A DNA stretch of 55,347 nucleotides from an uncultured Candidatus Saccharibacteria bacterium (GCA_964643995.1 CAZXUJ010000005.1:1-55347), one strand, 5' to 3'. Counted from the first letter of the stretch, positions 1-55,347 are shown. The notes: generated by a model not told the origin, from the sequence alone. Numbers and translations: made by a program.

Positions 1-280
1 AAAACAAATCATCTAGCCTTGTATCTACATGAACAAATACATGGTCTGGTTGGTTTTCATACCCGTTGTAAGCAACACTCAAAATCTCGTACAGTTTGAT
101 ATGAACAGCAATATAAAAATATTCAATCCATTTTTTACTAAGTTTAGGGATATCTCTACCATTTCCAAGCATTTCCATATATTCATCGCCACGTTTATTA
201 TCCCTGAAAAGAAACCTATCAAAAGGAGATAAAACTATATTTATTAATTTGTCTAAAAAACTGACCTTTTCCTTGTACAT
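1..280 (-). CDS. hypothetical protein, partial (runs off the window start)
   Basis: The reverse-strand frame is open from the ATG at 280-278 (MYKEKVSFLDKLINIVLSPFDRF...) to position 1. It is absent from the ORF track because it has no stop inside the window. The listed + ORF 29..232 is its antisense shadow. Confidence 0.4.
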   Translation of the reverse strand, partial: MYKEKVSFLDKLINIVLSPFDRFLFRDNKRGDEYMEMLGNGRDIPKLSKKWIEYFYIAVHIKLYEILSVAYNGYENQPDHVFVHVDTRLDDLF

Positions 281-344
281 AAGCTTTGGAGTAGGGCAGT
301 TTACTAACAGGCATTGTACAATTAACCTTGTTTTTCGCCAACTC

Positions 345-409
345 CCCACCACAAGATTGGAAATTTTACCACCCCCTTTGGGGGCGGTTGTTTTCTTTTA
401 TGTGGTGGG
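345..409 (+). promoter_or_regulatory. nested hairpin / terminator-like leader upstream of the methyltransferase gene
   Basis: Outer 9-bp inverted repeat CCCACCACA (345-353) / TGTGGTGGG (401-409). It encloses a GC-rich hairpin ACCACCCC-CTTT-GGGGCGGT (368-388) followed by TGTTTTCTTTT. Confidence 0.3.
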
Positions 410-435
410 ATAGTTGTCTATGTTAATATTATTGC

Positions 436-1122
436 ATGTCGGAAAGAAATTTATTTGCTGAACAAGCTGAAATAAATAGACAAGTTAATGATTTGGAATT
501 CAAGTTAGCAGGGCTTTGTCAACATGGTATGGATATTATTGGAGAAGAATTACGAGGATTTCCCGAAGAACTGAAAGGTGGGGTTATTGAGTTTCTTAAA
601 TCAAGGTCTAATCCTCTTGTAATAGATTGTGGGGCAGGTGCTGGAAATGTAGGGCAGGAGTTAAGTTCAGTTGCAAGATGTATTAATATTGATTTATTTC
701 CCAATGCAAAAGAAAAAGTTGCTACAATACAAGGGGACTTAAATGATTCTATCCCAGTCAGTAGGGAGGTTGCAGATTTGTCTTTATCTTTATATGTTAT
801 GCGCTATTTAGAAAACCCCCTTGAGCATTTAAATGACCTAATTAGAATTACAAAGCAGGGAGGATTTGTTGTAATAAATGGAATATCTGCAATTAGATTT
901 GAGAGAAATGGTGAGGAATACAGATATTTTACTGATTGGAATGATAAAACAGACAATGCGCGCGCTACTTTATGGGCAAAAGATGATTGGTTAATTATTA
1001 AAGTCAATGACCCAACATTTCAATTTGATGGAGTATTAATACCAGAGCATTCTTATACTATAAAAAATAATAGTGAACCTAAGGAGATTATTGATAGGGC
1101 ACATTTTGTATATGCTATGTGA
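436..1122 (+). CDS. class I SAM-dependent methyltransferase-like protein
   Basis: 228-aa ORF with a glycine-rich motif I, VIDCGAGAGNVGQE, followed by an acidic beta-2 end (NIDLF). Substrate unknown. Confidence 0.6.
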   Translation: MSERNLFAEQAEINRQVNDLEFKLAGLCQHGMDIIGEELRGFPEELKGGVIEFLKSRSNPLVIDCGAGAGNVGQELSSVARCINIDLFPNAKEKVATIQGDLNDSIPVSREVADLSLSLYVMRYLENPLEHLNDLIRITKQGGFVVINGISAIRFERNGEEYRYFTDWNDKTDNARATLWAKDDWLIIKVNDPTFQFDGVLIPEHSYTIKNNSEPKEIIDRAHFVYAM

Positions 1123-1142
1123 TAGGATACATGGATAGGTAT

Positions 1143-1171
1143 GTTCCAATATCGCCCCATGCCCTCCGCCA
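1143..1171 (+). repeat. C-rich intergenic motif, copy A (GTTCCAA..CCCAyGC.C.CCGCCA)
   Basis: GTTCCAATATCGCCCCATGCCCTCCGCCA matches copy B at 21 of 29 positions without gaps. It ends 21 nt before the start codon at 1193. Confidence 0.5.
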
Positions 1172-1192
1172 AAAAATGCTAACATTTATACT

Positions 1193-1396
1193 ATGTATAA
1201 GGTAATAAAACTATTGGTACTATTTCTTTTAATAATGTTTACTATACTCACTGTTTTATTCAGACAACAAATAGGATTTCCAAATGTTCATCCAATATAT
1301 GCTGATTGTATAGGTATAAAAAGGGAAAAAACTGATGAGTCAGGTACTAAAAGAATTTATTGTTACGGTTTTATATATAACTATTGGTTAGAGTAA
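1193..1396 (+). CDS. small membrane-anchored hypothetical protein
   Basis: 67-aa ORF with a hydrophobic N-terminal helix (LLVLFLLIMFTILTVLF). No recognisable domain. Confidence 0.4.
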   Translation: MYKVIKLLVLFLLIMFTILTVLFRQQIGFPNVHPIYADCIGIKREKTDESGTKRIYCYGFIYNYWLE

Positions 1397-1401
1397 AATA
1401 A

Positions 1402-1430
1402 GTTCCAAGTGCATCCCACGCACCCCGCCA
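1402..1430 (+). repeat. C-rich intergenic motif, copy B
   Basis: GTTCCAAGTGCATCCCACGCACCCCGCCA ends 22 nt before the start codon at 1453. Same orientation and spacing as copy A. Confidence 0.5.
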
Positions 1431-1452
1431 TGGTACGTGGTAATATATTTTT

Positions 1453-1674
1453 ATGGATTTTAAACCAGGAATTTATCAGCATTATAAGGGTCAGAAATAC
1501 TTAGCTATCGGTGTTGCAAAGCACAGTGAAACTCTAGAGGAGTTTGTATGTTACATCCCTCTTTATGACAATGATGAAAGTAAGATATGGGTAAGACCTC
1601 TGGCAATGTTTATGGAAGAGGTAGAGATAGACGGTGTTAAAAAACCAAGATTTACATTTTTAAGTAGCTACTAA
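1453..1674 (+). CDS. DUF1653-like small protein
   Basis: 73 aa. YQHYKGQKYLAIGVAKHSETLEEFVCYIPLY...WVRPLAMF matches my recollection of the DUF1653 signature (YxHYKG...HSET...VxY...WVRPxxMF). Confidence 0.6.
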   Translation: MDFKPGIYQHYKGQKYLAIGVAKHSETLEEFVCYIPLYDNDESKIWVRPLAMFMEEVEIDGVKKPRFTFLSSY

Positions 1675-1675
1675 T

Positions 1676-2014
1676 ATGGAACACCGCATACTCCTCACAC
1701 AACAAGAAGCGTTTGAACTCAGTAAGAAACTCAAGTTTTTGAAATCTTCCTGGGTTAAAGATGAATACACAGGTACTAAACGTATTCGCATTGACGAGAG
1801 TGGCGAGGTGAGAGAAAAGGACTACCCTATTCCCGCTACCGGTACTACTGTAAGAATTTCATCAAAATGCGAACTTGGTGATATTAAGGATATTTGGTTT
1901 GAGGTTAAATGGACGGGGGACACTGTAAGGTTTGAGATTGAGTTTGAGGGCGAGGTTCCAGATGAGTTTAAAGACCGCCCAAACATTGCGGGTTGGGATA
2001 TTCTCCGAGATTAA
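1676..2014 (+). CDS. hypothetical protein
   Basis: 112-aa ORF starting 2 nt after the previous stop. No recognisable motif. Confidence 0.5.
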   Translation: MEHRILLTQQEAFELSKKLKFLKSSWVKDEYTGTKRIRIDESGEVREKDYPIPATGTTVRISSKCELGDIKDIWFEVKWTGDTVRFEIEFEGEVPDEFKDRPNIAGWDILRD

Positions 2015-2084
2015 AAAAAGAAAATTGCACACATCTAATTTGGATGTTTGAGGTTTGCACCTCTAGTGCATAGTTTTTGCGCCG

Positions 2085-2399
2085 TTAGCCATATGGTTCT
2101 GGATTAACTTGCCCGAAAAAGATCTCCAATTGCCATTTGTAGCCAGCATCAGGCGAAAAATTTTCAACATCTGCTCCTCGCCACATTTGGGATATTGTCT
2201 CGTCTGCCCCGACTTCACGTAGTTTGTCAAAGGCCTTATGGCCAAGCAGTTCCATCATTGCGCGCAAAACCACAATGGGGAGTGAGACTTTGAGAGCTTC
2301 TATCAGATCCGGGACCGCAGTATGTTCCAAACGATATAATTCCTCTACCGAAAACTGCCTAGTCACCGATTTCAGCCAGCATACGTTTCCATCACTCAT
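2085..2399 (-). CDS. hypothetical protein
   Basis: 104-aa ORF convergent with 1676..2014. The + ORF 2224..2439 is its shadow. Confidence 0.5.
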   Translation of the reverse strand: MSDGNVCWLKSVTRQFSVEELYRLEHTAVPDLIEALKVSLPIVVLRAMMELLGHKAFDKLREVGADETISQMWRGADVENFSPDAGYKWQLEIFFGQVNPEPYG

Positions 2400-2486
2400 G
2401 ATTTTTTCTATCTCCTTGTATTACTCCGATATCTTATAGTAAGTACGGGCATTATTACCACATTTTAAACCTGATATCATGTCCAT

Positions 2487-2909
2487 ATGAATATTTTTGA
2501 AGAAATCCACAAACTGAATTTACCACCGGATAGTTATGTTGTTGTGGGAAGTGGCCACTTGATTGCCCTTGGGCTTAAGGAAGGCACTGATGTTGATATT
2601 GTGGTTACCCCTGAGTTATTTGAGAAATGTTGCAGGGATGACTCATGGGAGCAGGTTCCATGGACATATCCCGAGAAACTTGGGCAGATTTTTCTCCGCC
2701 GAGGTATTGTGGAACTTTATCTTGATGTTAATGCGGGAGATTTTAACCCCTCTACGGCAGAACTTATCGAGCGAGCAGTTATAATAAACAACGTCCCATT
2801 TGCATCGCTAGAGGACATTCTTGCATTAAAGAAAGAATATTTAAAAACTAGGCCGAAACACCAAAAAGATATTGAATTAATAGAGCAATACATTCAATCA
2901 CTAAACTAA
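2487..2909 (+). CDS. minimal nucleotidyltransferase-fold protein
   Basis: 140 aa. The N-terminal VVGSGHL...GTDVDIVV matches the GS...DxD signature of Pol-beta-type nucleotidyltransferases (aminoglycoside/lincosamide NTase-like). Confidence 0.5.
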   Translation: MNIFEEIHKLNLPPDSYVVVGSGHLIALGLKEGTDVDIVVTPELFEKCCRDDSWEQVPWTYPEKLGQIFLRRGIVELYLDVNAGDFNPSTAELIERAVIINNVPFASLEDILALKKEYLKTRPKHQKDIELIEQYIQSLN

Positions 2910-2927
2910 AACCTGTATAATTTACCC

Positions 2928-3755
2928 ATGCCCGAGATTTCGCTGAAACCGGAAGTGATTGCTCACCTAGGTTCGATTGATATTACCAATACTCTACTAA
3001 GTTCTGTTTTGATGTTTTCAGTTTTGTTTTTGGTGCTTTTTTTGGTTTCACGAAGCTTGAGTGTTGCTAAACCTTCTACCACACAGCTTTTTGTTGAGAC
3101 AGTTTATGATGGATTAGGAGGGATGTTTAAGGAAATCACCAGTCATCATTACTACAATTCCTATCTTTTTAGTTTTGTTTTTTCGTTTTTTATTTACATC
3201 GTCGCTTCAAATTGGTTTGGTTTGCTACCTTTTGTCAGTACGTTCGGACAAATCCATGAAAACAAAGAACATGTTGAGACGAGCACTTCGGAGGCTACAG
3301 TTATGGGGTGTATCAGAGAACGAGATTGCGTGTTAGACAGTACAGGCCATATTCAAAGAACAAATCATTTGGTTCCGGTTTTTCGTGCACCAACGTCAGA
3401 CTTGTCAGTGACCATGGCATTGGCACTTCTTTCGGTTTTTGCAACAAATATTTTAGGAATCCATTACATAGGGTTTAGCTATTTAAAAAAGTATTTTGAT
3501 TTTTCTAGCGGTATTAACTTTTTTGTTGGAATTTTGGAAATGATCTCGGAAATTGGCAAAATCATTTCCTTTTCCTTTCGATTGTTTGGTAACATATTTG
3601 CAGGAGAAGTACTGCTCACCGTTATTAGTTTTATCTCTTTTGGTGTGGCAACTTTACCTTTCATCGGACTTGAGTTTTTTATAGGAATTATTCAAGCTCT
3701 TGTGTTTTTTATGTTGACGACTGTTTTTATTAGTTTAGCTGCGGACAAACATTAA
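2928..3755 (+). CDS. atpB: F0F1 ATP synthase subunit a
   Basis: Polytopic membrane protein with the conserved FSFRLFGNIFAGE arginine motif and PTSDLSVTMALA. First gene of the atp operon. Carries an extra loop of about 40 aa (see findings). Confidence 0.9.
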   Translation: MPEISLKPEVIAHLGSIDITNTLLSSVLMFSVLFLVLFLVSRSLSVAKPSTTQLFVETVYDGLGGMFKEITSHHYYNSYLFSFVFSFFIYIVASNWFGLLPFVSTFGQIHENKEHVETSTSEATVMGCIRERDCVLDSTGHIQRTNHLVPVFRAPTSDLSVTMALALLSVFATNILGIHYIGFSYLKKYFDFSSGINFFVGILEMISEIGKIISFSFRLFGNIFAGEVLLTVISFISFGVATLPFIGLEFFIGIIQALVFFMLTTVFISLAADKH

Positions 3756-4010
<255 letters not shown>

Positions 4011-4016
4011 GGAAAT

Positions 4017-4466
4017 ATGGAAGCTTTGGGCATAAATATTGTAAATCTGTCTATAAATTTGATTTTGTTTATTGTTTTCTTTTTGTTGTTGCACAGGCTG
4101 GTTTTAAAAAAGCTTGGTGAAACTCTAGCTGCGAGAAAAAAAACTATCAGTGAAGGTCTCGAAAATTACACTAAGTCTAAAGAAATTCTAGTAAAAGTAG
4201 ATAACGAAAAAAACGAGATTGTACTAAACGCTAAAGCTGAAGCGGAGGAAATTATAAGACAATCTAAAAAATCCGCAGAAGTTATGGCAAGAGAGATACT
4301 TAAGAAGGCAGAGGAAGAAGTAAAAGCAATGAGAAACAAAATGGATGTTGTACTAGAAGCTCAAAAACAGAGGCTCGATCAAGAATATAAACAAAGATAT
4401 GAGTCAGATCTAAAACTGGCACTCGAAAATATCCTGAAAGAAACCGAAAGCTTAAAGCTAAAATGA
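4017..4466 (+). CDS. atpF: F0F1 ATP synthase subunit b
   Basis: N-terminal TM helix followed by a long charged coiled-coil. Position between c and delta. TGA stop overlaps the next ATG (ATGA). Confidence 0.85.
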   Translation: MEALGINIVNLSINLILFIVFFLLLHRLVLKKLGETLAARKKTISEGLENYTKSKEILVKVDNEKNEIVLNAKAEAEEIIRQSKKSAEVMAREILKKAEEEVKAMRNKMDVVLEAQKQRLDQEYKQRYESDLKLALENILKETESLKLK

Positions 4467-4816
4467 TCAAGGAAACTGCTGCCAAACTTTTTATACTATC
4501 AAAAGGTAAAAATGCAGATTCAACCCTGCATGTTCTGGAAGTTCTATCGCTAGTAGAAAAGCAGGATTTAACAAAGGTACTAGATGAGTATAAAAATATT
4601 GTTCAAGGTGATCTTAAAGTCGTTCAGATATTTAGCGCAACGGAGATTTCAAAAAAAGCCAAAACTCCAATAGAAAAAGCTTTGAAGGAAACCCATGAAA
4701 ACTTAGTTTTTTTGTATTTTGAAGACAAAAGTTTGTTAGGTGGATTGATGGTAAAAATTGGCGATGATGTGGTGGATGAAACCGTTTTGAGCAAAATAAG
4801 AAAGTTTAAGGTTTAG
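4463..4816 (+). CDS. atpH: F0F1 ATP synthase subunit delta (short, 117 aa)
   Basis: Operon position. The C-terminal [25 protein letters not shown] resembles the OSCP/delta C-terminal domain. The N-terminal domain is strongly shortened. Confidence 0.7.
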
Positions 4817-4818
4817 GT

Positions 4819-6257
4819 ATGAAGTTTATAAATACCGGCAAGGTAGCTCAAGTACGAGATGGCATAGTTTTTGCGAGTGGTCTGTCTGGTGCTGGTTACA
4901 ATGAAAAGGTAAATATTGTTACAACAGAAGGTAACGTACAGGGGTTGGTTCTAAATCTGGAAGAAGATAATACCGGTATCGTAATACTTGGTGATTATTT
5001 GAAGGTCCGTGAGGGAGATATCATCGAAACTACCGGCGAGTTGCTAGATATTAAGGTCAACGATAATGTTATCGGTAAAGCTGTGGATCCTCTTGGATAT
5101 TCTATCGAAGGTAGAAAAGCCGAGGTAAGCCCAAACGGTAAACCAATGCCTTTAGAGCTGACAGCACCTGGGGTGATAGAACGAAAAAACGTAACCCAAC
5201 CTTTGTTAACCGGAATATTGGGAATTGATGCAGTTATACCTATTGGTAGAGGGCAAAGACAATTGATTATTGGGGATCGTCAAACGGGTAAAACTACACT
5301 ATGTTTGGATACTATTCTCAATCAAAAAGGTAAGGATGTAATTTGCATATATGTATCTGTTGGACAAAAGGCTTCGAAACTCGCCCAACTCAAAGAAAAA
5401 CTATCAAACTCAGGTGCAATGGCCTATACGATAATTGTTTCAGCAAATGCTACTGACCCGGCTTCTATGCAATACATCGCACCTTATGCTGGATGCGCCA
5501 TTGGGGAATATTTTGCAGGTCAAGGTAAGCATGCTTTGGTAATTTATGACGACTTAACAAAACATGCATGGGCTTATAGGGAGATCTCTTTGCTGCTGCG
5601 ACGGCCTCCCGGGCGTGAAGCTTACCCAGGAGACATTTTTTATCTTCATTCAAGACTTTTGGAAAGATCACTTCAGTTTTCGGATGAGCTTGGTGGGGGC
5701 TCGATCACAGCTTTACCTGTTGTAGAGACTCAAGCAGGTGATGTATCTGCATATGTACCAACAAACATAATTTCTATCACTGATGGACAAATCTTTCTTG
5801 ACACTGAACTTTTTAATTCGGGACAATTACCCGCTATAAACTTTGGGACTTCGGTGTCAAGAGTTGGTGGTGAGGCACAAGTTAAAGTAATGAAACAGTT
5901 GGCGGGAAAACTAAAGCTAGAGTTAGCACAATATCGTGAGATTCAGGCCTTTGCACAATTTGGCTCTGAAATGGACAAAGAAACAAAAGCAAAACTTTCA
6001 CGTGGGGAAAAGATAATGGAACTTTTGAAACAACCACAACTCACACCATACCAACCAGAGCATGAAATCATAGCTTTATTTTGCGGAGTATCCGGTTTAC
6101 TAGACGAAGTAGAAACTTCTAAAATCCAAGAGACCTTACCAAGACTTTTAACACAGGCTACCAAATCACAAACAATAGTAAACAACGCGCTGGAAAAAAA
6201 CGAAAAACTTACGGACCAGCAACTGGAAGAAATTAAAAGCGAATTAAAGAAATATTT

Positions 6258-6261
<4 letters not shown>
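4819..6261 (+). CDS. atpA: F0F1 ATP synthase subunit alpha
   Basis: Walker A GDRQTGKT, plus the typical alpha motifs [26 protein letters not shown]. An in-frame TAA at 4807-4809 prevents any upstream extension. Confidence 0.95.
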
Positions 6262-8869
<2,608 letters not shown>

Positions 8870-8883
<14 letters not shown>

Positions 8884-10639
8884 TACGTACACCACCTAAA
8901 TCTTCGTAATCAAAGTCATGATGGCCATGAATAGCACCGATAAATATTCTGTTTCTATGAATATGGCGTTTTTTAGAGTAATGAGCTATTGCTAGTGGTC
9001 CAAACTCTTCGGGTAGGTAGTCAAAATCGATCTTGAAATGAGGAAAAACGCCTGCTTTACTCAATGCTGGCAGAAGACGTTTTATACTATCGCGTTCTTC
9101 AGCATCACCATCACAATGGACAATTCTTACATGAGTACCAGTTTCGTTATCATGCACATACTTTAGGGTCGGGTAAAGCCTATTAGCATGGTGTATGAAA
9201 ATATAGTACTTAGATGACAGTGTAGCTCGGTGGATAGCGTCCAACCATTTGTGCAAAACCTTAGAAAATTTAAACATGCCCATCAGGTATCTAAGGACTT
9301 TATCCTTGAAGATTACTACCATGACAAAAGCTAAAGCAGGAATGAAGTACATTAAGAAATAAAACACATTGTTAAAATCAATTGCGGCATTGCCCAATAT
9401 TCCCAAAGCAGTAGCCCCCGCGGCTACCAAAACAAACATTAACGGCGCACGATATGAGCGCTTAAGCTCGGGGCGAGTTTTTCGCAGAATCAGATTACCC
9501 AGAGCAAACATAGTCATAACACCTAGAAAGCTAATTGCATAAACACCCGCCAATGACAGTAGGTTACCTTTTGTAACCAGCAAAATCGAGGTGCACAAAG
9601 CAAAAAACATTATCAATATTCTAGGGTTAGAACCATGCTCATTTTCTTTCAAGAGAAATTCTGGTAAACACTCGTCCAAAGACATACGCTTAATGAGCCC
9701 AGAGACTCCAACATAACTGGTAAGAACAGCTCCACAAAGAACCAAAAATGCATCAACTGCTACTAGTCCTAACAAAGGCATACCACCTAAGACCAACGAG
9801 ACTTCCGCAAGAATAAAGTCTTTTGCCGCAATAACTTCGGATATAGGTACGGCACTCAGCACAACATAGGCTATTAGTGGGTTAAATATAGCCACTCCAA
9901 GAAGCATATTGCGCAGAGTCTTTTTGAAAACACCAGAAGCCTGTTCCTCAACAAAATTTGCAGAACTCTCAAAACCAGAAACGCCCAATAATGAAGCCGC
10001 AAAAGCGATGAATATCATAGACAACATGCCACCTTGCTTGACTAATATATTAGAAGTTTCAATTACATTTAGCTCACGAACACCTCCTACCGTGTAAATC
10101 TTGTAAAAACCAAAAATCACGAAGCATGTCAAAACAAGTATATGAAATAGAAATATGGCCGCCGCAACTTTTGCTGAATCCTTTACGCCTTTTATTACAA
10201 GTATTGCAAAACTTAACAATATTAGAACTATTGTTGGGATAAGAAGATGGTGAAAAATTGTCACTGAAGGTAGTAATTCTTCTAAAAATTTAAATAGATA
10301 CTCAACAGCAGTTTTTGCAGAAATAACAGCGGTTGCAATATACGAAAGAATTGTCATAACCCCAGCAATGGCCGCAACCGGCTTATTGGTCCCATTAAGT
10401 AAAGCATTGTAGGCACCACCGTTAATGGGTAAAGATTCTACGACCTCGCGATATACAGAACGGTAAAAGAATAAAACAGAAGCGACCATTAACAAAACTA
10501 AGGGTGCATAAATACCAGAAAAAATAATTGCAATACCTGAAACATATAATGCGGAACTTAAAATATCGTTACCACAAATGGCAGTGGAAAAAAATTCCCC
10601 AAGTTTACTGTGGTGATGAGTGGCTAATTCTTTTTGCAC
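8870..10639 (-). CDS. APC-superfamily permease with a C-terminal cytoplasmic domain
   Basis: 589 aa with about 12 predicted TM helices. The N-terminal CGNDILSSALYVSG is typical of APC-type permeases, followed by a soluble His-rich tail of about 130 aa. Confidence 0.7.
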
Positions 10640-10729
10640 AAATTAATGATATGCGCGTATACATAACCTAGCAATACCTAACAAATGGAAATGTTGTCAA
10701 ACCATATATAAAAATTATATGATTGTAAT

Positions 10730-11320
10730 ATGCAGATAATTGATGTAACTAATTTTTTTGGATTGTCAAAACCCGAAGATAAAGATCCCGTTGACATCCA
10801 AACTCCAAAAGCCCTAAAAACAGAGATTGAAGAGGAAAGAAAAGTCTTTTACGCATGGGAAGCGATGGCTAGACCAGAGTTAAAATCCATAAGCAAGAAG
10901 AAACTTAAAACATTGACAGTTGTTGGTGTTGGAATCTGTGTTGTACTAATTGCTATGCAAGAATTTTTCCTAATTCTTGGTGTTTTAAGCCTAATATTCG
11001 TAAGCTACATGTTAACTCACACACCACCAGAAAGTGTTAAATATGAACTTACAAACAAAGGCGTAAAATTCGGTGAAATATTTTATAACTGGACAAACCT
11101 GAAATACTTCTTCTTCACAAACGAAGCTGGTGTTGATGCAGTGGCTATAGACACTGTAAACACAGTACCGGCAAGACTTTACCTGACAATAAAAGCAGGA
11201 GATCGCGATCGGGTACATGAACTCTTAGCACAATATGTAAACTACTTAGAGCAAGCTCCAAAAACTTTTGTAGACAGAGCATATGGTTCTGTGATGGACA
11301 AACTCGATCTAAACGACTAA
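10730..11320 (+). CDS. membrane protein, hypothetical
   Basis: 196-aa ORF with a central TM hairpin (LTVVGVGICVVLIAMQEFFLILGVLSLIFV). No enzymatic motif. Confidence 0.5.
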   Translation: MQIIDVTNFFGLSKPEDKDPVDIQTPKALKTEIEEERKVFYAWEAMARPELKSISKKKLKTLTVVGVGICVVLIAMQEFFLILGVLSLIFVSYMLTHTPPESVKYELTNKGVKFGEIFYNWTNLKYFFFTNEAGVDAVAIDTVNTVPARLYLTIKAGDRDRVHELLAQYVNYLEQAPKTFVDRAYGSVMDKLDLND

Positions 11321-11371
11321 ATATAACTTTTTCAAGATTTACTGATAAAATGTACACTTAGAAAACGGTAA

Positions 11372-11447
11372 GCACCCGTAGCTCAGTGGATAGAGCACAA
11401 CGTTGCGGACGTTGGGGTCGGGGGTTCAAGTCCCTCCGGGTGCGCCA
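11372..11447 (+). tRNA. tRNA-Arg (anticodon GCG)
   Basis: 76-nt cloverleaf folded by hand: acceptor GCACCCG/CGGGTGC, D arm GCTC/GAGC, anticodon stem CAACG/CGTTG with loop TTGCGGA, T arm GGGGG-TTCAAGT-CCCTC, discriminator G, encoded CCA. Confidence 0.9.
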
Positions 11448-11506
11448 TGTAATCCTAATGAACCAGTCTTCTTGTAACTCTCACAAACCATATATATAAT
11501 TTATTC

Positions 11507-12052
11507 ATGGCACCGTTTAGGGAAGGCTCTGAACCTACTGTTACCGAAGAAACTTTAAAACCACAGACTATGGACGAAAGGGGTAATCCTATAGATGAGG
11601 TTTTGTTTGGACCGATTTTTGATGAAAACGATTTTGGAAGGCTTATTCTAAGTGGAATGTGGAAAGACAATATATTTGAAGAGAATATAGCGGACGCAAC
11701 AGGAAACTCAGTGATTAGATTTGTAACACGTCAAAAATTTGAAGAGCTGAAGCACGCGGCACAAGACAACATAGGTGATACCGTAAAAACACAATACACC
11801 TTACCTGAAGATATCACACCACGGGAATTCATAGGCTTTATTCATAAAGTATATGAATCATCACAAGCATATTATTCTGTAGAGCAAATACTGGCACAAA
11901 GACTATATTCAACAAATCAGCACTTACAACAAATAAAACAGCTGGCACATACACAGCTTAACAAGGGTGAACATGAGGGTATCTTAACAGGCATCGACCA
12001 AATAGCTGATGGGGTAAACAAGTTCGTAACTGGACTGGGTCTTGAGAACTAA
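11507..12052 (+). CDS. hypothetical protein
   Basis: 181-aa ORF downstream of tRNA-Arg. No recognisable motif. Confidence 0.5.
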   Translation: MAPFREGSEPTVTEETLKPQTMDERGNPIDEVLFGPIFDENDFGRLILSGMWKDNIFEENIADATGNSVIRFVTRQKFEELKHAAQDNIGDTVKTQYTLPEDITPREFIGFIHKVYESSQAYYSVEQILAQRLYSTNQHLQQIKQLAHTQLNKGEHEGILTGIDQIADGVNKFVTGLGLEN

Positions 12053-12067
12053 GCACATAACAGTGAT

Positions 12068-12937
12068 ATGGAATCAAGCTTGATAGGACTGACTAACGAA
12101 GAGGTAGATGACCGACTTACAAGATTGGTGTCGTTAGCAAAGCACCCACATGGAGAAAAAGTGGTTAACCGATATATGAGACTTGTGATGAACACTGCCG
12201 GAAATGGTCTTAAGACTGAAATCCAAGATAGGTTAAAAGGAGAGGCCGGGATCGCATTACATACTAAAGGTATTAGCTACATGGTGGACAGCCTACCAGT
12301 TGCAGGATTTTTTAAAGAAAGAAAGGAAACAGCAAACCACACAGGAATCACACGAGCAATAAAACAGCTACAAAAAAGACTAATAGGTCTAGTGAGCACC
12401 GCGAATGCAAATGAAACAACTCTAAAGGAGTCTTTGGCACCAGAAGTTGCATATCTTAAAACACATGAAGGCACCGAGGCTGAATCACTGGCTCAAGAGG
12501 CATTCATAAATGCAATGTTAAAAAAAGTTACTGAGTACGATGGGTGGGCATCCAATCTTGAATATACAACAAGAGAAACTGCATCTAGCTACATAACAGA
12601 GTTCGGAGAGCTGTGCTGCATAGGAAGGTGTGCACTGGAATATGGCATGCTAAGAGATGCAGGCTTTAGGGAAAACGATATATTTTCGGCAGATGTTGAG
12701 GGACATTCAACACTCATAGTGAGACTTAAGTCGGGGGAACTAAAAATGCTAGAAAACAGCGGCTATATAGACGATGATGATACACGTATAACACACCCCT
12801 ATTTCAGAGTTTACGAACTAAGAGATTTTGAAGGTATACAAGGCGTAAATGAAAAAAACTCTGTCTCGTTAAGTACACAAACTATAAGGTCTTCGAATGA
12901 GGATGAATTCGCAGGGTTTAAAAAAAAGGTATGGTGA
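12068..12937 (+). CDS. hypothetical protein with a possible transglutaminase/papain-like Cys-His core
   Basis: 289 aa. The C-terminal part GELCCIGRCALEYGMLRDAGF...VEGHSTLIVRLKSGELKMLEN resembles the Cys...His...Asp/Asn arrangement of transglutaminase-like cores. This assignment is weak. The ORF ends just after an A8 run. Confidence 0.5.
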   Translation: MESSLIGLTNEEVDDRLTRLVSLAKHPHGEKVVNRYMRLVMNTAGNGLKTEIQDRLKGEAGIALHTKGISYMVDSLPVAGFFKERKETANHTGITRAIKQLQKRLIGLVSTANANETTLKESLAPEVAYLKTHEGTEAESLAQEAFINAMLKKVTEYDGWASNLEYTTRETASSYITEFGELCCIGRCALEYGMLRDAGFRENDIFSADVEGHSTLIVRLKSGELKMLENSGYIDDDDTRITHPYFRVYELRDFEGIQGVNEKNSVSLSTQTIRSSNEDEFAGFKKKVW

Positions 12938-13178
12938 TAGACAAACGACAGTGTACCCTGGAGCACGGGGATTAGGAATAATGTATCTTAATCAATTGGG
13001 ACGTGTGATGCGTGTCAGGGATACAGATGCATCTACCGAAATATTCAATTATGTAATTTCTATCGCGCCGGATAGTCGCAATGCCAAACGAGGACTAGAA
13101 AAAAACAGAGAAATATCAGAACGCCGTCCACAGAAAAGATTCAAAAAGGTACTAGCAGAACAAGCCCTAACAATATAA
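12897..13178 (+). CDS. possible +1-frame continuation of the previous gene
   Basis: 93-aa ORF overlapping the end of 12068..12937. Both frames run through the A8 tract at 12920-12927. Without this ORF there would be an intergenic gap of about 250 nt. Confidence 0.3.
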   Translation: MRMNSQGLKKRYGDRQTTVYPGARGLGIMYLNQLGRVMRVRDTDASTEIFNYVISIAPDSRNAKRGLEKNREISERRPQKRFKKVLAEQALTI

Positions 13179-13187
13179 ACTGTACTC

Positions 13188-13886
13188 GTGGCAGGTCCCC
13201 TATATAAATCAGCAATTCTATCTTCGCGAGAACATCTCGCTACTAAGTTCCATTTTTATGAGTTCGATACAATTGGCTTCAAAAATTTTCGCGCAGGACA
13301 ACATATAAGTGTACGTGTTGCACAAGATGCAGTAAGAAACTATTCAATTGCAACATTTGAAAACAATAAAATGGGGATTTTGGTCGACATAGGACCCGGA
13401 GGTCCAGGATCATGTTTTTTTCGAGATATAAAGGTGGGAGATGATATGCGCTATTTAGGACCATTTGGGGGATTTGTTTTGCAAAATGACATTGAGATAA
13501 AGAATATCTACTTTTTTGCTACTGGCTCAGGAATTGCACCAATAAGATGTATGCTTGAGGAGTTACTAACAAAACAAAAAACCCAGAAACAAGTTTATCT
13601 TTATTTTGGGTTAGGAACTGAAGAAGATATACTCTGGCAGGATTATTTTGGAAACCTTTCACGTAATCACCCAAACTTTAATTATAAAATCTCATTATCG
13701 AGGTCAAGCGAAGGTTGGATGGCAGAAAGAGGTTACATAACCAAATTTGTACAATCTATGGATAAACCCGAAAAAAGTAGTGTATATCTTTGTGGAAACC
13801 CTAATATGATAAATGACGCAAAGAAACTTTTATTGGAAAAGGGTGTTAATAGTGAAAAAATATATACTGAAAGTTTTTTTGATTAG
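13188..13886 (+). CDS. ferredoxin-NADP reductase-like FAD/NAD(P)-binding oxidoreductase
   Basis: GTG start. FAD motif RNYSIA, then GPFG, and NAD(P) motif FFATGSGIAP. 232 aa. Confidence 0.75.
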   Translation: MAGPLYKSAILSSREHLATKFHFYEFDTIGFKNFRAGQHISVRVAQDAVRNYSIATFENNKMGILVDIGPGGPGSCFFRDIKVGDDMRYLGPFGGFVLQNDIEIKNIYFFATGSGIAPIRCMLEELLTKQKTQKQVYLYFGLGTEEDILWQDYFGNLSRNHPNFNYKISLSRSSEGWMAERGYITKFVQSMDKPEKSSVYLCGNPNMINDAKKLLLEKGVNSEKIYTESFFD

Positions 13887-13906
13887 CACTAAGGTAAAAT
13901 AACATA

Positions 13907-14164
13907 ATGGAAAATACTGAAGATAAAGTAGTACAAATAGGAAAATATAAAATTCAGGTGATCAGGGATCTGTGCATTGGTGCCACATCTTGCGTAGCTT
14001 TTGCCCCTGAAACATTTGAAATGGACAATCAAAATATTGCTTTGATAAAAGAGGATAGTACTGAGGATTTGGAAAATATACTTCTAGCAGCACAATCTTG
14101 CCCAACAAGGGCTATCATTGTGATTGATACAGAAGCAAAAAAACAAATCTGGCCAAAGCTTTAG
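13907..14164 (+). CDS. small ferredoxin
   Basis: 85 aa. CIGATSCVAFAP ... SCPTRAI is a Cys pattern typical of single-cluster ferredoxins. Adjacent to the FNR-like gene. Confidence 0.7.
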   Translation: MENTEDKVVQIGKYKIQVIRDLCIGATSCVAFAPETFEMDNQNIALIKEDSTEDLENILLAAQSCPTRAIIVIDTEAKKQIWPKL

Positions 14165-14168
14165 CTTC

Positions 14169-15248
14169 TTATTTACTTCTAACGATTTTTTTAAACAATC
14201 TCGATATAAGGTCGTCTTTTTCGGACAACGCGAGACGCTGAGTGTAGAAAATGTCTAACACAACGCCAGCAGCACTTGCAGAGATTAGTGCTATAAGCTT
14301 GAGCCGTGGAAAAAACAAAAAAACAAAGGTGATAAAAACTGTGAAAGCGGCAAACATCAAGAAGTTATCTTTGGAATCAGTAACAGTATTTCGCAGAACA
14401 CCTTTTATAAGCTCTACTTCTTTTGGGCGGTGAAATTCATATTCCTTATCAATTAGTTTTGGGTTGTGATAGTAGTACTTTGCTACAGCAACTACTCTGA
14501 TGATGCGACGTAAAAGTTCTAGGGCCACAACCAAAATAATCGTGTTCACAGTTATAGTAAAGTGGTCAGTAACATTTATTCCTCTTACCATAAGATCATA
14601 TTCACCCAAATTAGCATTTATTGGTACTTGTAGTTCTTTCGGTAAAAAGTAGAGATGAGTACTATCGACAGTTAAAAACAGTATAAATATTACAACCTCG
14701 AAAGCATCTATAAATCTCTTTTTGAAACTCTTCATAACATCAGCAAGGCGTGGGTGTTTGTAGTTAATCGTCGGCATGTGTGCCTTGGGCAGGGTCATCA
14801 AACCAGCAATGAAGGTAATTGTAAAAGAAAGAACTATCGTAGCGTTTGTAACATCATGCTCTAAACCAATAACCTTGTATCCAAAAATAACTACGACATA
14901 AATCAAAAGAGCAAGAGCGTAACTCATGTACGGAATTATCATCAGAAGCGTATCGATAACCAATGCACGGAAGGCTATGACTAAATCCTTAACAAAGTCC
15001 ATTAGCTCAATAAAAGTTATGGATCCTTCTAGGATCAAATCTATTATTCGACTTGCCTCTTTTTTAAGACCTACGAATGTCAAAACACCTAAAATTATGA
15101 ATACCACCGTTACAGCAAATATTAAAAGCCAAAGAATGTTTATGAGAATAAGGAAAAGCTGGGGATTGGTTACGCCAATAAGAACGAAAACCCCAACAAC
15201 GGCTACGATAAACATGAGTATTTTTGATAACAGTCCTCTTTTTTTCAT
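14169..15248 (-). CDS. polytopic membrane protein, hypothetical
   Basis: 359-aa ORF with multiple hydrophobic helices. The + ORFs 14251..14433 and 14926..15267 are shadows. Confidence 0.55.
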   Translation of the reverse strand: MKKRGLLSKILMFIVAVVGVFVLIGVTNPQLFLILINILWLLIFAVTVVFIILGVLTFVGLKKEASRIIDLILEGSITFIELMDFVKDLVIAFRALVIDTLLMIIPYMSYALALLIYVVVIFGYKVIGLEHDVTNATIVLSFTITFIAGLMTLPKAHMPTINYKHPRLADVMKSFKKRFIDAFEVVIFILFLTVDSTHLYFLPKELQVPINANLGEYDLMVRGINVTDHFTITVNTIILVVALELLRRIIRVVAVAKYYYHNPKLIDKEYEFHRPKEVELIKGVLRNTVTDSKDNFLMFAAFTVFITFVFLFFPRLKLIALISASAAGVVLDIFYTQRLALSEKDDLISRLFKKIVRSK

Positions 15249-15308
15249 ATTCCAGGTATTAGTTTAGCATTGGGAGTCAATTTTGGGTTGAATAAATGGT
15301 TTTGAATA

Positions 15309-15373
15309 GGGTATCTACAGACTCAGGAAATGAAAATTTAATGTATTTCACATTTCAGATTATGTAGATACCC
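15309..15373. repeat. 65-nt nested palindrome
   Basis: Perfect 11-bp arms GGGTATCTACA (15309-15319) / TGTAGATACCC (15363-15373). The inner region has further arms GAAATG/CATTTC and TGAAA/TTTCA. No flanking T-run. Confidence 0.6.
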
Positions 15374-15379
15374 AAGGGA

Positions 15380-15724
15380 TTAACAATCAAATTCGATGAG
15401 CGGCGGCTCACCATAGTCAATCCCCATTTTTTCGATTAACGTTGGCGTGTCCGGGTCCCCGTCCTGCTCAGGAATACTGCCCTACACGCGAGCCATGAAC
15501 AAGCGCACGACGACCTTTTTGCCCTTTTGGACAACAAAAATGACTTCTTGGTCACCGGCAACAACCCCTGGAAGGGACTTTGACTCCTCAAACGGTCTCT
15601 CTACAACCTCATTTCCCGCCGCTACGCGGACATACGGGGAGGGAAGTAAACTTCGAGGGAGTTTCCTCCCGGGCACATCTCACAACCAAAAACAAAAAAA
15701 CAGAAAAAACGATATTTTTTTCAT
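15380..15724 (-). pseudogene. disrupted secreted-protein gene (in-frame TGA and TAG) in a GC-rich patch
   Basis: A strong SD (TAAGGAGATGAC) precedes the ATG at 15724. One reading frame gives MKKISFFLFFCFWL-TGA-DVPGRK...RLFMARV-TAG-GSIPEQDGDPDTPTLIEKMGIDYGEPPLIEFDC-TAA. The region is visibly more GC-rich than its flanks. Confidence 0.4.
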
Positions 15725-15889
15725 GTCATCTCCTTATGTGTTGATTAATAAGATACACGCACCTTACATTCTATAGTGTTCTGGCGCAGATAGTACTTCA
15801 CACGCTGGTATTTACTCCTTGAACAATCGCCTAAAAAAACATAAACTATACTGCAGTTATTAACATCAAACATTAAGAAAGGAATTTTT

Positions 15890-16633
15890 ATGGCAAAAGA
15901 AAATGGAGAAAAAACCATTACCATCAATAACAGCACTGTGACATATGTCTTAGTCGGTTTATTGGTATTGGCAGCTTTCGCTATTGGTATGTTGTGGACC
16001 AAAGTGCAAGGTTTAGAGGGTGGCACAAAAGTAGCTGACACTACTAATACAGGTAGCGCACCAGTTCCTAATGCAAATGGAACTACATCTGTAAAAGTTG
16101 AGGGTGTTTCAGAAAGTGACCATGTTAGAGGAAATAGAGATGCAAAAATCGCATTAATTGAGTACTCAGATTTAGAGTGTCCGTTCTGTCAAAGATTCCA
16201 TCCTACAGCTCAACAGGTAGTTGATGAGTATGATGGTAAAGTTATGTGGATTTACAGACACTTCCCATTATCGCAACTACATCCTAAAGCACAAAAGTTT
16301 GCGGAAGCAACAGAATGTGCTGCAAAGATAGGTGGCGAGGATAAGTTCTGGGAGATGAACGACAAAATCGTTGCTGAAAATCCTGAGTTAACTGAGTTAA
16401 ATGCTATTGCGAAAAGGCTTGGAATAAACGAGAGTGAGTTCGACAAGTGCGTAGCTTCAGGGGAAACTGCTCCGATTGTTAAAGCGCACACTGAAACCGG
16501 TACAAAAGCCGGGGTTAGAGGCACACCAGGTAACATTATCTTAAACATTGGAACAGGTGAGGCCGAACTGCTTGCCGGTGCTGTACCTTTCGCATCAATA
16601 CAGAGCGTAATTGATCGAATGATGGCGAACTAA
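15890..16633 (+). CDS. membrane-anchored DsbA-like thiol:disulfide oxidoreductase
   Basis: N-terminal TM anchor. Thioredoxin-fold CxxC motif in LECPFCQRFHP. 247 aa. Confidence 0.8.
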   Translation: MAKENGEKTITINNSTVTYVLVGLLVLAAFAIGMLWTKVQGLEGGTKVADTTNTGSAPVPNANGTTSVKVEGVSESDHVRGNRDAKIALIEYSDLECPFCQRFHPTAQQVVDEYDGKVMWIYRHFPLSQLHPKAQKFAEATECAAKIGGEDKFWEMNDKIVAENPELTELNAIAKRLGINESEFDKCVASGETAPIVKAHTETGTKAGVRGTPGNIILNIGTGEAELLAGAVPFASIQSVIDRMMAN

Positions 16634-16656
16634 CATAACTTTGAATTTGATAATCG

Positions 16657-16693
16657 ACTTTGTGTCTAATTCTTTTGGGGTTAGACACAAAGT
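16657..16693 (+). terminator. stem-loop downstream of the DsbA-like gene
   Basis: Perfect 13-bp stem ACTTTGTGTCTAA / TTAGACACAAAGT with an 11-nt loop. No clear U-tract. Confidence 0.4.
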
Positions 16694-16714
16694 TAGGTTA
16701 TACTCATATAAGAT

Positions 16715-17374
16715 ATGAGGGAATTTATTAAAAGGAATCAACCCGTATTTATCGTAGGTGCTATTACTATTATAGTTTTTCTCGTGATTATAGGGTTAAG
16801 TCAATCAAGAGACGACAACTCGTTGTTGCCTGGACTTGTTAAAGTAGGTGAGCAGGAATTCACTCCTGAAGAAACACCTATAAAAGAACCCGAAAAACCA
16901 ATCACCGAAATGACCGCGGCCGAAATAGATAAAATGGTAGCAAAGATGGATATAACCGAAGGTAAGTACGATAATAATTACTCGTTGTTACCAGGTAATC
17001 CCGTGGATGAAGCGATGGAGGAAAAAATAAAAGACCTAGAGGCCCAGGCATATATGACACCGGATGAGGTAAAAAGCGAATTTGGGGAATTGAACATAAG
17101 TTATACGGATGAAGGCGGGTATGAACCGAGAAAATCACCGGCCTACAAGTTTCAAAACGTGACTTGGACTAATAATTCTGATCGTGAGATTAAATTGGTT
17201 CAACTTAACCCACTATTTACTGAGTTTGCCAACGGAGTAATTCTTGCACCAGGAGAATCTTATACCATGGAACTTTACAAAGAGGGTAACTTTAGATTTA
17301 CAGAAGACGAATCACGAGCATTTGGTGCAGTCACCATCACTCGAGCCGCAAAATATGAAGCGGGTCTAAACTAA
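16715..17374 (+). CDS. membrane-anchored hypothetical protein
   Basis: 219-aa ORF with an N-terminal TM helix (VFIVGAITIIVFLVIIGL). Confidence 0.5.
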   Translation: MREFIKRNQPVFIVGAITIIVFLVIIGLSQSRDDNSLLPGLVKVGEQEFTPEETPIKEPEKPITEMTAAEIDKMVAKMDITEGKYDNNYSLLPGNPVDEAMEEKIKDLEAQAYMTPDEVKSEFGELNISYTDEGGYEPRKSPAYKFQNVTWTNNSDREIKLVQLNPLFTEFANGVILAPGESYTMELYKEGNFRFTEDESRAFGAVTITRAAKYEAGLN

Positions 17375-18004
17375 AAAGGCTGAGGGACAGATTTTGCTCA
17401 AAATGCATTCAGCACATTTCGGTTTTCTTGCTATACAAACATAACGACCATGCAAAACCATTGCCGAGGAAAAATTTCTCCAATATTCCTTTGGTAACAA
17501 CTCCATCAGTTCTTTTTCGATTTTTACAGCGTTTTGTTCTCTAGTTAAGCCTAACAAGTTAGATACACGTGTGATGTGAGTATCCACGACAATACCCTCA
17601 GCAACTTCCCAAAGCTCTTGCATTATGACATTAGCACTTTTGCGAGCAATACCAGGAATTTTAAGTAGATCGTCGAAATTTTTTGGGAGTTGTCCTCCAA
17701 ATTCAGTTTCTACGACCTCCCCAGCTTTTTTTAGACGTTCCGCCTTGCCAACATGAAAATTCACGCCATGAACATCTTTAGTTAATTCAGAAAGCTCAGC
17801 ATTAGCAAAATCTTTCCAAGTCTTATATTTTTTGAATAAAGTCTTTTGAGTAATTTGGTTAACTTTCTTATCGGTGGTTTGCGCAGATAACATGACTGCC
17901 ACAGCTAACTGCATCTCATTTTCATGTGTAAGTTCTGTTTTAGGGTTAGGGTGTTCTCGTTTTAGAAGTTTTGCTACTTCAATAGCTAATTGATGCTTTT
18001 CCAT
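17366..18004 (-). CDS. nth: endonuclease III
   Basis: HhH motif LLKIPGIARKSANVIM, then VVDTHITRVSNLLGL, and a C-terminal 4Fe-4S loop CIARKPKCAECILSKIC. Confidence 0.9.
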   Translation of the reverse strand: MEKHQLAIEVAKLLKREHPNPKTELTHENEMQLAVAVMLSAQTTDKKVNQITQKTLFKKYKTWKDFANAELSELTKDVHGVNFHVGKAERLKKAGEVVETEFGGQLPKNFDDLLKIPGIARKSANVIMQELWEVAEGIVVDTHITRVSNLLGLTREQNAVKIEKELMELLPKEYWRNFSSAMVLHGRYVCIARKPKCAECILSKICPSAFLV

Positions 18005-18087
18005 TAACTAATAATAGCAGGTGTGTTACTATTTAAAAATTCTATGATCGAGGCAAAACTAATGCATTTTAGTGCTAAAATCAGTAC

Positions 18088-18924
18088 ATGTGGGAGATAA
18101 CACAATATCTACATACTACTAGTATTCTTTTTAAAAACCTTCTTTACAGTTTACTTGTACTTGTAATCACCATGGTAGCACTACGCATAATAAGGGTGTT
18201 GTTCAATAAAGCTAGGCACATTAATCCGGATGAAAATAGCTTCGACGACTTGTTACCCTTTTTGGAGAATTTAGCCAAAATAGGTCTCTTAGCCTTTACA
18301 ACCTATTTTTTGCTTAAAGTTTGGGGAATAGATGTTACACCACTTATAGCATCTGCAGGAGTGGCCGGAGTGGCATTGGCTTTTGCTGCACAGGATACAG
18401 TGGCTAACTTTTTCGGAGGCATTGCCATATTTACTGATAAACCTTTTAAACTAGGGGATCAAATACTAATTGACGGTAAACACCGCGGGCATGTTTACAA
18501 AATCGGGGCAAGAAGTACAAAGATAAAAACCGTTGATAATGTATTGGTAACTATTCCAAACTCAGTTATTGCTAACAACGCAATTTATAACGAAACCGGA
18601 TATGACCCAAAGATGCGACTACGTGTTGAGGTTGGAATATCGTACGGTACAGACCTTGAAAAAGCCGAAAAGGTTCTGATGCAGGTTTTGCAAGAAAATA
18701 AAAACATCCTTGATGATCCGGAACCTCAAGTCTTATTTACTGCCTTTTCAGACTCATCAATAAATGTAATGCTGGTGGGAACAGTGTCTAGCCCTCAAAT
18801 GATCCCTCAAGTGACCCACGAGGTTGTAAAGCAGACATACAAAGTTTTACGCGATGTAGGTATCGAAATTCCATTTCCACAACGAGATATACATTTGTAT
18901 ACTGAGAACAATGGCAAAAAATAA
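18088..18924 (+). CDS. mechanosensitive ion channel (MscS family)
   Basis: Three TM helices followed by the MscS beta-domain signature FTDKPFKLGDQILIDG...GHVYKIGARSTKIKTVDNVLVTIPNS. Confidence 0.85.
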   Translation: MWEITQYLHTTSILFKNLLYSLLVLVITMVALRIIRVLFNKARHINPDENSFDDLLPFLENLAKIGLLAFTTYFLLKVWGIDVTPLIASAGVAGVALAFAAQDTVANFFGGIAIFTDKPFKLGDQILIDGKHRGHVYKIGARSTKIKTVDNVLVTIPNSVIANNAIYNETGYDPKMRLRVEVGISYGTDLEKAEKVLMQVLQENKNILDDPEPQVLFTAFSDSSINVMLVGTVSSPQMIPQVTHEVVKQTYKVLRDVGIEIPFPQRDIHLYTENNGKK

Positions 18925-20722
18925 ACTAAAAATTAAAACAGAGTGGGACCTAACCCCCCTTTTGAAGAGCGATGATGAGCCCAAGCAAATAGATTTCCTT
19001 GAAGAAGCTAAACAAGCAAATTACAAGTTCATAAATAAGTGGAAAGATAGAGACGATTATCTTATAAACCCAAAAATTCTCAAAGAAGCTTTAGATGAGT
19101 TTGAAGAATTGCTAAATAAATGTGACATTTCCGGTGGTGTTGGTTATTACTTCAGCATGCGCCAAGCACTTGAGCAAGATAACAAAGACCTAAAGGCTAA
19201 AATAAATAAGTTGACTGATTTCGAAACCAAAATTGATAACGACAGAGACTTTTTTACACACCGCATCTCGAAAATTCCTGTTGATGAACAAAGGAAGTTT
19301 TTGGAGGATCCAGATCTGCAGATTTATAGACATGCACTCGAGTCAATCTTTGACAATGCAAAATATTTGTTAAGCGAGGACGAAGAAAAAATTTTGAATC
19401 TGATGTCACCTATGGCCCATTCAAACTGGACTCGTATGGTTTCCACTTTTATATCTAAAGAAGAGGCTGAGTTGGTGGACGAAGAAGGAAATAAAAAAAT
19501 AAGAACCTTTTCTGAAATTAGTAGTTTACTAAATAGTCAAAACAAACACGTACGTGATGAGGCAGCTAACGCGATGAATAAAATTTTTGTGAAACACCTT
19601 GAAGTGGCCGAGAATGAGATGAATTCGGTCTTACAAAGCAAAAAAGTAAATGACGAACTTAGAAAAATGGAACGACCAGATTTGGGAAGGTACCTAGGCG
19701 ACGATATTGAACCCGAAATTGTCGACACACTCATTCAGTCTGTTTCAGAAAGATTTAATATATCAAGAGATTATTACAGACTTAAAGCCAATTTAATGGG
19801 ACTAGCTAAGCTAGAATATCACGAACGAAATGTGGAGTATGGGAGTATTACAAAGAAATATCCATATGAAGAAGCTGTTGAGCTTGTTTATGAGGTTTTC
19901 ACTGATTTAGACAGCGAATTTGCAGAGATTTTTAAAGGTTTTGTAGAGAAAGGAAGCATTGACGCATTTCCGAAAAAAGGCAAAAGGGGAGGAGCTTTTT
20001 GTACACATAACTTACCACACGAACCTGTTTACATTTTGCTTAATCACACCGATCTTCTTGATAACGTTTTAACAATTGCACATGAAGTTGGACATGGAAT
20101 TCACAACACCTTATTTTTGAGAAAGCAAAATGCCTTGGTCTCAGGGGCTGCACTTTCTACTGCTGAAGTAGCCAGTACGTACATGGAAGATTTCGTCCTA
20201 GACAAACTTATGCAGGAGGCAGATGACGAGTTGAAACTGTCACTTATGATGATGAAACTAAATTCGGACATTTCAACAATTTTGAGACAAATTTCATGCG
20301 TAAGATTTGAACAAGAACTTCACAGAGATTTTAGAGAAAAAGGGTATTTATCACACCAAGAAATAGGAGCATTGTTCCAAAAACACATGGCTGCTTACAT
20401 GGGTGATTACGTTGAGCAATCTGAGGGGGCACAAAATTGGTGGGTGTATTGGAGTCATATCAGAAGCTTTTTTTACAATTATTCATATGCCAATGGGCTG
20501 TTAATATCAAAAGCTCTACAAAATGAAACCAAGAAAGATAAACAGTTTACAAATAAAGTAAAAGAGTTTATGTCGGCAGGAACCTCAAAATCTACCAAAC
20601 AAATTTTTGCGGATATTGGCATAGACATTACAAACAAAATGTTTTGGCACAAAGGACTCGACGAGGTCGCAAAGCTATTGCAAGAAACAGAAGCTTTAGC
20701 AAAAAAACTTGGTAAAATCTGA
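18911..20722 (+). CDS. pepF: oligoendopeptidase F (M3B family)
   Basis: 603 aa with the zinc motif HEVGHGIH and M3-like length and architecture. Confidence 0.85.
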   Translation: MAKNKLKIKTEWDLTPLLKSDDEPKQIDFLEEAKQANYKFINKWKDRDDYLINPKILKEALDEFEELLNKCDISGGVGYYFSMRQALEQDNKDLKAKINKLTDFETKIDNDRDFFTHRISKIPVDEQRKFLEDPDLQIYRHALESIFDNAKYLLSEDEEKILNLMSPMAHSNWTRMVSTFISKEEAELVDEEGNKKIRTFSEISSLLNSQNKHVRDEAANAMNKIFVKHLEVAENEMNSVLQSKKVNDELRKMERPDLGRYLGDDIEPEIVDTLIQSVSERFNISRDYYRLKANLMGLAKLEYHERNVEYGSITKKYPYEEAVELVYEVFTDLDSEFAEIFKGFVEKGSIDAFPKKGKRGGAFCTHNLPHEPVYILLNHTDLLDNVLTIAHEVGHGIHNTLFLRKQNALVSGAALSTAEVASTYMEDFVLDKLMQEADDELKLSLMMMKLNSDISTILRQISCVRFEQELHRDFREKGYLSHQEIGALFQKHMAAYMGDYVEQSEGAQNWWVYWSHIRSFFYNYSYANGLLISKALQNETKKDKQFTNKVKEFMSAGTSKSTKQIFADIGIDITNKMFWHKGLDEVAKLLQETEALAKKLGKI

Positions 20723-20734
20723 TACCATATTAGT

Positions 20735-22072
20735 ATGCTGGATTTCAAATTTAAACAACCAGAAGCGGTACAATCTGATGGCACTCCCCAAACACCCTCG
20801 CAAGAGGCTCCGGCACCACTTTCCAGCCCAATAATAGAGAAAATTGAAAAAGTAAGGAAACCTCGGTTTACTAAAGCAAACATTTTTATAGTGATTAGTA
20901 TCGTCATAATTCTTATGGCAGGTGCGCTTGGATACATGATGCTTAATAGCAAAGATTTTCCATTCATAGCAAAGCTTTTTTCAAACATTGAACTTCCCAT
21001 GCTTCCAGAACAACCTGAGCAACCAACTCAACCCGAACAGCCTGAGCAACCAACGAAACCTACTCCAGAGCCGGTAGACCCAAACAAAATAATGGAGTAT
21101 ATAAGTGAAAATTTTGAATTCTCAATTAGTCATAGAGCAAAAGCGAGAGTTTTAGAACCTGGGTCATTTAATGTACAACTAGAAACATATCAGGTTATAT
21201 ACGATGGACCAGGACAAACAACCACAATCACCGGACCTGAAAATGTAGTTGATGGATATATATTTAGTTTGACTGTTCATAAGGACATAATAAATAGAGA
21301 TATTGATGATATTGCTGTAGAAAAACGTAACCGATACTTAGTAAGTTGTGACGATACAGCCGTGATATCAAATGTTTCAGAAAGAACAATCGCCAATAGA
21401 ACAGCAAAGACATTTAGAGTTGAAAACTGCGGTGTAAATTATATTCAGTCTTTCTTCATTAGGGGAAATGATTTATTTGAGTTCAATCAAGTTTATCGCG
21501 GAGACATAGGTATCCGACAAGTATACGAAGCAGAAACTAATGAAATTGTGGCTCTGTTTGAAATAATAAATACCATTCAACCTACCCCAGTAGATACATG
21601 GAGCCTTTTTGAGTCACCAACATTCAAGTTTAAATATCCAACGGCACTGGATGCCACATGCTGTACCTTAAGAGGCCCGATTTCCGATGGACTTAGCAAA
21701 AAAATAGTGTTAGCTGATCCAAAATCCTTGGCTGGCTCAGATGGAACACTATTTAATGGCTTTGCTGTCTATAACGAAACTCTGAAAGGCAATGTTACCA
21801 AAGAAATGTACATAGAAAACCAGAAACAACTCCTAGCAGAAAACTACCGCGTAATCATAGGTAAGAATCCTGTCACTAGTGAGGAAGTATTAAATGTTGG
21901 TGGAAAAGTTGCTACGTATATTAAGGGCTATGCTTGGTGGGGTAACATGCTGTTTGTGGATGGTGTAAAAACCGGAGAACTGATAATTATAGTAACAACT
22001 GAAATAGATCCAGGGGCATTTGACCCAACCTTTAGGGAAATTTTGAACACGTTTGAGTTTGTAACACAATAA
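20735..22072 (+). CDS. membrane-anchored hypothetical protein with a Pro/Glu/Gln-rich linker
   Basis: 445 aa. TM anchor (IFIVISIVIILMAGALGYMML), then PEQPEQPTQPEQPEQPTKPTPEP, then a globular domain. Confidence 0.55.
   Translation: MLDFKFKQPEAVQSDGTPQTPSQEAPAPLSSPIIEKIEKVRKPRFTKANIFIVISIVIILMAGALGYMMLNSKDFPFIAKLFSNIELPMLPEQPEQPTQPEQPEQPTKPTPEPVDPNKIMEYISENFEFSISHRAKARVLEPGSFNVQLETYQVIYDGPGQTTTITGPENVVDGYIFSLTVHKDIINRDIDDIAVEKRNRYLVSCDDTAVISNVSERTIANRTAKTFRVENCGVNYIQSFFIRGNDLFEFNQVYRGDIGIRQVYEAETNEIVALFEIINTIQPTPVDTWSLFESPTFKFKYPTALDATCCTLRGPISDGLSKKIVLADPKSLAGSDGTLFNGFAVYNETLKGNVTKEMYIENQKQLLAENYRVIIGKNPVTSEEVLNVGGKVATYIKGYAWWGNMLFVDGVKTGELIIIVTTEIDPGAFDPTFREILNTFEFVTQ
21008..21061 (+). repeat. 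tandem 27-nt duplication inside a CDS
   Basis: GAACAACCTGAGCAACCAACTCAACCC followed by GAACAGCCTGAGCAACCAACGAAACCT, encoding EQPEQPTQP / EQPEQPTKP. Confidence 0.8.
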
Positions 22073-22224
22073 CAACGTAAAATATCCACCTTTATAGCCT
22101 GTATTTTCAACATAAACTAGAGCCTGCACGGTATCACTATAGGGTATTCTGTTGTATAAGTAGGCATTGACAAAATTCACATGTATTTGGCCAATTTGAA
22201 AAATTGACCAAGGAGGTTAATCTC

Positions 22225-22455
22225 ATGGAAGCAGTGTTTGGTGGTTTGTCGGCGATTTTAACATTTGTATTGCTCCGTAGGTTCGTTTTTTTTGACAAGA
22301 TAGAAAAAATAACCTGGGAGAGGACTTTCTATAGGATACAACCCCGACCCCTCCGTTTTGTGAAACTGATACCAGACCCAAAATCTGGCGTCAAAATCAT
22401 CGTGTCCTTGGTAATTAGTGTATTGGTTTTCTTGGCTTTTTTATTTTTGATTTAG
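22225..22455 (+). CDS. small membrane protein
   Basis: The ATG at 22225 is preceded by AAGGAGG with an 8-nt spacer. The ORF track starts at an upstream TTG (22204). Two hydrophobic segments. Confidence 0.45.
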   Translation: MEAVFGGLSAILTFVLLRRFVFFDKIEKITWERTFYRIQPRPLRFVKLIPDPKSGVKIIVSLVISVLVFLAFLFLI

Positions 22456-22467
22456 TTATGTAACCCA

Positions 22468-22549
22468 GAGGTCAGATATCATTCGTTCGCAAATCTTCTT
22501 TTTTTTCTAAGAGATGCAAATTCGAATGGTGTCTGACCTCATTTTTTTC
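22468..22549 (+). terminator. rho-independent terminator (long hairpin plus T-run)
   Basis: 18-nt arms GAGGTCAGATATCATTCG / CGAATGGTGTCTGACCTC, where the two differences are G-U compatible. Followed by ATTTTTTTC. Confidence 0.7.
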
Positions 22550-22581
22550 CCTAAACTATAATTCAGGAATATACTTACCTC

Positions 22582-22920
22582 ATGTCCTATGTGTGCACAA
22601 GCTGTCAAAAACTAGTCGAAACTCCCGGAGATTTTTGCCCTTTTTGTGGACAACAAAATATTGAATCCCCACCAGGGTTATCAAACGGTCAAAAGATGAA
22701 AATATATTCTGTAAGTTTCTTCTTGGCCCCACTGGGGTTGATCTGGTTTTTTAAATACTATAGAGACAAGGATCCTTTGAAGCGTAAAGCAGGATACTAT
22801 GCTCTAGCTATAACTTTAGTTGTAACATTTGGATCACTAATAACAGGGAAATTGGTTTTGAATAAGTTTGAAAAGATTTATGCTCCTACTCTGGAGCTTT
22901 ATAGTGAATTAGGCTATTAG
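22582..22920 (+). CDS. zinc-ribbon membrane protein
   Basis: N-terminal CTSC...CPFC zinc-ribbon followed by two TM helices. 112 aa. Confidence 0.55.
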   Translation: MSYVCTSCQKLVETPGDFCPFCGQQNIESPPGLSNGQKMKIYSVSFFLAPLGLIWFFKYYRDKDPLKRKAGYYALAITLVVTFGSLITGKLVLNKFEKIYAPTLELYSELGY

Positions 22921-22926
22921 CCTGAG

Positions 22927-22972
22927 GAGAAACAACAGCGGAAAAGGGATTTGTATCCAACTGTTGTTTCTC
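22927..22972. terminator. hairpin between convergent genes
   Basis: Perfect 12-bp stem GAGAAACAACAG / CTGTTGTTTCTC with a 22-nt loop. It lies between the stops at 22920 (+) and 22987 (-). No strong U-tract. Confidence 0.45.
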
Positions 22973-22986
22973 GAAGAAATTCAGGG

Positions 22987-23766
22987 TTAACGACGCTCCA
23001 AAATGTAGATTCTATCCTTTAACAATCCTCTTTCCTGAAGCAAACCATAGATTAAGGCAAAAAACACAATGCCAAAACCTATGAAATCCGTTAGGAAAAC
23101 AAACGGGTATACCTCTGCAAAGGGGGCATTAACCATGGTGTTGTGCACGGAGTGCAGAACCATGGATATACCCAATCCCAACAGCGGAGCAAAAAAACGA
23201 ATTAACACGTTTCTGGAGTTTCTGGAGGCGGCTAACCCGAGACCAAAGGCACTCGTAAAAACTGCATGAGTGCCAGCCCCCAAGAGCACGCGCACGATGA
23301 ACAAGTCGATCGTGGGCGCTAAGCCACCAGCGTTGAAACTCCGAAAAAGGTATAGGGCGTTTTCACTCGCCGCAAACCCCAACGATACTGTCGTGGCATA
23401 CACAATGCCGTCAACAATCCCGTTGAAATGTCTGCGCGAAAACAAAAACACAAACGCCAAAACTAGACCTTTCAGGAGTTCCTCAAAAAAAGGGGCTATC
23501 AACGAACCCAAGGCATAGTGACTAAGAAATGTCCCGTTCAGGAACACTTGTGCATCACGATTTGCCAGGGAGTTCAGAACTCCCGCCCCCGAAGTCAAAA
23601 ACGCACCAGACCAGTAAACAACACCCAATAGTGTAATCGGCTCTGTTTCGTACGCGTCCAGCACGTACATCAGCCAAGCATAAAACAGACCAAATGCTTG
23701 GCAAAGTAACCAAAAATATCCAAACAACTCTAGGGCGAGTAGAATATCCGCAAGCTCTTGTGCCAT
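22987..23766 (-). CDS. PrsW-family intramembrane metalloprotease
   Basis: Multi-TM protein with the EELLKG and HAVFTS / HSVHN motifs typical of PrsW. The ATG at 23766 has an AAGGAG SD with a 6-nt spacer. The maximal ORF extends to a GTG at 23820. Confidence 0.7.
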   Translation of the reverse strand: MAQELADILLALELFGYFWLLCQAFGLFYAWLMYVLDAYETEPITLLGVVYWSGAFLTSGAGVLNSLANRDAQVFLNGTFLSHYALGSLIAPFFEELLKGLVLAFVFLFSRRHFNGIVDGIVYATTVSLGFAASENALYLFRSFNAGGLAPTIDLFIVRVLLGAGTHAVFTSAFGLGLAASRNSRNVLIRFFAPLLGLGISMVLHSVHNTMVNAPFAEVYPFVFLTDFIGFGIVFFALIYGLLQERGLLKDRIYILERR

Positions 23767-23903
23767 CGGCATCTCCTTTTTTTCTATTTCACTGTCTCGG
23801 GATAAATTTCTAACGTACACTATAAGTTATTTGGCCGTTTTTAGCAACACCATTGTCATATGTACTACTGAAGAGTAAAACCGACGCTTACGAAGAAGAG
23901 AGT

Positions 23904-24620
23904 ATGCAAAATCTTAAACGGAATGTAAAAGCTGGACTAACCACGTCCCTAGTTTCAATACCATTAAGTGTATCTTTGGCGGTAGCATCAAAAACTACAC
24001 CTACAGTAGGAATCATTACAGTTGTTTGGGCAGGACTTATCGCGTCCGTATTTGGCGGAAGTACCCACAATATCATAGGCCCAACTGGGGCACTGGCTGG
24101 CTTACTAGCGGTATTCGCGATGCAAAACGGTATGGAATCAATGGCGATGTTAGCTATAGTTTCCCTTTTACTCATAAGATACTTTAAGTTCATGCCCTTA
24201 GCAGTAATAGCCGCCATTCTGGTTAATACCGCTATAAACATGGTTGAAAAGGAGCACTTCGAGAGATTTTTCAGAACTGATAAAGTAAGTTTTATATTAG
24301 CTATTTTGGTGGCATTTATAACAATTTATGAAGATCCAATCGTTGGAATATTGTTTGGTATAAACGGATATAAAAACGTAATACTACGACTTAGAGGGGT
24401 ACACTTCGTGGATATGGATGGTGTAGACGCGTTCGATGAAATACTCGAAGTAATCAGGAATAAGGGAGGCATTGTATATATTACGGGAGTTAACAAACTA
24501 ATTGAGGATATGTTAATGGAAAGTGATGATTATGTTGAGCTTAAGAAAAGTGGCCATGTATTCCCATCCACGGGAGATGCATTAACTAGTCTTGGGTTTG
24601 AGCTTGAGAGCGTAAAGTAG
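23904..24620 (+). CDS. severely shortened SulP-family transporter with a STAS-like C-terminus (possibly non-functional)
   Basis: The N-terminus AGLTTSLVSIPLSVSLAVAS...GGSTHNIIGPTGALAG resembles SulP TM1-3. The C-terminus ILRLRGVHFVDMDGVDAFDEILEVI resembles STAS. Total length is about 240 aa, against roughly 500 or more in typical SulP proteins. Confidence 0.5.
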   Translation: MQNLKRNVKAGLTTSLVSIPLSVSLAVASKTTPTVGIITVVWAGLIASVFGGSTHNIIGPTGALAGLLAVFAMQNGMESMAMLAIVSLLLIRYFKFMPLAVIAAILVNTAINMVEKEHFERFFRTDKVSFILAILVAFITIYEDPIVGILFGINGYKNVILRLRGVHFVDMDGVDAFDEILEVIRNKGGIVYITGVNKLIEDMLMESDDYVELKKSGHVFPSTGDALTSLGFELESVK

Positions 24621-24702
24621 CAAATCAGAATCTTGGTGGCAAATCGTCACTACGTTCCTATTGCACCCCAGCTGACTAAGTTCGTTAACTCACTAAGTCA
24701 TC

Positions 24703-24777
24703 TGGTGACCCTACGGAGAATCGAACTCCGATTAACAGATTGAGAATCTGCCGTCCTGACCGTTAGACGATAGGGCC
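24703..24777 (-). tRNA. tRNA-Glu (anticodon CTC)
   Basis: The reverse complement GGCCCTATCGTCTAACGGTCAGGACGGCAGATTCTCAATCTGTTAATCGGAGTTCGATTCTCCGTAGGGTCACCA folds as a cloverleaf. Anticodon loop TTCTCAA, T arm CGGAG-TTCGATT-CTCCG, encoded CCA. Confidence 0.9.
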
Positions 24778-24822
24778 AAACACCAACAAGGATAGAAACT
24801 TTTCCTAGTTTAGCAACATTTA

Positions 24823-25251
24823 TTGTATAATCCAAGTGTGAAACCTAAATTTTCTCAGCTAGTAGTTCCGATACTTCTTGCACTGTGTGTTTTATCGATT
24901 TATGCCTTTTCGTCATATAAGCCTAGACTTAATGAGTCCGAGAATGTAGATACTACTAGAAAGTCTAATATTCCACTTTTACTTAATGCAGAGATTTTAT
25001 CAAGTAGCAAAGCGTCAAATACTGAGAATATTACCTTAAAGACAGGCGCGAATCCTGAGGAAGTAATGAGGTTCTATGATAACGTATTAAGCAAGGATAG
25101 TTGGGAACTTGAGTCTGAATCTCAAGGAGATGGTTATTTTACAAAAAAATACAAGAATGACGATGATTTGATGAGTGTTTCCGCTACCAGTCAGAAAACC
25201 AATCAAAATGAGATTTACACTATTGTTACTGTAACTTACGAAGACAATTAA
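24823..25251 (+). CDS. secreted or membrane-anchored hypothetical protein
   Basis: 142-aa ORF with a signal-anchor LVVPILLALCVLSIYA. The start may instead be the in-frame GTG at 24838. Confidence 0.5.
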   Translation: MYNPSVKPKFSQLVVPILLALCVLSIYAFSSYKPRLNESENVDTTRKSNIPLLLNAEILSSSKASNTENITLKTGANPEEVMRFYDNVLSKDSWELESESQGDGYFTKKYKNDDDLMSVSATSQKTNQNEIYTIVTVTYEDN

Positions 25252-26981
25252 TCGGTCTTTTTGCCTACAAGGTATATTGCGCGCCAAGGTTGATAGCGAG
25301 TTGTAAAGGTATCTTCGAATATCACCTGATCGTCTTTTTTCACAGTCCTTTTGAACGATGCAGTGGCACCCCATGCGGCAAAGTCTATTTGTTTTACGAT
25401 GCCTTCTTGAAGATTTGGGTCATCCTGATAAAGTGGTTCTGGAGGTGGCGTTTCCCCAGTAATCACCGACTCGGAGAGTTCAACTTTACGACCATCTGGA
25501 GTTCCATAGAGTTTGAACTTCAGTTTACTGTTTTCAATGTCGGGTTCGACTTGTATCAATACATAAGCAGTAGTGTCATTCTTAAACTGAAAATCTAGAG
25601 AGGGCTGGTATATCGCTGCATCTAAGCCAAGGGGGGAGTCAAGTTCATAATATCTAACTCTATAGGCATGGGGATTTCTTTTTATCACCGGCAGTCCAGA
25701 ATTTAACACTGCTCTAAAAAGTGTGGTCGATGTTTGGCAAACCCCACCTCCATCACCCAATACTGTACGACCATTAGATATAACGTAGGCAGTCTGGTAT
25801 CCAGTTGCGGCACTAATCCCACCAATGGAGTTGTTAAACGAATAAATTTCCCCTGGGGGCACCAGAACACCGTCAGTTCTTTCGGCTGCTAAATTAAGAT
25901 TGTGAATCCTAGTCGATGCCGAGCCTGTATATTCGGAGACGCCTTCACCCAGTAAACCGACGATACCATATTCTTTGGGATCTTTAGAACCGGAAATTGT
26001 TATCATAGTAAGTTCCACATTGGATTTTTTATCGAAAACAGCGTCTTTGAAATCTATCCCAAATTGCTTTTTATCCAAATCATAGCCATCTTGTATAATC
26101 TCAAAAGCAAGAGATTTATCCTCAGACTCAGTTACATGCCCACGTGGCAATACGTTGACTGCGCTAGCTAAATTCTCAACGTAGGCTTCGAGAACAGGAT
26201 CATTCAGCGATAGCTGACTTTCACCATTTTCAAATGAAATATCTATGAAACTGAGAAGATCTTCTGGAGTAAGTTCCCATGTAAAGTCTTTATAAGTGAT
26301 CGTTTTAGGCACAAAAATTATTTCTGAAAGTTGTACCAGGTGTTTTTGTAAAATTTCGTCTGAAATTTCGGGAGCTACATCCTCTACGGAAAGGCTTTGA
26401 GGCTCAAAACTTGCATAATCCAACCCTTTTACTATTGCATTATATAAGTGAGTATCATCCACTTTGCGGCCGATTTCTGATGGTTTTACTTTGACTTGAT
26501 CGTTTTCAATATAGTAGTAGGCATTTTGAGGGTCGGTGTTTACCGCACTTTCGATATACGAAAGTGTAGAGTTTAGGGCTAGATCATCATAGTTATAAAA
26601 ACTTTTTATACGTAATGGTTTTAAAATACCAGCAATTTTATCTTTTGTATCAACAAGGACATTCCCAGTACGACCAGCCTCAAAAGCTCTCACTACCGTA
26701 GCATTTACGTTGTAGGCCACGTTAAGATCAGCAGTATCAAACTCGAAGTTAGTGTCACCATAACTAAAGGTAAACTTGCTATCACTACTTGTTGCACGAT
26801 CTGTTAAGACACGCTGGGCTTGAGACAAGCTCATACCTCCTACATTAATGCCACTTATTTCGACGCCAGGAATTATTCGACGAGCAAACATAAAATGGTA
26901 TAAAGTAACAAATGACAACAAAAGAACCACAGCAACAATCAACAGACTATTCAAATTTGGAGTTGTTGTCTTTTTTGACAT
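25248..26981 (-). CDS. VanW-family protein with a G5-like C-terminal domain
   Basis: N-terminal TM anchor. VanW core GEIYSFNNSIG...GDGGGVCQTSTTLFRAVLNSGLPVIKRNPHAY. The C-terminal IVKQIDFAAWGATASFKRTV is G5-like. Confidence 0.8.
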   Translation of the reverse strand: MSKKTTTPNLNSLLIVAVVLLLSFVTLYHFMFARRIIPGVEISGINVGGMSLSQAQRVLTDRATSSDSKFTFSYGDTNFEFDTADLNVAYNVNATVVRAFEAGRTGNVLVDTKDKIAGILKPLRIKSFYNYDDLALNSTLSYIESAVNTDPQNAYYYIENDQVKVKPSEIGRKVDDTHLYNAIVKGLDYASFEPQSLSVEDVAPEISDEILQKHLVQLSEIIFVPKTITYKDFTWELTPEDLLSFIDISFENGESQLSLNDPVLEAYVENLASAVNVLPRGHVTESEDKSLAFEIIQDGYDLDKKQFGIDFKDAVFDKKSNVELTMITISGSKDPKEYGIVGLLGEGVSEYTGSASTRIHNLNLAAERTDGVLVPPGEIYSFNNSIGGISAATGYQTAYVISNGRTVLGDGGGVCQTSTTLFRAVLNSGLPVIKRNPHAYRVRYYELDSPLGLDAAIYQPSLDFQFKNDTTAYVLIQVEPDIENSKLKFKLYGTPDGRKVELSESVITGETPPPEPLYQDDPNLQEGIVKQIDFAAWGATASFKRTVKKDDQVIFEDTFTTRYQPWRAIYLVGKKTD

Positions 26982-27538
26982 TAGCTTTTGCGCTGCGAGG
27001 GTCTCTCATCTCTGGTCGATTTGTTTTTCGATGCAATAATATATTTCGAGGGGGAGGCACATAAATCAAGATACTCGTCAGCCTCCTCAAATAGATGAGA
27101 GGACGCAGTTTTGCTAAACGCTACGATTTCGGCTTTTACACCTTGGCTTTGGGCATACTCAACTAGCGGCACATAATCACCATCACCAGAGACTAACACC
27201 ATAACATCAATCTTTGGTAACAACCTTACGGCGTCCATGCAAAGTCCAACATCCCAATCACCCTTTTTACTGCCATCGTAAAAAACTTGTAACTCTTTTG
27301 CGCGTACCTCAAAACCACGATGATGAAGTGCTTCGAAAAATTCTTTTTCTAACCCAACATCCGCTTTGATAACATAGGCAAAAGCACGCACAAGGGGGCG
27401 ATCACCAACCGCCTCTTTTAGGACTTTTCCGAAATCAACTTTTGCAGAATATATGTTTTTTGCGGAGTAATAAATGTTTTGAACATCGACAAAAACACCT
27501 ACTTTTTGATTCTCATGTTTTATTGGATTATTTATCAT
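26981..27538 (-). CDS. NYN-domain (LabA/DUF88-like) protein
   Basis: VGVFVDVQNIYYSA ... GDWDVGLCMDAV ... VLVSGDGDYVPLVEYAQSQG are the typical acidic motifs of LabA-like NYN domains. Confidence 0.8.
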   Translation of the reverse strand: MINNPIKHENQKVGVFVDVQNIYYSAKNIYSAKVDFGKVLKEAVGDRPLVRAFAYVIKADVGLEKEFFEALHHRGFEVRAKELQVFYDGSKKGDWDVGLCMDAVRLLPKIDVMVLVSGDGDYVPLVEYAQSQGVKAEIVAFSKTASSHLFEEADEYLDLCASPSKYIIASKNKSTRDERPSQRKS

Positions 27539-27691
27539 GTAGATGATTTTAACACTCTACCGTGTGCTTTGGATAATATATAGTCTGGTATACTAGAGGC
27601 AATAGTTAGTTAGAATGAGATGAGGTCGTTACAAATGGAAACACTAACCCACAAGCGTAATCACAAAAACAAAATTGGAATTATTTGTCAC

Positions 27692-27727
27692 AATGTGTGG
27701 GTTTTACAAAACCCACACATTTTTTAT
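27692..27727 (+). terminator. strong orphan rho-independent terminator
   Basis: 12-bp stem AATGTGTGGGTT / AACCCACACATT followed by TTTTTATTT. No annotated + strand gene lies upstream of it. Confidence 0.65.
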
Positions 27728-27766
27728 TTAAATTAGGTATACTATCTTTGTTTTTGCTTGTTGTAT

Positions 27767-27801
27767 TGGGGAATGGTGTGACGCTTCGCTACCACCATTC
27801 C
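27767..27801 (+). repeat. duplicated 5' fragment of tRNA-Gln folded into a hairpin
   Basis: TGGGGAATGGTGT (27767-27779) is identical to the first 13 nt of tRNA-Gln (27821-27833). GGAATGGTG (27770-27778) pairs with CACCATTCC (27793-27801). Confidence 0.6.
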
Positions 27802-27820
27802 AAATAAGTTGAAACTATAA

Positions 27821-27894
27821 TGGGGAATGGTGTAATGGTAGCACGCCGCACTCTGGATGCGGAAATTGGGGTTCGACTCCCTGTTCCCCAGCCA
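27821..27894 (+). tRNA. tRNA-Gln (anticodon CTG)
   Basis: Hand-folded cloverleaf: acceptor TGGGGAA/TTCCCCA with U1-A72, discriminator G73, anticodon stem CCGCA/TGCGG with loop CTCTGGA, T-loop TTCGACT, encoded CCA. Confidence 0.9.
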
Positions 27895-27923
27895 TATATC
27901 CCAGAGAAACTCTGTATAGGATA
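27889..27923 (+). repeat. island repeat copy R0 (tRNA-Gln 3' end plus trailer)
   Basis: CAGCCATATATCCCAGAGAAACTCTGTATAGGATA shares CAGCCA.ATATCC..AGAAAC....TA.A.GAT with R1 and R2. Confidence 0.7.
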
Positions 27924-27926
27924 ATT

Positions 27927-28487
27927 CTAATTTAAAACACTTTGTAATAAGTTTTTATTATTTTTAAATATTTTTAAATTATTTCTATGGCCAACCGGCG
28001 AAATCGGGGAAGGATGATATAGTGGTAATATCTTATAGTTTCTATTTTCAATATTAACTTCAAAAATAACTCCTAACGGAATAGAAGAGTTTAAAAAATT
28101 GTTAAAAAGCTCTAAAGTTTTTACACCTAGAAGTATAAGAACTTCAAAATCATAACTCTTAAGTTGTTTCAAAAAGATTGGCCAACATTTTTCACCACAG
28201 CTTTTGAGTAACTTTCTATCCTTACCGACATAACACTTTACAAGTTCTGTAAAGCTGCAAGTTTCGACAGTTAAGCTGTGACTTTCAAGAAGCTTATTTA
28301 GGTTTTTACCAGTGGGAAGTAACTTACTATCGATAGTATAAAAGGCTTTTCCAGATTTTCTCCAACCATTTGGAGCAGGTGCTTCACCTACAATCAATAC
28401 TTTTTTACCTTTTCCACTACCTAGTTGTAAAAACTTGCTTGACGGGAAAACGTCTATATTCTCACAGTAATGTTCATGCCGATCCAT
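27927..28487 (-). CDS. uracil-DNA glycosylase superfamily protein
   Basis: 186 aa. Motif A-like GEAPAPNGW and motif B-like LYHPSP, plus a mid-protein Cys cluster CSFTELVKC...C..KC. The family is not assignable by eye. Confidence 0.65.
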   Translation of the reverse strand: MDRHEHYCENIDVFPSSKFLQLGSGKGKKVLIVGEAPAPNGWRKSGKAFYTIDSKLLPTGKNLNKLLESHSLTVETCSFTELVKCYVGKDRKLLKSCGEKCWPIFLKQLKSYDFEVLILLGVKTLELFNNFLNSSIPLGVIFEVNIENRNYKILPLYHPSPISPVGHRNNLKIFKNNKNLLQSVLN

Positions 28488-28513
28488 ATGTCTAGTATAT
28501 CAACTACGCGTAC

Positions 28514-28537
28514 ATCCTAGAGAGTGCAAAAGATAGG
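28514..28537 (+). repeat. degenerate extra half-copy of the island repeat
   Basis: ATCCTAGAGAGTGCAAAAGATAGG resembles the distal half ATCCTGGAGAAACTGCTTACAAGATA of R1 and lies immediately upstream of R1. Confidence 0.4.
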
Positions 28538-28548
28538 GGGAATTCTCA

Positions 28549-28594
28549 ACCGACGTGCTCAGCCACATATCCTGGAGAAACTGCTTACAAGATA
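28549..28594 (+). repeat. island repeat copy R1
   Basis: ACCGACGTGCTCAGCCACATATCCTGGAGAAACTGCTTACAAGATA. Confidence 0.8.
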
Positions 28595-28641
28595 ATAATG
28601 TGTTATTTTAAAATTGCAGTTAAATACTTTATAATTAGCAT

Positions 28642-29304
28642 ATGCGTAAACTAGTATTTTTGCTATTGCTAACATGTTCCATTATTGCTTATCTATATTT
28701 AACTGGTAGCTATAAAAAACCAACGCATAATCAGCTAAACGAAATGCCTACTCAAATTGAAAACAAAGCACCGTCAGAATTATCCAAACAAAATTATACT
28801 GCAAGTGAAGATAGCATTTCAGAAAATGGTTCTAATATATATATAAACCCAACTTTAAGGTATAGTTTCGAGTACTCAAGAGATTCAACTATATTCAAAT
28901 GCAAAGATATACCTTGTGTAAGTTTAGATGACCAAACCATTCGTGTTGAACCTTTGGATTTTCTTAGTATAACAGGAGATCTGAATGAGATGGATGGATT
29001 ATTAGCTGAAGATTTCTACTGTAACGCAAGTGGACCCCAGGAAAGTAAAGACTGTGTTAATGTTAAGCTCGAAAAATATACAAACAGCAACGGCGTTATG
29101 GGGTATAAGCTTTATAGAAATGTGACGATTTCTAAATGGAACCAGTCCACACAAAGATTTGATGATGAAAATTACGACGATTACGCTTTCTTATTTTCTT
29201 TGAATAATTCTCATTATCCTTCAGTAATTTTTGCTGTAGATGAGCCATCAGATGTTAACCATAATAAACTTGAAAAAATTATAAACACATTCAAGGTGTA
29301 TTAA
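28642..29304 (+). CDS. secreted hypothetical protein (island cargo)
   Basis: 220 aa with signal peptide MRKLVFLLLLTCSIIAYLY. The stop codon abuts repeat R2. Confidence 0.55.
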   Translation: MRKLVFLLLLTCSIIAYLYLTGSYKKPTHNQLNEMPTQIENKAPSELSKQNYTASEDSISENGSNIYINPTLRYSFEYSRDSTIFKCKDIPCVSLDDQTIRVEPLDFLSITGDLNEMDGLLAEDFYCNASGPQESKDCVNVKLEKYTNSNGVMGYKLYRNVTISKWNQSTQRFDDENYDDYAFLFSLNNSHYPSVIFAVDEPSDVNHNKLEKIINTFKVY

Positions 29305-29357
29305 GGTCCCTGACCGACATGCTCAGCCATATATCCTGGAGAAACCGCATACAGGAT
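29305..29357 (+). repeat. island repeat copy R2 (longest copy)
   Basis: GGTCCCTGACCGACATGCTCAGCCATATATCCTGGAGAAACCGCATACAGGAT. It contains the inverted repeat ATCCTG...CAGGAT. Confidence 0.85.
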
Positions 29358-29386
29358 CTCAAGGTATTCGTTATACTGATAACATA

Positions 29387-30127
29387 ATGTCTATACATCA
29401 ATCCAAATCAAAGTTGTTGGATAAGGTTAAAGCTTTACATAGTTTTTATCATGAAGGGAAGATCCCCACTTTATCTCAACATGAGGTAAATCCAAATTTA
29501 AATAAGGGAGATCGTTTGAACTATATATATTTCACGCTCCCAGTTTGTATAAACTTTCAACGAAGTTCTCCGGCAATGTGGCAATCAGCTTTAAAAACTT
29601 TTAATGATCCTGAAACTAACTATCTATTTTATCCAGAAAGAATAATTATTGAGCCTTTAGAAAAGATAAGAAGAGATCTGTGCAAACATAAATTAGGAAT
29701 TCAACCAAATAAACACACAGATATTTGGGTAAAGATAAGTACAACCTTGGCAAATTACTACGAAGCCGATCCAAGAAAAATCATGAAACAAGGTAACAAT
29801 GATGTAGTACTAATATTAGATATACTACAAAACTCTGAAAAAGATAGATTTCCTTATCTAAGAGGAAATAAACTGTCTAACTACTGGTTATACATTCTTT
29901 CGCATTATACCGACTTAAAACTACAGAATATGAATAGCATTTCAATAATTCCGGACACACACGTTATTAAAAGTACGCAAAAGTTAGGTTTAACTGAAAA
30001 AATAGAGACACCAGAAAATGTCATAAAGGTTTGGAAAAGTCTCCTGGAAGAATCGGATCTTTCACCTGTTGAAATGCACCCAGTATTATGGAATTGGAGT
30101 AGAAATAACTTTCTTCCAGAAGTTTAA
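29387..30127 (+). CDS. hypothetical protein, possibly an HhH-GPD/endonuclease III-like DNA glycosylase (island cargo)
   Basis: 246 aa. IIPDTHVIKSTQKLGL parallels the VDTHxxRVxxRLGL segment of Nth (compare VVDTHITRVSNLLGL in this window's nth), preceded by RGNKLSNYWLYIL. No Fe-S loop. The assignment is tentative. Confidence 0.4.
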   Translation: MSIHQSKSKLLDKVKALHSFYHEGKIPTLSQHEVNPNLNKGDRLNYIYFTLPVCINFQRSSPAMWQSALKTFNDPETNYLFYPERIIIEPLEKIRRDLCKHKLGIQPNKHTDIWVKISTTLANYYEADPRKIMKQGNNDVVLILDILQNSEKDRFPYLRGNKLSNYWLYILSHYTDLKLQNMNSISIIPDTHVIKSTQKLGLTEKIETPENVIKVWKSLLEESDLSPVEMHPVLWNWSRNNFLPEV

Positions 30128-30128
30128 A

Positions 30129-30157
30129 GGTTCCTGACCTACATGCTCAGCCAGATA
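30129..30157 (+). repeat. island repeat copy R3 (truncated)
   Basis: GGTTCCTGACCTACATGCTCAGCCAGATA starts right after the stop of 29387..30127 and overlaps the last codons of the recombinase remnant on the other strand. Confidence 0.7.
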
Positions 30158-31258
30158 GAATGAGTAGACTCAAAAACACCCGTATTAGCTTTTACACCAA
30201 TGAAATTAGCCTGTTCTAAAATCTTTTTCTTAAATTCCTCATTTCCAGACACTTTAGAACTATTTGTATTTTTAATTGCTTCAGCAAGCTTTGAAAATAT
30301 ATCTGTATATTCGTAAGTAAATTTACCATTATTAAGTTTCAAATTAGTAAATACAAGCCTGATTAATTTTCTTCTCTTTTCTGGTAACAGTTTCAGATAA
30401 GTATCTTCTGACTTTTGAGCAATATCATATAAAGCAGCAGTCTTATCATAAAAGGTTTTATCTCGTGTATTAACAGATTTTCGATGCTTTTCTACTGTCT
30501 CTCTTTCCACCATATATTCTGAGTACATCGTATTATAAAAAGACTCTGTAATCTTTCCATCTAATTTATCAGTATAAAGGGCTACAAGCCTTTTCTTGAT
30601 AGTTTCTTCACGTTTGCTAAGTTCATACGTGGCAGTTAAATAAGAACCTGTCTCAACCTCGTGTGTTTCCTTAAGTGCCTTACTTATCCAATTAAGTAAA
30701 TCTGGATCAGTAACTTTAAGTGCTTTAAAAGCTGGGAGTAACTCTTGTTCAAGTAAGTGATCTTTAATAGTACCTTTTTGAGTTCTTAGTTTTACATCAT
30801 CATCTAACCAAACCTTTATATTTCTTCCGCTGTAGCCTTTGTTTGCTACTAAAATGAACATTTCTTTTATTATTTGTGCGGTTGCTTGATCAAGCATTAC
30901 CTTTTTAACGCCTGCATGTGAATAGTTCAGGTAACCAATAGGTGCAGGAGCAGGTCGCCAACCCATCTCGCATTTAGCTCTGATACCACTTTTTACATTT
31001 ACTCCTCTATTGTCGTTTTCCAGTTTTGCTTGGGAACATAAAATCATTAAAAGAAACTTTTCTGCTGGGTTATCTGAAAATGTCTGGCTGTTAGTCTTAT
31101 ACGTAAAAGCTTTTTTCTGTCCATCAAATCTACTAATGAACCAAGGTCACCTGCATTTCTTTGATCTGTGAATCGATTGACATGGCTTGCCTCTCGTCCG
31201 ATTCGGAGCTTTTTCTTGCATACAGGCAATATTTTGGGGTGATTGCACTTTGTATCAT
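30139..31258 (-). pseudogene. large serine recombinase, decayed (internal deletion plus frameshift; zinc-ribbon region missing)
   Basis: The frame from the ATG at 31258 gives MIQSAITPKYCLYARKSSESDERQAMSIDSQIKEMQ (catalytic YxRxSS...SIxxQ), then a stop after 41 codons. A second frame resumes with ...TFSDNPAEKFLLMILCSQAKLENDNRGVNVKSGIRAK (E-helix) and continues as ORF 30139..31047. The central part of the catalytic domain (very roughly 60 aa, judged by eye) and the Cys-rich zinc ribbon are absent. Confidence 0.75.
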
Positions 31259-31301
31259 CTAACACATTGATGACGCTAATGCTTAGCTCAGTCAAGTTAT
31301 T

Positions 31302-31526
31302 CTAAGAGTTAAGTGTTTCCTGAATAGCTAGTATTATTTGGTCTACCTTACTAGCCCAATCATCGATATCGTGCATCTTAAACTGTTTTCCAGTTAGGTT
31401 ATCTACAAGATCTGTGTGTTGCTTTAGTTTAGAGAGAAATACTTCTTGGTATTTCTTAGCAGTATCACTTTCATTTAGCCAACCATAGTTAAACACCAGT
31501 TTTCTATCAGTTAACAAACTATACAT
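31302..31526 (-). CDS. hypothetical small protein (island)
   Basis: 74-aa ORF upstream of the recombinase remnant. No motif. Confidence 0.4.
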   Translation of the reverse strand: MYSLLTDRKLVFNYGWLNESDTAKKYQEVFLSKLKQHTDLVDNLTGKQFKMHDIDDWASKVDQIILAIQETLNS

Positions 31527-31553
31527 AGAAAATTTCGTATAGAGTCAATAAAG

Positions 31554-31796
31554 ATGGATCTGTTTAGGGTTGTAACGGCAACGGGAGATGTATCAAAAGC
31601 ACCAGCAGTAGAATCTGCAAAAGAATTTCTAATACACTCAATTATTGATTTTGATAAATTTCCTAACAGCAAACATGACCTTACCATAAAACAAGAGCTG
31701 GAAAAGTCCCTAGCTGAATTGGAAAAACTTCAATACCCCGGACACAGGCCAAGATGGGCTGAAAAAATCTTAACTGCAAGATGTAGATTAATCTAA
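31554..31796 (+). CDS. hypothetical small protein (island)
   Basis: 80-aa ORF divergent from 31302..31526. No motif. Confidence 0.4.
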   Translation: MDLFRVVTATGDVSKAPAVESAKEFLIHSIIDFDKFPNSKHDLTIKQELEKSLAELEKLQYPGHRPRWAEKILTARCRLI

Positions 31797-31845
31797 ACTG
31801 GAACAATACTGGAAGAACTAAAGAAAAGAAAACTTGTTTAGCATA

Positions 31846-31867
31846 ACCGATATGCTCAGACAAATAA
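31846..31867 (+). repeat. island repeat copy R4 (degenerate)
   Basis: AACCGATATGCTCAGACAAATA, compared with ACCGACATGCTCAGCCATATA in R2. Confidence 0.5.
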
Positions 31868-31889
31868 TTTCATAACGTATAATTATTCA

Positions 31890-32396
31890 ATGCAAGTTCC
31901 TTACAAACAACGGTGTTCCTGGGTGCCACTTAATGACGATTTATATATAAAATACCATGATGAAGAGTGGGGGAAGGCAGTATACGAAGACAAAAAGATC
32001 TTCGAACATTTAACACTAGAAACATTTCAAGCAGGGCTGTCCTGGAAAACCGTTTTATACAAAAGAGAAAACTTTAGGAAAGCTTTTGACAATTTTGATC
32101 CCAAAAAAATCTCAACATATGACGAAAGGAAAATAATAAGTCTTATTAATAACCCAGGGATAATCCGCAACAAGTTGAAAATTTTGGCAACAGTCAATAA
32201 TGCAAAAGCGTTCCTTAAGGTACAGAAAGAGTTTGGAACATTTTCTAAATATATGTGGATGTGGAAAAACAATGTTGCGTGGGCAAAAGATCTGAAAAAA
32301 AGAAATTTCAAGTTTTTAGGACCAACAGTTTTGTATGCTCATATGCAGGCTACGGGTATGGTGAATGACCACTCTCCAGATTGCTTTTGTAGGTAG
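31890..32396 (+). CDS. tag: DNA-3-methyladenine glycosylase I
   Basis: CSWV...YHDEEWG...FEHLTLETFQAGLSW...GIIRNKLKI...FLGPTVLYAHMQATGMVNDHSPDC matches the Tag family along its whole length. It is somewhat shorter than my recollection of E. coli Tag. Confidence 0.85.
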   Translation: MQVPYKQRCSWVPLNDDLYIKYHDEEWGKAVYEDKKIFEHLTLETFQAGLSWKTVLYKRENFRKAFDNFDPKKISTYDERKIISLINNPGIIRNKLKILATVNNAKAFLKVQKEFGTFSKYMWMWKNNVAWAKDLKKRNFKFLGPTVLYAHMQATGMVNDHSPDCFCR

Positions 32397-32458
32397 ATTT
32401 AGATAGATAATGACTTTTCTAAGGAAACTATATTTTTTTCTATTTCGTCTAAAAGTGG

Positions 32459-32524
32459 AGTGCTAGGATGACAACGCTTGAACTATTCAAGACGGCGGAG
32501 TTCTGTTGCGATCCTAGTTTTAAC
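32459..32524 (+). terminator. structured hairpin plus T-run downstream of tag
   Basis: CTAGGAT ... ATCCTAG outer stem with an inner CTTGAA/TTCAAG hairpin, followed by TTTT. Confidence 0.5.
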
Positions 32525-32597
32525 CCCTGCCTTAAAACTCTCAAAAAAACTTACACCGTGCTCTTTTACTTTTTGAATTGATTATGCTCTTCAAAAG

Positions 32598-32623
32598 AAA
32601 AGACTTCCTTTCGGAAGTCTTTT
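32598..32623. terminator. bidirectional-type terminator hairpin (A-tract, stem, T-tract)
   Basis: AAAAGACTTCC-TTTC-GGAAGTCTTTT. Confidence 0.5.
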
Positions 32624-32780
32624 CAGGTACCCCTATCACTTGATGTTGAGACCGAAGTCTTAACAGTGATAGAAGTATGGATACAATACATAGTGAAATT
32701 AATTTTGTCAACACTTCATTTTCAACTATAATGGTTGACTGAAAAGATACATTGCGCTAGCTTTTCTGATTGGCACTACG

Positions 32781-33882
32781 GTGTTTTTATATTACAACAA
32801 AATTTGGGCACCCGAGAATACCTCACCAACATTACCAATATTGAAACGAGAGAAAATTTCAGTTTTTGAGGAATTAATAAAATCGAAGGAGACTAAGAAA
32901 ACAACAGAGGAAATAAAACCTCAAGTAATATTGGAGACCCCACCAACGCAAAAAAACCTTTCTAAAAATTATCATGTTTTTCAAACGTTTAACAATTGCG
33001 GCCCTGCCGCTATGTTAATGGCACTATCGTACTATGGTATAAATAAGACCCAATACGAATTAGGGCAATTGTTAAGACCATATCAAAATCCACAAGGTAA
33101 CAACGACGATAAATCGGTTACTTTGGAGGAAATTGCAGAACTATCTAAAGATTACGATTTGATACCATTTAGAAGACCAAACGGTAATATTGAGACCATA
33201 AGGCTGTTCATAACCTATGAGATTCCAGTGATAACTAGAACTTGGTTGGGAGTAAAAGAGGATATAGGCCATTACCGTGTGATAAAAGGTTGACGACATA
33301 AACAAACAAATTATTCAAGACGACTCTCTGCAGGGGCAAAATATAAAATATTCATACGCCGAGTTTATGGAACTTTGTGGTCACTTCGGCTATGAGTACC
33401 TAGTTCTAGTACCAAAGGATAAGGAGGAGATTGCGATCCAAATTCTGGGCGAAGATTACGACGAAACATTAGCGTGGGACAAAACAGCAGAAAATTTTCA
33501 ATCAAAATTGCAAAAAAGCCCGGATGATATATATGCAAGATTTAACTTAGCAGTAGCGCTGTATAATTCGGGGAATTATGCGCAATCTGTGGCTGAGTTT
33601 AAAAAGGTGGAGGATCAGCTACCTTTCCGTACCCTTTGGTATCAAATAGAACCAAGCGAGGCTTACTACGAACTGGGTGATTATGCAAGAGTTTTTGAGA
33701 TCATCGATAGAATCCTTGGCTATCATAATAGGGTGTTTTCGGAACTTTACTTGATAAGGGGGCAAATCTACCTGAAGCAGGGTAACAATAACCTAGCAAG
33801 ACAGGAGTTTGAAAAAGCTGTCTTTTATAACACGTCTATGCAATCTGCGACTAAGGCTCTCAATTCTGTAAATATTCCTTAA
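32781..33882 (+). pseudogene. C39-like cysteine peptidase fused to TPR repeats, interrupted by a frameshift
   Basis: ORF 32781..33293 has the catalytic context NCGPAAMLMA and GHYRVIKG, then TGA. The +1 frame continues without stops from 33292 (DDINKQIIQDDSLQGQ...EFMELCGHFGYEYLVLVP) into ORF 33367..33882, which is TPR-like. The N-terminal signal-anchor codons (KRYIALAFLIGTT) lie upstream of the first canonical start codon. Confidence 0.6.
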
Positions 33883-34984
33883 AAAAATTTACCGTACGCT
33901 GCATGGCGAGTTCGAAATAGGGGGAATTTATGTTGTGTCCACCACCCTCATATTCGTACAATTCAGCGCGTTTATTAGCATCATCTAGAACTTTTTTCAG
34001 ATCTCTAGAATATCCAACATCTACTACATCATCATTTACAGCATGATGAAGCTGTATTGGCCTAGTAAGGTATTGTATATTTTTTGTTAACGAAACTGCA
34101 GACCAAAAGGTGTCATTAAAGTCTATTTTTTCCGGTTCCGACCTTAGCAACTGAACCTGATCTGAACGCTCGCGCACTCTATCAGCATCTTGTTCTTCCG
34201 CATCTTCATTGCGAGGACGTGGCACATAGCTGTTATCGCTTATGCGATATTTGGCAAAATCCTCATAGCTATAAACAGCACCACCCCAAATTACTCCAGC
34301 CTTTACATCATCTGATACCAACATAGCACGTAAAACTAGATTACCGCTCATACTATGCCCCCACATACCAATTTTTTCTGGATTTACTGTTGCTAACCTT
34401 TGTAGGCTTTTTAAGGCATTGATAGCATCCACAGTATATGCATTGGAAAAATAGGACCCCGAAGGAACACCTTCGGAATTACCGTGTCCACGAAAATCGA
34501 TTTTAAAAACAACAAAACCTTTACGTGCAAGGCTATCTACATAGGCCTCATACTTTTCGGTGGTAACATATGCATCTGGGGAGATATAGCCATGATTGAA
34601 AACTATGGCGCTAAAACCTCCCTCGGGAGGCTCTTCGTCAGGAATAGTTAACAAGCCGTAAACTTTATTGGAGTCACTTATATAGCTGGCAATATATTTT
34701 TTGTAATTTGCGCCTTTTTGGAGCTCTTCCTCAAGGGTGATATCACTTGCCTCAAAATCCAGCGAGCGCAGGTAGTCTATGGAGATTGGGGAAATAAATG
34801 CGTCTTTGGGGTTGAGATAACCAATTTTGGGCAATTCATAAAATGATAGGGAAACATATTCATTGTTGAGTTGAGCCTCATAAGCTTTGTAAACAAATAA
34901 AATTAGAAATGCTAAGGATACTGCTAAAATTACTGTTTTTTTCATACTAACTAGTATAGTTGACAATCCAGAATTTTTGTTCAA
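33860..34984 (-). CDS. secreted alpha/beta hydrolase (S9 / dienelactone hydrolase-like)
   Basis: Signal-anchor, nucleophile elbow GHSMSG, and a downstream D...H context (HHAVNDDVV, GGGHNI). Confidence 0.75.
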   Translation of the reverse strand: MNKNSGLSTILVSMKKTVILAVSLAFLILFVYKAYEAQLNNEYVSLSFYELPKIGYLNPKDAFISPISIDYLRSLDFEASDITLEEELQKGANYKKYIASYISDSNKVYGLLTIPDEEPPEGGFSAIVFNHGYISPDAYVTTEKYEAYVDSLARKGFVVFKIDFRGHGNSEGVPSGSYFSNAYTVDAINALKSLQRLATVNPEKIGMWGHSMSGNLVLRAMLVSDDVKAGVIWGGAVYSYEDFAKYRISDNSYVPRPRNEDAEEQDADRVRERSDQVQLLRSEPEKIDFNDTFWSAVSLTKNIQYLTRPIQLHHAVNDDVVDVGYSRDLKKVLDDANKRAELYEYEGGGHNINSPYFELAMQRTVNFFKEYLQN

Positions 34985-35029
34985 ACTATAAATAAATTTA
35001 GAATCATTTTTCGAAAGGGGGTGCCTAGA

Positions 35030-35251
35030 ATGTTAACAAAAGATCAAATAAGAGAAAAATTACTTGAGAACCCAACATGGGAGCCTGCTGAGGAAGCACC
35101 TCAAAAAGAGTGGGAAGCTTATGATGAAGTGTATGAAGAAATGGTAGCCAGCGGTGAAATTTCACCTGACGAGGACGGCGACGAACAGGGAGGATTAGGC
35201 GGAGATGATGATTGGGAAGATGACGACGACACTTGGGATGATGAAGAGTAA
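35030..35251 (+). CDS. small, extremely acidic protein
   Basis: The ATG at 35030 is preceded by AAAGGGGG. The tail is PDEDGDEQGGLGGDDDWEDDDDTWDDEE. The antisense ORFs 35025..35261 and 35119..35304 are shadows. Confidence 0.5.
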   Translation: MLTKDQIREKLLENPTWEPAEEAPQKEWEAYDEVYEEMVASGEISPDEDGDEQGGLGGDDDWEDDDDTWDDEE

Positions 35252-35326
35252 TACCTAACAAACTTTTGAACTACAAGGAAGGGTGCCTTTGCGCGCCCTT
35301 CCATTCAAAATCACCTATAAGATGTA

Positions 35327-35968
35327 TTAGCAACCTAACGTCTGTAGGCACTGATCACGAGAAGTACCAACAGGGACCATGTCACAGGCGGCACAAGGAT
35401 CATCAGCATAAGTGTTAGTAGAAGCCTCCATGAACTCTATATCTTCTGGAACCTCAAACATTGAACTGTCTACTCTCCAAGAATCACAATCGAAATCCAT
35501 ATCTAGATCGGCGTCAAAACCGGAGGTTTGCATGGAATCATCGGCTGTCTCGCCAAAGAAAGAAGTATCCTCTTCTGTAATAGCGTACTTGAACCCTTGA
35601 GGTAATGCCGCTGTCCACATATAGTTGTAGTCGCCGATCCTCAAGATACTGGTGGTAATTGCCGTTCCGTCAGCTTGGGTCATTTCAAACTCACCACGCA
35701 GTTTATCACCAGATTCTGACACGTATACCTTACCATTTGTTGTATTTCCTTGGTCATCTTCATAATCAAATTCACAAGAATAATTTTTACCAAGTTTCAA
35801 CAATTCCATGAAATTACCTGTAACGGATGTTTTTCCAGAAGCCTCCATTTCACTAGCAGTACTGTCATTCTCTGAGGTACGGCTTGTAGGTTTTAAAAAG
35901 AAGAAAGCACCACCAGCTAAAAGTAAAACAAATAAGATCAATACCAAAAAAGCAGAAGATTTATTCAT
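35327..35968 (-). CDS. secreted hypothetical protein
   Basis: 213 aa with signal-anchor AFLVLILFVLLLAGGAFFF and a Cys-rich C-terminus. Confidence 0.55.
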   Translation of the reverse strand: MNKSSAFLVLILFVLLLAGGAFFFLKPTSRTSENDSTASEMEASGKTSVTGNFMELLKLGKNYSCEFDYEDDQGNTTNGKVYVSESGDKLRGEFEMTQADGTAITTSILRIGDYNYMWTAALPQGFKYAITEEDTSFFGETADDSMQTSGFDADLDMDFDCDSWRVDSSMFEVPEDIEFMEASTNTYADDPCAACDMVPVGTSRDQCLQTLGC

Positions 35969-36010
35969 ACATAAAATAATATTACTCTTTTATAGGTTAG
36001 GCAAGAATTT

Positions 36011-36523
36011 TTATTTAAGGGAATCCGCAATAGTCGCACTAAAAGATGCAGGAAACGCAATTATTATGGTTCTTTTTATAGCTACAATAAGGTCGCCCGA
36101 CCATGGGGCACGGTTAATCAAAGTAAGCAGAAAAGCTACCATTAATAAACTCATTACATATGTAATTGTGACTCGTTTAAAAAAACTGACGAGGTGACTA
36201 CCTTCTTTGCCACTGTAAAATATCGAATATACAAAAAGGGAAATACATGTGAGAGACATTAGTACAAAGATGATAGTGTTCAATGTGGATATCTCCTCTG
36301 ATATTATCCACATCTCTTCTGAAACACTGAGAGGAAAAGCCAACAGAACAGCACCAACCAAGACTTGAAACAAATCTCTGATATGAAACTCAACCATTAG
36401 GGGAGAAACCATCTTACTAAGAATATTCCCCGCCGCATCGCTTACAGTGACAATCTCTTTAAGCTTGCCGTTTATTCGTACAATACTACTTTTTGATAGT
36501 AATTCAGGAAAAATGTCCTTCAT
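36011..36523 (-). CDS. integral membrane protein, hypothetical
   Basis: 170-aa ORF with four hydrophobic helices. The stop-start arrangement suggests coupling with 36525..36884. Confidence 0.5.
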   Translation of the reverse strand: MKDIFPELLSKSSIVRINGKLKEIVTVSDAAGNILSKMVSPLMVEFHIRDLFQVLVGAVLLAFPLSVSEEMWIISEEISTLNTIIFVLMSLTCISLFVYSIFYSGKEGSHLVSFFKRVTITYVMSLLMVAFLLTLINRAPWSGDLIVAIKRTIIIAFPASFSATIADSLK

Positions 36524-36524
36524 G

Positions 36525-36884
36525 CTAATTCAAAATCTCCAAAACTACAGGAACACGATTAGACCCGGCATACCACGTATTGAAATGCTCATCGCCAAGT
36601 TTGTTCCTAAAGGCGGAGCTTATCATATCCTCTAAAGCATCGTCCTCTATCAAAGAAACTGCCCGACAACGATACTTCTGATCAAGCACTTGCAAAGTAC
36701 ACTTTTGATTTCGCTTAAGATTTCGATGCCAATCAGTTGTCCGCTTATCATCATGTCTGTGACCCAAAAGATAAACTTTCCCATCCTTCTCATAAAAGCA
36801 CAACTCTACACGATGAGGTTGGTTGGTATTCCGACCTATTGTGGTCAAATACGCATATTTCTCTGAAGAATGCTTTTCGTCCAT
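36525..36884 (-). CDS. split-barrel (PNPOx / deazaflavin-dependent nitroreductase-like) protein
   Basis: 119 aa. YLTTIGRNTNQPHRVELCFYEKDGKVYLLG...DWHRNLKRNQKCTLQV resembles the DUF385/nitroreductase-family pattern (TxGRxSGxxR...Wy.Nl..np). Confidence 0.45.
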   Translation of the reverse strand: MDEKHSSEKYAYLTTIGRNTNQPHRVELCFYEKDGKVYLLGHRHDDKRTTDWHRNLKRNQKCTLQVLDQKYRCRAVSLIEDDALEDMISSAFRNKLGDEHFNTWYAGSNRVPVVLEILN

Positions 36885-36911
36885 TTATACAAATAATACT
36901 ATAATGTAAAG

Positions 36912-37787
36912 ATGAAAAGAATATTGCTAGTGTTTGTGCTTGTCACTACTGGTGCGTTGCTCGCGGCACAAGACTACAAAAGCATTCTGTACTACTCATA
37001 TTGCGATGAACCTATCAGATATCGCATAGATAGTATTGATTCAAAGTTTAGCGTCACAAAAGAAGATTTTATGGCAACAGCCGAAAAAGCCGCGAAAATA
37101 TGGAACGATGCATGGAACACAGAATTGCTAATATATGACCCCACTGCAGAACTTTCGCTAAATTTAGTCTACGACGAAAGACAAGAGCTAACTTCTAAAA
37201 TTAATTCCACAAAAAGTAACCTAGAACAAAATAATAAAAATATCGAGGCGCAAATAGATGAATATGAGATGGAACTGATAAAACTTGAAGAAAGGATAGA
37301 GGAACTAAACAAAGAGGTTGAGTATTGGAATAATAACGGAGGTGCTCCAGAAGATGTTTATAAAAAACTTGTTAACGAACAGGATAAGCTTTGGGAGCAA
37401 ACAAGAGTCACAAACATAAAGGCGCAGGAACTGAATCATAAAACAACAGAATATAATTCCGAAGTGGAAAATTTAAATAACAAGGTATCTGATTTCAACA
37501 ACCTACTTGATGCAAAGCCAGAAGAAGGTCTGTACATACCAACCGAAAACAAGATAGAGATTTACATCGTAAACGACGCGGAAACACTCAAGCATACTGT
37601 AGCGCACGAATTTGGACACGCCATAGGGATTGAGCATGTAGAAGATCCAGAATCATTAATGTTTGCGACAGTATCTAATGCAGTTAAACTCAGTGATAAA
37701 GATATGGAGGGACTAAATGAGGTATGTAGAGAAAGAAATAGAGTTGAAGAGATTTTCACAAAACTTAGTACACTTTATAGTCGCTAA
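36912..37787 (+). CDS. secreted metzincin (matrixin-like) zinc metalloprotease with a coiled-coil insert
   Basis: Signal peptide. HEFGHAIGIEH is an extended HExxHxxGxxH motif, followed by SLMF (Met-turn). Confidence 0.75.
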   Translation: MKRILLVFVLVTTGALLAAQDYKSILYYSYCDEPIRYRIDSIDSKFSVTKEDFMATAEKAAKIWNDAWNTELLIYDPTAELSLNLVYDERQELTSKINSTKSNLEQNNKNIEAQIDEYEMELIKLEERIEELNKEVEYWNNNGGAPEDVYKKLVNEQDKLWEQTRVTNIKAQELNHKTTEYNSEVENLNNKVSDFNNLLDAKPEEGLYIPTENKIEIYIVNDAETLKHTVAHEFGHAIGIEHVEDPESLMFATVSNAVKLSDKDMEGLNEVCRERNRVEEIFTKLSTLYSR

Positions 37788-38583
37788 AGGTAACATCCAT
37801 AAAATCTGTGCGAATACCATTAAACCCAGAAGTTTTTATAGCCGTATCTGAGGTATCCTCATACTCCAACATCAAATGCCATGCATCTGTTGGAAATTGT
37901 TTACTAAACAGCTTTATATGAGGAGTACCCTCGGATAAAGTTTTTATTTCCACCTTTATAAATAAGTCTTCATTTGTTGGCAGTAAGTTCGGATTTAGGT
38001 CTCTGTTGTATTCTCCAGAAAAGTACTGCTTGTAAGCCAGTGTGGTATACTCGCCCTCAATCTTTTTCTTTATTACGTAAGCACCATCTACACGTAAACC
38101 AGCATAATATAGATTATCCTGATCCAAATACCTCATAAAAAGCAAAACACCATTGGACTCATTGCGATGCTCGCCCAAAGATAAGTTAATTTTGTCTATG
38201 TTAAAGGTAAGTTCCTGACTTGAATCTAAATAAGCCTGCCTAGTTAACAACCTGAAAATATTTTGAGGGTAATAACCACCATCCGTACTGGCTGGGTTAT
38301 ACCCTTCGTACGCTAGTCGCCACTTTGAATTTTTATCTAGAGCGCCAAAGCTTGTTCTAGCCGCACCGTCGGCAACATATAGGTAGGCACCAGAGTTTAG
38401 CCACCACTCAGAACTAGAGCTTAATTCTGCAGGGAAGGTCTCTTCCAAAACATAATCACCTGTAAACCTGTTTGACTGATCGGTGCCCTTAGGAATGATT
38501 AGGTTAACCAACAAGTTTGTAGCTAAAAGTATTAGAAAAAGTAATGTATTACTCGACTTTAAGATCACGTGCACTAATTTCAC
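37765..38583 (-). CDS. secreted protein, concanavalin/LamG-like fold suspected
   Basis: 272 aa with a signal-anchor. Beta-rich sequence. Last gene of the GT2-deacetylase cluster. Confidence 0.45.
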   Translation of the reverse strand: MKLVHVILKSSNTLLFLILLATNLLVNLIIPKGTDQSNRFTGDYVLEETFPAELSSSSEWWLNSGAYLYVADGAARTSFGALDKNSKWRLAYEGYNPASTDGGYYPQNIFRLLTRQAYLDSSQELTFNIDKINLSLGEHRNESNGVLLFMRYLDQDNLYYAGLRVDGAYVIKKKIEGEYTTLAYKQYFSGEYNRDLNPNLLPTNEDLFIKVEIKTLSEGTPHIKLFSKQFPTDAWHLMLEYEDTSDTAIKTSGFNGIRTDFMDVTFSDYKVY

Positions 38584-40111
38584 TTACTAATAATTCTGTT
38601 TGACCTTCAGAATCCCAAATAATAAAACCCACGCCGCCTTTGTCAGCTGTAACCTGTGGAGCTAAATTAAGTGTAGCAAGCTCACTGCCATCAAAAAAAC
38701 AAGTCACGTTGTCATCTTTGTTTATATATCCAACCTCGAAGGCAGCGCCACCATTTAATGGGATATTAATACGACGCTCATATAAAATACTGTGTTCCGA
38801 ATTTCGAAGCCTTTCAATACGTATTCTAGTTGGGGTAAACTCACAAACATCAAAGTTGTGTTTATCTACAAAATTAAATACCAAACTTAATGAGGTGCCT
38901 TTAAAACCCTCAACATCAGTTACAACCTCATAATCATCCCAAAAACTACTACCATCCAAATATATGCCTGCACTGGCATTCCCACTTGGGCGAAGCGACA
39001 ATAACCCATTTTCAACAGTATAGTCTCCCCATAACAACTCCCAACCATTATCTGACTCTAAAACATCCCTATAGCGTAAATCTTTTTCATAACCATGAGA
39101 AATCACCGCCAATAACTCCTCACCAGACCAATTTGAGTTTACGGATATGCGCTTGTACAAATTATTTTCTGCTTTTGCAACCAAATTATGTGAAGAACCT
39201 TGGGCTGGCCAAGTCTGGAAAAAATTAGCAGTATAAAAATATTGAGACATCTCCTCCAAAATTATGCTTTTCGCCTGTTGGTTGTTTTTTGAAATATGTC
39301 CATAATCGCCGAAAGGAAAGGCAAAAGAAACTGGGTTAGTACCAAAAGCAGCAACAAAATCATCAAATGAAGACTTAAACTCAGTGGCAATACGCATGCG
39401 ATATTCTTCATCAGTTTCATTACGATTTTCAGAGTCCAACCATAATTTATTGCTTAAGTAATGACCGTAACTTTCTGGTGATATTTTGACATCGGCATGT
39501 GAGTCGCTAGCATGTACTTGCAGTTCCCAGACCCCACTAGCGAGCATTTCTTTCGCCTCATTTAACGAAATGTAGTAGGAGGTACCTTCCGCGGTGGAAT
39601 ACTTTGTAATGATAAACATTACGGCGGTGTAGTCTGCAACTTCTAATATTGGGGTGGCATTTTCATAGCTAGACTTTAGACCATCGTCGAATGTAATCAT
39701 TATAGATTTTTGTGGCAATGTGGTCTTACCTCCAACAAAATCTATAAACTCTTGAAGAGTTATTGTTTCGTACCCCGCGGCCTTTAAAGCAAAAATATGG
39801 TTTTTAAAGTTTTCGGTTAGGATATCTTCTTTATATTCAGTGTCAGATACACCGTGATAGTTGATTATAGGTAAAGAGTTCGCATAACCTATGTCAGCCT
39901 CTAGTGGTGTACTATCAAGTAATTCGGCCAGTTCAACCTGATACCTCAAGTACTCTTCCTCACGTTGTCTGTTATACTTATACGCAGCAACGTAATCCTT
40001 GATCTCTCGGACAGTTATAACGTCAAAGTATTTATTTAACACAATCGCAAATATAACGACCATCCCTATAAACACCATTATTACGATGAATGATTTTATT
40101 ACTCTCGCCAT
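38549..40111 (-). CDS. polysaccharide deacetylase (NodB homology domain) with a C-terminal lectin-like domain
   Basis: TM anchor, then the NodB motif SIMITFDDGLKSSY, later a His-containing motif, and a C-terminal beta-rich domain of about 170 aa. The start is taken as the MARVIKSF ATG at 40111. The maximal ORF reaches 40153. Confidence 0.8.
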   Translation of the reverse strand: MARVIKSFIVIMVFIGMVVIFAIVLNKYFDVITVREIKDYVAAYKYNRQREEEYLRYQVELAELLDSTPLEADIGYANSLPIINYHGVSDTEYKEDILTENFKNHIFALKAAGYETITLQEFIDFVGGKTTLPQKSIMITFDDGLKSSYENATPILEVADYTAVMFIITKYSTAEGTSYYISLNEAKEMLASGVWELQVHASDSHADVKISPESYGHYLSNKLWLDSENRNETDEEYRMRIATEFKSSFDDFVAAFGTNPVSFAFPFGDYGHISKNNQQAKSIILEEMSQYFYTANFFQTWPAQGSSHNLVAKAENNLYKRISVNSNWSGEELLAVISHGYEKDLRYRDVLESDNGWELLWGDYTVENGLLSLRPSGNASAGIYLDGSSFWDDYEVVTDVEGFKGTSLSLVFNFVDKHNFDVCEFTPTRIRIERLRNSEHSILYERRINIPLNGGAAFEVGYINKDDNVTCFFDGSELATLNLAPQVTADKGGVGFIIWDSEGQTELLVSEISARDLKVE

Positions 40112-41553
40112 CGCATGTTTCTGATTGTTAAGGCAGAATAAAATAACAACCAAGAATAAACTAAAGTAGACAACAAACTCATAATTGGGCGATAAACCCA
40201 GTGGTTGTCCTTCTGATCCTCAATTATGTAAGCCAAGCTAAAAGTGAACCCTATGCACATAATTCCAAATAGATACAAAACAGCTGATAAAGCACCTCCA
40301 TTTAAAGGCATAAATATCAATCTTCTAAATGCGATAAAAGGTCCTAAAACAACAAACAAAATATGCAGATAATAAAACAACGAAGCTAAAACAGGCTTTC
40401 TCCAATAAAACTTGCCTGTGAAAAATATATTTCTGATAAAACTTTTTTTCCAACGAATTTGTTGCTTCACAGCTTTTCTGAAAGTATCAGGCACTTCGGT
40501 GTAAGCACGTGCAGACTTGCAATAAACTATTTTCCAATCGCGTGGTTCATAGTTTTCATTCTTAACAAATGGGGAATCTGCATACTTTTCTTTAAGTTTT
40601 TTGGTTATCCACTTACTTCCCAAAACAAAGCCGGTTAAGGTACGATCTGTTGCAAACTTGAACTCCTGTCCCATAAAGCGATCATTTTCCCAAGCAGGTA
40701 TCAAATTGTATACTGCCTCTCTACGAAACACAGCAAGTGGCCCGGAAACACATGTAACAGCACCAAAAACACTCTCGAAAGCCTTTCTCACCGAAAACTG
40801 CCCCTCATACCATGAATCTTGTACTAGGGTAATCCAAGAGGCATCGGCATTTTTTACCCTACAGTGACCGCTAACGGCGCCAACTTCTGGGTACACTTCA
40901 AATATTCTAACAATTTTTTCCAACGCATCTGGCGCCCAAACAGAGTCATCGTCAGAGTATGCAAAAATTGTTCCTTTAGCCTGTAGCATGCCCTGTCCAA
41001 GAGCCCTTTTCTTTTTTACATTCTTTTTCAAATGAATAGCCTTTATTAACCCCTGCTTGGCATATTTATCAAGAATGTTTTTAGTTTCAGCATCAGTACT
41101 AGCGTCATTTATAAAAATGACCTCCTTGTTTTTATACGTTTGGGCTACAATAGATTTAATGCAGTCTTCCAAAAAGTCACCGCCATTAAAAGTAGCCACT
41201 AAACAGCTAACTAATGGGTCTGATAATTCAGGAAGTTTTTCTTTTTTTAAAGCTAGATAATATGGATCTTTATAAACAAAAAAAGCAAAAAAATAGCTTA
41301 CAACAAGCACCAAGGTAACAGAGATACCATAGAAATATAAAACTACATCACCACTGTAAGAGAAAAGCACCTTACCGCCTAAAAGAATTAGGACAGTCAC
41401 TAGAATTATTAATGCGAAAAACTTTTTGCGTAGTTGTCTCTCTGACGACATAGTAGCGTGTATTGTACAATATGCATTGCTCTGTTGCAACCTATAGTCA
41501 TTGGCGCGGACAAACGACCAGCCTTTGCTATAGAATTTATGTAGACCTTCCAA
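40099..41553 (-). CDS. processive family-2 glycosyltransferase, HasA/NodC/chitin synthase-like
   Basis: Motifs NDASTD, SDDDS, SGPLAVFRR, FATDRTLT and QQIRWKKSFIRN (QxxRW), flanked by N- and C-terminal TM helices. Confidence 0.85.
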   Translation of the reverse strand: MEGLHKFYSKGWSFVRANDYRLQQSNAYCTIHATMSSERQLRKKFFALIILVTVLILLGGKVLFSYSGDVVLYFYGISVTLVLVVSYFFAFFVYKDPYYLALKKEKLPELSDPLVSCLVATFNGGDFLEDCIKSIVAQTYKNKEVIFINDASTDAETKNILDKYAKQGLIKAIHLKKNVKKKRALGQGMLQAKGTIFAYSDDDSVWAPDALEKIVRIFEVYPEVGAVSGHCRVKNADASWITLVQDSWYEGQFSVRKAFESVFGAVTCVSGPLAVFRREAVYNLIPAWENDRFMGQEFKFATDRTLTGFVLGSKWITKKLKEKYADSPFVKNENYEPRDWKIVYCKSARAYTEVPDTFRKAVKQQIRWKKSFIRNIFFTGKFYWRKPVLASLFYYLHILFVVLGPFIAFRRLIFMPLNGGALSAVLYLFGIMCIGFTFSLAYIIEDQKDNHWVYRPIMSLLSTLVYSWLLFYSALTIRNMRWRE

Positions 41554-41555
41554 AA

Positions 41556-41810
41556 ATGAAGGTTTTCAATTATATAAATTATTTTTCGACAATGATGTTA
41601 AACCTAACGGTTACATTGACGAAGATCCTGAAGAATACAACAAAAGACAGGGTTTCCGCAAAAGGTTATGTGGAACTTACATCAGATGAGATTGCTAACT
41701 ATGAAGTAGAAGATTGGGAACTAGATTGGCTGTTGCACAATAAAGCTGTACAACAAGCCAAAGAAAAAGGCGCTGTTGCTGAAATTACTAAAAGTGCACT
41801 TTTTAACTAA
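41556..41810 (+). CDS. hypothetical small protein
   Basis: The in-frame ATG at 41556 avoids overlap with the divergent GT2 start. No motif. Confidence 0.35.
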   Translation: MKVFNYINYFSTMMLNLTVTLTKILKNTTKDRVSAKGYVELTSDEIANYEVEDWELDWLLHNKAVQQAKEKGAVAEITKSALFN

Positions 41811-41955
41811 GTATCAAAAAAGAAAAAACCTTACTAAAAGACCTCATATAAAAATTCAATACACTGGGGAAATGTGCATCAGTAACGAATGTGTTGAAAG
41901 ATGTCTTTCCATACAACAATAGACTTGTGAGAGCTGGTTTCTTATACTTGATAAT

Positions 41956-42417
41956 ATGAACATCCTGATCACTTACGAAAGTAACTCCGGGAGCACCCAT
42001 CACACTGCGAAACTGATAGAAGAAAAGCTTGTAGAAGCAAATAACAAAGTTACTCTTAAAAAGGCTGGAAGTACATCTGTAGATGACATTGAAGAAAACG
42101 ACTTTGTTCTTGTGGGGTCACCAAGTTGGCTTGTAGATAATGTACAAGGACGCCCCCATGAGGAAGTATCCGGACTTTTAAGTAGAATTGAGCAAACTTA
42201 CATAGAAAATAAAAAAGTAGCGGTGTTTGGTTGTGGAGATGATTCTTATATAAATTTCTGTGGAGCTGTCGACGTAATAGAAAAGGATTTGTTGGGAAAA
42301 AATGCAAGACAGGTAGTACCCTCACTAAAGGTTAACAGGTTCTACTTCAACCTTGATAAAAACGTTCAAATGATCCAAGCGTGGACACAGGTATTAGGTG
42401 AACAAATCTCCAAATAA
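41956..42417 (+). CDS. flavodoxin
   Basis: 153 aa. N-terminal ILITYESNSGSTHHTA is an FMN phosphate loop of S/T-x-S/T-G-x-T type, followed by GSPSW and FGCGDDSY. Confidence 0.8.
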   Translation: MNILITYESNSGSTHHTAKLIEEKLVEANNKVTLKKAGSTSVDDIEENDFVLVGSPSWLVDNVQGRPHEEVSGLLSRIEQTYIENKKVAVFGCGDDSYINFCGAVDVIEKDLLGKNARQVVPSLKVNRFYFNLDKNVQMIQAWTQVLGEQISK

Positions 42418-42419
42418 AT

Positions 42420-43292
42420 TCATGTCACAAGATAGTCGTCAAAAAGTGCGGAAATGTCTCTCTTGATAACAGGCTGATGCACTAAAGGTTTATCAGCAAT
42501 TTGAGGTATTTGTTGCTCGTAAGATAACTTTTCCTCTTTATAAAAGATACCGACTGGAATTTTGTTTAAATCCCATTCCATAGATTTGGCAAAGGCTGCC
42601 TGTTTATCAGTAGGATCATAATCTGCGCCTAAATGATAAATATTCTTTTGATAGAAAATGTGTGTATACATACTGTTAAAAGTCACACAAGGTTGTAGGA
42701 CATCAATAAGCGCAAAACCCTTATGATTATTGGCTTGGATCATTAGGTCTGCCAGCATATCAATGTCTCCAGCATACACGCGTGCAATAAAAGTAGCTCC
42801 TGCTGCTAGAGCAAGCCTTACAGGATGCAAAGGCTCCTCGTGATTACCTTGTGGCGTGGATTTTGATTTAAACCCCATAGGGGATCTCGGGGATGTCTGA
42901 CCGGTAGTTAAGCCATAAATTGCATTGTCATGAAGTATAACCGTCAAATCAGTGTTACGACGGCACGAGTGTACAAAATGATTGCCCCCCTCGGCTAGGG
43001 AATCACCATCTCCAGTAAAAACAAAAACGTTAAGTTTATGATTTGCCATTTTTATACCAGATGCAACAGGCAATGCACGCCCGTGTAAACCTTCAAAACC
43101 TGTAATCGAAACAAAATTAATCATATGACCATGACAACCAATACCTGCAACAATTGCACTGTTTGTATCATTCCAATTTTCTTTCTCGGCAGCTTGCTTA
43201 AAGGTAGACCAAATACCAAAATCCCCACACCCGGGGCAAAAACTCAGTTGATTAGGTGATTTTAATGCATCAAGTTTGGATTTTTCACTCAT
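42420..43292 (-). CDS. 2-oxoacid:ferredoxin oxidoreductase, beta (TPP-binding) subunit
   Basis: CPGCGDFGI near the N-terminus and the TPP motif GDGDSLAEGGNH. 8-nt overlap with the alpha gene. Confidence 0.9.
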   Translation of the reverse strand: MSEKSKLDALKSPNQLSFCPGCGDFGIWSTFKQAAEKENWNDTNSAIVAGIGCHGHMINFVSITGFEGLHGRALPVASGIKMANHKLNVFVFTGDGDSLAEGGNHFVHSCRRNTDLTVILHDNAIYGLTTGQTSPRSPMGFKSKSTPQGNHEEPLHPVRLALAAGATFIARVYAGDIDMLADLMIQANNHKGFALIDVLQPCVTFNSMYTHIFYQKNIYHLGADYDPTDKQAAFAKSMEWDLNKIPVGIFYKEEKLSYEQQIPQIADKPLVHQPVIKRDISALFDDYLVT

Positions 43293-45024
43293 TTGCGACC
43301 TCCTTAACTTTGCTGACTATTTCGTGAGGGTACAATGGGCGGCCATCATACTTCAACAATATGTCTTCGATGTTAATACCTGTATTTTGCCTAATAACAT
43401 CACACATTTGCGCCGAATAGTTACACTCAATGTTTATCACCCTCGTAGCCTTAGTCAAAACTTTCGTTACAAAATCGGAAGGAAAGGGATTCATCCAAGT
43501 TAAATGCAAATAGTTGGTGTCTGGCAGTTGCTTAAGAGCTTCAAGAATTGGCATTTTGTTACTTCCCCAAGAAACAATAGTAGTTTTTGCATCATGTGGA
43601 CCATACAAAACAGGCTCAGGCATATCCACAAATTTACATGTTTCCAATTTTTTCATTCTTTTTTCCATTTGAAGAATTCTATTATCGGATTCCTCAGAAG
43701 AGTACCCTACCTGCGTATGTTCATCAGAGTTTGAAACAAAATAATTTCCAGAACCAGGGGTGCTTCTCATAGAAACACCATCATCGGCTAAAGCATAACG
43801 CTTATACCCATCAGTTTTGGACATAGAAAACTTTCCGCGATCAACTTCATAACCGGAATAATCAAATGGTGAAACATTCATGTGACTTTCACAAAGATAC
43901 TTATCAACCAAAACTATAACTGGGGTCTGATATTTTTCAGCTAGATTAAAAGCTAACATGGTTAAGTGGAATGCTTCTTCAATATCACCAGCTGCTAAAA
44001 CAATTCTTGGGAAATCGCCTTGATGGGCGCTAAGTACAAATTTCAAATCACCTTGTTCAGTCCACGTAGGTAACCCTGTTGCAGGAGCACCTCGCATACC
44101 CTCGATAATTACCACTGGAAGCTCAGTAATACCGGCTAGACCAAAACCTTCCGCCATAAGACAAAAGCCGCCACCCGATGTTGCAACCATAGTACGCGCA
44201 CCCGCATGCGCAGCTCCTATTGCCATATTTATTGCAGAAATTTCATCTTCAGGTTGTTTATAGATAAACCCATATTTTTCTTGGACAGGCGCTAGCATAT
44301 GTAAAATATTCGAAGTTGGTGTCATGGGATATATTGCCATAAAATTCATACCGGCAGCCACAGCACCCAACGCAACAGCATCGTTACCCGTAAGCAACAA
44401 ACTCTCTTTTGGAGCTTGGTCAGATTTCAACAAGGAACGTATATCGGAACCAAAATTTTCTAGAGCATAGCTGTATCCAGCATCACAAGCGTCTTCGTTT
44501 AGCTTACGTACTGAATCAGGTTTATTAGCAAATTCCACCGCCAAAATATCTTTGAGAAATTGAAGATTGCCCCCCAAAAGTCCGACAGATGCAGCCAAAG
44601 CTATAGTATTTCGCATAATCATTGAGACCCCGGCTTTTCGAGCAAGATCCGTTAGAGGTACAGGAAACGCAGTTACACCAGCGGGCAACCCGCTTACTTT
44701 GATTTTTTGCAAAGAGGTAGTGCTCGAATCATACAAAAGTCCGCCATTGTCTTTAAGTTCACTTTTATGGAGGTCTACCGTCTCTTGATTAAGTGCTACA
44801 AGAAAGTCCGTTTCTACATATTGTGAATAAACTGGCTTCTCACTAAAGGTAACCTGCATAACGTTATGACCGCCACGTACGAGCGAGGGGTATTCAATAT
44901 AATTGAAAACATTAAAACCTGAACGTAAGGCAATTTTTGAAAATGATTCACCAGCAGATTTGATGCCAAATCCCGCCTCACCGCCAATTTTGAAAGTAAA
45001 AACATTGGGCATAGGTTTATACAT
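43285..45024 (-). CDS. 2-oxoacid:ferredoxin oxidoreductase, fused gamma-alpha subunit
   Basis: N-terminal gamma-like FKIGGEAGFGIKSAG, then alpha-like GNDAVALGAVAAGMNFMAIYPMTPTS. TAATG overlap with the upstream ACD gene. Confidence 0.9.
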   Translation of the reverse strand: MYKPMPNVFTFKIGGEAGFGIKSAGESFSKIALRSGFNVFNYIEYPSLVRGGHNVMQVTFSEKPVYSQYVETDFLVALNQETVDLHKSELKDNGGLLYDSSTTSLQKIKVSGLPAGVTAFPVPLTDLARKAGVSMIMRNTIALAASVGLLGGNLQFLKDILAVEFANKPDSVRKLNEDACDAGYSYALENFGSDIRSLLKSDQAPKESLLLTGNDAVALGAVAAGMNFMAIYPMTPTSNILHMLAPVQEKYGFIYKQPEDEISAINMAIGAAHAGARTMVATSGGGFCLMAEGFGLAGITELPVVIIEGMRGAPATGLPTWTEQGDLKFVLSAHQGDFPRIVLAAGDIEEAFHLTMLAFNLAEKYQTPVIVLVDKYLCESHMNVSPFDYSGYEVDRGKFSMSKTDGYKRYALADDGVSMRSTPGSGNYFVSNSDEHTQVGYSSEESDNRILQMEKRMKKLETCKFVDMPEPVLYGPHDAKTTIVSWGSNKMPILEALKQLPDTNYLHLTWMNPFPSDFVTKVLTKATRVINIECNYSAQMCDVIRQNTGINIEDILLKYDGRPLYPHEIVSKVKEVANE

Positions 45025-47123
45025 TATATAATGACCTTTCCATCAACTGCCCAAACTTCGGATTTAGTCACTATCACGGGATTGATCTCTATAGCCTCTA
45101 CTGACTCTAAAGATTCGGCCAACAACGAGATATTTATAATCAGGCCATAAAGCTTATCCAATGCATATTTATTGTCCCCACGATAACCATGTAACAATTT
45201 GAAGATTTTGGATTTTTCAACTAGCTTCTGAATGTCAGGTAAATCTACTGGTAAAAGATGTAGATTACGATCTTCAATAAGTTCAGCTAGTGTGCCTCCC
45301 GCACCAAACATTAAAACATTTCCAAAGCTTGGGTCTTTTTTAACACCAACGATGACTTCTAGCCCATTATCGATTTGTTTTTGAATGACTATGCTACCAC
45401 CACCAATTTTTGAGATCTGCGCAGAGATAGACCTGTAAGCATCCACAAGAACTTTGTAGGAATTTATTCCCGTGATAACTCCGCCGACATCTTTTTTATG
45501 CAGAACCTCTGAGGACGAGATTTTCAAAACAACCGAGTAACCAACTCGTTGTGCAAAATGCATTGCATCATCGAAATTGTTAACTTGCTGAGATTCGGGA
45601 AGTTTTATGTCAACAAGGTTTAATATTTTGTTGGCTTCAACAATGCCGAGAGCCTTTTTTCCAGAAGCTTTGGTTTCAGTCAGAATCATTTCTGCTTTTG
45701 ACAGAATTGGATTTCCTAAAGGCATTGTTTCTGTTGCATTACGTAAGTTTCTATTTTGAAGTACCCAGTTTTGCCATTTATACATATTGGCTATAACTTT
45801 AATTGCTCTTTCTGGAAAGCGATAAGACGGAATATGGTTAGTATTTAGCACACACTCACCTACTGAAACTTGAGTACCACCTATGAAAGTACACACAATG
45901 GGCTTTTTATACTCTTTTGATAGCTCCGATATAACCTGCGCTGTTTCCTTAATTTGAGTCATCACCTGCGGGGTAAGTATTACAAGCACAGAGTCCACAG
46001 AGTCTTCTGTCAAAACTGCCTTGAGGGCATATCTGTATCTGTCGGCAAGTGCATCACCTAAAACATCAACAGGATTGGCTAAGCTTGCAGAACGAGGTAA
46101 ATGTTCAGAAAGAAGTTGGGTCGTTTCTGGTGATAATTTAGCTAGGTTTAGACCAAACTCACTTATGAGGTCGGCGCTTATAACGGCAGGACCACCGGCA
46201 TTAGATATAACAGCCATGTTAGGTCCTTTTGGAACTTGCAACCAAGAAAACGCCAATGACATATCAAACATATCTTGAATGTCATGACAACGAATGATTC
46301 CAGCTTGTTTAAAGGCTGTTTCTAAAACATAATCTTCACCAGCAATAGCACCAGTATGGGACTGCATTGCTTTTTGGGCGGCGCTAGATTTACCTGGCTT
46401 AAGAATAAAAAGTGGGTGCTTTTGTGAAAGTTTGGTAGCAACTTTTAAAAATTCCTTGCCGTTAGTTATAGATTCAAGATACATACCTATCGGTGCAGAA
46501 TCTGCAAGATCTGACTGTACCCAATATTTAAGAATTTCGGTTTCATCCAACACGGTTTTATTACCCAAGGTAACAAATTCGTTAAAACCCAAACCTGTGT
46601 GCTCTGCCCAATCAAATATTCCAGCAGCTACGGCACCAGACTGTGAGATAAATCTCAAATTTCCTGAGACCTCAGATACTTTTCCAAATGTAGCATTGAT
46701 TGGTGTAGTTGTATTCGCAAAACCTAAACAGTTTGGTCCTAAAATGTTCAGGTCATTCTCAAGTGCAAAGTTCAGCAAGGCTTTTTCTAACTGCACACCT
46801 GATGAATCGGTCTCTTTGAAACCCGCTGAAAAAATCACAACATCTTTTGTACCTCTTTTAACAACTTCAGCCAAAGAATCAAGAACTAATTCTGCGGGTA
46901 AAGAAATTATTACTAAATCGGGTATTTCTGGAAGTAAAGCCAAACTAGAATAACACTTAAGATTAAACACAGTTTCGGCTTTGGGATTGATAGGATAAAC
47001 CGTGCCTCTAAATCCCGACGCCAGGATGTTTTTTACCACGATTGAGCCGAGCTTATTTGGATCACGTGATGCTCCAACAATCGCGACCGAACTAGGATTT
47101 AGCATACGAGAGAGATTAGGCAT
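45024..47123 (-). CDS. acetyl-CoA synthetase (ADP-forming), fused alpha/beta
   Basis: 699 aa. N-terminal CoA-binding SVAIVGASRDPNKLG, a succinyl-CoA-synthetase-like flavodoxin domain, and a C-terminal ATP-grasp. Confidence 0.9.
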   Translation of the reverse strand: MPNLSRMLNPSSVAIVGASRDPNKLGSIVVKNILASGFRGTVYPINPKAETVFNLKCYSSLALLPEIPDLVIISLPAELVLDSLAEVVKRGTKDVVIFSAGFKETDSSGVQLEKALLNFALENDLNILGPNCLGFANTTTPINATFGKVSEVSGNLRFISQSGAVAAGIFDWAEHTGLGFNEFVTLGNKTVLDETEILKYWVQSDLADSAPIGMYLESITNGKEFLKVATKLSQKHPLFILKPGKSSAAQKAMQSHTGAIAGEDYVLETAFKQAGIIRCHDIQDMFDMSLAFSWLQVPKGPNMAVISNAGGPAVISADLISEFGLNLAKLSPETTQLLSEHLPRSASLANPVDVLGDALADRYRYALKAVLTEDSVDSVLVILTPQVMTQIKETAQVISELSKEYKKPIVCTFIGGTQVSVGECVLNTNHIPSYRFPERAIKVIANMYKWQNWVLQNRNLRNATETMPLGNPILSKAEMILTETKASGKKALGIVEANKILNLVDIKLPESQQVNNFDDAMHFAQRVGYSVVLKISSSEVLHKKDVGGVITGINSYKVLVDAYRSISAQISKIGGGSIVIQKQIDNGLEVIVGVKKDPSFGNVLMFGAGGTLAELIEDRNLHLLPVDLPDIQKLVEKSKIFKLLHGYRGDNKYALDKLYGLIINISLLAESLESVEAIEINPVIVTKSEVWAVDGKVII

Positions 47124-47170
47124 TAGTGTAAGTTTATTTGTATTTTACCAAAGTAGCAACAGCAGTTATA

Positions 47171-48292
47171 ATGGTGGGGCTTATGCAAAACTTATCAGCT
47201 ACAGCACAAAAAGGCCGTCAAACTATTAAAGAATTTCAAACTCTTTTTGAACCACACATAGAGGAATACTTTGAAAAACAACTGAATAGAATTGAAGATG
47301 AATTTGATAATGGATATTCGAGATACTGTATCGAAATATATAAGGAAATATGTACACGTAAAGCAAAAAGATTAAGAGCATCATTTATATACTATGTTTA
47401 CAAAATGTTTAACGGTCCAAACAATAATACTGCGATAGATATGGGAATTATCATTGAACTTATGCATGCTAATTGGTTGATAATTGATGACTTCATGGAT
47501 TTATCAGATACACGACGTGGGGGTGCTGCGGCACATAAAATCTTAGCACAATATCACAAAGAGCATCACTTTAAAAATCTTGACTCTGATCATTTTGGAG
47601 ATGCATTAGCCGTAAACATCGGGGTAACTGGAATATTTATGGCAACAAACTTGTTACTAGGACTTGATCTAGAAAACGGCATTATCAAAGAGCTAGCAAA
47701 AAACATTTCTCAAAAGATGGAAATTACCGCGCATGGTCAAATAACTGATGTGTTCAATGCTGTTGGTGTACAAGTATCGGAAGAGAATGTACTAAAAATG
47801 CTCAAATGGAAAACTGGAGTCTACACATACGAAAATCCCATACACATTGGGGCTATTCTCGCGGGAGCCACCGATAAAGATTTAAATAAACTTTCTGAGT
47901 ACGCAATCCCCGGGGGAATATCATTTCAGATTCAAGATGATATCCTGGGCATGTTTGGGAATTCAGAAATCATGGGTAAATCAGCAATGGATGATCTTAG
48001 AGAGGGTAAATACACCTTGTTAGTTCATAAAGCTCTCGAGAATGCGAACCAAAAACAAAGAGAAATCCTAGATAAAAATATTGGAAACAGAAATTTAACA
48101 AGTGAAGATCACGAGTTGGTAAAAAAAATTATTGAAGATACAGGATCATTGGATTATTCCAAACAAAAAGCAAAAGAGTTAGTAGAACAGGCAAAGCAGT
48201 CGCTGGTGAAAAACTATGATCCAAAATGGAATCAAGAAGGACTAGACTTTTTAAACAATATTGCAGATTATGTAATTGAACGAGAAAATTGA
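47171..48292 (+). CDS. polyprenyl diphosphate synthase
   Basis: First Asp-rich motif IIDDFMDLSDTRRG and second motif FQIQDDILG. The ORF track begins at an upstream TTG (47138). Confidence 0.85.
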   Translation: MVGLMQNLSATAQKGRQTIKEFQTLFEPHIEEYFEKQLNRIEDEFDNGYSRYCIEIYKEICTRKAKRLRASFIYYVYKMFNGPNNNTAIDMGIIIELMHANWLIIDDFMDLSDTRRGGAAAHKILAQYHKEHHFKNLDSDHFGDALAVNIGVTGIFMATNLLLGLDLENGIIKELAKNISQKMEITAHGQITDVFNAVGVQVSEENVLKMLKWKTGVYTYENPIHIGAILAGATDKDLNKLSEYAIPGGISFQIQDDILGMFGNSEIMGKSAMDDLREGKYTLLVHKALENANQKQREILDKNIGNRNLTSEDHELVKKIIEDTGSLDYSKQKAKELVEQAKQSLVKNYDPKWNQEGLDFLNNIADYVIEREN

Positions 48293-48330
48293 TTGACGCG
48301 ATGATTACATCGCTACCTTTTCTTCGAAAA

Positions 48331-48663
48331 TTAGGAAAGTTTATTTAGAAACGAACCGACAAAAGAAACTATAACACTGAATAAAAATGCCGATAAAACG
48401 GTACCAATCTCAAAACCAGGAACAACATAATCAACTAACATAACCAACACAGTGTTTAAAACCAATAAAAATAGCCCCAAAGTTAGTACAGTGATAGGTA
48501 AGGTCAAAACCTTTAAGACAGGTTTTACAAATGTATTTAAAACCCCAAGAACTATAGCCACAACAAAAGCAACTGCCAAACTTTCAACTTTTACATCTGG
48601 AAGCAGGTAGGTAGCAACCAAAACCGCCACGGTGCTTATCATAAGATTAAGTATTATTGCCAT
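48331..48663 (-). CDS. phage holin family IV (DUF360)-like membrane protein
   Basis: 110 aa with 3-4 TM helices. The pattern LPDVKVES...AIVLGVLNTFVKPVLKVLTLPITVLTLGLF is typical of DUF360. Confidence 0.6.
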   Translation of the reverse strand: MAIILNLMISTVAVLVATYLLPDVKVESLAVAFVVAIVLGVLNTFVKPVLKVLTLPITVLTLGLFLLVLNTVLVMLVDYVVPGFEIGTVLSAFLFSVIVSFVGSFLNKLS

Positions 48664-48725
48664 GCTTTAATATTAGTTAGTTCTAGCAACATGTCAACTT
48701 CACCCACTAGTGTTATATTTAAACT

Positions 48726-49559
48726 ATGTACATAAGTATCGATCTGGGCGGAACTAACACTCGTGTGGCAGCTTCAAAAGACCTTAGAAGTATAGAGAAG
48801 GTTGAGAGATTTAGCACACAAAACAGTCTGGAGGCACAACGAAATAGAATTACTCAAGCGATACATAACGTTACAAGATACACTCCTAAAATTATCAGTA
48901 TTGGTGCGCCGGGGTTAATAGATCAAAACAATCAAAAGTTTGGAAATATAGTAAATGTCCCCTACCTAAACAATTTGGAATTTAATCAATTATTATCAGA
49001 GGAATATAAAAATTTAGAGTTTTTGGGAGCAAATGATGCAGCACTAGGAGGGCTTGGTGAGGCAGTTTTTGGGGCAGGGAAAGACTTTAACTCTATTGCT
49101 TATTTAACAATAAGCACAGGCGTCGGCGGTGTACGTATTGCAGGAAAAAAGCTAGATCTGCAACAACCCTACTGGGAACCTGGACATCATATTATTGATG
49201 TTGGTGGAGCTGTAGATACAAAAGTGCACATGTATGGAACGTTTGAAGCATACGTATCGGGGCAGGCGTTTCAGCGTAATTATGGAAAAACACCACAAGA
49301 TTGTAGCGACCCTGAAATATGGCAGGATTATGGACAAAAGTTAGCCAATGGGCTCATTAATGTTTGTGCTTTTTGGGCGCCGGAGTGCATAGTCATTGGG
49401 GGTGGGATAGCCAACAAGTTTGATGCATTTATAGAGTCTGCAAAAACGCACTTTTCGAAACAGGACTTCTTTCCAATACCAGAAATCAAAAAGACAGAAC
49501 TCGGTGACAATTCAGGTATATACGGAGGACTGGCACTCATACAACAGCTAAAGTTTTAA
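48726..49559 (+). CDS. ROK-family sugar kinase
   Basis: N-terminal ISIDLGGTNTRVA (ATPase phosphate-1 motif), then TISTGVGGV. No N-terminal wHTH, so a kinase rather than a repressor. Confidence 0.8.
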   Translation: MYISIDLGGTNTRVAASKDLRSIEKVERFSTQNSLEAQRNRITQAIHNVTRYTPKIISIGAPGLIDQNNQKFGNIVNVPYLNNLEFNQLLSEEYKNLEFLGANDAALGGLGEAVFGAGKDFNSIAYLTISTGVGGVRIAGKKLDLQQPYWEPGHHIIDVGGAVDTKVHMYGTFEAYVSGQAFQRNYGKTPQDCSDPEIWQDYGQKLANGLINVCAFWAPECIVIGGGIANKFDAFIESAKTHFSKQDFFPIPEIKKTELGDNSGIYGGLALIQQLKF

Positions 49560-49562
49560 AAA

Positions 49563-49578
49563 TCGCACAATTGTGCGA
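49563..49578. promoter_or_regulatory. perfect 16-bp palindrome
   Basis: TCGCACAATTGTGCGA lies between the ROK stop (49559) and the next start (49589). Confidence 0.35.
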
Positions 49579-49588
49579 AAATAGTATC

Positions 49589-50155
49589 ATGGTAGATCTT
49601 TTGCTTAGGTCCAGTTTTAAGGATCCAGTTAACTGTAAAATCGAAGGTGAAGATGCAGATGAAAAAATACTTTATATTTTTCGTCGGGCATTTATTACTA
49701 ACTTGGACTGGATTTTCATTGTAATATTACTTTTTCTGACACCAATTGTTGCGAACACTATTTTGTTGGCCGCGGGAGGGAGTGCCAGAGAACTGATTTC
49801 GCCTTTTTTCGCATTTTCACTAAATGTATTCTGGTATTTGTTTGTTTTTGGCTTTGCGTTTCAAAACTTTATAAATTGGTTCTTCAATCTCTACGTTATA
49901 ACAAGCAAAAGAATAATGGATCTGGATTTTGTAGGGCTACTTCATAAAAACATTTCAGAAACATCACTACATAACATCGAGGATGTAACCTCCACAGTAA
50001 GCGGTGCTCTTAGAATTACCTTTAACTACGGGAGTGTTTTCATACAAACTGCAGGAGAAACACGTGAGTTTGAGTTTACGGACGTTGCCAATCCTTCTAA
50101 AGTACGCGACATTTTGTCCGATATTGTAGTAAGTATTAAGAAAGGAGACGCATAA
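49589..50155 (+). CDS. membrane protein with a bacterial PH-like domain
   Basis: Two TM helices, then VITSKRIMDLDFVGL...GSVFIQTAGETREFEFTDVANPSKV (bPH_2-like). The ORF track starts at 49571 on a non-ATG codon. Confidence 0.5.
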   Translation: MVDLLLRSSFKDPVNCKIEGEDADEKILYIFRRAFITNLDWIFIVILLFLTPIVANTILLAAGGSARELISPFFAFSLNVFWYLFVFGFAFQNFINWFFNLYVITSKRIMDLDFVGLLHKNISETSLHNIEDVTSTVSGALRITFNYGSVFIQTAGETREFEFTDVANPSKVRDILSDIVVSIKKGDA

Positions 50156-50160
50156 TCCAA

Positions 50161-50397
50161 ATGGCTGAAACACTACTAACCAATTTATTCACACTTGATG
50201 GCTTTACCCAGCTCATAAAGTACCTCATTCTTTTTGGTGAATTAATATATCTGGTTTTTGCCTTTTTGGTCACTAGACAAGTGAGCCTAATGAACAAAAG
50301 CTTTCATACCGGAGTAGCAGGTTTGTTTTCACTCGTAGCACTGATCCACATGCTAGCAACTATCATGATGATACTGATTTCAGTTTCACTTCTATAA
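50161..50397 (+). CDS. small membrane protein
   Basis: 78 aa with two hydrophobic helices. Tightly packed between neighbouring genes. Confidence 0.45.
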   Translation: MAETLLTNLFTLDGFTQLIKYLILFGELIYLVFAFLVTRQVSLMNKSFHTGVAGLFSLVALIHMLATIMMILISVSLL

Positions 50398-50403
50398 GAC
50401 CGT

Positions 50404-52158
50404 ATGGAAAAGAAATTAGCAACAAAAATACAAAAAATTCTGCCTACGATACCCGATATATCTCAAAATGTTGCCAAGGCAATGGTTATAGAACCAGACG
50501 ATGAAATTACCCTAGAGAAAAAAGGCACAATCTACACCATATTTGACATATCAGCGAAAAAAGAACTTGATACTTTATTGGTTACAAAAGTCGTAAATGA
50601 TGTTTTACACGATGCTTACTACCAGTCCGAAAGTGTATCACCAATACAATCTATAGAGAAAGCGGTTTTAAAGCTGAGAGACAACATAACACAGCTTGCA
50701 CGCGAGGGAACTACCTCAGACCCATTAGTATCTTTCAATATCGGGACTACAATACTGTGGGGAAATACTCTGTATATTGTTCAATACGGCAACACTCCTA
50801 CTTTTTTGATGAGAGATGGAGAAGTCAAACCAATAAGCTCAGCTTCCGAAGGCAACTTTTCGGTAGCTTCGGGTGTCGTAAAAGATAATGATGTGATAAT
50901 TCTTGCTACAGAAAATTTTGCTAAGCGATTTCCACCGGAAAAACTAATAAATTCATCCGAGCTGCTGATGGACGAACTAGATGCTTTAGAGGCTGGCATC
51001 ATGATGAGATTTAATGTGGTTAAAACCTTTTCTAAAGACGAAATAGTAGATTTTGGAGCTAGACCACCAGAGGAACAGGTTGGCGAAAAACAACCTACTA
51101 ACAGGAAAAGGTTCAAAGAAAGTCTAAAACTACAAAGGATTAAAAAAGGGTTCAAAAATGTAACTACACATGAGCAAAACAATAGACGATTTGTTCCGAT
51201 TATCAGCTTACTGATTGTTTTAAGTGTGTTTGGCGTGGCATTGGCAATTTATAAGTCTCAAAACAAAATCTCAAAAAGTAACGAGCCACAACAGAAAGAT
51301 GTACTTGTAGAAGATAATAACCTACAAGAAAATCAGGGCAATGTCGAGGTTATCAATGAGGAGCAAGATCGCATAAACAGAGTGGTAAGAACTGAACCAA
51401 GAGTATTTTACGATTTACGCATCACTAATCAAACAGCCCACCCGGAATCACTCATAGTGATTGGAAATAAACTGATAGCAGGCGATAACACAAATAACAA
51501 GCTTTATACATCAGACATTAACACACCTAAGTTCAGTGAGATTCAAATTACACTTAGTGGATTAAAGGCTGTCACGAAATATGCAGGCAACCTAGCTGTT
51601 GTAGATAACATGGGATTCAAAGTAATTAACCCTACAGATTTTGTTGTTACTGAAACTTATGATGCACCTAAATATAGTAAAGTAGCTACATATCTAGATT
51701 TTATATACGCAATTGATGCAAGCACTATATATAGATATGCAAAGAATGGAAACGTTATAGAAGAATCGCCATGGTCCAGAAACGACGTGTTACAAGGTGC
51801 TAAGTCGTTTGCAGTAAACGTAAGCATTTATGTTTTAAGTACAGATAACAGCCTCTTAAAGTTCACTACTGGAGAACTGGTAGATTTTACGGTCGAAGGT
51901 CTGGACACGCCTATAAACAATGCATCAAAAATACTGGCGTCACCTGATCTAGTTAACATGTATATAGCCGACAGTGGAAACCAACGGGTAGTTGTGCTAA
52001 ACGAGGAAGGGGTGTTAGTTAAACAATACAAGCTGAACGTTGCAGGCCTATGGAACAACATAAAAGATATAGCAGTCAATGAGGACGAAACTATGATATA
52101 TGTTCTTGATGATACAAAAGTTTATGAAGTAGCTATAGAACTACCCAAAACACAATAA
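50404..52158 (+). CDS. membrane protein with an N-terminal PP2C-like (degenerate) domain and a C-terminal beta-propeller/NHL-like domain
   Basis: GTTILWGNTLYIVQYGNTPTFLMRDGEVKPIS parallels the PP2C GxxxvAnvGDSRxyl segment, with GDS replaced by GNT. Central TM helix. The C-terminal repeats include ADSGNQRVVVLNEEGVLVKQY. Confidence 0.45.
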   Translation: MEKKLATKIQKILPTIPDISQNVAKAMVIEPDDEITLEKKGTIYTIFDISAKKELDTLLVTKVVNDVLHDAYYQSESVSPIQSIEKAVLKLRDNITQLAREGTTSDPLVSFNIGTTILWGNTLYIVQYGNTPTFLMRDGEVKPISSASEGNFSVASGVVKDNDVIILATENFAKRFPPEKLINSSELLMDELDALEAGIMMRFNVVKTFSKDEIVDFGARPPEEQVGEKQPTNRKRFKESLKLQRIKKGFKNVTTHEQNNRRFVPIISLLIVLSVFGVALAIYKSQNKISKSNEPQQKDVLVEDNNLQENQGNVEVINEEQDRINRVVRTEPRVFYDLRITNQTAHPESLIVIGNKLIAGDNTNNKLYTSDINTPKFSEIQITLSGLKAVTKYAGNLAVVDNMGFKVINPTDFVVTETYDAPKYSKVATYLDFIYAIDASTIYRYAKNGNVIEESPWSRNDVLQGAKSFAVNVSIYVLSTDNSLLKFTTGELVDFTVEGLDTPINNASKILASPDLVNMYIADSGNQRVVVLNEEGVLVKQYKLNVAGLWNNIKDIAVNEDETMIYVLDDTKVYEVAIELPKTQ

Positions 52159-52162
52159 CCCA

Positions 52163-52621
52163 ATGTTGTTAGTAAAAAACAAAAAAGCCACATGGAACTA
52201 TGATATTATCGAAAAATTTATGGCAGGAATAGTTCTTAAAGGATACGAGACAAAAGCACTTAGGGAGGGCAACGGGAGTTTTGAGGGTTCCTACATAAAA
52301 ATGGAGGACAATGTACCTATTCTTGTTAACGCGAACATTGGAAAGTATTCCAAGCAAAGCCAAGATATTGAAAAAACAGATCCAAAACGGGACAGAAGAT
52401 TGCTACTAAACAAAAACGAAATACGTAAAATCCAAAAAGCATTAGAAGAAAAAGGCAAAACCGCGGTGCCACTAGCATTTCTTTTGCAACACAACCTCAT
52501 AAAACTTGAGCTTGCTATAGTTAAAGGTCAAAAAGAATATGAAAAAAAACACGTCGCAAAAGAAAAACAAATCAAGAAAGACCTTGATAAATTTAACTCC
52601 CTGATACGACGAAGTATCTAG
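52163..52621 (+). CDS. smpB: SsrA-binding protein SmpB
   Basis: NKKATWNYDIIEKFMAGIVLKGYE...ALREG...SYI and a basic C-terminal tail. Located directly upstream of tmRNA. Confidence 0.9.
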   Translation: MLLVKNKKATWNYDIIEKFMAGIVLKGYETKALREGNGSFEGSYIKMEDNVPILVNANIGKYSKQSQDIEKTDPKRDRRLLLNKNEIRKIQKALEEKGKTAVPLAFLLQHNLIKLELAIVKGQKEYEKKHVAKEKQIKKDLDKFNSLIRRSI

Positions 52622-52652
52622 ATTATGCTAGAATACCAATGTTAAGCGCTAT

Positions 52653-53054
52653 GGGGATGACATGGATTTGATTGGATGTATCGGGTATGAGAGCAAGCCG
52701 AAGACGATATGACCTTCGTAAAAAACATAACAAAATTAATTGCAGAAGATGAATATGCTTATGCAACACCTGCTTTGGTAGGTGCTTTTGCTTAAATCTA
52801 AAAAATTCTAAGCAAGGTTTCATGTTTTTTACTCGGGAGGAACATAGAAGCCATATAAATCCGAGGTGAGGTTATGTAACGTGGTTAACTACAGTGCCAA
52901 GAGATTTAATCTCAAAAGCTCCTAGAGCATAACCTTTGGGAGGATCATAAGGGTCGCTGATTTCCTTACCTTTCGAGAGAAATATTAGCTAAGCTTGTAC
53001 ACTTTTATATTGCGAACGTTCAAGACGCGAGTTCGATTCTCGCCATCTCCACCA
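52653..53054 (+). ncRNA. ssrA: tmRNA (ssrA)
   Basis: The 5' GGGGATG pairs with the 3' CATCTCC (G3-U70). The 3' tRNA-like end is GCGAG-TTCGATT-CTCGC-CATCTCC-A-CCA. The internal tag frame GCAGAAGATGAATATGCTTATGCAACACCTGCTTTGGTAGGTGCTTTTGCTTAA (52742-52795) encodes AEDEYAYATPALVGAFA. Confidence 0.9.
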
Positions 53055-53079
53055 TGAAATAGATGAATCCTAAATAAAT

Positions 53080-53155
53080 GGGCCTGTAGCTCAGTTGGTA
53101 GAGCGTTGCATTCGCATTGCAGAGATCAGGGGTTCGATTCCCCTCAGGTCCACCA
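53080..53155 (+). tRNA. tRNA-Ala (anticodon CGC)
   Basis: GGGCCTG/CAGGTCC acceptor with the G3-U70 identity pair, anticodon loop TTCGCAT, T arm AGGGG-TTCGATT-CCCCT, encoded CCA. Confidence 0.92.
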
Positions 53156-53228
53156 TTGACCTTAGGTTTTGTACGGATTTCTTACAATTTACTAAATCGG
53201 TATTGTTCTAGGCAGTACTACTGACCTA

Positions 53229-54572
53229 TTATTGTTTGTTTGACGTCCAAGACACCCCTTGTTGTTTATTAGAAATATCGGGGACCGCCTCGTCGTATAT
53301 AAAGGCCCTAACAGCTGGAAGATCTTGTACATCTCGTATTAACTTAAGCAAATGGGTTGGTCCTCCAGCTAAAGCATCCTGGAACCTTGCCGCCACAACT
53401 AATGCCACGTATCTTCCAATAGGTTCAGTGTTGTATGGGTCGCCAGGAAATATTTCATCGGCGGCACGTGCATGACTACGCCAATTAGCCATCTGTCTTA
53501 TTGCTTGTTTCCAGTCTCTAGGAGTTCGGTTAAGGTGTGTAATTTGGCCTACTGATACTGCTACATCTTCTAATTCTTGACCTCGTGCTTTAGCATCTGC
53601 GCGCAGTAGCTTAGTCAACATATAATCTTCTACTCCCATACTTGGTGTGTGTCTACTTATGGCAACCATACCTGCTGAATAAGGTGCTGGTCTTGCCATT
53701 AGCGCGCCTCCTGGCAAAGTTACAAATTTATCAGCACTGTTAGTTGCTTCATATCCTTTTTGCGAAGAACCTACAGGTGTAGCTAGTGGGAGCCCTGTTT
53801 CAGGGTCCATAATTGCAAACTTGTCTTTGGTACCAGCTGCAATTTTACCTCCTCTACTTATTTGGTTGTATAAAACCTTAAGAGGGGGTATTGATCCTTC
53901 TAATCTTTTGTCATTGTATTTTAATATGGTTTCCGCATCCATTTGAAAAACGAAGTCGGGTGAATACCCCTCGTCTATTATTTGCTCACAGAGGAAGTTT
54001 GCAACATCCCTTAGTGCCCTGATCTTCCCTTTATTCAGCTTGTCAAATCCTTGTTCTATATATATAATCCTGTGATCTTTTGAAGATTTCTGAGCATCAG
54101 CGATATTAGCCGGTATTTTCCATGGTGTAGCCGCATCAATTGCCTCTACATTGGGTCGTATGGTGCTTACGTGAGTAATTTCGCCAAATTCTGGGATACT
54201 GTTAATGGTTTCCATCACTTTATTGCCCATTAAGCGACCTACCTCAGGAGTAGCTCCGCCTCCATTATTGGCTACTATTATTACATCAAGTGCCAACCCT
54301 GCTTGTCCAGCTTGTTTAACAAGTTCCGTTATTGAATGTTTGAACATGTGAGCTGTTAATAACGATTCATCCTCTTCATAAAGTGATACAACAACAGTTC
54401 CACGAGGTTTTCTTTCGGTTTCATCTGATAGGTGTGATTCTTTTTTGTTCCTACCCAGCGCGTCCTCTAATACAGCTAAACCATTATGGTATGTATCTAT
54501 AATAGAAGCTCTTAAAGTCTCAGTGCTGTGCTGAGTTTCCCTTTGGCTTATAACACCGTCACTTTCGTGCAT
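53229..54572 (-). CDS. soluble GT-A-fold (family 2-like) glycosyltransferase, tentative
   Basis: 447 aa. VVVSLYEED...DVIIVANNGGG, FQMDAETIL (DxD-like), LPGGALMARP, GVEDYMLTKLL and IRQMANWRSH are reminiscent of GT2 motifs. No TM helices. Confidence 0.4.
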   Translation of the reverse strand: MHESDGVISQRETQHSTETLRASIIDTYHNGLAVLEDALGRNKKESHLSDETERKPRGTVVVSLYEEDESLLTAHMFKHSITELVKQAGQAGLALDVIIVANNGGGATPEVGRLMGNKVMETINSIPEFGEITHVSTIRPNVEAIDAATPWKIPANIADAQKSSKDHRIIYIEQGFDKLNKGKIRALRDVANFLCEQIIDEGYSPDFVFQMDAETILKYNDKRLEGSIPPLKVLYNQISRGGKIAAGTKDKFAIMDPETGLPLATPVGSSQKGYEATNSADKFVTLPGGALMARPAPYSAGMVAISRHTPSMGVEDYMLTKLLRADAKARGQELEDVAVSVGQITHLNRTPRDWKQAIRQMANWRSHARAADEIFPGDPYNTEPIGRYVALVVAARFQDALAGGPTHLLKLIRDVQDLPAVRAFIYDEAVPDISNKQQGVSWTSNKQ

Positions 54573-54701
54573 AGTTAGTTAATTATAAACCAAATTGAAA
54601 GTTCGTTATACTATTTTGAAAATAGGTCGAAATAGCGCTGAGTAAGGGCCACCATAAAACAACGAACGGCCATCGGAAGGTTTAGAGGGTACTATACTCT
54701 T

Positions 54702-55163
54702 CTAGGACGTAAGTGCATCTTTTATGACCTGTTGTAGCAAGTTTAATTCAGCCGCATCCATTTTTGGACCAGATTGCGTTATTAAATATCCTTGATAGTC
54801 TTGAGAAAAGACAGGCTCACTAGGCATTTTCGATTCGTCAAATTTATAAACGTTATGCATAGGATAGAGTTTTGCATGTAAATAAGGCACACCGGTACCT
54901 TCAAAGATGAGAGCTATTTTGGTATTAAAAACTTTTTCTAGAGCTTTTGCGACTATTTTTGTAGCTTTCAAAAGATCGATGTAAACATCATCAGTAACAT
55001 CAAAGACATAATCACCAGGGTTAGTTTTTGGAATAACAATTGTTACACCTGGAGTGTTGGGAAAAGGAGTCAAAAATGCTAAGTGCTTATCATCTTGCCA
55101 AACTTTCCAATTCGGGACTTCGTTACGTAATATTTTATCGAAAATTGTGTCCTGTGATCCCAT
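54702..55163 (-). CDS. HIT-superfamily protein with a degenerate histidine triad
   Basis: IFDKILRNEVP...VWQDDKHLAFLTPFPNTPGVTIVIPK matches the HIT N-terminal half. The triad region reads GVPYLHAKLYPMH, so only the central His is retained. Confidence 0.65.
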   Translation of the reverse strand: MGSQDTIFDKILRNEVPNWKVWQDDKHLAFLTPFPNTPGVTIVIPKTNPGDYVFDVTDDVYIDLLKATKIVAKALEKVFNTKIALIFEGTGVPYLHAKLYPMHNVYKFDESKMPSEPVFSQDYQGYLITQSGPKMDAAELNLLQQVIKDALTS

Positions 55164-55252
55164 AAGAATAGGTTAAGTATAGCAAATGGATATGAAATTC
55201 TTAACACACATGATATACTATAAGTCTTATAATCGATGCAAGGAGAAATGGC

Positions 55253-55347
55253 ATGACAGATAGACCAGATAGAATAGTATACCTAAAGCAAGGAGACCGT
55301 TTCATTTCTGGCGCTTTTTTCAGAATATTTTTGGTATTTTTAATCCT
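55253..55347 (+). CDS. hypothetical protein, partial (runs off the window end)
   Basis: ATG preceded by AAGGAGAAATGGC. The frame is open to the end of the window (MTDRPDRIVYLKQGDRFISGAFFRIFLVFLI). Confidence 0.35.
   Translation, partial: MTDRPDRIVYLKQGDRFISGAFFRIFLVFLI

Follow-up and report, generated by a model that had tools for sequence, protein, structure and literature searches.

The DNA downstream of a tRNA-Gln gene in an uncultured Candidatus Saccharibacteria bacterium (GCA_964643995.1 CAZXUJ010000005.1:1-55347; the whole stretch of 55,347 nt is called the window here) is divided by a short direct repeat into small, mostly one-gene intervals, which raises the question of what the repeat is and how the genes between its copies came to lie there. 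A preliminary description of the locus had proposed a chain of units anchored at the tRNA with an integron-like layout, and had named serial accretion of miniature integrative elements and a genome-wide REP-like element as alternatives.

Anatomy of the repeat and its units

Pattern and nhmmer searches recovered the five same-orientation copies listed in the preliminary description (R0 to R4), each where it had been placed and all on the plus strand (Table 1), and the nhmmer profile found no copies beyond these in the 55-kb window. A 27-mer core pattern with up to three mismatches matched R1 and R2 only (0.00 expected by chance), and the 17-mer ACCGACATGCTCAGCCA, with the same tolerance, matched exactly R1 to R4 (0.04 expected by chance).

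Table 1. Features of the tRNA-Gln locus, in coordinates of the window
Feature	Position	Strand	Remarks
tRNA-Gln(CUG), anchor	27821-27894	+	ARAGORN; Rfam tRNA, 61 bits
R0, core and right arm P'	27889-27923	+	nhmmer model positions 23-57, E=1e-6
Unit 1, UDG cassette	27895-28565	+	closes with R1 P arm and core
UDG gene	27927-28487	-	Pfam UDG, 3e-16
R1, full site	28512-28594	+	nhmmer E=2e-17
R1 upstream motif	28512-28524	+	ACATCCTAGAGAG
R1 P arm	28536-28559	+
R1 core	28560-28565	+
R1 P'	28566-28594	+
Unit 2, one gene	28566-29329	+
Unit 2 gene, 220 aa	28642-29304		hydrophobic N-terminus
R2, full site	29305-29358	+	nhmmer E=1e-19; 27-mer, 0 mismatches
R2 P arm	29305-29323	+
R2 core	29324-29329	+
R2 P'	29330-29358	+
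Unit 3, one gene	29330-30153	+
Unit 3 gene, 246 aa	29387-30127
R3 P arm	30129-30147	+	nhmmer E=4e-7 (P arm and core)
R3 core	30148-30153	+
LSR pseudogene	30142-31258	-	mosaic of two lineages
Unit 4 small ORF, 74 aa	31302-31526	-	no family match
Unit 4 small ORF, 80 aa	31554-31796	+	no family match
R4, last recognisable site	31845-31862	+	nhmmer E about 0.02-0.03
Tag glycosylase	31890-32396	+
C39-like peptidase	32781-33882	+	split

The repeat is modular, with a left arm (P; GGTTCYNGACCGACATGCT) of ~25 nt on the element side, a 6-nt core, CAGCCA, and a right arm. The core at 27889-27894 is the final 6 nt of tRNA-Gln, its last acceptor bases with discriminator G and CCA. As right arm, some copies have a conserved inverted repeat (P') and others have unrelated DNA (X) or the 3' coding end of a large serine recombinase (LSR) gene. 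Three site types, B-core-P' (at the tRNA), P-core-P' and P-core-X, part exactly at CAGCCA, and similarity ends at this hexamer in ~25 sites; tRNA-Gln would be the chromosomal left arm (B) of an attachment site. The central ~17 nt of the P arm hardly vary, in non-coding context, between lineages that share only 50-70% protein identity. Some P arms reach ~75 nt through upstream motifs (ATCCTRGAGAR and TGTCTCATTT iterons), an extension on one side that exceeds the typical length of an LSR site. The site is conserved in sequence and its sole inverted repeat is P', which opens many unrelated units right after the core; a dyad symmetry, GGTTC…(core)…GAAAC, is weak and was judged by eye.

R0 is a B-core-P' junction, in which P' is the inverted repeat TATCC..GGATA, and like junctions lie at the tRNA-Gln of two related genomes (L006 and L053). 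R3 is a P-core-LSR junction; to the right of its core is the opposite-strand 3' coding end of a recombinase gene that ends …SIWLSM*, with the stop codon (30139-30141) falling within the R3 P arm. R4 combines a degenerate P arm (AACCGATATGCT) with the core variant CAGACA (2 mismatches in 17). The copies had been described as decaying with distance from the tRNA. This decay is not monotonic: R2 is the best copy and beats R1, R3 is undecayed and only R4 is truly degenerate. R3 looks short only because the end of the recombinase coding sequence occupies its right side, and most of the apparent trend is an artefact of this adjacency.

As described previously, the repeats bound discrete, mostly one-gene units. 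Exactly one ORF apiece is found in intervals 1 to 3 (UDG, 220 aa and 246 aa), and interval 4 holds a recombinase remnant and two small ORFs. No family match was found for the 220-aa protein. The 246-aa protein had been called HhH-like, which was not confirmed (no Pfam, PHROG or PDB match; AF2 model pLDDT 34). The abutment of stop codons and repeat was verified in both units concerned, the TAA of the 220-aa gene (29302-29304) being followed directly by the R2 P arm (GGTCCC) and that of the 246-aa gene (30125-30127) by one A and then GGTTCC. In L011, ~3 kb downstream of tRNA-Gln, lies a homologue of the 80-aa ORF that is 63% identical. The island is indeed more AT-rich than its flanks (33.7% GC vs 38.4% in the remaining window) and ranks lowest in GC among 206 equally long sliding windows, which makes it the most AT-rich 4-kb stretch; the remainder is housekeeping DNA and encodes ATP synthase and PFOR. 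No recognisable site was found in 31890-33859, which is probably an older stretch of the variable region. Its Tag glycosylase and C39-like peptidase are missing from the matching interval of relative L045, where 11 unrelated genes, with no site, lie between tRNA-Gln and the S9 peptidase orthologue; synteny with L045 resumes at this S9/S15 peptidase (window 33860-34984).

Arrays at the same site in related genomes

The gene order AF1845-VanW-NYN-tRNA-Gln is also present in L001, L006, L011/L012, L045, L049 and L053. Syntenic arrays, each with different single genes, were found in at least four other WWE3-type genomes, the same site recurring behind the syntenic tRNA-Gln in L006/L018, L011/L012, L001/L020 and L053, and same-site arrays were also found in other CPR MAGs (L003, L009 and L014). 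When the syntenic locus was compared among genomes, the AF1845-VanW-NYN-tRNA-Gln flank was constant and unit content differed. The sites of an array share one strand and are spaced 0.4-1.2 kb apart, and MAGs with WWE3, Saccharibacteria and Patescibacteria labels carry a near-identical site. Of 15 inter-site intervals in seven loci, 12 contained exactly one ORF of at least 60 aa; 8 of these 12 single ORFs have the orientation of the site, and most of the 8 end within ~20 nt of it. Among 185,579 species representatives, each matched genome had one locus, always an array. A dispersed repeat of the REP/BIME type was rejected, the repeat being confined to this locus in 55 kb and to one stretch in each CPR genome matched among genome and metagenome contigs.

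The UDG cassette is common to the window (27889-28565) and L006 (3981-3315), as a 679-nt block that is 70% identical. The homology spans exactly core to core, and the neighbouring units in L006 differ on both sides; with this and the undecayed R3, the earlier argument that copies decay with distance as new units enter beside the tRNA finds no support. The cassette has diverged about as much as core genes (UDG, 69% at the amino acid level; NYN, 67%) and thus gives no sign of recent movement.

The large serine recombinase and its overlap with the site

The only recombinase found in the window is the serine-type pseudogene, and no Phage_integrase (PF00589-type) match was obtained among the window's 40 largest ORFs. 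Two pseudogene segments, 31258-31151 and 31119-30772, correspond to residues 1-36 and 104-219 of 430-aa CPR LSRs (83% and 90.5% identity to P0004), and a third, 30780-30142, corresponds to residues 312-524 of the WWE3 LSR P0003 (53.5%). The gene is frameshifted and has lost the zinc-ribbon region and, from the catalytic domain, residues ~37-103. Neither a circular form, nor an empty site in the same strain, nor an excision variant was observed, and the only hints of excision are contig breaks, which fall at the tRNA 3' end in L054, a related strain, and within the LSR pseudogene in L055.

Intact relatives of the recombinase (P0002, P0003 and P0062) carry PF00239 and PF07508, in line with the serine-integrase plan of a catalytic Ser domain at the N-terminus, a recombinase domain, a zinc ribbon and a C-terminal coiled-coil region; P0003 matches Pfam Resolvase and Recombinase and a PHROG integrase (7e-71). 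Three LSR genes, namely P0003 (in L023), the window gene at R3 and that of L056, stop within the core and P arm in one frame. The C-terminus of the intact P0003, WLSMSV*, is encoded by the core and P arm. In L052, the frame of P0062 runs over the core into antisense tRNA-Gln(UUG), and the LSR at the syntenic tRNA-Gln of the WWE3 relative L049 ends …WLGDRDSNP…, crossing CAGCCA into antisense tRNA-Gln. Among 149 sequences taken as the best representatives of this LSR C-terminal region, at least 40 have such antisense-tRNA tails. The overlap of family genes with the site or the tRNA supports the earlier suggestion that the local serine recombinase family is the enzyme family relevant to the locus. 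The complete LSR element of L023 has a NUDIX cargo gene beside a weak distal P arm; no P' was found inside this element, the only full one whose limits could be set. The L023 and L024 elements carry a primase/helicase replication module. Most arrays seen, those of L003, L006, L053 and L011, showed no LSR within the DNA compared around them.

Probable accretion at tRNA-Gln, its alternatives and related systems

We consider it likely that the locus is a site-specific accretion array of LSR elements targeting the extreme 3' end of tRNA-Gln. The repeat reads as an attachment site rather than as a displaced tRNA end, and since related genomes have other units at the same place, the locus appears to be a hotspot of site-specific gene capture, known in its general kind but here unusually small and integron-like. 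Of the alternatives named before, serial accretion of miniature integrative elements fits best. Strand exchange would have to fall within the 6-nt core, and integration there would keep tRNA-Gln intact, the element landing between the tRNA and the P-core junction. Repeated integrations would produce the order tRNA-core-P', unit, P-core-P', unit, P-core-LSR..., P-core-flank. In the window there are three one-gene modules without an LSR (UDG, 220 aa and 246 aa) and one decayed LSR element. An LSR probably catalyses exchange at the core, and the LSR-less units may have come by the same reaction, in trans or co-mobilised as cis-mobilisable modules. The array is presumably now frozen in this genome, since its only LSR is dead. 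Canonical serine integrases recombine attP with attB only, need two half-sites and leave no long direct repeats; under these rules, insertion beside an occupied tRNA (B-core-P') and variable X arms would need Ccr-like permissiveness or another route. The array implies pairings beyond plain attP x attB, sites that are normally ~40-50 bp with an imperfect dyad and a central dinucleotide.

It is improbable that the units are only relics, each the distal leftover of a complete ~8-kb LSR element at tRNA-Gln whose backbone was deleted later, with one-gene units that were never independently mobile and an array that is inert today. Backbone loss from the L023 element, with its NUDIX gene beside the distal P arm, would leave a one-gene unit; the window LSR is a deletion mosaic of two lineages, indicating heavy decay at the locus; R4 is degenerate; and the UDG cassette dates back to the species split. 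However, random deletions should give LSR fragments of varied length, whereas the ~25 sites break at CAGCCA. The 12 of 15 units that are compact, intact single ORFs ending at the site, the opening of many unrelated units by a second module, P', that was not detected in the full L023 element, and the near-invariant, non-coding P-arm heart across diverged lineages also argue against relics.

It is very unlikely that the sites are served by another recombinase (tyrosine, IntI-like or unknown) from a different part of the genome, the LSR genes being cargo or independent elements that favour the same tRNA. Most arrays are without a recombinase in the DNA compared, and long direct repeats and one-sided conservation are commoner in tyrosine-recombinase/attC-type systems. 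Against this stand the lack of a Phage_integrase match among the window's 40 largest ORFs, the three LSR genes that stop in the P arm in the same frame, the LSR relatives that run over the same core into tRNA-Gln and the absence of a GTTRRRY/RYYYAAC core at the unit boundary, which is CAGCCA. A generic intergenic element that is no recombination site (REP-like, a terminator, a small RNA or a tRNA-like gene) is scarcely credible and largely refuted. The P' arm is an inverted repeat (6-bp stem, 83% paired) and the repeat end, …GCCA, resembles a tRNA 3' end; yet P' showed no covariation above shuffles, the repeat has no T-run, the island has no terminator call, no Rfam match to the repeat was found at E ≤ 1 and the putative T-arm, as read from the sequence, is unpaired. 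The repeat also has a single locus in the window and in each matched genome, and such an element would leave the similarity breakpoints and the LSR overlap unexplained. Promoter-like matches in the array were not commoner than chance.

An accretion array of this kind seems best read as a miniaturised counterpart of Dehalococcoides ssrA islands, SCC composites and tycheposons. In Dehalococcoides, tandem CcrB-like LSR (DsiB) islands, LSR-less units included, lie downstream of one small-RNA gene, and some units without an integration module are read as cis-mobilisable (McMurdie et al. 2011, PMC3146451). There too, the repeat joins the RNA gene 3' end to a conserved element-side motif upstream, unmatched in the RNA gene; the LSR gene adjoins attL on the reverse strand, pointing to the RNA gene; and content differs between strains. 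The target there is tmRNA, whereas here it is tRNA-Gln; the 20-bp repeat compares with only 6 nt common to the RNA gene here, and the multi-gene islands with single-gene units of 0.4-1.1 kb. In the present arrays, moreover, the crossover site lies inside the LSR reading frame, a second small recombinase of the DsiA/CcrA kind was not encountered and the hosts are CPR bacteria. SCC and SCCmec form composite islands at rlmH (orfX) with CcrAB or CcrC, and Ccr is permissive for several site pairings. Shared features are large serine recombinases, use of the 3' end of a conserved gene that is not inactivated, direct repeats bounding the elements and tandem arrays with recombinase-less pseudo-SCC units (also described in PMC3146451). 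Unlike here, the target is a protein gene, the elements are 3-60 kb with repeats of about 15-18 bp, and site and recombinase gene do not overlap.

Tycheposons are tRNA-adjacent islands of Prochlorococcus, a minority of which use large serine recombinases (bioRxiv 10.1101/2020.12.28.424599). Successive integrations push older elements inward, the islands hold degenerate integrases and repeat remnants, and a primase/helicase module is present, as in the L023 and L024 elements. They differ in having mostly tyrosine recombinases, partial tRNAs as repeats and multi-gene units, with no conserved 60-100-nt element-side site common to one-gene units. CIMEs, whose accretion-mobilisation with streptococcal ICESt1/ICESt3 has been shown experimentally (reviewed in PMC5704250), are likewise att-flanked recombinase-less modules in tandem with an integrative element, and can be moved along by outer-site recombination; they depend on a tyrosine integrase, target the 3' end of fda and are larger, whereas the present array is described from sequence.

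With integrons, the array has in common a single anchor site, variable unit 5' ends, contents that differ among relatives and compact, mostly single-ORF, mostly co-oriented units, each closed by a conserved site. The differences are that the recombinase here is of the serine and not the tyrosine (IntI) type, that a tRNA 3' end serves as anchor in place of attI beside intI, that the site lacks the R''/L''/L'/R' layout and GTTRRRY and is conserved in sequence where attC is conserved in structure, and that no sign of a folded single-stranded substrate or of a Pc promoter common to the units was seen. Integron membership was rejected, as neither an IntI-type tyrosine recombinase (among the window's 40 largest ORFs) nor attC architecture was found, and of the integron-like layout there remain the compact single-ORF arrays that vary among relatives. 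From the preliminary description overall, the tRNA-anchored chain and serial accretion are retained, and integron membership, the REP-like element and the decay argument are set aside.

More tentatively, and with the odds somewhat against it, the array may represent a serine-recombinase analogue of the integron in CPR bacteria, in which a tRNA-Gln-targeting LSR, resident or visiting, would capture and reshuffle one-gene cassettes in trans, each bearing a P-core-P' site of ~60-100 bp, with the 3' end of the tRNA as an attI-like entry. If this is true, the near-identical site across WWE3, Saccharibacteria and Patescibacteria MAGs would mark a cassette pool common to CPR lineages. Because the LSR frame crosses the crossover site, integration would also rewrite the C-terminal tail of the LSR, which could couple integration state to recombinase activity.

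The repeat array and its modular site

Five same-strand copies of a repeat, R0 at the end of tRNA-Gln(CUG) to the most distal R4, had been claimed in the preliminary description, and the five were recovered at those places, with no further copy in the 55-kb window, by a repeat finder, by pattern searches and with an nhmmer profile. Within the window, a 27-mer with up to three mismatches retrieved R1 and R2 (chance expectation, 0.00), while the 17-mer ACCGACATGCTCAGCCA at the same tolerance retrieved R1 to R4 (chance expectation, 0.04). The gene content described for the intervals was likewise confirmed: each of the first three contains a single open reading frame (ORF), for a UDG (Pfam, 3e-16), a protein of 220 aa and one of 246 aa, respectively, and in the fourth lie two small ORFs and what is left of a serine-recombinase gene. 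Two genes end at the repeat or 1 nt ahead of it, in line with the reported start of the repeat at two stop codons. The AT-richness noted by eye is also real, with a GC content of 33.7% in the interval versus 38.4% in the remaining window, the lowest among 206 sliding windows of equal length. Outside the interval, the window has the genes of an ordinary chromosome, among them those for ATP synthase, PFOR and glycosyltransferases. For the 246-aa and 220-aa proteins, sequence searches of Pfam, PHROGs and PDB returned no match that would suggest a function, and an AF2 single-sequence model was unusable (pLDDT, 34). Promoter and terminator matches in the island were no commoner than in shuffled sequence.

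Alignment of the window copies with copies found elsewhere revealed directly that the repeat is modular. It consists of a left arm, P (consensus, GGTTCYNGACCGACATGCT), a 6-nt core, CAGCCA, and a right arm whose kind varies among copies; in R0 the core is the tRNA end itself, comprising the last acceptor bases, discriminator G and CCA. Three junction types were seen, namely tRNA-core-P' (R0), P-core-P' (R1 and R2) and P-core-X (R3 and R4), where P' is the inverted repeat TATATCCTGGAGAAAC-N4-5-TACAGGATA and X is any other right side. Similarity between copies breaks at CAGCCA every time, and the right side of R3 is the coding 3' end of the opposite-strand recombinase gene, so R3 is not a decayed copy. 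The ORF at R3 terminates within the P arm, where the stop codon of …SIWLSM* is located. Since R2 is in addition better preserved than R1, and true degeneracy is found only in R4, the decay with distance from the tRNA that had been described is not real.

Other readings of the repeat were considered. The P' stem is 83% paired in 11 copies, and in the same copies no covariation above shuffles was found; P' has no T-run and no Rfam match. Rfam searches of 24-36 kb (E ≤ 1) returned two tRNAs and chance-level leader matches and left the repeats unmatched, and single-copy folding z-scores were inconsistent. An RNA or terminator role is thus unsupported. The P arm was also considered as a displaced 3' half of tRNA-Gln; this was rejected because the matches are limited to GGTTC and CAGCCA and the would-be T stem is unpaired.

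Several further features of the site were observed. Ahead of many P arms stands a conserved extension, TTTTTATACT followed by one to three TGTCTCATTT iterons and then ATCCTRGAGAR; R1 has only the last of these. The 75-nt P-arm extension exceeds the usual serine-integrase site in length. It may serve as an operator, as a promoter facing outward, or as the place where an accessory or directionality factor binds. In the WWE3 locus L001 the core at tRNA-Gln is followed by a second type of right arm, …TTTCACTGTYACA…, which also follows the core of an internal site in L003, a locus labelled Saccharibacteria, so right arms also occur in shared families. In L007, a shorter version of the WWE3 locus L053, CCCTGACCGACATATATAACC lies upstream of a phosphoribosyltransferase-like gene with 82% amino acid identity to the first cassette of the related WWE3 locus L006; it looks like a scarred site in which the P arm and right arm persist and the core has lost GCTCAGCC.

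Two observations concern the surroundings of the array. A C39-like peptidase is split into two ORFs, possibly a gene disrupted within the variable region. About 40 nt upstream of tRNA-Gln, a copy of the first ~14 nt of the tRNA (TTGGGGAATGGTGT) is followed by its complement, CCACCATTCC, giving a leader hairpin. The same design is present upstream of tRNA-Gln in L053 and L052 and absent in L001, L006, L011, L045 and L049; it may be a leader structure or a relic of another element.

Positions of features in the window and in related loci
Feature	Locus	Position	Strand	Remark
tRNA-Gln(CUG)	window	27821-27894	+	ARAGORN
Copy of tRNA start	window	27764-27800		compare 27818-27833
UDG unit	window	27889-28565		70% identity to L006 unit over 679 nt
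UDG unit	L006	3981-3315
Stop codon of ORF at R3	window	30139-30141
Recombinase lineage junction	window	30772-30780		near 30775
End of contig L055	window	30878		inside recombinase pseudogene
C39-like peptidase	window	32781-33882		ORFs 32781-33293 (Pfam Peptidase_C39_2) and 33367-33882
Sanitation genes	window	27927-28487; 31890-32396; 17366-18004
Sanitation genes	L009	684-1313; 191-661
Sanitation gene	L003	1974-2420
Sanitation gene	L023	785-1312
Sanitation gene	L053	1458-2150
P-arm extension	L023	8612-8660
P-arm extension	L009	~1390-1440; ~170-210
P-arm extension	L014	~11880-11910
P-arm extension	L003	~3530-3560
ATCCTRGAGAR at R1	window	28512-28524
Second right-arm type	L003	~1925-1890
CCCTGACCGACATATATAACC	L007	6411-6430		= L053 ~2952-2971
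Recombinase tail example	L049	1-1413

Recombinase genes that run through the site

The large serine recombinase (LSR) remnant of the window is a mosaic of two unrelated lineages. Its N-terminal part corresponds to residues 1-36 and 104-219 of an abundant ~430-aa CPR family (83% and 90.5% identity to the member P0004), and its C-terminal part to the 213 C-terminal residues of another lineage, typified by the WWE3 protein P0003 (53.5% identity). This fusion within the pseudogene indicates that two different LSR elements once lay in tandem and were joined by deletion. P0003 is intact (PF00239 and PF07508; PHROG integrase, 7e-71), and its gene is the terminal one of a ~7.9-kb element whose other genes include a primase-helicase, a NUDIX and an S24 repressor-like gene. 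The protein ends in …WLSMSV*, and its last codons and stop are the core and P arm themselves (TGGCTGAGCATGTCGGTCTAG); beyond the stop follow the conserved P-arm extension, here ATCCTGGAGAAG, and two TGTCTCATTT iterons. Besides window R3 and P0003, the contig L056 provides a third LSR gene ending in core and P arm. L021 was not counted as a fourth; it has the frame …IWLSMSV* with no LSR similarity left.

Fusions of LSR genes to tRNA sequence were also seen directly. P0062, a related LSR, reads …SPWLADRDSNP… through an antisense tRNA-Gln(UUG), across the same core, and the LSR at the syntenic WWE3 tRNA-Gln of L049 ends …SSWLGDRDSNPGF…. An exhaustive search was made with the C-terminal 219 residues of the window remnant, and tails were sorted in the best 149 representatives: at least 40 had an antisense-tRNA tail, 14 a conserved …DFRT..W… tail and 2 WLS[MI]SV, the other 93 being different or truncated. 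The Trp codon, TGG, reads CCA in antisense, and the tails run into tRNA or P arm; the frame of this clade thus runs through the crossover point, and its usual target is the 3' end of a tRNA. Among viral contigs, a related-locus search with P0003 alone gave no match, and an LSR-alignment search gave only relatives of 27-35% identity, none with a P arm and one ending in an antisense-tRNA-like tail.

The tail depends on the sequence beyond the crossover. Integrated LSR copies carry the antisense-tRNA tail WLG.RDSNP…, copies beside a cassette P arm end in SMSV*, and a ~35-aa …WL..DFRT..W…PE… peptide is conserved in some members (examples are P0242, P0248, P0255, P0297, P0316, P0337 and others; P0244, P0293 and P0062; and the L049 gene). 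Because the LSR ORF crosses the crossover site, integration would swap the recombinase tail, a possible switch on LSR activity or directionality.

Variable units behind a conserved tRNA-Gln

A degenerate 21-mer was used to scan 185,579 species, each represented by one genome. The scan returned 11 stretches, 6 in CPR metagenome-assembled genomes (MAGs) and 5 high-GC chance matches; a metagenome scan added a few CPR contigs, mostly duplicates of those genomes. Each CPR genome gave a single stretch, inside which the profile found further same-strand copies spaced 0.4 to 1.2 kb apart. The alternative of a genome-wide REP-like element is therefore excluded as far as sampling allows. The site is nearly identical across MAGs labelled WWE3, Saccharibacteria and Patescibacteria. 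All 17 viral contig matches to GACCGACATGCTCAGCCA fall in a single phage coding region of high GC content (55-68%) that lacks a tRNA, and they are unrelated.

The earlier interpretation is supported in part. Serial accretion of elements at tRNA-Gln, which had been proposed as another explanation, holds: unit content varies behind a fixed flank, one cassette is shared from core to core, and LSR genes are tied to the site. Four arrays, those of L053 (which gives L007 its full context) and of the WWE3 MAGs L001, L006 and L011, begin at a tRNA-Gln(CUG) with the same AF1845-VanW-NYN synteny as in the window, and comparison of the syntenic locus, including L045 and L049, directly revealed different genes behind the conserved tRNA. 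Where the window has its UDG, 220-aa, 246-aa and dead-LSR units, the gene lists open with phosphoribosyltransferase-like, UDG and DUF3891 genes in L006, DUF7668 and DUF6064 in L053, ~260-aa, 92-aa and 91-aa genes in L011, and an amidase in L001; in L049 the LSR gene stands directly against the tRNA. L045 carries 11 unrelated genes and no site up to an S9/S15 peptidase orthologue (62% identical to that of the window).

The alignment of the UDG units of the window and L006 starts at one core and stops at the next, and their neighbours differ on both sides; this unit, the sole one shared, is decisive evidence for cassette units. Across seven loci, 12 of the 15 inter-site intervals contain exactly one ORF of at least 60 aa (405-1102 nt); 8 of these 12 ORFs are co-oriented with the site, and most of the 8 end within ~20 nt of it. 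The units are discrete cassettes, not random debris. The genes tagged include those for DNA glycosylases, NUDIX hydrolases, other hydrolases, a methyltransferase and a phosphoribosyltransferase. By plain listing, genes near sites are rich in DNA-base and nucleotide sanitation functions (UDG; Tag, adjoining R4; HhH-GPD; and four NUDIX genes in four loci), and a chromosomal HhH-GPD gene is also present in the window.

Two contigs gave a hint of variation within the population. L055, a contig of another run with 100% identity, breaks off within the LSR pseudogene, and L054, from a related strain (86-94% identity), stops precisely where tRNA-Gln has its 3' end (…CAGCCAT); these assembly breaks may reflect population variants.

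Proposed mechanism and relation to known systems

We propose that the LSR would exchange strands within CAGCCA, between the tRNA end as an attB-like site and an attP-like element site (P-core-right arm), the tRNA staying intact because the core is shared. Successive events would stack units and leave internal P-core-P' and P-core-LSR junctions. The window array was probably built likewise, from the LSR element that is now unit 4 and from one-gene units without an LSR, which may have come by capture in trans or by co-mobilization, as proposed for cis-mobilizable elements; since its only LSR is dead, the array is presumably now frozen. Classical serine integrases pair attP with attB only and need two half-sites. 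A permissiveness like that of Ccr would be needed for right arms that vary and for insertion next to a tRNA already occupied.

Among described systems, the ssrA islands of Dehalococcoides come closest (PMC3146451). Like the array here, these are tandem and bounded by the 3' end of an RNA gene, have an LSR (CcrB-like in that case) next to attL on the reverse strand and a conserved element-side motif just upstream of every repeat, and include LSR-less units, read as cis-mobilizable (PMC3146451). The logic of SCC composite islands and tycheposons is also that of the window locus. The integron-like layout proposed earlier holds, in that the locus is arranged in the manner of an integron; membership does not, as there is no tyrosine recombinase among the 40 largest ORFs of the window and no attC architecture. 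New here are the host group (CPR/WWE3), the target (6 nt where tRNA-Gln ends), an LSR frame that crosses the site and, above all, the reduction in size to one-gene cassettes with a ~60-100-nt site. Full-text searches of the literature turned up no account of arrays like these.

The genomes of CPR/Patescibacteria are tiny, and little is understood of how they acquire genes. The locus represents a defined, sequence-recognizable gene-acquisition route for CPR, made up of a hotspot at tRNA-Gln, a portable site of ~60 nt that marks single accessory genes, and one specific LSR clade, the gene of which spans its own attachment site. The site profile is directly usable for mining the accessory gene pool in CPR metagenomes, and an LSR whose 6-nt core lies at the end of a tRNA is a compact candidate from which a programmable or portable tool for integration might be made. 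One-gene cassettes may be mobile in trans through a serine recombinase; if the units do move in this way, the array would become the first example of an integron-like cassette system that relies on such an enzyme.
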